A stretch of DNA of 32,000 nucleotides from an uncultured Lentisphaeria bacterium (GTDB taxonomy: Bacteria; Verrucomicrobiota; Lentisphaeria; JABSQK01; JAJFLO01): assembly GCA_951812855.1 (NCBI GenBank), contig OX638337.1:1-32000 (forward strand). The letters run 5' to 3'. How positions within the stretch are numbered: position 1 is the first letter of the stretch; every line of letters begins with the position of its first letter. The notes under the pieces were generated by a model. That model was not told the origin of the DNA. It ran no database searches and saw nothing but the letters and a program-made list of their open reading frames with translations. Below, one piece after another: positions 1 through 32,000 of the stretch. The position numbers were made by a program, and so were the translations under genes.

Positions 1-586
1 ACAGCGTATATCTGACACTATTTCTAAAGGAGAGTTAGAGGATTTTTACGAATTAATGGAACAATATCAGCAAGAACACGATGCGTCCGGGCTCGAAATA
101 GCTGCAGCACTTGCGAAAATGAATCAGGGAGAAACACCATTATTGTTATCTGAAAAAAATGATAAACAATTTTCACAGAGCGATGAGAGGTCTGAAAGAA
201 AACGTCAATCCGCAACACCGAAGTCTATGAATTTAATTCCTGAAAAAGGAAAACAGCGATTTCGAATTGAAATAGGTAAAAAACATGGTGTAAAACCCGG
301 TAATATCGTTGGAGCAATTGCTGGTGAAACTGAAATAGAAACATCAGATATTGGCCGAATTGATATCTATAATTATTTCAGCCTCATTGACTTGCCTAAG
401 GATATTTCTGAAAAATCCATTAATAAACTTGAGAAAGTACGCGTTAGTGGCAGGCCAATGTTAATATCGACAATAAAGACCGAAAAAGTAGCGAAACGAA
501 AGAAATCGTTCAAATCCGGAAAGCATCATAGAAAGGGGAATTTCCTGTCATCAAAAAAACGGAAAAAGAGTGTAGACAGACATTAA
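1..586 (+). CDS. DEAD-box RNA helicase, C-terminal part only (5' end lies outside the window)
   Basis: Frame 2 is open from base 2 to the listed Met at 56, so the window edge truncates the gene. The segment RFRIEIGKKHGVKPGNIVGAIAGETEIETSDIGRIDIYNYFSLIDLP looks like the DbpA/DeaD-type C-terminal RNA-binding domain. A K/R-rich tail follows; stop at 584-586. Confidence 0.7.
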   Translation, partial: QRISDTISKGELEDFYELMEQYQQEHDASGLEIAAALAKMNQGETPLLLSEKNDKQFSQSDERSERKRQSATPKSMNLIPEKGKQRFRIEIGKKHGVKPGNIVGAIAGETEIETSDIGRIDIYNYFSLIDLPKDISEKSINKLEKVRVSGRPMLISTIKTEKVAKRKKSFKSGKHHRKGNFLSSKKRKKSVDRH

Positions 587-753
587 GTAAACTCCATATC
601 CCTGAAGAGGAACTCGAAAATGAATAGTGTGATCTTTCTGATACTCAGAGTCCGTTTATGAAGGAAAAATGATTAGACATGAGATTATTGTAAATAATAC
701 AAAAATTTCAGGATTCTTCAATCATTTGACAATGGCGAAGTATCGTTTTCAAT

Positions 754-1287
754 TCAGTGATCTTTCGAACCTCTTTTCGAGAAAAGATTGAAAATGGAAA
801 TGCCAATCACTGTCAACAATCCAACAATGCACATGCCGGACGTTGGTATGGCAATGATTTTCAAGGATTCCTTTGCCAGGTGGTTGCTGCCTAATCCCGG
901 AGCATTAAGTCCGGCCAGAAGCCAGAACCAGGAATATCCTAAAGATCCGGCTCCAAGAATTCCGGCTGTTATTGATTTAAGTGAATTTGATGCGTTCAGT
1001 ACCGAAAGGAGCATAATTAAAATCAGAGAGGTTGTGCCTAAACCGTTTGCATGGAGGTGGGCCCGCTTAAAATAATTCCAGGATTTTTTGGTTACCAGTC
1101 TCATTTTTGACGTATCATTGTTATAAGCTGTAGCCAAAACGTTACCAGCTCGTTTCTCTAAATATCCCTTTAAGTCTTTCTCAAAGGCTCCAAAGAATGC
1201 ACCTAACCCAAAGCCGAATGCAATTGTCAATAGTGATAAGATTAATCCCACTCTCATCTCTTTAAGATTGTCATATAATTCGTTCAA
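754..1287 (-). CDS. hypothetical integral membrane protein (about 4 predicted TM helices)
   Basis: 177-aa ORF with several long hydrophobic stretches (LILSLLTIAFGFGLGAFFGAF, LGTTSLILIMLLSVL, ILGAGSLGYSWFWLLAGL, CIVGLLTVIGISIF). I recognise no family. The antisense ORF 788-1075 is treated as a shadow ORF. Confidence 0.55.
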   Translation of the reverse strand: MNELYDNLKEMRVGLILSLLTIAFGFGLGAFFGAFEKDLKGYLEKRAGNVLATAYNNDTSKMRLVTKKSWNYFKRAHLHANGLGTTSLILIMLLSVLNASNSLKSITAGILGAGSLGYSWFWLLAGLNAPGLGSNHLAKESLKIIAIPTSGMCIVGLLTVIGISIFNLFSKRGSKDH

Positions 1288-1546
1288 AATAGATATCTTT
1301 TTTAAATCCGGGTAATCATTTTAGCGAATGACGATTGAACCTGTCCTTCCTGGAAAACAAAATTCTCGAAATTATCTGTTACTTATTCTAATAACATTAT
1401 AAAAAAGCCAATTTAATGATGAATTTCAAGTTTAAATAAATTAGGAAATAATAACAAAATTATTATTATTACTTGCTGTAGTATAGTGCTGTTTATTTGT
1501 AACATCATACCGTGTTATCCAAAATTATCGGGGGTGTAACTTTCTG

Positions 1547-1640
1547 TCTGTAATTTCACTTCTCCCGGTGTCGACCCGGAGGGGGGACCGAGCGGCTGGG
1601 CAGCAATTGATTGGGCCGAGGGGTAATGTAAATTACAGAA
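1547..1640 (+). other. GC-rich, stem-closed element in the leader/promoter region of the GAF-GspE gene (candidate structured RNA; class unknown)
   Basis: TCTGTAATTT (1547-1556) is the exact reverse complement of AAATTACAGA (1631-1640). The stem encloses a core rich in G and C runs (cccggtgtcgacccggaggggggaccgagcggctgggc...gggccgagggg) inside very AT-rich intergenic DNA. The element lies about 200 nt upstream of the ATG at 1844. Confidence 0.3.
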
Positions 1641-1843
1641 GAAAATTTGCATTGCCAGTGAAGTTCAATCAGAAGTCTTGTCCAAAATAATTCATCAACG
1701 GTACGTTTTTGAAATGAAAGGTTGATATTGTATTTTAAGTTATTAAAGAGTGAACTTGAGTATACTTCCTGAAACCATTATAAAACGCTTGGTTAAGAGA
1801 TAAACTATACTGATACTATAACAGTGTAATTAAGGTAAACGAT

Positions 1844-4156
1844 ATGAGTACAGGAACTCGCTGCACAGATGATGAGCAGGCATACGATTCTGAAGACTAC
1901 CAGTGTCAGCTAAATTCTCTTTATGAAAAAATTCATGAAGCCGAACATCTCGAAGACATTTTATGGCAGCTTGAACGGGATTTACTTTGGATTTTAAATG
2001 CAGAACGAATGACGATTTACCGGAAAGACAGAGAAGGCCGTGAAATCGTTTCCCGGTACCGAACAGGTAATGAACTGATGGAAGAGATTGTATTGCCATT
2101 AACACCCTCTTCCATTGCCGGATTCGTCGCGATGAGTCAACAACCCATTCGTATTGATGATGTATATGATGCAGAATATCTGTCATCTATTAATGAACGC
2201 CTAAAGTTTGACTACAGTTTTGACCGTGCAACAGGATTTTTAACCACTGCAATGATTGTTGTACCCATTAAATTCAAAGAAACCCTTCTCGGCGTTCTTC
2301 AGCTGATTAACCGACAAAACGGGGGTTCATTTACCGATCAAGAATATGATCACGCTGTTGATATTGCCAAGGTGATGGGGCAGAAATTTAGATATGACTT
2401 AAAAACGACACTCGGCCCGTATGACTTGCTGATACAAGATGAAAAGATCACACTCGAACAAATTGAAGAATATGAAGAAAAAGCAACTGCTGATAACTTA
2501 ACAGTTTCATATCTGCTCGCCAGAGAAGGAGGAATATCAGTCGAAGACATCGGGGCCTCATTGGAACAGTATTATCAGGTTTCTTTTATGAAGTTTGACC
2601 CTGAAATAATTATAGATGAAGAAATTTTCGAGAACCTGAATAAAAGTTACCTGGCCGGTAATTATTGGGTGCCACTGTCGTTTACACCAGATAAAGCCGT
2701 GATTCTGATTGACGATCCGAATGATTCAGAACGGATTATGGACATCCAAAATGTTTTAACTGCGGATACTTATGAATTTCTTGTTGGATTAAGAGAAGAT
2801 ATCCTGCAATATCTTGGCTTTGACTTAACGGGTGAAGAAAAAGGTAAAGAAGTTCAGGAACGGAAAATGGACGATATCCTTGATGAGTTGTCCGGAGATG
2901 AATTGGCACTGCTGCAAGAAGAATCATCAGGGGATTCAGCAGATGACATCTCGGATCCCAATTCTACTGGTATCGTTTCGCTGATTAATAAGATTATTGC
3001 TGACGCCTATGATCTGGATGCATCAGATATCCATATTGAGCCTCATAAAGGCAAGAGACAAGCGGACGTACGTTGTCGAATTGATGGTGTAAATCGCTTA
3101 ATCACACATATACCTGCCACACACATAAATGCCGGTATTGCCCGTATTAAAGTTATGGCTAATCTGGATATCACTGAAAAACGGAAACCGCAGGATGGAA
3201 AAATTGTTTGTAAATTGAGAGGTAAATCTGTTGAGCTGCGTATTGCAACATTGCCTACGGTCAATGGTGAGAGTGCAGTTATGCGTATCCTGGCCGGTGG
3301 TGAGAAAACCTTGCCTTTTGAAGCATTGAACCTATCCTGGTGCAATAAAGACAGGTGTTTAGAGTTTCTCACCCATCCACATGGTATTTTTCTGGTTGTT
3401 GGTCCTACTGGGTCGGGTAAAACTACCACATTGCATGCTATTCTCGGTTTCCTAAATACCCCTGAGCGGAAAATTGTTACAGCTGAGGATCCTGTCGAAA
3501 TAACACAACCCGGCTTGCAGCAGGTACAGGTTATGCCGAAAATCGGATACACATTTGCCGCTGCGATCAGGGCATTTCTGCGTTGTGGGCCGGATATTAT
3601 TCTAATCGGAGAAATGAGAGACCGCGAAACTGCAGCAACTGGAATTGAAGCGTCATTAACCGGGCATCTTGTTCTTTCAACATTGCATACTAATTCAGCT
3701 CCTGAAACGATTATTCGTTTATTAGATATGGATCTTGATCCATTGAATTTTGCAGATGCGTTTATTGGTGTGCTTGCACAACGTCTTATGCGGACACTAT
3801 GCAAAAACTGTAAAGAACCCTACAAACCGGAACAGGAGGAGCTTGATAAACTCATTCATTATTATGATGAAGAAATGTTTCCGGAATTAGAGATTGACAC
3901 AGCCAATCATGAATTAATGAAGCCTGTTGGTTGTGACAAATGCGGCGGGACGGGATATGCAGGTCGTTGCGGTGTCCATGAATTATTGGAAGCAACACCG
4001 GAAATGAAAAAATTGATTGCGGCCAAAGCACCTGTGCAGGAACTTCGAAATTTAGCACTGAGTCAGGGCATGAGAACCCTGCAGCAAGATGGCATTTTAA
4101 GAATTTTCGACGGAGTATCTGATTTGCCAAACTATTATCGAATTGCTGGTAAGTGA
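1844..4156 (+). CDS. GAF-domain-containing type II secretion / type IV pilus assembly ATPase (GspE/PilB family)
   Basis: 770 aa. The C-terminal half has Walker A GPTGSGKTT, Asp box ITAEDPVE, Walker B DIILIGEMRD, His box TGHLVLSTLHTN and the tetracysteine motif CKNC...CDKCGGTGYAGR. The N-terminus (about residues 30-185: ...MTIYRKD...SIAGFVAMSQQPIRIDDVY...VVPIKFKETLLGVLQLINRQ) looks like a GAF domain. Confidence 0.85.
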   Translation: MSTGTRCTDDEQAYDSEDYQCQLNSLYEKIHEAEHLEDILWQLERDLLWILNAERMTIYRKDREGREIVSRYRTGNELMEEIVLPLTPSSIAGFVAMSQQPIRIDDVYDAEYLSSINERLKFDYSFDRATGFLTTAMIVVPIKFKETLLGVLQLINRQNGGSFTDQEYDHAVDIAKVMGQKFRYDLKTTLGPYDLLIQDEKITLEQIEEYEEKATADNLTVSYLLAREGGISVEDIGASLEQYYQVSFMKFDPEIIIDEEIFENLNKSYLAGNYWVPLSFTPDKAVILIDDPNDSERIMDIQNVLTADTYEFLVGLREDILQYLGFDLTGEEKGKEVQERKMDDILDELSGDELALLQEESSGDSADDISDPNSTGIVSLINKIIADAYDLDASDIHIEPHKGKRQADVRCRIDGVNRLITHIPATHINAGIARIKVMANLDITEKRKPQDGKIVCKLRGKSVELRIATLPTVNGESAVMRILAGGEKTLPFEALNLSWCNKDRCLEFLTHPHGIFLVVGPTGSGKTTTLHAILGFLNTPERKIVTAEDPVEITQPGLQQVQVMPKIGYTFAAAIRAFLRCGPDIILIGEMRDRETAATGIEASLTGHLVLSTLHTNSAPETIIRLLDMDLDPLNFADAFIGVLAQRLMRTLCKNCKEPYKPEQEELDKLIHYYDEEMFPELEIDTANHELMKPVGCDKCGGTGYAGRCGVHELLEATPEMKKLIAAKAPVQELRNLALSQGMRTLQQDGILRIFDGVSDLPNYYRIAGK

Positions 4157-4430
4157 TTCTTTTCAATTCAATTAAAATATTGATTTTTCAATGCCTGTGA
4201 GTGAATAATATTTCCGTTCAGACCGTGATTAACGAGTCTGAAATATCCACCTGACCAAGTACTATAGAGTATCTTTCAATAAAACTAACTGCGGGTTTTA
4301 ATGGCTTTTTGTGATAAAAAAATCATAGTTGTATTACCGGCTTATAATGCTCATGCAACATTAAAGAATACATTATCAGAAATGCCAAAGGATTTGGTAG
4401 ATCATTTTATTCTGGTAGACGATGCCAGTT

Positions 4431-4504
4431 CGGATGATACGGCCGGCCTTGCAAAAAAAACTTGGATCGGATGATACGGCCGGCCTTGCAAAAAAAACTT
4501 GGAC
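4431..4504. repeat. 37-bp tandem duplication (2 copies, 36/37 identical), each copy containing an A8 tract
   Basis: cggatgatacggccggccttgcaaaaaaaacttgga[t/c] occurs at 4431-4467 and again at 4468-4504. The unit length is not divisible by 3. Confidence 0.95.
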
Positions 4505-4654
4505 TGGAAGTTCACATTCATCAGGAAAAGAGAGGTTATGGCGGGAATCAGAAAACGTGCTATAACAGTGTACCGGCACACGATCCTGATAGTGTCGCAA
4601 TGGTACATCCAGACTACCAGTATACACCATTAATCTTGAGAGCAATGTGTTCTC

Positions 4655-4674
4655 TGATCGTTTGTGATCGTTGA
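4655..4674. repeat. 10-bp tandem duplication (tgatcgtttg / tgatcgttga)
   Basis: Adjacent copies at 4655-4664 and 4665-4674 (9/10 identical). Deleting one copy restores the reading ...CSLIVEENYEFVIGSR. Confidence 0.9.
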
Positions 4675-5100
4675 GGAAAATTATGAATTCGTCATTGGAT
4701 CTCGCATACTTGTGAACGGTGCATTGAAAGGGGGAATGCCGCTTTATAAATATATTTCAAATCGGTTTCTGATTCTATTTCAAAATATTTGCCTGGGTAA
4801 TAAACTCTCTGAATATCATACCGGTTATCGCATCTATTCTGCTGATATCCTGAGGGATATAGATTATGAACAATTTTCCGATGATTTTATTTTTGATAAC
4901 CCGTTGTTAACTGAAATCATATTGCACAAATACAGGATTGGCGAGCTGTCATGCCCTGCCTTATATTTTCCTGAAGCATCATCAATCAATTTTAGAAAAT
5001 CGGTCAAGTATGGATTGGGTGTACTGTTAACATCGATGAAAGGTGGGGTTTCACGTGCTGCCGGGAAACATTCTCTCTTGTAATATTTGTGCCGTGTTTG

Positions 5101-5931
5101 TCAGGTTCCTTTTTTAAGTAGTACTGTAACAGTACGAAACGATTTAGATAAGTCTAACGGTTTCATATTTGCTGTTTTATAAAGATTATCGATTGTATAT
5201 GTAACATTATTATCACTATCCCGTTTAAGCGTCCCGACCGGAATTCCAGGAGGAATTTCATTACTCAGTGATGACGTTTCGATTTGCATTCCCGCATGAA
5301 AGTTTTTGTCTCTGGGTAAATATTTGATGATACACAGCGGATTAACTTTCCATTGTTGATCACTTCTCCCGAATAGAATACCGTTACTATTTGTATTTAC
5401 TATTCTTACGCTGATTTTGCAATTTGGGTCCAGAATGGTTAGAACAGTTGATGTTTTATTCGATGATTCAATTATTCTTCCAAATAGAAAACCATTTGCA
5501 AGTACGGCCAATCCTTTTTCAAGCCCATGCCTTTTTCCCTTATCAATTCGGTATTCTCTGCCGCTGTTAACAGGATCTTTCCCTATTATTGAGGCGATGA
5601 CGAATTCTGGTTCAAGTTTTCTTGTGATATTTAATTCATGACGGAGCTCATTGATTTCATTTTTAAGAAATTCATATTGGCGTAATTTTATGTCCTTGAT
5701 ATTAAGTTTATTGATGAGTTGTTCATTTTGTTCTAAAAGTTCAGTCTTACTCAATTTGCTGGAAACCTTAAGCTTAATAGTATGTTCTATCTCATGTTTT
5801 TTTATAACAAAAGGAGTTAAAAAATCTATCATCAATTGCTTAAACGAGTCGTCAAATCGAATGAGGACAATAACCAGGATAATAATCAGGAAAAATAATT
5901 TCCCTGCGGCTTTTTTGACTTTTTTGATCAC
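5101..5931 (-). CDS. mreC: rod shape-determining protein MreC
   Basis: 276 aa with an N-terminal TM segment (LFFLIIILVIVLI) and a coiled-coil stretch (LEQNEQLINKLNIKDIKLRQYEFLKNEINELRHEL). This is followed by the MreC-type beta domains (IDKGKRHGLEKGLAVLANGFLFGRIIESSNKTSTVLTILDPNCKISVRI...NGILFG...IPPGIPVG). Confidence 0.75.
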   Translation of the reverse strand: MIKKVKKAAGKLFFLIIILVIVLIRFDDSFKQLMIDFLTPFVIKKHEIEHTIKLKVSSKLSKTELLEQNEQLINKLNIKDIKLRQYEFLKNEINELRHELNITRKLEPEFVIASIIGKDPVNSGREYRIDKGKRHGLEKGLAVLANGFLFGRIIESSNKTSTVLTILDPNCKISVRIVNTNSNGILFGRSDQQWKVNPLCIIKYLPRDKNFHAGMQIETSSLSNEIPPGIPVGTLKRDSDNNVTYTIDNLYKTANMKPLDLSKSFRTVTVLLKKGT

Positions 5932-6143
5932 ACAGTTTTATCCTTTTTCGAGTGAATAAATATTTAAACGAGCAATACCTGAAAACCATGCTTTTCAGGA
6001 TTATTGGTAATCTTGTGTATACACTTCCACCCGTGTATACGTAAATATTTAAAACGAGACTCTAATACTGTGGCATTGTATTAGCCAATAGTGTTAATAT
6101 ATTTCATACCCTTTTTACTATTCTAAGAGAAAACGGATACAAA

Positions 6144-7001
6144 ATGCATGAATATATTGCTAAAGCCGCGGTTTTAATAGAAGCACTGCCATATATCCAG
6201 CGATTTCGGGAGGCGATCGTCGTTGTCAAATTTGGCGGCAGTGCAATGGAAGATTTAGATCGTGTTGAAAGTACCATTCGCGATATTGTTTTCATGGAAC
6301 TTGTTGGAATGAAGCCCGTAATTGTTCATGGGGGTGGAAAGAAAATCAGTGAAAAATTGGCATCAAGGGGTATTAAAACCCATTTTGTTAATGGGTTAAG
6401 GTTTACATGTGAAGAGACAATTGCGGTTGTGGATCAAGTCCTGCATGAGGATGTCAATGTTAATTTGGTTAATGCAATAGTAAAATTTGGAGGTCGGGCA
6501 AGAAGTCTGTCCGGACGAGACGTAATTAAATCGCAAAAAATGGTGACACAATCAGAAGATATCGGATTTGTCGGCAATGTCACTGATGTGAACACTAAAA
6601 AAATATTTGATATTCTAGATGATGATGTCGTCCCGGTGATCACCCCTTTGGGAAAAGGTGCAGATGGTAAGCTGTATAATATAAACAGTGATATCGCCGC
6701 TTGTGGTATTGCGGAGAAATTAAAAGCAGGAAAACTGGTGTTTTTAAGTGATGTCCCCGGAATATTAAAGGAGCCGAAGGACGAATCCAGCTTAATTTCA
6801 ACAATTAAAGTAAGTGAGGTTGATCAGCTAATAGAACAGGCAATTATCTCTGAGGGAATGATACCAAAAATTCAGAGTGCCATCAAGGCCTTGATGGCCG
6901 GCACAAATAAGGTTCACTTAATTGATGGACGGCTTCAACATTCTTTACTTCTGGAAATTTTTACAGATAAAGGAGTTGGAACTCAAATTATAAAATCGTA
7001 A
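6144..7001 (+). CDS. argB: acetylglutamate kinase
   Basis: 285 aa with motifs VVKFGGSAMED, VIVHGGG, NGLRFT and NINSDIAA. It lies immediately upstream of argD and argF. Confidence 0.9.
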   Translation: MHEYIAKAAVLIEALPYIQRFREAIVVVKFGGSAMEDLDRVESTIRDIVFMELVGMKPVIVHGGGKKISEKLASRGIKTHFVNGLRFTCEETIAVVDQVLHEDVNVNLVNAIVKFGGRARSLSGRDVIKSQKMVTQSEDIGFVGNVTDVNTKKIFDILDDDVVPVITPLGKGADGKLYNINSDIAACGIAEKLKAGKLVFLSDVPGILKEPKDESSLISTIKVSEVDQLIEQAIISEGMIPKIQSAIKALMAGTNKVHLIDGRLQHSLLLEIFTDKGVGTQIIKS

Positions 7002-7005
7002 TGAA

Positions 7006-8175
7006 ATGAATACAGAAGAGATAAGCACGTTACAAAATAAATACTTAATTGCTGCATACGCTCCGGAAATCGCATTGATAAAAGGTCAGGGGTGTTATGT
7101 TTGGGATGCTTGCGGTAAAAAATATCTGGATTTTACATCGGGAATCAGTGTTTGCAATTTAGGACATTGTCATCCCGTCGTTACTGACGCAATCCAGCGG
7201 CAGGCGGCAACACTTGTTCATGTATCAAATTTGTACATGAATGAAATACAGCCCCGGCTTGCAGAAAAAATCGCAGGCAACAGTTTTGGCGGCAAATTAT
7301 TTTTTGCCAACAGTGGTGCCGAAGCCAATGAGGGAATGATCAAATTTGCCAGGAGATGGGGCAGTGATAAAGGAAAATCTGAAATAGTGTGTATGAATCA
7401 ATCCTTTCATGGAAGAACATTGGCGACTCTGGCGGCTACAGATAAACCAAAATTCAGAGAAGGATTCAGTCCGCATCTGGATGGATTTGTCTATGCACCA
7501 TTTAATGATATAGAGAGACTGGAACAAGTGGTCCACGATAAAACTGCTGCGATACTTTTAGAACCCATTCAAGGAGAAGGAGGTATTTATCCGGCAGATC
7601 AAGGGTATTTAAACGATGTGAGAAATTTATGTGACGAAAAGAATATTCTTCTTTTATTTGATGAGATTCAATGCGGGATGGGACGGACAGGGCATTATTT
7701 TGCTCATCAACATTTCAATGTTGAGCCGGATGCGATGTCTGTTGCCAAGGCTCTCGGAAACGGTTTTCCGATCGGTGCATTTGAAATCAGGGAAAAATGG
7801 GCCGATGTCTTAACAAAGGGGACACATGCATCAACCTTTGGCGGGACACCACTGGCATGTTCTGCAGCGTTGGCTGTATTTGATGTAATTGAAAAAGAAG
7901 ATATTTTGTTCAATTGCCAAAAAATGAGCCGGTACCTGGAAGGAAAACTCGCAACCCTTGCGAAAAAATGCAGTAAAATAAAAGAGTTACGAACCATTGG
8001 TTTAATGATTGGAATTGAGTGTGATGGTGCTGTTGATACCATTATAAAAGAAGCGTCTCAATCTGGTTTGTTAATTTTGTCTGCCGGTGAGAGTGTTATC
8101 CGGTTGCTGCCGCCGCTGGTGGTTACACAAACTGAAATTGATGCGGCAATAGAAGTATTGGAGAAGATATTATAA
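7006..8175 (+). CDS. argD: acetylornithine aminotransferase (class III PLP aminotransferase)
   Basis: 389 aa with SGAEANEGMIKFAR, FHGRT, LLFDEIQCGMGRTG and the PLP-lysine context SVAKALGNGFPIG. It sits between argB and argF. Confidence 0.85.
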   Translation: MNTEEISTLQNKYLIAAYAPEIALIKGQGCYVWDACGKKYLDFTSGISVCNLGHCHPVVTDAIQRQAATLVHVSNLYMNEIQPRLAEKIAGNSFGGKLFFANSGAEANEGMIKFARRWGSDKGKSEIVCMNQSFHGRTLATLAATDKPKFREGFSPHLDGFVYAPFNDIERLEQVVHDKTAAILLEPIQGEGGIYPADQGYLNDVRNLCDEKNILLLFDEIQCGMGRTGHYFAHQHFNVEPDAMSVAKALGNGFPIGAFEIREKWADVLTKGTHASTFGGTPLACSAALAVFDVIEKEDILFNCQKMSRYLEGKLATLAKKCSKIKELRTIGLMIGIECDGAVDTIIKEASQSGLLILSAGESVIRLLPPLVVTQTEIDAAIEVLEKIL

Positions 8176-8266
8176 CGTATACATATCCATATTGATTTTA
8201 ACTCAGAACTCCAGACTAATCTGCAATCCTAAACTTAAATTTATTGACTCTGAACCAGAGTTGTTT

Positions 8267-9184
8267 ATGAAAAAACCTAAACACTTACTTTCACTTCAGG
8301 ATTTTACAGAAGAGGAACTGGAAGATCTTTTGATCTTTGCTGCTCAGCTTAAAACTGAACGGTCAAATATTAACGCAAACAAGCTGCTGGCGGGAAAAAC
8401 CATTGCAATGATTTTCTCAAAAGCATCAACCCGGACCCGAGTGTCCTTTCAGGCAGGAATTTATGAGTCAGGAGGAAATTCATTATTTTTGGATCATAAC
8501 GATCTGCAATTGGGGCGGGGTGAATCGATGTCTGACACGGCAAGAGTTCTTAACCGGTATATCCATGCTGTCGTGATACGGACATACAGGCATGAAAGCC
8601 TTGTCGAATATGCACAGCATTCTACAATCCCGGTCATAAATGCTTTGACGGATAAATTTCATCCCTGTCAATTGCTTGCCGATTTGCTAACCATAAAAGA
8701 AAATTCAAATAGACTTGGTGGCGTAAAGGTCGCATATTTGGGTGATGGCACGAGTAACATGGCGTATTCCTGGGCAATTGCGGCGAAATTATCCGGGATT
8801 GATTTGAGAATTGGTGCACCGTTAAAATTTCAACCTGACAACTCCTTTACAGAGTCTTTATCGGGTAAAGGAGACGTCATTGTAACAGATGATCCCCAGA
8901 GTGCAGTTAGAGATGCGGACTATATTTATACCGATGTCTGGGTTAGTATGGGATTTGAAAGTGAAGCAGAAGAGAGATTGAAATTGCTGACACCCTACCA
9001 GGTTAATGATCAACTTGTTAAATCTGCATCATCTGATGTAAAAATTATGCATTGTCTACCTGCCAAACGCGGACAGGAGATTACAGCAGAAGTTCTTGAT
9101 GGTCCACATTCCATCATATGGGATGAAGCTGAAAATCGGCTTCACGCACAAAAAGCTGTACTTGCTAAGCTGGTTTCGAGTTAG
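8267..9184 (+). CDS. argF: ornithine carbamoyltransferase
   Basis: Motifs STRTR, HPCQLLADL, DVWVSMG and HCLPAKRGQEI. I place the start at ATG 8267 (MKKPKHLLSLQDF), not at the TTG at 8192 listed in the ORF track. Confidence 0.9.
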   Translation: MKKPKHLLSLQDFTEEELEDLLIFAAQLKTERSNINANKLLAGKTIAMIFSKASTRTRVSFQAGIYESGGNSLFLDHNDLQLGRGESMSDTARVLNRYIHAVVIRTYRHESLVEYAQHSTIPVINALTDKFHPCQLLADLLTIKENSNRLGGVKVAYLGDGTSNMAYSWAIAAKLSGIDLRIGAPLKFQPDNSFTESLSGKGDVIVTDDPQSAVRDADYIYTDVWVSMGFESEAEERLKLLTPYQVNDQLVKSASSDVKIMHCLPAKRGQEITAEVLDGPHSIIWDEAENRLHAQKAVLAKLVSS

Positions 9185-9254
9185 ACTGCATTCATAACCT
9201 CACCTTATTCTCGCCAGAATTTTCAAATAAAAAATTAATTGTAAACCATCCTAT

Positions 9255-9827
9255 ATGCCAATGACAGGATTACTGCTTTCAGGTTGTGGAAAGACTATTC
9301 CAATAAAAAATCTGCCACCACAAAATGGTCAGGTGTGCTGCTTCGGTGATAATCTTTTATTTGGAACAGGTTCATCGAATGCTGAAGAGAACTTATCCAG
9401 CGTTCCTGAGCAGTATGATGAATAGAGATATAATGATTTGGGGAACACCGGGTGATACGACAGAACAGGCATTAGTGAAATGTGATCGTTTTTAAAAAAT
9501 AACAGATTTGGTTTCGTCATAGTGACGGTCGGGGGAAATGATATTCTGAAACGCGTTCGCCGGCCGGAAACTGAAAAGAATTTAAGAGCTGTATTCAGTT
9601 CCATACAGTCCTCAGGTGCAGTGGTTATTTTTACCGGCGTAACCGGGCCGCTAAATCCCGCCCGTGATAAATCGTACGAAAACATTTGCAAAGAAATGGG
9701 CGTGCATTACATCGCAGAAATTCTGGATGGTATAAAGGGCAGTGAAAATCTATGAGCCGATCCGGTTCATCCAAATCGTAAAGGGTATAAAATTATGGCT
9801 GCATTACGTGAAGAAAATTTGTTATAA
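9255..9827 (+). pseudogene. SGNH/GDSL hydrolase (TesA-like lipoprotein), multiply disrupted
   Basis: The family blocks appear in order but are broken. Block I reads FGDNLLFGTG (Asn where the nucleophile Ser is expected) in frame 0, ending at TAG 9423. Block II (WGTPGDTTEQAL) is in frame 1, ending at TAA 9493. Block III (VIVTVGGNDIL) is back in frame 0. An in-frame TGA at 9753-9755 falls just before block V (ADPVHPNRKGYKIMA), and the final stop is at 9825-9827. Confidence 0.75.
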
Positions 9828-9870
9828 TGATAGTTTGAATCGGCTTATTTTTAACTATTCTTTATTGTTT

Positions 9871-10605
9871 TCAATCCTTAATATTAATAGTAATTGGAAT
9901 ATCTCTGGTTTTCGAATAAACCCAATATCCTCGCAGTGGTTCGAGTGTCTTTGCTAAAACATACTGACCATTTTTCCAGTCCCAGGTCCAAACGGTTGAA
10001 ATGATATCCGCATCCTTATCCTTGAATATCGACTGGATATATGCATTTTTTGGAACTCGGGCGATTGAAATTAGATTCCACCCTTTACGCAGGGTAAGGG
10101 AATAGCTCCCGGTTCCGTTCGGTGCTTGTAATTGATCTTTCTCTATTTTAATGGTTGCTGAGTCGTTTTCCAGGAATATCCAATGTCCAAGCAAAGGGTC
10201 AAATTCGGATGCGGTTACCATAATGTTATTATCCCAGGTCCAAATAGGGGGTTTCACATTTATTCTTGCGAACTCAGGCCGGATATAGGTATTCTTTGGT
10301 AATCGGGCAAATGAAATTAGATTCCAGTCTTGATGTAATTCTAAGCTATAATCTTGTGGATCTGTATTCTTTTGAAATTCCTGAAGATTACTGTATCCAT
10401 CACCATCAAAATCTTTTTCTGCATCCTGACCAAGATCACCAAAATAATCTAGTTCCCAATCATCGGTCATACCATCATCATCATGATCTGTTTTTCCCGT
10501 ACTAACAGTGGCAGAAACAAATATTGAGGTTGACACTGACGATGCCGGCAAATCGGGTGTTCCCTGGATAAGTATGATTATAAATAGATAACGAATTGCA
10601 GTCAT
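9871..10605 (-). CDS. secreted protein with a Ca-binding (thrombospondin-type-3-like) Asp-rich motif and two ~80-aa internal repeats
   Basis: N-terminal hydrophobic leader, then DHDDDGMTDDWELDYFGDLGQDAEKDFDGDGYSNLQEFQKNTDP. Two repeat modules follow (WNLISFARLPKNTYI...PIWTWDNN...LLGHWIF and WNLISIARVPKNAYI...TVWTWDWK...LRGYWVY). The start overlaps the upstream stop in an ATGA overlap at 10602-10605. Confidence 0.6.
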   Translation of the reverse strand: MTAIRYLFIIILIQGTPDLPASSVSTSIFVSATVSTGKTDHDDDGMTDDWELDYFGDLGQDAEKDFDGDGYSNLQEFQKNTDPQDYSLELHQDWNLISFARLPKNTYIRPEFARINVKPPIWTWDNNIMVTASEFDPLLGHWIFLENDSATIKIEKDQLQAPNGTGSYSLTLRKGWNLISIARVPKNAYIQSIFKDKDADIISTVWTWDWKNGQYVLAKTLEPLRGYWVYSKTRDIPITINIKD

Positions 10606-11366
10606 TTGCTTGTTTCAGGGATAGTTAATTTTCTGCATTTACTTATGACGTCATCAATTTCCGGAATTGGAATGAAAACGCTAACGAGGTAATTGCCCGG
10701 TTTAAGTTTTCCAGGAATATGTCCAGACAATTTCCTGGTGCGACCAGGAAATACAGAAAATAACTTTTTATTTATCGTGAATTTCGCGACCAACCGGTAT
10801 GTGCTTTTTTCAAAAATTACACCTTCTCCAATCAATTTTAGATAAACATTTCCCTGATTTTCAACTGCAATCTCAATAAGTTGCGGATTAGCATTATTTA
10901 ACTGGATTTCTTTGATTTTTGCAGAATAACGTTCCGTCCCTTTGATATCGGCGGCCAGGTAGATAGAAACTCTGGTCTGAATCCTAGTCGTTGAACTTTG
11001 CTTAACATATTTTTCGGCGAAGCTGATTTTTGTCAGAAACTGGCCCGTTCCATTTTTTGGAAGTGTTACGGTATAATTCAAATCTTTGGTACTTAATGCT
11101 TCCAGATACAACTCATTTTTACTAAGTGAAATCCAGCCGGGATATGTATCCTGGTTAAGAGACATATCTGTTAAAAAAACAGTTAGCCATATTGGTTCAT
11201 TATGTTCGTTTCTAACAGAAATTTTCCCGTTAACAATCTCTCCTGCATTTTCCGAAATTTTTATCGCCAGAGGATCAATAACTATCGCTGATGCGTAACT
11301 GATAAGGGTACTTAGAACAGTGAATGAAACTACGGGAAACAGGAGTAAATGCAAAAGTTGATTCAT
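10602..11366 (-). CDS. secreted two-domain beta-sandwich protein, possibly a PapD-like pilus chaperone analogue
   Basis: 254 aa with a signal-like N-terminus. The pattern resembles periplasmic chaperone architecture: AIVIDPLAIKISENAGEIVNGKISVRNEHNEPIWLTVFL, then RVSIYLAADI, then a second domain IEIAVENQGNVYLKLIGEG...FPGRTRKLSG. This is by-eye resemblance only. Confidence 0.45.
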   Translation of the reverse strand: MNQLLHLLLFPVVSFTVLSTLISYASAIVIDPLAIKISENAGEIVNGKISVRNEHNEPIWLTVFLTDMSLNQDTYPGWISLSKNELYLEALSTKDLNYTVTLPKNGTGQFLTKISFAEKYVKQSSTTRIQTRVSIYLAADIKGTERYSAKIKEIQLNNANPQLIEIAVENQGNVYLKLIGEGVIFEKSTYRLVAKFTINKKLFSVFPGRTRKLSGHIPGKLKPGNYLVSVFIPIPEIDDVISKCRKLTIPETSK

Positions 11367-11443
11367 GAATATATCCCAGTCTTGATTGGTAATCCGGGAT
11401 GCTCATTTAAAGGCCGGCATTCCGCAATAGACAAATTATAAAT

Positions 11444-12079
11444 TCATTCTGATTTTGGCAGTGAATCAATTATTAGCTCCAGAGTAACGTTACCGGAATA
11501 ACTTGTGGGGTGCGCGTCAGTTAAGACTTCTATAGCGAATTTGAAATCAAGATTACCTATATCGGGTCGTTGACCAGATTTTGTAAATGTCGTTAGGAAT
11601 CCATCGCTGCCAGGACCTTTATCATCCTCGGCAGGATCAAATACACCGATAAACGAAGCACTGTCTCCCGACCAGTTAGCGTCCACCTCCGGATTATTCG
11701 ACCCCAGATCTTCATGATTCAATTTTAATGGTAGAAAATGATTTTCGGTGGGATCAACAATACCGGGAAAATGTTTGCTGTTTGTTGTAGAAACCTTAAT
11801 TTCCCACGTACTTCCTTTCGGTGCATTCCACGAACAGTTAATCGTAGGTGATGAAAATCGATTTTTTTTGGCAGCTACCGGGTCCAAAAGTCCGAAGTCA
11901 ACAGCTGATGTATTAACTGAAATAGAGGTTGGCTGTTGTTTAACCTCTGCTTCAACATTGACTGTTGTGCTTGCTTTTTCAGCCGCTACGGATGGGCTTT
12001 TTTCCTGAGCCGCCAGTGTGCCGCAGAGAAATGTTAATAAGATTAGAATTAGCAGTATGTTTTTTATTTTTATTTTCAT
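11444..12079 (-). CDS. secreted fimbrial-subunit-like protein (SCPU/Csu- or WxL-like pattern)
   Basis: 211 aa. Signal peptide MKIKIKNILLILILLTFLCGTLAAQ, then ...SAVDFGLLDP...INCSWNAPKGSTWEIKVST...FLPLKLNH... and a C-terminal ...TSYSGNVTLELII resembling the terminal strand of small fimbrial subunits. It is the first gene of the three-gene minus-strand operon. Confidence 0.45.
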   Translation of the reverse strand: MKIKIKNILLILILLTFLCGTLAAQEKSPSVAAEKASTTVNVEAEVKQQPTSISVNTSAVDFGLLDPVAAKKNRFSSPTINCSWNAPKGSTWEIKVSTTNSKHFPGIVDPTENHFLPLKLNHEDLGSNNPEVDANWSGDSASFIGVFDPAEDDKGPGSDGFLTTFTKSGQRPDIGNLDFKFAIEVLTDAHPTSYSGNVTLELIIDSLPKSE

Positions 12080-12413
12080 TTTAATTTTTTCTTTTTGTAA
12101 TTAGTGGATTTGTTTATGAGAGACAAAAGATGCTTACAATATTAGACGGAGTTTCGCCTGTTAAATTATGTATTTGGTCTTGTGGGGAAATGTATCACCT
12201 CCTTTTGGGAAACAACATAATAATACGTAATCAGTTTCAGTTAAGGTTGCGACAACCGAGTAACAGAGAAACCATAATGCGTAGATTACACAATGCAAGT
12301 CGAATTGTTATATTTTACGTATACCTGCATTATATTTAAGTATAATTATTGATTAGGTGATTGATGGAGTTAAATAAAAAATATAGAAATGCAATTCTGC
12401 ATTAGATAATGAC

Positions 12414-12698
12414 GTGAGCCGGGAAGATTTTGCACAGAGTTTTGGTGTAAGTGAGGCGATTGTCAGCAGATGGGTTAGTGGACGAATTTTATCAATAAGA
12501 CATAAAAACTGGTTAAAGCGTGAAGCCCTAATTAAAGATTATCTGGTTCCGCGAGAGTTTGACTCCGTCCATGATGAACATGAATCCTGCAGTATTCGTT
12601 CGGCGAATTCTAAAAATGATAATCCAGATGAATGGTTAAATTCACTCTCTAACGAAGAAGAACGACGGGTTCGATTATTTAGAAGTTTTCTGGATTAA
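12414..12698 (+). CDS. putative XRE-like helix-turn-helix protein, possibly 5'-disrupted
   Basis: VSREDFAQSFGVSEAIVSRWVSG fits a Cro/C1-type HTH. The ORF begins at GTG. A short out-of-frame ORF upstream (ATG 12364, MELNKKYRNAILH*) may be the displaced original N-terminus. Confidence 0.35.
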   Translation: MSREDFAQSFGVSEAIVSRWVSGRILSIRHKNWLKREALIKDYLVPREFDSVHDEHESCSIRSANSKNDNPDEWLNSLSNEEERRVRLFRSFLD

Positions 12699-12778
12699 AA
12701 TATTGGACGCTTCTGCATCTGAAACAACTTCAGGGACTATTTTAGAGGTGTGAACTTATTTTTTATATTTTTCCCGTA

Positions 12779-13144
12779 TCAATTTAATCTCTGTCTATAT
12801 TTGTTTTTGAGATCGGTTGCAGATAATCGTTCAAATTTCGGCTCCTTTCCTGACTTCTTGTGGATGATCATCATATCTACTACGTTTTTTTAATTTCCCC
12901 CGGCCGGGTAGTGGCATTCGGGTTGATCTAACGACACACTCTCAATTCCCGCTGCTCGCAGTAATATTAATGCGTTGAGGACTCTACGGGGAGGGACTGT
13001 TCGCAGCTTCATGCCTATGAGATGTGTCAACGTAACATCCAATCTGCTTACCTCAGCTATTATGTTCAATTTCCAAAAATATAAAGATGTACAAGCGGAG
13101 AGTCGTATGCCAAATCCAATTATTGTTAATAGTATAACATCCAT
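12779..13144 (-). pseudogene. floA: flotillin-like protein FloA (YqfA/UPF0365) remnant: N-terminal third only, with an in-frame stop
   Basis: LIGMKLRTVPPRRVLNALILLRAAGIESVSLDQPECHYPAGGN resembles, as I recall it, the conserved FloA N-terminal region (LVGMRLRRV...HYLAGGN). A TAA at 12890-12892 interrupts it. The same frame continues KNVVDMMIIHKKSGKEPKFERLSATDL (compare TFERCAAIDL) and ends at 12779, whereas FloA proteins are roughly 330 aa. Confidence 0.6.
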
Positions 13145-13187
13145 TATCAGGCTTTGTGATGATCGTGAAATTTAGTGAAATGAACGA

Positions 13188-13665
13188 TTAATAAAAATCC
13201 ATGACATTCTTGAAATTTGATTGTTTAGGGAAATCATGTCGGATCGCAGCCAGGGTAAGCACTACTTCTTTATTTTCCCTGTCGGGAACAACGGTATCAG
13301 CTTCCCAATCTCCAATACGGATTTTAAGATTAACACTATCGGGCCGATCATCACTGGATACACAGTTGGAGATAATGATTTGTCTGCCACTTCCATAAAG
13401 GCGGCGGCGTTTCTTTTGACATCTCAAATGACGATAAAGATTCTCACCTTTTCCTTTATCCTGACAGACTGATTTATAAATGGTTTCATGACGGATTGAC
13501 ATGATTTCTTTTCTTTATTAACCAGCCACTTATTTGTTCTGGACTCCAATCTGTCCGTATATATTTTTGATCAATTGAATTGTTGATTTAATTAATACCG
13601 TTTTCTTGATATAACACATAAATCATATATCGTTGAGTGAGGGTTAAATGTTTATACTCTTTCAT
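13188..13665 (-). mobile_element. IS30-family transposase remnant (internally deleted, frameshifted, 3'-truncated)
   Basis: N-terminal MKEYKHLTLTQRYMIYVLYQENGIN* (ATG at 13665), then ...RTDWSPEQISGWL in the same frame. A frameshift leads into SIRHETIYKSV...LYRHLRCQKKRRR...DDRPDSVNLKIRIGDWEADTVV...VVLTLA (ORF 13188-13502). These are IS30-type motifs, but only about 150 of roughly 330 residues remain and I see no terminal inverted repeats. Confidence 0.7.
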
Positions 13666-13802
13666 GATGATTCCTTGTTGTTGTGATTAAAATTGTGGGA
13701 GATCAAGTATAAACTTAACCCTCAATTTCAGTTAACAGGGAATTGTACCCGGATTTTGAATCTGCGATAGAAAATCAAATTAAAACAAAGAGTTTATTTT
13801 GC

Positions 13803-15047
13803 ATGAAAAAATTAACAATAATATTAATTTTTTGGACTCTGTATTCGTTCACAAGTTATTGCCGGGTAGATGAATTAAGGGTTGTGAAGTCAGCAAAAAC
13901 ATCAAATCCTACTATCTTTATAAAGGAATTGGATAACAATAAAATGATCGCTGATTTCCTAAAAAATGATTTGTATTATTCAGATTGGTTTGACGTAATT
14001 AATTCATCTAAATCGAATCCCGCTTCAAAGCCAGTTGAAACGGACTATACGATTTCAGGGTTCGTCGCAGATAATAACGGGAAAAAATCTGTAGCGATTT
14101 CCTTAATTGACAATAAATCAAATATTTTGACAGAATTTCAAAAAAAAGGGCTGGCGAACACAACCTATAAAATGTTAACACAAAGTGCTGTCAACGAGGT
14201 TATAAATCACGTATTCGATAATCCAGGATTTTGTCTGTCAAAACTGGCCTATGTAAAAAAAATCAACAACAATAAAGAAATCTGGATATCTGATTTCGAC
14301 GGTTCTGACCCCAGACAACTTACCTTTAATAAAGGCACCTCAATAGAACCTTCCTGGAGTCACGGAAATAAATACATGATTTACACACTGTATAAATCGT
14401 ACTCGACAAATATTGTCTTAATTGATTTGTTTAAAGGTTTACAGCGGAGATTAACTAATATTAGTGGATTTAAAAATGGTGCGAGCATATCGAATCATAA
14501 TACGACTGTTATAATGACATTAAGTAAAAATAAAAAGGTCGATCTATATTCAGTTGATATAACTAAAGGTACTGTTATGCAGCTGACAAATGATAATGCA
14601 GCTGAGGCATCACCATGCTGGTCCCCGGATGATCGGGAAATTTGTTATGTCTCTGATAAATATGGAGGAAAACCCAGACTGTTTATAGTGCCCTCAACAG
14701 GCGGAACCGCAAGAAAACTCATCAAACGACCCGTTGAATGTGTGTCGCCAGACTGGTCAGTTGTATCAAATAAAATCTGTTTTGTAATTCGTGATTCAAG
14801 ACAGTATAAAATTGCATATATTGATATGAGTGAAAACACCCAATCACCCGTCATTATTACCCATCAGCCCGGAGATTGGGAGGAACCCTCATGGACTGCA
14901 GACGGACGTCATATTGTCTGTTCACGAACGCTCGGGGGACAAAAAGCATTATTTCTGGTTGACAGTTTATACAAAAAAACAATACCGCTGAAAAACTATA
15001 GCGGAGAAGATAGTTTACCTGATTGTTCAAATAATTTTGTTAATTGA
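13803..15047 (+). CDS. tolB: TolB-like periplasmic beta-propeller protein
   Basis: Signal peptide MKKLTIILIFWTLYSFTSYC from ATG 13803. Repeated TolB/WD40-like blades are present (EPSWSHGNKYMIYT, SPCWSPDDREICYVSDKYGGKPRLFIV, SPDWSVVSNKICFV, EPSWTADGRHIVCS). Confidence 0.7.
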   Translation: MKKLTIILIFWTLYSFTSYCRVDELRVVKSAKTSNPTIFIKELDNNKMIADFLKNDLYYSDWFDVINSSKSNPASKPVETDYTISGFVADNNGKKSVAISLIDNKSNILTEFQKKGLANTTYKMLTQSAVNEVINHVFDNPGFCLSKLAYVKKINNNKEIWISDFDGSDPRQLTFNKGTSIEPSWSHGNKYMIYTLYKSYSTNIVLIDLFKGLQRRLTNISGFKNGASISNHNTTVIMTLSKNKKVDLYSVDITKGTVMQLTNDNAAEASPCWSPDDREICYVSDKYGGKPRLFIVPSTGGTARKLIKRPVECVSPDWSVVSNKICFVIRDSRQYKIAYIDMSENTQSPVIITHQPGDWEEPSWTADGRHIVCSRTLGGQKALFLVDSLYKKTIPLKNYSGEDSLPDCSNNFVN

Positions 15048-15252
15048 ATCTTTCTCCCTTGTTCCGGGATTTTTCGTATAAACACTTCTTGAAAAATGAT
15101 ATTTGAGTACTTACTGATTGTTGGTATAAGTATTAAACCTTGAATCCGGATTGATTTTTTTTATACCATTACACGTATCGGTATATCAATTAGGTTCAGC
15201 TGAACCAATCCAAAAACGTAATTAGACAATCTGCTTAGAATGGGAGGTTATA

Positions 15253-15816
15253 ATGGCTTCAATTGGTGATTTATTAGAATTGACTGAAGAAAAAATGATG
15301 GACGCATTAGGAGCACTGGAAGGTGATTTCTCACGATTACGAACTGGAAAAGCAACACCCGGCATGGTCGAAAACTTAATGGTGGATTATTATGGGACTC
15401 CAACTCGAATGAGAGATATTGCTGGTATTTCTACACCTGAATCCAGGCTGCTGGTTATCCAGCCCTGGGATCAAAATGCACTGGAGAGTATCGAAAAAGC
15501 ATTACATACATCGGATTTAGGTATAAGTCCCGTAAATGATGGCAAGCTCATTCGATTACCCATACCAGATTTAACTGAAGAAAGAAGAAAAAATCTTTCA
15601 AAACAGGCAAGGAAGCGTGCAGAAGATGCAAGAGTGGAAATCCGAAATCATCGGCGGGATGCAAATGAAGATGCAAAAAAAGCTGAAAAATCTTCGGAAA
15701 TCTCAGAAGATGCGTTAAAGGAAATATTAGCAGGTATCCAAAAATTAACAGACGATTATATTAATAAAATATCTGAGACCACTGACAAAAAAGAAAAAGA
15801 TATTATGCAGGTGTGA
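15253..15816 (+). CDS. frr: ribosome recycling factor
   Basis: 187 aa of typical Frr sequence: FSRLRTGKATPGMVENLMVDYYGTPTRMRDIAGISTPESRLLVIQPWD...ISPVNDGKLIRLPIPDLTEERRKNLSKQARKRAEDARVEIRNHRRDA. Confidence 0.95.
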   Translation: MASIGDLLELTEEKMMDALGALEGDFSRLRTGKATPGMVENLMVDYYGTPTRMRDIAGISTPESRLLVIQPWDQNALESIEKALHTSDLGISPVNDGKLIRLPIPDLTEERRKNLSKQARKRAEDARVEIRNHRRDANEDAKKAEKSSEISEDALKEILAGIQKLTDDYINKISETTDKKEKDIMQV

Positions 15817-15941
15817 AAACTCATTTTTGAAACATCATCAGGCTGCCCCCAAAACTGTATTTAAGCTGAAATTTCATGAGCATCAGGTGCCCCTGCAGCT
15901 ATCCAAATCATTTCTACAAATTCCTCGACATCTGCAGGCAG

Positions 15942-16250
15942 TTAGGGAGTAAATTTGGAAATAACTGTTGATACCATAAAATTTACAATCATCCCGGGTG
16001 CACCGATACCCTCAGGTGAAATACCGAACCACCAATGATTCTCTGTATTCAACTCTGGATGGAGGAACTTAAAGTATATAATATATCCAGCACTGAGAGC
16101 AAGCCCTGTTATCATTCCTATCACAGCACCTTCTTTATTCATACGTTTACAAAAAATACCAAGTATAATTGCCGGGAAAAAAGATGCTGCAGCTAATCCA
16201 AAAGCAAACGCAACGACCTGAGCGACAAAGCCTGGGCGATAGAACTTGAA
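15942..16250 (-). pseudogene. sodium:solute symporter (ActP-like) C-terminal fragment
   Basis: The frame reads FKFYRPGFVAQVVAFAFGLAAASFFPAIILGIFCKRMNKEGAVIGMITGLALSAGYIIY...WWFGISPEGIGAPGMIVNFMVSTVISKFTP*. This corresponds to only the last ~100 residues of a ~550-aa SSS-family permease. Homology stops at about 16250, where the repeat-associated sequence begins. Confidence 0.7.
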
Positions 16251-16353
16251 ATCACAAGCAACAACCCTGCAGCGATAGAAAGAGCCGCTTTTCCCGATTG
16301 CCGTGCAAATGGAACCATCCCGGCCACCGCTGTTTGTACAGCAGGATCAGGAC

Positions 16354-16560
16354 GCAGCTGATGATGATCATTGCCTCCGTTAAAATCAATGTTAATATCA
16401 CGATGTTTAACACGTGGAAAATTTGGTAAACAGGGGGGGGGGGGGGGGGGGTAGATTTTGTCACCTGAAGTCTCTTTTTTATTGAATTTATAATTACTTT
16501 GCTGATAATAAGTCAGTTTGACTTCAGGTTTTTAAAAGCTGTATATCGTGAAATTTCCGG
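16354..16560. repeat. copy 1 of a ~200-bp duplicated module (partner at 24147-24346, same orientation)
   Basis: 16354-16433 matches 24147-24226 with 3 mismatches in 80 nt. 16455-16560 matches 24240-24346 at roughly 90%. A short non-homologous segment lies between them (G-run plus TAG here, cgggtacatttac in copy 2). Internal inverted repeat ACCTGAAGTC (16463-16472) / GACTTCAGGT (16520-16529). Promoter-like TTGAAT (16482-16487) - 16 nt - GATAAT (16504-16509) on the + strand. Confidence 0.9.
16433..16451. repeat. homopolymeric G19 tract (C19 on the minus strand)
   Basis: 19 consecutive G counted directly at 16433-16451. The tract lies at the variable joint of repeat copy 1, where copy 2 has only ggg. 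Confidence 0.95.
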
Positions 16561-16681
16561 GTTAGGTATCATCCTTGCGTTCAGTACGACTGATTTCATC
16601 AATGATGGTTTTACATTTATCAGAAAACTGGGTACCATTTTCATTGAAGTATGAGGATGGAAGTATGAATTACAGGAATAT

Positions 16682-16915
16682 TTATAATTTAGGAGGAGGT
16701 AGAGTGGCTGCTTCGCACGAAGATAGAAAATTTGCATCTTTATGTGCTCCATCGCAAAATGGTTTATTACCTGATTTGCCACATCTGCATAAAGAAATAA
16801 TGCTTCGCCCGGAGAGGTTAAATTCGTTTCCCTGTGAATCTTTTATGGTGAATGCTGAACCTTCAATTTTTAAAGATCCGTTATCGCGTACAGTGATTAT
16901 TGTTTGAGTAGACAT
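16682..16915 (-). CDS. CDGSH-type iron-sulfur domain protein
   Basis: 77 aa with CRCGKSGNKPFCDGAHK (CDGSH signature). The ATG at 16915 is 1 nt after the pit stop codon (16917-19), indicating co-transcription. Confidence 0.8.
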   Translation of the reverse strand: MSTQTIITVRDNGSLKIEGSAFTIKDSQGNEFNLSGRSIISLCRCGKSGNKPFCDGAHKDANFLSSCEAATLPPPKL

Positions 16916-16916
16916 A

Positions 16917-18362
16917 TTAATGGAAAATTCCCTTTAGAATGAAGAAAAAAATCATTGCCAGTATTGCACCCGCAGGCACTGTCACAATCCACGATACAAT
17001 AATATCTCTTACGACACGTAAATTTAATGCACCCATACCGCGTGCCAATCCAACGCCAAGAACAGCACCGACCAATGTATGTGTTGTCGAAATTGGCAGT
17101 CCTAATCTCGATGCGATTACAATGGTGGTGGCTGCACCGAATTCTGCTGCGAAACCGCGAGTCGGAGTTAACTCAGTTATGCGTTTTCCTACCGTCTCTA
17201 TAACGCGCCAACCCCAGGTTGCCAATCCAATGACTATACCCAAACCGCCGAGTGCCAATATCCAGATTGGAACGACAGATTTCATTGCTACTGTTCCAGT
17301 ATTCAGAACATTTATGACAGCAGACAAAGGTCCAATGGCATTTGCCACATCGTTTGCACCATGGGCAAATGCAACAAAACATGCACTTAATATCTGTAGA
17401 TATATAAAAATTTTTTCGACGGTTTTATGTTCAACACTGTCTTCAGAATAACTCTTATTTTCATTCAGGGAATTAGAAAGACGGGTTACATCATCATATA
17501 AACGGGAAACCTCATTTTTTACGTTGCCTGAAGCGACGTTTTGAATTTTAGCCAGTTGTTTGAGTGCTTTCTTCAAGCTCACATCAATTTGTGGATGTAG
17601 TGATTCTGTTTTTCGATTCTGCTCATTTTCACTTTTGACTGCCTGTACAAGAATTTTACTTAATAATGCAGTAATTATTCCTGTAATTGAGGCACATATT
17701 AATGCCTGTTGAAATGACAAATCCAGATGGAGATTTTTCAGTCCCTTGAATACCAGAACCAGTGTTAGTATAAAAAAGACACAAAATACAAGTATGGGGG
17801 TGGCTTTTTTTGCGGCTCTTACTGGATCAGGAGCATATATAATTTTATGTCTGAGGATTGAAAAAATCAAAAATGAAATTGTTCCACTAAATAGCGGCGA
17901 AACAACCCAGCTTGCAACAATAGATGCCACTTTTCCCCAGTATATTGCCTGAAAACCTCCAACGACTGTTCCAAAACCTAAAATAGCTCCTACAATTGAA
18001 TGTGTTGTTGAAACCGGCCAGCCGTTGTATGATGCCAACTGCAGCCAAACAGCTGCAGCTAATAAGGCCGCAAGCATTCCATAAACAAAAATCAGGTGGT
18101 TGTTTTGAAATATTTCTGGATTAACAATGCCTTTTCTTACAGTTTTAGTTACATGTGATCCTACGAGGAAGGCACCTGAAAATTCCAGAACAGCAGCAAT
18201 AATTACGGCTTTTTTCAGCGTTAATGCCCCTGAGCCGACAGAGGTTCCCATGGCATTTGCGACATCGTTTGCACCAATATTCCATGCCATGTAGAAGCCA
18301 AAAATTAGTGCGATTGATAGTAGTACTGTTGAGGTTTCCACTATAGTGTTATTTTGATTCAA
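16917..18362 (-). CDS. pit: inorganic phosphate transporter, PiT family
   Basis: 481 aa, polytopic, with duplicated PiT signatures GANDVANAMGTSVGSGAL (N-terminal half) and GANDVANAIGPL (C-terminal half) separated by a hydrophilic loop. Confidence 0.9.
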   Translation of the reverse strand: MNQNNTIVETSTVLLSIALIFGFYMAWNIGANDVANAMGTSVGSGALTLKKAVIIAAVLEFSGAFLVGSHVTKTVRKGIVNPEIFQNNHLIFVYGMLAALLAAAVWLQLASYNGWPVSTTHSIVGAILGFGTVVGGFQAIYWGKVASIVASWVVSPLFSGTISFLIFSILRHKIIYAPDPVRAAKKATPILVFCVFFILTLVLVFKGLKNLHLDLSFQQALICASITGIITALLSKILVQAVKSENEQNRKTESLHPQIDVSLKKALKQLAKIQNVASGNVKNEVSRLYDDVTRLSNSLNENKSYSEDSVEHKTVEKIFIYLQILSACFVAFAHGANDVANAIGPLSAVINVLNTGTVAMKSVVPIWILALGGLGIVIGLATWGWRVIETVGKRITELTPTRGFAAEFGAATTIVIASRLGLPISTTHTLVGAVLGVGLARGMGALNLRVVRDIIVSWIVTVPAGAILAMIFFFILKGIFH

Positions 18363-19023
18363 GAGTCATACGGACTCGATTGGCAAGTTTTTCAGATAAA
18401 TCAGATAATGCACTGACAGCATCAATTATTTTCATCCAGAGAAAGAAGGAGCTATATGGCAATTCATTTTTAAGGGTAAATATTTTTTTAACTAATTTTC
18501 TCTTCATGACATCGGCCTCATGTTCATTGTATGCAACATGATCAATCATTCTTTTAACCTTTTCAGCTTCAGCACCGCCGAAGGAGGATTCCAGCAGTTC
18601 ATCTAACTGTTGAATTATATTGCGGGCACAGTGAAATGCTTCTACGTTTTTTGACAAAAAATTCCGGAAATCTGCACTGAATGCATCAAGAATTAAAATA
18701 TTTTCGAACGTGAGTAAGACCCCGATGTCTTCTGCTTTGTCAGCAATATCATCCTGCAATCCTAATATTTCGAGTATGTGACCTCGATCCACAGGTAAAA
18801 ACAAACCTTTGGGGAGATTGTTGCGAATGTCATTTTTTGTGAGATCTGCATCATGCTCCAGCTTACAAATTTTTTTGGAAATAGTTTCAACTTCCTGAAA
18901 ATTATTATCCAAAGCACCTGCGAATAATTCTTCTACTTTTTCTACGCATATGGATACCTTGTCCATATGTGCCTGGAGCGGGACGAAAGGAGAACGACCA
19001 AATAAATTAGCAATGGTACGCAT
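18349..19023 (-). CDS. DUF47/PhoU-like phosphate-transport accessory protein (TIGR00153-type)
   Basis: 224-aa helical protein starting MRTIANLFGRSPFVPLQAHMDKV..., a typical partner of Pit. It overlaps the pit start by 14 nt. Confidence 0.75.
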   Translation of the reverse strand: MRTIANLFGRSPFVPLQAHMDKVSICVEKVEELFAGALDNNFQEVETISKKICKLEHDADLTKNDIRNNLPKGLFLPVDRGHILEILGLQDDIADKAEDIGVLLTFENILILDAFSADFRNFLSKNVEAFHCARNIIQQLDELLESSFGGAEAEKVKRMIDHVAYNEHEADVMKRKLVKKIFTLKNELPYSSFFLWMKIIDAVSALSDLSEKLANRVRMTLESK

Positions 19024-19122
19024 GATAAGAGATAAAGTTCTGTAGGTTCCTCAGTTAAAAAATGTGTGTAATCACAGGGAGTTTAATGAAGCTGAATTAA
19101 AATACAATCTCATTTTTTGAAA

Positions 19123-19623
19123 TTATGTGGATGCATCACCACGGGCCATAATTATCTTGCCGGTTCTGACCATTTCTAAGATTTTGTATTTTGCCATAAT
19201 TGTATGAAGTGCGTCAAGCTTGTCAGAGTTACCTGTTACTTGCAGCATTAGAGTATTTCCTGAGATATCTACAGTCTGACACTTAAAATGTTCTGAAATT
19301 TGCAATATTTCCGTTCTTTGTTCTATTGAACACTCAACTTTAATAAGAGCAAGTTCCTTTTCTACCACGATTTCTCCTGTATGATCAGTGGCATGCAGTA
19401 CATCGACAAGTTTGTTAAGCTGCTTGATAATTTGTTCCAATATTTTTGCTTTGCCGCTGGCGGTTATGCTCATACGCGAAAAATGTTGATCACGGGATGG
19501 CGATACCACCAGGCTGTCGATGTTATAACCTCTTCTGGCAAATACTAATGCAATTCTTATTAAAACGCCTGGTTTATTATTTACAAATAAGCTGATAGAA
19601 TGGGAATTGTTCTTATTATTCAT
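19123..19623 (-). CDS. ilvN: acetolactate synthase small (regulatory) subunit
   Basis: 166 aa with an ACT-domain start (HSISLFVNNKPGVLIRIALVFARRGYNIDSLVV). It lies immediately downstream of ilvB (2-nt gap). Confidence 0.9.
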   Translation of the reverse strand: MNNKNNSHSISLFVNNKPGVLIRIALVFARRGYNIDSLVVSPSRDQHFSRMSITASGKAKILEQIIKQLNKLVDVLHATDHTGEIVVEKELALIKVECSIEQRTEILQISEHFKCQTVDISGNTLMLQVTGNSDKLDALHTIMAKYKILEMVRTGKIIMARGDAST

Positions 19624-19625
19624 AA

Positions 19626-21341
19626 TTATGTGCTTCCTACGGGTTTATCCATTTTTTTCCTGGGACGTTCTAAAACCATACTATCATAGGTTGCTCCCGA
19701 AGGGATCATTGGGAATACATTGTCTTCTTTTTCAACTTCTGCTTCAATAATACAGGGACCTTCATTATAATTGATTGCGTCAGTTAAAATTCGAGTGACG
19801 TCCGCATTGCGTTTTATTCTGAATCCTTTGGCGTGATAAGCCTCTGCAAGTTTTACGAAATCAGGATTCCCTGCCAGGTCAACCCCTGAATATCTATTGT
19901 CAAAGAATAAGGCTTGCCATTGCCGCACCATTCCCAGATATTTATTATTTATTATTAAAATTTTAATTGGGAGTTTGTTGAGAACTGCTGTGACGAGTTC
20001 AGCACTGGTCATCTGAAATCCTCCATCACCAACAACAGCGACTACCAATTTATCCGGGTGGGCAAGTTGAGCACCAATTGCGGCGGGAAAACCAAAGCCC
20101 ATTGTACCGGCACCACCACTGGAAAGCCAATTATATCGGCCTGTAGTTTTGCAAAATTGCGCTGCCCACATTTGATGTTGTCCAACATCGGTTGAAATTA
20201 TTGCATCACTTTTGGTTAACCGATTGAGCTCATCAAGTACATATTGAGCTTTTAGACCGCCTTTTTTTAAATATTTAAGCGGGAACTTCTTTTTCCATTT
20301 TTCTATCTGTGCCAGCCAATCATTTGTATCACCAGGTTGTGCCATTGTGTTTAGCTCTTCAATAACCAAACGGGCATCACCTAATATACTGCAGTCAGGG
20401 ATAATCATTTTATTAAATTCAGCCGGATCTATATCGACATGTATTTTTTTTGCATTTTTGCAGAATTCATCCGTTTTTCCAAGTATCCTATCGTCCCATC
20501 GTGATCCAATTGACATAATCAAATCACAATTCAAAACTGCCATATTGGCATAGGCTGTTCCGTGCATACCAAGCATGCCCATGCTTAGTATGTGGTTTTC
20601 TGAAAATGCACCTTTGCCTAAAAGGGTATTGGTGACAGGAATCTGCATTTGTTCCGCCAGTGCTTTTACAGCTTTTCCTGCATCTGAAATGATTGCACCA
20701 TGCCCCACCAGCAACACAGGTTTTTTGGCTTTGTTTAACATATCAGCTGCTTCGGCAATTCTTGCTGAATCACCGTGAATGGGAATAGTGTATCCGGGAA
20801 TTTGCATATCTATATTGTAATCAGGCTGGAACCTGGTTACAGCAATATCTTTTGGCACATCGATAAGTACAGGGCCAGGCCTTCCCGATTCTGCAATATA
20901 AAAGGCTTCTTTCATTATCCTTGGAATGTCGTTGGCGTTCTTTATTAAATAGGAATGTTTAACAACTGGAAAAGAGATACCTGACACATCTGCTTCCTGA
21001 AATGCATCAAGTCCCAGATTGGGTGTGATTGTTTGTCCGCAGATCACAACTAATGGCACAGAATCCATTTGAGCTGTCAGAATTCCGGTAATCGTATTTG
21101 TTGCACCCGGGCCTGATGTAACTAAAACAACTCCGGCTTTGCCTGTTGATCGGGCGTATCCATCCGCCATATGGGACGCACCTTGTTCGTGCCGGACAAG
21201 AATTAATTTAATCGGTGAATCAAGCAGTGCATCAAAAATCGGCATATTGGCTCCACCTGGATAGCCGAAGATAAATTCGACATCATTTTGTTGAAGGCTA
21301 TCAATAATTGCCTGTGCACCATCTCTAATTTTTGTTGCCAT
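19626..21341 (-). CDS. ilvB: acetolactate synthase large (catalytic) subunit, ThDP-dependent
   Basis: 571 aa with GYPGGANMPIFDAL, HEQGASHMADGYAR, TSGPGATN and the ThDP motif GDGGFQMTSAEL...NN. Confidence 0.95.
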   Translation of the reverse strand: MATKIRDGAQAIIDSLQQNDVEFIFGYPGGANMPIFDALLDSPIKLILVRHEQGASHMADGYARSTGKAGVVLVTSGPGATNTITGILTAQMDSVPLVVICGQTITPNLGLDAFQEADVSGISFPVVKHSYLIKNANDIPRIMKEAFYIAESGRPGPVLIDVPKDIAVTRFQPDYNIDMQIPGYTIPIHGDSARIAEAADMLNKAKKPVLLVGHGAIISDAGKAVKALAEQMQIPVTNTLLGKGAFSENHILSMGMLGMHGTAYANMAVLNCDLIMSIGSRWDDRILGKTDEFCKNAKKIHVDIDPAEFNKMIIPDCSILGDARLVIEELNTMAQPGDTNDWLAQIEKWKKKFPLKYLKKGGLKAQYVLDELNRLTKSDAIISTDVGQHQMWAAQFCKTTGRYNWLSSGGAGTMGFGFPAAIGAQLAHPDKLVVAVVGDGGFQMTSAELVTAVLNKLPIKILIINNKYLGMVRQWQALFFDNRYSGVDLAGNPDFVKLAEAYHAKGFRIKRNADVTRILTDAINYNEGPCIIEAEVEKEDNVFPMIPSGATYDSMVLERPRKKMDKPVGST

Positions 21342-21684
21342 TAAATTCCCTTTTCATTTCATAAGAGTCGATTTTTTGTCAAAAACATATAAAAGATTTG
21401 TCTATAAAAATATAATTGAGTGAATTATTGCATATTTATATAAAAAAAACAAGATTAAATAAATTTAAAATTAGATACTTGCGGATTTAAATGCAATAAA
21501 AGTATATTTTTTCTTCATATAGAATTGAATTTTTAATATTTTTACCATTTTTTGTGCAAAAATAGACAAGATTGAAATTTATCTTTTTATATATTATGGT
21601 ATTTTGCTGATATTGGGTCTGTTTCCTGGAGGTTTTGGTATTTTTATTTGCCGATACTCAGTAAATGGACGGTTATTGTAGGTT

Positions 21685-22437
21685 ATGATTGAAAAAAGCG
21701 GGGTTGTTATGGTTTATTCGGAAGGCAGTAATAAGGGTTATTTAATCTCGGAATTACCTGAAAATGAAAGACCAAGGGAACGGTTGTTAAATTATGGATG
21801 TGATGCGTTATCAAATATTGAACTCTTAGCAATTATTCTGAGAACGGGTCCGAGGGGAAAGTCAACTTTGGATTTGGCAAGAGAATTACTAAACTATTTT
21901 AAGGGGAATTTGGTTGAGCTTTCAACAGCAACTCCAACAACCCTGTCGACAATTAAAGGTATAGGTAAAGCAAAATCAGCTGAATTAAAAGCGACGTTTG
22001 CTCTTGCTTCACGAATGGCTAAGCAAATCGCTGTAGACAAGCAGAAAATAGGGGATCCGAAGGAGGCCGCAGATTTTTTCCGGGAATTTTTTCGAGGCAA
22101 AAAACAGGAAGAACTGAGAGTTTTACTGCTAAATACTAAAAATATCATTATCCATGAAGAACTCGTAACAAGGGGACTGTTGGATAGAAGTCCTATACAT
22201 GCAAGGGAAATATTTCGAACAGCGATTCAACATTCTGCGGCAAAGATAATATTGGCGCATAATCATCCATCCGGTGATCCGTCTCCTTCAAAGCAGGATA
22301 TTTCCATTACAAAAGCACTCATTCAAGCCGGGAAAATAATTGGAATTGAGGTTGTCGACCATGTTATCATAGGGTTAAAAACTACCAATCGAGATTGTGA
22401 TTACTTCAGTTTATGTGAAAATGGTATGATGGATTGA
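21685..22437 (+). CDS. radC: RadC-like JAB/MPN domain protein (UPF0758)
   Basis: PENERPRERLLNYG..LSNIELLAIILRTG, an HhH-like segment, and the JAMM motif ILAHNHPSGDPSPSKQD. The true start may be the ATG at 21709. Confidence 0.85.
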   Translation: MIEKSGVVMVYSEGSNKGYLISELPENERPRERLLNYGCDALSNIELLAIILRTGPRGKSTLDLARELLNYFKGNLVELSTATPTTLSTIKGIGKAKSAELKATFALASRMAKQIAVDKQKIGDPKEAADFFREFFRGKKQEELRVLLLNTKNIIIHEELVTRGLLDRSPIHAREIFRTAIQHSAAKIILAHNHPSGDPSPSKQDISITKALIQAGKIIGIEVVDHVIIGLKTTNRDCDYFSLCENGMMD

Positions 22438-22552
22438 TAAGTTTTGGAATTGGAAATACCTTAATTTAGTGATCATTCGTATAATGGTTTCCCAGCTTTT
22501 TACTGATAAATCGGCAGTTTTTGATTTAGTCATTCAGGTAACATTGATATTA

Positions 22553-22628
22553 GTCCCCACCGTCCAGAGGTCCCGGACACCGGGTTCTCATCCCGGCAGC
22601 ACCGGTTCAAATCCGGTTGGGGATACCA
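22553..22628 (+). tRNA. tRNA-Glu (anticodon CUC), CCA encoded
   Basis: The cloverleaf folds by hand: acceptor GTCCCCA/TGGGGAT (G1-U72 wobble), D arm GTCC-AGAGGTCCC-GGAC, anticodon arm CCGGG-TTCTCAT-CCCGG, T arm ACCGG-TTCAAAT-CCGGT, then A-CCA. Position 8 is C rather than the usual U. Confidence 0.85.
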
Positions 22629-22720
22629 AATAGTGATGGCTAAACTTTTATACCTTACCCGGCACACTGTTACAAAAATAAACCGAACCCAAAACATTAC
22701 AGGTCATTAATTAATTGAAC

Positions 22721-23248
22721 ATGTCTAAACATATTATTATCATTGGCTTCGCATCATGTGGAAAATCTCTAATTGGAAAATTACTCGCAAATTCATTAGA
22801 CTGGGAATTTTTTGATACAGACGAGTTAATTGGGCATGAATTTTTTAAACGTTCAAACACGCGGTTGAGTTGTAGGGGAATATATAAATCGATTGGAGAA
22901 GATCTGTTTAGAGAATTGGAAACGGATATCCTCAAGAATCTTAGATTAACTAAATCAGCAGTAATATCAACAGGCGGCGGCAGTCCGTTGTCTGCAGAGA
23001 ATCAACGGTTATTAAAAGATATAGGATGGGTTGTTTATCTAAAGGGGACATCTGAAATCATATTCGATCGGATGAAGGAAAAAGGGTTACCTGCATTTCT
23101 CGAATCAAATTCAACGGTTGACGGAGTTTCAAAGATATTAGCTGAAAGAGATCCAGTCTATAGTCAGATTGCGGATTATTGGATTGATACTTCTGAAATG
23201 ACTCCTGATAATATTGTTTGTGAAATTAGAAATAAACTCTCACTATAG
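22721..23248 (+). CDS. aroK: shikimate kinase
   Basis: P-loop IIIIGFASCGKSLIGK, the DTD motif (FFDTDELI) and the GGG motif (ISTGGGSPL). Start placed at ATG 22721. Confidence 0.8.
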   Translation: MSKHIIIIGFASCGKSLIGKLLANSLDWEFFDTDELIGHEFFKRSNTRLSCRGIYKSIGEDLFRELETDILKNLRLTKSAVISTGGGSPLSAENQRLLKDIGWVVYLKGTSEIIFDRMKEKGLPAFLESNSTVDGVSKILAERDPVYSQIADYWIDTSEMTPDNIVCEIRNKLSL

Positions 23249-23321
23249 TTAATGCGAAGTCACATCGTCTCTATGATCCACCATTATTTGTTAAAATTAA
23301 GTGTATTTGACGGCAGTATTA

Positions 23322-23690
23322 ATGAATATGAATTATAAGCAGATAGCAGATTTACTTGTAGAATTACCCGTCTCTCCAGAAGGCCGATGTTCCTATTTCA
23401 CTGAAAAACGAAGTCAAGCAAAGGCATTTAAACTATCTGGTGATATTAGTCCGGAAATATTTGAGAAATTATTAAATTTAGGTTATCGGCGCTGCGGAAA
23501 TCTTTATTATCAACAGAATTGCTCAGGGTGTAATTTGTGTATTTGTTTTCGAATTGAAACGAATACTTTTACCATGACAAAGTTACAAAAACATGTCTTG
23601 AAAAGGAACAAAGATGTGGTTTGTACAACTGGCATGCCGAATCCAACTCCAATAAAGGAAAAAATTTACTTAAAGTATCAATATCATTAA
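23322..23690 (+). pseudogene. bpt: aspartate/glutamate leucyltransferase / arginyl-tRNA-protein transferase family (Bpt), N-terminal half only
   Basis: The ATE_N-type pattern CSYFTEKRSQAKAF...LLNLGYRRCGNLYYQQNCSGCNLCICFRIETNTFTMTKLQKHVLKRNKD is present. The ORF stops about 120 aa in, whereas the family is about 240 aa. I recognise no C-terminal domain in any downstream frame. Confidence 0.65.
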
Positions 23691-24146
23691 CATTATATGA
23701 AGGACTTTTAATCAGGCAGCACGATAAAAAAATTTGATCGTCATGAAAATTAATAAACAATGTTGTGGAATTTCAATTTATCAGATATCGACGCCTATAT
23801 CAGTTGCTAATTTATTGATGTTATTTTTCTTTTCCGGAATCAAATCACGTCTCTTTTTCATTATTTTTACACACTCCGCCTTACCCCAATCGGTATAATT
23901 GATGACCCGTGCAGCCTGTTGATTTACGGTTAACCGGTATTGAAAGCCGGATGCTGTCCAACTGTCCGGAACAATTTCTGATATGGATAATGTGATGATA
24001 AATGAAAGTATAGTCGCCGGATATTCCAGTTAACCACACCTCCAGTTTTTAACAGTCTTAATCAAATTGAACCACAGGCGGCACGTGCCGATTCAGTTCC
24101 AGCCAACGCAACAGCACGCATTTTCCGGAGCAATATGCAGGCACAT

Positions 24147-24346
24147 GCAGCCGATGATGATCATTGCCTCCATTAAAATCAATGTTAATATCACGATGTT
24201 TAACACGTTGAAAATTTGGTAAACAGCGGGTACATTTACATTTTGTCACCTGAAGTCTTCTTTCTTATTGAATTTATAATTATTTTACTGACAATAAGTC
24301 AGTCTAACTTCAGGTTTTAAGAAGCTGTATATCGTGAAATTTCCGG
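24147..24346. repeat. copy 2 of the ~200-bp duplicated module, ending about 50 nt upstream of the NERD gene start
   Basis: See copy 1. Inverted repeat ACCTGAAGTC (24248-24257) / ACTTCAGGT (24307-24315). Promoter-like TTGAAT (24268-24273) - 16 nt - GACAAT (24290-24295). Weaker similarity extends leftwards (caaattgaacca at 24063-24074 versus caaatggaacca at 16306-16317). Confidence 0.9.
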
Positions 24347-24398
24347 CTTGGCAGCGTTTCCGTGCAAGCCGTTATCAAGGAGGTCCTATTGCCGGGCA

Positions 24399-25487
24399 AT
24401 GTGTATCGTAGAGGGACAAATAGAGACGTTAAGAACGCTAAAGGATGCTTTGAAGGCAGAAGGCATCACCAGGTTTAGCTCCATTGGTGATATCGACCGA
24501 TTTAAAAAGTATTTTGAGTTTGAGAAAAAGCAGCTTGAGGTCAGAACACAAAGAAGTTTTGACGCAGAGACCCGAGAAATGGGGGAAATACTTCACGGGG
24601 AGCAGTGCAAGTTCGCTGAGCTAAAGATGAATGTGCACAATGAGGTAAAGGGGGAGGTGAGCCGGCTCGAGGATGAGGTAAAGCAACTTGGTGAAACTGG
24701 CAGCTTGAATCCCATTTTGAGGTTTTTCCGGAAATTCAAGATCAGACGATTGGTCCGCCGCAAAGACAGGATCGAAGGCGATATTGACGGCATCGTTCAG
24801 AAAAAGATTCATTCTGCAGAAACCAGGGTAACCAGGCTGAGACGTGAACTTGATAATCGCATCCAGGGAAGAAAAAAGCTGCTTGCCGGACGTTGCAGAA
24901 AACCTTTGGCGGACCTGAACCGCACGAAGGAAGTTGTCGACGGACTTTACCCGCTGATTGCTGGTGCGATAGGCGAGAACGCCGTTATGAATGAGGTTCG
25001 GCGTTTGCCGGATGATCACTATCTAATCAACGACTTCTCGATGCGGTTCAATCCGCCGATCTACAATAAGAAGGAAGGCGATCGAATACAAAGCATTCAA
25101 ATAGATCACCTTTTAGTTTGTCCTTCGGGCATTTTTATTCTCGAAACGAAGAACTGGAGCAAGTCTTCGATCAGGAGCATGGACCTTCGATCTCCCGTTC
25201 AGCAAGTGTTGAGAACGAATTTCGCACTGTTTGTAGTTCTCAACAGCGACAGGAGAGACGAGAGCGTGCAGCTCAGTTGGCATAAGTGGGGGGAGACTAA
25301 GATACCGGTCAGAAACGTGGTCGTGATGATCAACGAGAAGCCAAACCGGGAGTTCAAGCATGTAAAGGTCCTCTCGTTGAACAAACTGATCGACCACATA
25401 AAATACTTCGACCGTATTTTCAGTGATGAAGAGGTTAGAAGCATCTTTGAATTTCTTAGAGCACGGAACCTGTACGGGGGGAGGTAG
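24399..25487 (+). CDS. NERD (nuclease-related domain) protein with a long N-terminal coiled-coil region
   Basis: The C-terminal half carries the NERD pattern GAIGENAVMNEVRRLPDDHYLINDFSM...IQSIQIDHLLVCPSGIFILETKNW. The N-terminal ~190 aa are charged heptad-like sequence (EKKQLEVRTQRSFDAETREM...VSRLEDEVKQL...RVTRLRRELDNR). An AAGGAGG lies at 24377-24383; start is ATG 24399, or possibly TTG 24348. The gene is visibly more GC-rich than its neighbours. Confidence 0.8.
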   Translation: MCIVEGQIETLRTLKDALKAEGITRFSSIGDIDRFKKYFEFEKKQLEVRTQRSFDAETREMGEILHGEQCKFAELKMNVHNEVKGEVSRLEDEVKQLGETGSLNPILRFFRKFKIRRLVRRKDRIEGDIDGIVQKKIHSAETRVTRLRRELDNRIQGRKKLLAGRCRKPLADLNRTKEVVDGLYPLIAGAIGENAVMNEVRRLPDDHYLINDFSMRFNPPIYNKKEGDRIQSIQIDHLLVCPSGIFILETKNWSKSSIRSMDLRSPVQQVLRTNFALFVVLNSDRRDESVQLSWHKWGETKIPVRNVVVMINEKPNREFKHVKVLSLNKLIDHIKYFDRIFSDEEVRSIFEFLRARNLYGGR

Positions 25488-25665
25488 TATACAATTTCAT
25501 TTTTGGCCGATTCGGATTCACAAAAGAGCAGATTCTCTGTCTTGCATATACCGGTTTTGTATATTGCCTGACATTTTTAGAGCAAACAGGGGATGATCGG
25601 AGGATTGAGGGCATAATCTGAAATTGGGTATTTTATACAAATAGATTCAGCTATAACTGAATGAT

Positions 25666-25740
25666 TGGCAGGCGGTGAGGGATTCGAACCCCCATCATCT
25701 GGTTCGAAGCCAGAGATTCTATCCATTGAACTAACCGCCC
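25666..25740 (-). tRNA. tRNA-Arg (anticodon UCG), CCA encoded
   Basis: The reverse complement folds: acceptor GGGCGGT/ACCGCCT (G1-U72), D arm GTTC-AATGGATA-GAAT, anticodon arm TCTGG-CTTCGAA-CCAGA, T arm GGGGG-TTCGAAT-CCCTC, then G-CCA. Confidence 0.85.
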
Positions 25741-25757
25741 GGATTTGGTTAATCTAA

Positions 25758-25785
25758 AGTTTAGATGGCCAATAAAAATTGTCAA
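25758..25785 (-). promoter_or_regulatory. sigma70-type promoter for tRNA-Arg
   Basis: The minus strand reads TTGACA (25785-25780) - 16 nt - TAAACT (25763-25758). The -10 element ends 17 nt before the mature tRNA 5' end. Confidence 0.5.
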
Positions 25786-25901
25786 TCCTGTTTCCTATAT
25801 CATAGGTCTTACTCCTGATTCTTAATCTTTCCCTATTCCTAATCATATTCCTAATCTTACTTTTAATCCCATGACCTTACCCCGAAATAGAGGATCACAC
25901 C

Positions 25902-26051
25902 ATGATCTTATATTATTCTATTAAAAATTTCAGTGCTATGCTGAATATAAGTCGAAGTTATTTTTATAAATGGCGTCGTGGAAACTCGACTGTGCGATAT
26001 TTTCAAAATCAGCAGTTGGCAATACTCAAATCGATAATGGTTTCAGTGTAG
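25902..26051 (+). pseudogene. IS3-family transposase scrap (HTH_21-like N-terminal segment of OrfB), 49 codons
   Basis: MILYYSIKNFSAMLNISRSYFYKWRRGNST...QQLAILKSIMVSV*. The ...SRSxxYxWxxR... motif and the following L..I..I segment are typical of the start of IS3-family OrfB. No catalytic DDE region follows. AGAGGA lies 7 nt upstream of the ATG. Confidence 0.4.
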
Positions 26052-26116
26052 GTTAATTAATATTTTTACAAAATTAGATTGGGTTTCATTAAAATATTCA
26101 CTATTTTCAGGATATA

Positions 26117-26518
26117 ATGTCAAAAAACCGAAAAAAACACTCTAAACAACCCTGTCTTACCGATAAATTTAGTGCTAATCCATTCAGTCAGCTGGATATA
26201 GATTTAACCAATACTACCGGCGATATTGATAATACAGGATCAGAAAAAGGTGTAAACCAGGCATTTGCCCCTGACAGGTCTGCTAAAGAATTGGTGATTC
26301 GTGTAGAGAAAAAAGGAAGACGGGGAAAGACTGTTACGATTCTGGAAGGGTTTGGGGATATGATGACATCCGGTGAAATTCATGAATTAAGCCGGGTATT
26401 GAAACGGGCTCTTGGTATTGGAGGCAGCATTATCAACAACACGATTGAACTTCAAGGGGATAATCGTATAAAATTAGAAGAAGAACTTAGAAAAGCTGAA
26501 GGGAGGAAGAATAAATGA
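26117..26518 (+). CDS. yciH: SUI1/YciH-family translation initiation factor-like protein
   Basis: The C-terminal SUI1 domain reads ELVIRVEKKGRRGKTVTILEGFG...SGEIHELSRVLKRALGIGGSIINNTIELQGDNRIKLEEEL. Confidence 0.8.
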   Translation: MSKNRKKHSKQPCLTDKFSANPFSQLDIDLTNTTGDIDNTGSEKGVNQAFAPDRSAKELVIRVEKKGRRGKTVTILEGFGDMMTSGEIHELSRVLKRALGIGGSIINNTIELQGDNRIKLEEELRKAEGRKNK

Positions 26519-27277
26519 AAAAATTAATCAATAGCGTTCTAAAAAAGATGGATGTTCGGATAGTGCGGAAATCATCCTTTGATAAATTTGTTTCTAATCA
26601 AAATAAATTTAGAGACTACGAGTTTGCTTACTTCATTGATAGGCCATATGTGTCTGAATACTTTGAATATTTGTCTGAATCTAAATCTCAATTAAGGCAA
26701 GATTTATTTGTGCTAAGCGAATTAAGGTTTAAGAGAGATGGATATTTTGTAGAGTTCGGTGCGACCAATGGAATTGATTTAAGTAATAGTCATCTGTTGG
26801 AAACCAGATTTGGTTGGCAGGGAATCTTAGCTGAACCAGCAAGAATTTGGCACAAGGCGTTAAAGAATAATCGAAAAGTTAACAGACTGTGTATGGAAAA
26901 TGTCTGGAGATAAGCTGATATTTAACGAAGTTGGTACCAGCGAGCTGTCGACAATTGATGCTTTTTCCAACGTTGACAGGCACAGTAAGTCTCGTCAGAC
27001 GGGTACAAAATATGAAGTCCAAACTATTTCTCTTGCAGATCTATTGAAAAAATATGATGCACCAAAACAAATTGACTACTTGTCGATAGACACAGAAGGA
27101 AGTGAGTTTGAAATTTTGGAAACATTCGACTTTAACGCATACGATATTAAAGTTATTACATGTGAACATAACTATACGCCGATGAAGCAAAAGCTGTATG
27201 AATTGTTAACTAAGAATGGCTATGAAAGAAAATTTTCCGAATTTTCTTTGTTTGACGATTGGTATGTTAGACGTTGA
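26515..27277 (+). pseudogene. FkbM-family methyltransferase, single frameshift near 26875-26886
   Basis: The first ORF (26515-26913) has QDLFVLSELRFKRDGYFVEFGATNGIDLSNSHLLETRFGWQGILAEPARIWHKALKNNRKV. The family continues in the next frame (open from 26864) as TDCVWKMSGDKLIFNEVGTSELST...IDYLSIDTEGSEFEIL to 27277. The start overlaps the yciH stop in an ATGA overlap. Confidence 0.7.
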
Positions 27278-27410
27278 AGTTGAGCAAACAGTTGTCGCAC
27301 TGATGCACGAGTATAAGCATAAACTCGATACTGAAAAGCCACCACGAATAGCAATCTTGCTGATTTCTTAAATAGACTCTGAATGTATTGTTTATTTTGA
27401 AAGGGGGTGT

Positions 27411-27452
27411 CCGCTATTTATTTTCCGCTATTTATTTTCCGCTATTTATTTA
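27411..27452. repeat. 14-bp tandem repeat x3 (ccgctatttatttt) overlapping the stop codon of the formyltransferase-like gene
   Basis: Copies at 27411-27424, 27425-27438 and 27439-27452. The last copy ends in a instead of t. The third copy contains the TAA (tta on + at 27450-27452). Confidence 0.9.
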
Positions 27453-29184
27453 CGGTACGGTACTTTCGTACTTCTTGAAATCAATTGCCAGCACCCCGTC
27501 CCTAAAAGCCAACGAATGAGTGCCGCATATGTCAGGGAAATATTTCGGCGGGATTTCAATCATCACCTCTTCCTCATAACTGTTCTCATCTAATTTTTTG
27601 ATCTCTGAAACACCCAATGATTCTCCGTAGGAATTAAACCCTTGAACTTGAAAGACTCTAAAAATGCTCTCACCCTCAATTATTAAACCCCCATTTCTTG
27701 CACATTCCGAATTAAAAATAACCGGATTCCCAACATGGGCCACCCAATCATCACTATCTGGCGAATCTGCGTAATAGATATGAAGCTCAGAACCGAAGTC
27801 ATCTGCATCCGATGAGTCAACATTGGTAAGTAACCACCATTTTCCATGAAGTGCGAAAATGACACTGTCTGTGGCTCTAACATTGCTGATCAATGTCTTG
27901 TGGTATGACCACTTTGTTGGAAATTCTTTACATAAATAGAGTCGTATTTCACCAATTTCACCTGTGTCCGGGCACATAAACAACTGGCCATTCCAATTAA
28001 ATAAAAATGGAAAAGACAAATGGAAGGGTTCCTCTAATACAGTCCCAAGCTCGGTGTAGCCGTCACTCGCCAATTCATAACAGGCAATACATCCGCGGTT
28101 CGATTTATAGTCAAAATCTTCTAAAAAACAGAATGACCGATCACCCTCTGTCCATACAAATGGGTCCGCAAGAAATCGATTTGGCGGGTTCCTTATTATC
28201 TTAGAGCGCCACAATACAGAACTTTTCCAATCATCGACAAACTGAAATGCCACTCCCCATCTATCCGCCTTTTTGTGCACGTACCGTTGCAGTATTTTGT
28301 TCGCTACTCCGGGGCCAAGCCGGGCAATCAGATAGTAAATCTGTTGAGACAGGTTTGGCATTCGATAAAGAGGATAAGCATATGGCTTCTTGGCCAGGAT
28401 TTCGGGCAGGTTTCCGCTCTCGCCCAACTTATCAAGAACTCGATGAAGAAATATGTTTGCCTTTTTGTGAAGCTTTGCCTGATTTACTTTAAATAGGTAT
28501 GAAGTAGCAATGCTGCCAGCAAAAAAAACGTCGCCTCCGTCCAATTCTTCTTTAAGTCTTTGAATTACAAAACCTGTACTTCTATTACGATTGAAAACCT
28601 CCCAAAAACCTGAAGGCCCCCCCCTGTTGACATTATTGTTTGCATGGTGAAATGAAAGAATCCCGAATTTGCATAGATCGAGTATTCCGCCACGCAGAAT
28701 TCCACTGCCACATCGTACAAGTACGTCGAAATTCTGTGCTTTAATGGAGTCCAAATCCTTTGGAGTAAATCGGTGGACAAAACCACTTTTCGATACTACC
28801 GGCGTTACTTTGATATGCGGGATATCAATAGACGAAAGAGCGTGTTTTCGATTATGAAACCGCAGGTTATTGTTAGAACGGAGTGCTATCGCTTCGACTT
28901 TACAGATAATTGACCAGGAAATACGGGAGATGAGCATTTTCAACCCATGGTGCCGTAAGCAGTCTAATGCTTTGCCAAATCTACTTTTCCGTTTTGTTTG
29001 GGATGATTGGATGATTGGATGATTGGATGATTGGATGATTGGATGATTGGATGATTGGATGATTGGATGATTGGATGATTAAGGAATGTATGGCATAATT
29101 TGGACTGCCCTTGCTCCTCTCATACAAATTATGGACAATTTCGCTAATCGGACCATCATCAACAATCAGTGCCACTTTGAGCAT
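27450..29184 (-). CDS. formyltransferase-like domain fused to a beta-propeller-like (FxADPF-type) domain; currently split out of frame by the 8-bp repeat
   Basis: An N-terminal 67-aa ORF (29184-28981, MLKVALIVDDGPISEIVHNLYERSKG...) runs into the repeat. The main ORF (28943-27450) carries the formyltransferase core FDVLVRCGSGILRGGILD...GILSFHHANNNVNRGGPSGFWEVFNRNRSTGFVIQRLKEELDGGDV. Its C-terminal part contains NRFLADPFVWTEGDRSFCFLEDFDY, which I recall from the glucosamine inositolphosphorylceramide-transferase-like family. The main ORF frame stays open upstream through the whole repeat. Confidence 0.7.
29001..29080. repeat. perfect octanucleotide tandem repeat, (GGATGATT)x10
   Basis: 80 nt of exact 8-nt periodicity counted directly. 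The flanks break the period on both sides (g at 29000, a at 29081). It lies inside the 5' coding region of the minus-strand gene and translates as cyclic NHPIIQSS in all three frames with no stops. Confidence 0.97.
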
Positions 29185-29901
29185 TTCCCGGTTCCTTTCC
29201 TAAAAAAGTTGTTTGAAGCAAATCTGATGCGTCTTTGGGGGCAAGTTTCGGAAAATCCCAATCGAGCATTTTTCTTTACTTTTGAAAGTTTGAAATAATA
29301 AAACCTACCTTCTGCTTATTTCACTACAATTATTTTAAATTAGTATAAAAAAAGTCAAAATAAATGGACTATGGCTCAGGATTTTATGCTCTGTATATGC
29401 TCTTATCTGTAATTTGTCGGAGAGGACGCTCTTATCTTTAATGGAATGCAAACAGTTGAGTAACTGTGAGACACATATTGTGTAATAATCTAAATCTCTC
29501 TAAAGACTTTAAAACTATGTTTGCAACTTGAAATGCAAGATATGGCGGGACTGCAGTAAAGATCAGGATAGAATATTTAACTGAATTAAACGTGCTGTAA
29601 TAGTAATAAAAAGATTCATTTGAAAATGATGTATGGATTCATGGGGCGGCAAAGGAATTGGGATTTGATTCAGCGAATCAGGGAATTAAACCGGTAGGCA
29701 GCCGGCCGGCTCAATTATTTCGGTTCTTCTTGCTACTATAAAGAATTGCCTGAATCAGTCGGTCTGCCAGCAAGACCGGGTCTACCTCGGGAGCTGCATG
29801 ACTCGTTGGGATTAGGGGAGGGGGAATTAAGCACCGCAAGGCAGCACAGCTGAAGCAGTTAATTTCAACGAACAGGGGCAGTCCTGGAAACCTGTTATCT
29901 G

Positions 29902-31332
29902 TTAATTTACTGCCGGTTTCATTACAAAATAATAATCAAGAATCAATGTATGACGGGCCGGTTCGGGGCCGTCGGCATCCTCGATATCAAAATTCCGCAG
30001 GTTCAATTTAAAATTGCCTGAAATAATCAACCGCGGTTCCAGGTCATGACTGAGAATAGGTTCAATTTGCATGCTCGGGGTTAAGTTAATTGAAATGCCT
30101 TTAAGCGTAAATATTCCCGATACCGTTACTGGTTTCAGTTCACCAAAGGAAAGGGGTTTTCCATCTCCTTGAGTCGATTCAATAACAAATCTTGAATCCG
30201 GATATTTTTTTGTATTTAGAAATATCCGTCCCTGCAGCGCCTTGTCTAAGTCCGGGTCGCCCATTGATAATGATTTGGGATCAATGACAAATTGCCCCCT
30301 AGAGTTATTAATGGTGAGATCAGGATTTAAGGTGAATCGTGCAGATCCCTGTGTGGCAGCTCCTGAATAAATATCCAGGGGGGCTGGAAATCGTATTCTC
30401 AGAATGGGTGGTTGGTCCTGACTGATTTCATCTAAAACCCATTTTTGCGGCAGGGTAATATTTGTAAATTCAGGCATGGTATTGTTTTTCGCCGGTGCAG
30501 GCGGGAGAACAAGTCCGAGGTCTTCCCAGGATACGACAGGAATCGACGTACTGACGGCGTTGAATCCATCACCTGTGTTTGTTGTTTTAATGGTATCGGC
30601 AACGGCTTTTTCCAGTAATTTAGCTGCTTTTTCAAACAATTTTCTGCGTTTTTTCCAGGGACCGGTCAAGGGTGTTTTTTTTAGTTCGTAAACAGGTTCT
30701 TTGCAGTGAAACTGGGAGAATAACGCCAGTGAAAGACAGAGTGTTCCATTGTCAGCATGCCATGGATAAAAATCCATATAAAATCCGCGGTCGGACCGAC
30801 CCAGTTTGCTTTCCTCAACAAACTTAAATTTTCGAAAACTCTTTTTAAGAACGTCTAATGACTCCTTCACAAACTCATCATGGTTATACCCTTTCGGAAT
30901 GGTTCCTGTAACGGGGACAATTTTTATGGGTGACCAGATGCGTGTCCTGCCAAGATTCCAGATTGGGATCGTATTTCGAATGTTTAATTTTTTAGCCTGG
31001 GCAACATACCTGGATGTTTGAATAAAGTTTTTTATTCGTGGAAGCGTGTTCGTTCGCCCCTGGTATATGGATCGGCCGCGATAATTTTGAAAAACGATTA
31101 ACGGTGTGATGGTAATTTCGGCAGGTGCCCCTGTTTCGCTGATATCCAGTACTGACAGTTCGAGAATTCCTTTTGTCGAAAGATCTTTTATTGCATTGAG
31201 CTGTTTGTTGAATTCATTACTGACGGCAGATTTATTATTTTCGACAAATACAATTAATTGATCCTGAGCCGTGAGGTCCGTGGTCTGCAAGACTATCGCG
31301 GTAATAAATATGAAAACAGTGTGTTTTTTCAT
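29902..31332 (-). CDS. secreted protein with a C-terminal YceI-like domain; N-terminal two-thirds of unknown function
   Basis: 476 aa with signal peptide MKKHTVFIFITAIVLQTTDLTAQ. The C-terminal ~140 aa (FLNTKKYPDSRFVIESTQGDG...VTVSGIFTLKGISINL) resemble the YceI fold of the adjacent gene. Confidence 0.55.
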   Translation of the reverse strand: MKKHTVFIFITAIVLQTTDLTAQDQLIVFVENNKSAVSNEFNKQLNAIKDLSTKGILELSVLDISETGAPAEITITPLIVFQNYRGRSIYQGRTNTLPRIKNFIQTSRYVAQAKKLNIRNTIPIWNLGRTRIWSPIKIVPVTGTIPKGYNHDEFVKESLDVLKKSFRKFKFVEESKLGRSDRGFYMDFYPWHADNGTLCLSLALFSQFHCKEPVYELKKTPLTGPWKKRRKLFEKAAKLLEKAVADTIKTTNTGDGFNAVSTSIPVVSWEDLGLVLPPAPAKNNTMPEFTNITLPQKWVLDEISQDQPPILRIRFPAPLDIYSGAATQGSARFTLNPDLTINNSRGQFVIDPKSLSMGDPDLDKALQGRIFLNTKKYPDSRFVIESTQGDGKPLSFGELKPVTVSGIFTLKGISINLTPSMQIEPILSHDLEPRLIISGNFKLNLRNFDIEDADGPEPARHTLILDYYFVMKPAVN

Positions 31333-31334
31333 GT

Positions 31335-31961
31335 TTATTTATCTGGAGAAGCACCCACAATTCCGAAAGTAATATCGATCTTTTCAGCAACAACGGTATT
31401 GTCCATATCCGGTTTGATTTTAAATGCTTTGCGATCAATAGAGAAATTGGTTTGCAGGATAATTAAATCACCGGTCCCCTTATGGTTGCGTGCATTCAAT
31501 TTTGCTTTTTGATAGCTTAGTTTTATAGGAACGGCCATTTTTTTTGTTTTCCCTTTTAATGTAAACTCTCCTTTAGTTACTAAGCTGTATCGAATGTCCG
31601 ATTTCTTTTTAACCTCTGAGATTCCGGTAATTTTATATTCTGCAGTCGGATATTTTTCGACGTCTATCCAATCCTCTCCATGTAAAACCTGAGTCATTCG
31701 TTTATTGGTTGTATGGATTCCGGCTGCTGCTACAATAATTTTTCCACGAGTATCCTGCGGTTTGTCAGGATTGAAGGTGATCTCTCCGGAAATATCAGAA
31801 GCGGTACCTGATATTGGTTCAATATCGGAATAGAGCTGAAATGACATACTGTTGACGCCTTTCGGATCTTTGAAATCATATGATTTCTGTGCATAGGTAC
31901 TAATTGCCAAAATGGTTAACATGAGATTGAATTGGATGAGTTGTTTTTGTTTGACAGTCAT
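31335..31961 (-). CDS. YceI-family periplasmic (polyisoprenoid-binding-like) protein
   Basis: 208 aa with a signal peptide, then the YceI pattern DPKGVNSMSFQLYSDIEPISGTASDISGEITFNP...IHTTNKRMTQVLHGEDWIDVEKYPTAEYKITGI...GEFTLKGKTKKMAVPIKL. Confidence 0.75.
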   Translation of the reverse strand: MTVKQKQLIQFNLMLTILAISTYAQKSYDFKDPKGVNSMSFQLYSDIEPISGTASDISGEITFNPDKPQDTRGKIIVAAAGIHTTNKRMTQVLHGEDWIDVEKYPTAEYKITGISEVKKKSDIRYSLVTKGEFTLKGKTKKMAVPIKLSYQKAKLNARNHKGTGDLIILQTNFSIDRKAFKIKPDMDNTVVAEKIDITFGIVGASPDK

Positions 31962-32000
31962 GATTAATTTTCCTGTTTTTTCGGTTAATTTTATCCCGGG

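Follow-up and report, generated by a model that had tools for sequence, protein, structure and literature searches.

Does the octanucleotide array that interrupts a formyltransferase-like gene in an uncultured Lentisphaeria bacterium act as a slipped-strand switch of its reading frame, as the initial annotation of this DNA had proposed, or does it mark a gene in decay? We addressed this question on the first 32,000 nucleotides of contig OX638337.1 (the window), together with related strains, homologous proteins and known phase-variable systems.

Analysis with Tandem Repeats Finder identified a perfect period-8 array of 10.0 copies at 29001-29080 (100% matches, consensus (GGATGATT)x10), and the 16-nt two-unit pattern has nine overlapping matches in the array as against none in 100 dinucleotide-preserving shuffles of the window. 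On the minus strand, which is the coding strand, the unit reads AATCATCC and the array starts 104 nt past the ATG at 29184, in agreement with the position first proposed for it. The ORF list contains a stub of 67 aa on this strand (28981-29184; MLKVALIVDDGPIS...PNKTEK) and a main ORF of 497 aa (27450-28943) that opens at TTG 28943, for which gene callers chose ATG 28937 and hence a product of 495 aa. The two frames are one base out of register (29184-28943 = 241 = 3x80+1), and the main frame is open from a TAA immediately 5' of the array across all ten units. In silico, 8, 11 or 14 units result in a single ORF of 572, 580 or 588 aa, respectively, whereas 7, 9, 10, 12 or 13 units result in stubs of 59-78 aa, bearing out the earlier propositions that 8 or 11 copies would fuse the ORFs and that ten copies constitute an OFF state. 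Read in frame, the array encodes a repeated NHPIIQSS, eight residues for every three units. The unit is free of stops in all three sense frames; the broader claim of a repeat that is stop-free in every frame does not extend to the antisense strand, which has a TGA. The array thus combines two features by which contingency loci are recognized, a perfect tandem repeat in the 5' coding region and a unit length not divisible by three. Promoter and terminator scans of the region returned site counts equal to those expected from shuffles; the best promoter candidate upstream of ATG 29184 is included in Table 1 with the other features of the locus.

Table 1. Features of the interrupted gene and of its immediate surroundings, in window coordinates.
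Feature	Position	Strand	Content and basis
Whole interrupted gene	27450..29184	-	Formyltransferase-like N-domain and GINT1_N / five-bladed-propeller C-domain; in-silico fusions, Pfam, homologue coverage
Start codon and first 104 nt of coding sequence (MLKVALIVDDGPISEIVHNLYERSKGSPNYAIHSL)	29081..29184	-	Beta1-alpha1-beta2; aligns with the N-termini of 15 homologues
Octanucleotide array (AATCATCC)x10	29001..29080	-	Hypermutable element; Tandem Repeats Finder, shuffles, allele comparison
Out-of-frame stub tail PNKTEK and TAG stop	28981..29000	-	Read in the 10-unit and 34(+9 nt)-unit alleles
Segment between array and internal start	28944..29000	-	Main frame reads QTKRKSRFGKALDCLRHHG
Main ORF	27450..28943	-	497 aa (TTG 28943) or 495 aa (ATG 28937); intact
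Candidate sigma-70-like promoter TTGACT-18-AATAAT	29329..29358	-	10/12 consensus match, best upstream of ATG 29184
14-nt tandem repeat TCCGCTATTTATTT x3	27410..27451	.	Overlaps the gene's stop codon and follows it directly
FkbM-type methyltransferase, split	26515..27277	+	Methyltransf_21, E 3.4e-16, profile positions 71-172, in the second half

A protein search with the 2-unit fusion against 5.8 billion clusters returned 1900 relatives, the best of which are 46-55% identical, 556-558 aa in length and cover 99-100% of the fused protein, including its first 35 residues. The homologues share the N-terminal pattern M-x-K-(L)-R/K-V-G-x-I-V-D-D-G, and in an alignment of 16 sequences (A1) the window N-terminus (MLKVALIVDDGPIS...) aligns with MIKVGLIVDDG... 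and M..LRVGYILDDG..., all aligned homologues beginning at the upstream Met. Since the homologues align from residue 1 and extend to this Met, orthologue starts at the internal Met (28937) are excluded, and the initial assignment of the 67-aa ORF to the gene stands. As judged from the alignment, the stub is the true N-terminus of the interrupted gene, and for annotators the 67-aa and 495-aa calls are best treated as one interrupted gene, whether it is a switch or in decay. The main ORF, for its part, keeps every column that is invariant across the alignment.

The same alignment points to the origin of the array. The repeat peptide is an insertion peculiar to this lineage, placed just behind the conserved strand LIVQ, in which Gln38 is invariant. 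The 2-unit version of the gene encodes 556 aa, the usual length in the family, and the native codons TTA ATC ATC CAA TCA TCC (Leu-Ile-Ile-Gln-Ser-Ser) already contain two tandem AATCATCC units. Together, these observations indicate that the array expanded in place, from a chance two-unit proto-repeat formed by native codons.

The gene was originally described as a formyltransferase-like enzyme of the surface-polysaccharide type. In the C-terminal part of the protein, the Pfam family GINT1_N (PF24793) was matched with high significance (E 1.6e-36; 126.3 bits, with a gathering score of 27; residues 328-535 in the 8-unit fusion), as it was in all 16 aligned members. For the N-terminal part, a profile of the family gave weak matches in the PDB to methionyl-tRNA and sugar N-formyltransferases (E 3.4e-4 to 2e-3), the value of 3.4e-4 being that for Fmt (4iqf). 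PF00551 matched 9 of the 16 family members (best E 2.2e-4) and was not detected in the fused window protein even at E<=1. The AlphaFold2 model of the closest homologue, P0002 (55% identical to the window protein; pLDDT 91.9), has an N-domain that resembles Fmt, the ArnA transformylase domain and the 10-FTHFD hydrolase domain (Foldseek E about 3e-8 to 2e-7, and about 3e-8 to 5e-8 for Fmt and ArnA), and a C-domain that resembles the five-bladed propellers of GH117 and GH43 (E 6e-10). The window protein also contains the motifs SFHHANN..NRG and ELDGGD, which do not vary within the family; we take them to be similar to the His loop and the Asp motif of formyltransferases. The profile matches and the homologue model thus support the term formyltransferase-like for the N-domain as a predicted fold, a term to which the missing PF00551 match in the window protein runs counter at the level of sequence families. 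The surface-polysaccharide part of the description is not upheld, since domain names were its only basis and the homologue locus that we checked is not a glycan cluster. A literature search returned no paper linking GINT1_N to bacterial formyltransferase-like proteins.

In the P0002 model, beta1 spans residues 2-9, alpha1 residues 15-26 and beta2 residues 30-38; the repeat insertion falls where beta2 ends and in the loop that follows it. The ten residues after beta2 have a pLDDT of 72, the lowest within the first ~160 residues, and on this model the loop is a plausible site for extra residues. The internal Met at which the 495-aa ORF begins corresponds to about residue 62, so that a product started there would be devoid of beta1, alpha1, beta2 and two helices.

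To compare the array among related strains, we recovered further alleles through a 36-aa ORF upstream of the start codon, with very short flanks and with near-duplicate places kept separate. The resulting sample comprises three alleles on four contigs, from the window and from ENA assembly ERZ18545485, and the first 104 nt of the gene (29081..29184) are identical across all four. The cluster of the 495-aa protein has its second member on a 1.94-Mb contig of that assembly (ptg000035c; strain B, L001), which is 99.3-99.5% identical to the window around the locus and differs from it by 94 SNPs (0.46%) over 20.5 kb elsewhere. Here the tract measures 281 nt and consists of 34 perfect units and one 9-nt unit, AATCATCCC, that precedes the final unit (allele B). 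The start codon of allele B lies 448 nt from the internal ATG (1 mod 3), an OFF register that it shares with the window, where this distance is 247 nt. Contig atg001395l (L142) is 100% identical to the window over 541 nt and carries exactly 10 units. Lastly, contig atg002333l carries 8 units plus AATCAT, followed by a ~50-nt deletion that removes the codons for QTKRKSRFGKALDCLR (allele C). The residues lost correspond to the helices at 41-58 of the P0002 model, and the segment at 28944..29000 is largely gone. The start-to-internal-ATG distance of allele C is 191 nt (2 mod 3), likewise OFF; its 8 units are still out of frame because of the ~50-nt deletion.

Flanking DNA is thus 99.3-100% identical across alleles that carry 10, 34 (plus a 9-nt unit) and 8 units, and alleles B and C, with identical flanks and an identical 495-aa ORF, lie 26 units and a deletion apart. 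It follows that change in the tract far outpaces point substitution, and that the tract is hypermutable. A uniform count of exactly 10 copies in all related genomes is accordingly excluded, and the polymorphism that the proposal of a switch had called for is present, though with no frame-restoring allele among those compared. An in-frame (ON) allele was found in none of the three alleles on four contigs, which is a very small sample, and each OFF allele lies one unit change from ON. At high identity, no full-length gene call was detected in the 5.8 billion clusters, where only 495-aa calls occur at 100% identity. Exact look-ups of the window's 495-aa product, 476-aa YceI product and 67-aa stub product retrieved no record, a scan of JGI metagenomes with the left flank gave no matches, and a protein search with the stub matched only repeat peptides of H. 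pylori. Between the window and strain B, the main ORF presents four nucleotide differences (two synonymous and two non-synonymous), which are too few for dN/dS, and the segment between the array and the internal start presents a complex change that preserves the frame (CGGCAC versus CAACGG).

Other repeats differ between the window and strain B as well: a poly-G tract (19 versus 12), a TC repeat (one additional unit), TACATT (two copies versus one) and the 14-nt repeat TCCGCTATTTATTT downstream of the gene (three copies in the window, two in strain B). Since these tracts vary too, repeat instability is general between the strains and not specific to the octanucleotide locus.

Glycan-related and likewise broken neighbours had been adduced in support of the switch. 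The methyltransferase gene of the FkbM type is indeed split, in halves at 26515-26913 and 26900-27277, by an ordinary frameshift near 26880-26900 that lies outside any repeat, and strain B (L001) carries an identical split, with gene calls of 121 and 125 aa. On this comparison, the FkbM neighbour is a fixed pseudogene whose frameshift is common to both strains. The other reported neighbour, a GT2 gene, was not found among the window ORFs scanned with Pfam. The gene is surrounded in the window by YceI-like proteins, a SUI1/YciH homologue, a NERD protein, a tRNA-Arg and the one broken FkbM gene, and carboxyltransferase, glyoxalase and GidA genes flank the single homologue locus inspected (P0006); a glycan biosynthesis cluster was seen at neither place. 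Elsewhere the window, which is part of a 1.95-Mb contig, carries ordinary chromosomal genes (argB, argD, OTCase, RRF, PHO4, ilvBN, aroK, MreC and a T2SSE ATPase). Its IlvB shares 74-75% identity with proteins of Fibrobacterota MAGs, which are the closest relatives that bear a name; IlvB has relatives at 94% and 80% identity, whereas the next best match of the repeat gene is only 55% identical. The window also contains an ORF with ATE_N only, and indels of 117 and 92 nt at 16.2-16.8 kb.

The reading that best accommodates these data is a hypermutable intragenic microsatellite that expanded from two units in the Leu-Ile-Ile-Gln-Ser-Ser codons at the end of beta-strand 2. Slipped-strand mispairing during replication would add or remove whole 8-nt units and, eight not being a multiple of three, each step would shift the register between the start at 29184 and the body of the gene. 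Unit counts equal to 2 mod 3 are predicted to yield the full two-domain protein, with eight further residues (NHPIIQSS) after beta2 for every three units, and other counts a short stub, with the enzyme not made from its native start. The 10-unit allele of the window would be OFF, and could be turned ON by the gain of one unit or the loss of two. By mechanism, the locus is a slipped-strand frame switch. Whether it is also a functional and reversible switch that selection has kept as a contingency locus is a proposition to which we assign about an even chance. It would require frequent and reversible switching within a lineage, active enzyme from in-frame alleles, and selection acting to maintain the tract.

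Two other explanations of the interrupted frame are improbable to different degrees. The copy number, and with it the frameshift, could be a product of mis-assembly or sequencing error, as long perfect repeats are error-prone in assemblies and the extra C of allele B (AATCATCCC) falls in a short C run. The 10-unit allele is repeated base for base, however, in the independent contig of L142, the three alleles are hundreds of bases apart rather than one unit, and the hifiasm-style contig names of ERZ18545485 (ptg/atg) suggest long accurate reads that would span tracts of 80-281 nt, all of which makes an artefact highly improbable. Alternatively, the gene might be expressed as two polypeptides in the OFF register, with translation of the 495-aa body starting at the internal ATG or TTG, either independently or through re-initiation downstream of the stub, and with the repeat tuning expression instead of abolishing it. 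Both ATG 28937 and TTG 28943 do open the main ORF, gene callers accept the ATG, and in allele C the TGA of the stub lies 2 nt before the internal ATG (TGAAAATG), an arrangement compatible with termination-re-initiation. Such a product would nevertheless lack the first two strands of the Rossmann-like N-domain, the helix between them and two further helices, and the upstream Met is the start in all homologues, leaving expression as two polypeptides with a small probability.

The serious rival to a maintained switch, which we consider a substantial possibility though somewhat short of an even chance, is a decaying gene with a runaway microsatellite. According to this explanation, the gene and its FkbM neighbour are no longer needed, the proto-repeat expanded under relaxed selection, the frameshift is a plain inactivating mutation and tract length drifts neutrally without phenotype. 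Decay is favoured by the ~50-nt coding deletion adjoining the tract in allele C, an irreversible lesion, by the FkbM gene frameshifted alike in both strains, by the further erosion of the window (the two indels and the ATE_N-only ORF), by the variation of other repeats between the strains and by the lack of a close orthologue in related genomes, given the much closer relatives of IlvB. All three alleles are also out of frame, but the probability of this under random phase is about 0.3, and the absence of an ON allele is therefore weak evidence against a switch. Decay is, on the other hand, at odds with the integrity of the 1.5-kb main ORF in all alleles, with all family-invariant residues kept, with the frame-preserving change between the tract and the internal ATG and with the length and purity of the tracts (10 of 10 and 34 of 35 units perfect), which are typical of contingency loci. 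These same features, together with the 5' coding position and the polymorphism of the tract, favour the switch, against which it also counts that in-frame alleles are predicted to insert 16-88 residues inside a Rossmann-like domain. The hallmarks of a contingency locus first attributed to the array are therefore borne out for position, unit length and polymorphism, while the missing ON allele and the FkbM lesion point toward decay. At a strain divergence of 0.3-0.5%, a recently dead gene and a switch are indistinguishable.

Read as a slipped-strand frame switch, the locus has counterparts among well-characterized systems. In H. influenzae, LPS-modifying genes of the lic1A, lic2A and lgtC type carry CAAT or GACA tetranucleotides in their 5' coding region, and in Neisseria the opa genes, a multigene family encoding surface adhesins whose switching has been demonstrated, carry a CTCTT pentamer in the region encoding the signal peptide. 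With the lic and lgtC genes the window locus shares a perfect repeat, not a multiple of three, soon after the start codon, at which slippage shifts the frame, in-frame states that add a repeat peptide N-terminally to an enzyme, and a strain-variable copy number. It differs from them in a unit of 8 rather than 4 nt, in an uncultured host that is not a host-restricted pathogen and in an insertion that falls inside a folded domain after beta2 and not at a free N-terminus; moreover, the alleles found at it are all OFF. The opa genes are similar in that a coding repeat near the 5' end, not a multiple of three, sets translation ON or OFF by its copy number, and dissimilar in that the window locus is a single gene for a cytoplasmic-type enzyme, with a proposed switch. 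Octanucleotide SSRs have been proposed as mediators of phase variation in H. influenzae, where ATTATTTG lies upstream of pdxS and 12-15 copies of GCATCATC lie upstream of hmw1A/hmw2A (PMC2651432). The 8-nt unit and the strain-variable copy number are common to these SSRs and to the window array; the former are intergenic and would act on transcription, whereas the latter is intragenic and acts on the frame. The locus also resembles the frameshifted pseudogenes of eroding genomes in its disrupted ORF, its neighbouring pseudogene and the extra deletions seen in some strains, and differs from them in that its lesion is a long, pure and length-polymorphic repeat, revertible in principle, in front of an undamaged 1.5-kb body.

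Phase variation by SSRs is thus known, and what is unusual here is that the 8-nt unit is coding, that unit numbers span 8-35 in a single metagenome, that the insertion interrupts a folded domain and that the host is not a pathogen. Should the switch be functional, repeat-driven phase variation would extend to an uncultured bacterium and to a coding unit of unusual length (8 nt), in an example whose origin can be traced to two units formed by ordinary codons, and strain-resolved long-read metagenomes could expose contingency loci without cultivation. Should the gene be decaying, the locus would offer a clean snapshot of a proto-repeat running away to 35 copies and promoting adjacent deletions.

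Searches for the octamer in other genomes revealed that it is not confined to this locus. At least 119 stretches of species-representative genomes, spread over many phyla, contain the exact three-unit AATCATCC pattern, which is often mixed with sister units such as AATCATCT, AATCACCC, AATCATTC and AATCAAGC. The majority of the arrays lie between genes or directly adjoin the start codon of a housekeeping gene. A global over-representation of the unit was considered and rejected, as viral contigs yielded 4 occurrences against 5 and 2 for two composition-matched control octamers. We likewise rejected the notion that arrays elsewhere mark phase-variable surface genes, since the 28 that lie before long ORFs mostly precede housekeeping genes; these 28 look like 5'-leader or intergenic elements. 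No link was found between the arrays elsewhere and the locally arisen array of the window, and literature searches for the repeat sequence returned nothing. A further-reaching interpretation, which taken as a whole we consider unlikely, is that of a selectively maintained intragenic octanucleotide switch in a free-living or non-pathogen lineage that tolerates 16 to about 90 residues in a Rossmann-like domain; under that reading, the locus might also be connected to arrays of AATCAyyC octamers through a common process that seeds or expands this unit type across phyla. Some MAGs carry AATCATCC arrays at 4 to 11 loci, partly with shared flanks, and H. pylori as well as certain genomes of Ignavibacteria, Gemmatimonadales and Bacteroidales harbour arrays of AATCAyyC octamers at numerous loci.

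Sequence variation at the interrupted gene includes a clustered difference directly upstream of the internal ATG, where the window reads TTACGGCACCATGGG and L001, the stretch of the near-identical strain B that carries this gene, reads TTACAACGGCATGGG. The two versions differ by a +3 and a -3 indel, so that the reading frame is kept and the encoded peptide is LRHHG in the window and LQRHG in strain B. Allele C combines the window-type CACCATGGG with an upstream flank of the strain-B type, a mixture that hints at recombination inside the interrupted-gene locus. The 14-nt tandem repeat at the other end of the gene also varies, with three copies in the window and two in strain B.

Coordinates of repeats, variable sites and broken or possibly truncated genes (window positions; + denotes the plus strand)
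Feature	Window	Strain B	Location
Clustered difference	28944-28960	L001 2980-2994	
14-nt tandem repeat TCCGCTATTTATTT	27410-27451	L001 4487-4514	Overlaps interrupted gene's stop codon
37-nt unit TCGGATGATACGGCCGGCCTTGCAAAAAAAACTTGGA, perfect tandem duplication	4430-4503		Gap after T2SSE ATPase gene
Poly-G tract	16433-16451	L143 about 11180-11195	
Dispersed repeat, poly-G copy	16354-16563		
Dispersed repeat, second copy	24147-24349		
63-aa ORF	24058-24249		
117-nt insertion	16233		RRF-PHO4 interval
92-nt deletion	16709-16800		RRF-PHO4 interval
TACATT	24231-24236		
FkbM-type methyltransferase	26515-27277 (+)		
ATE_N ORF	23301-23690 (+)		

Length variation was also found in a poly-G tract, which comprises 19 nt in the window and 12 nt in the matching strain-B stretch (L143). 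The tract lies inside one copy of a dispersed repeat of ~200 nt, the two copies of which are 90-95% identical; at the corresponding position, the second copy reads GCGGG. Read on the minus strand, the poly-G opens a reading frame that is a paralogue of the 63-aa ORF, and this tract could constitute a second frame-shifting repeat. The gene-poor interval between RRF and PHO4 looks like eroding sequence, and the window differs there from strain B by an insertion and a deletion. TACATT is present twice in the window and once in strain B.

The FkbM-type methyltransferase gene, split into ORFs of 132 and 125 aa, was considered as a second switch and rejected, since its frameshift (near 26880-26900) falls outside any repeat and strain B is broken by the identical split. 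The sharing of this split by both strains identifies the gene as a fixed pseudogene. Another truncated gene may be represented by a 129-aa ORF, in which ATE_N, the arginyl-tRNA-protein transferase N-terminal domain, is the sole match; roughly 650 nt without a long ORF follow it.

Octamer arrays of the type seen in the interrupted gene were observed in other genomes. In five Helicobacter pylori contigs (L010, L018, L042, L078 and L079), arrays of AATCATCC, AATCATTC and AATCAAGC lie directly 3' of an ATG (ggggtagaaATGgcattcattca...). Their products (P0242-P0259), annotated as hypothetical proteins, consist of 65-116 aa of NHPIIQSS-type repeats and vary in length from strain to strain; a literature search found no description of this locus in any paper. 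Mixed-unit AATCAyyC arrays of 30-200 nt occur at many loci per genome in Ignavibacteria MAGs (L016, L020 and L037) and in a Gemmatimonadales MAG (L025, L073 and L118). Some of these arrays have flanks common to several loci and to two Ignavibacteria MAGs, which suggests a putative dispersed element containing an internal array. The Gemmatimonadales arrays share the prefix CCAATCATCCAATCCCC and adjoin start codons (...AATCATCC ATG).
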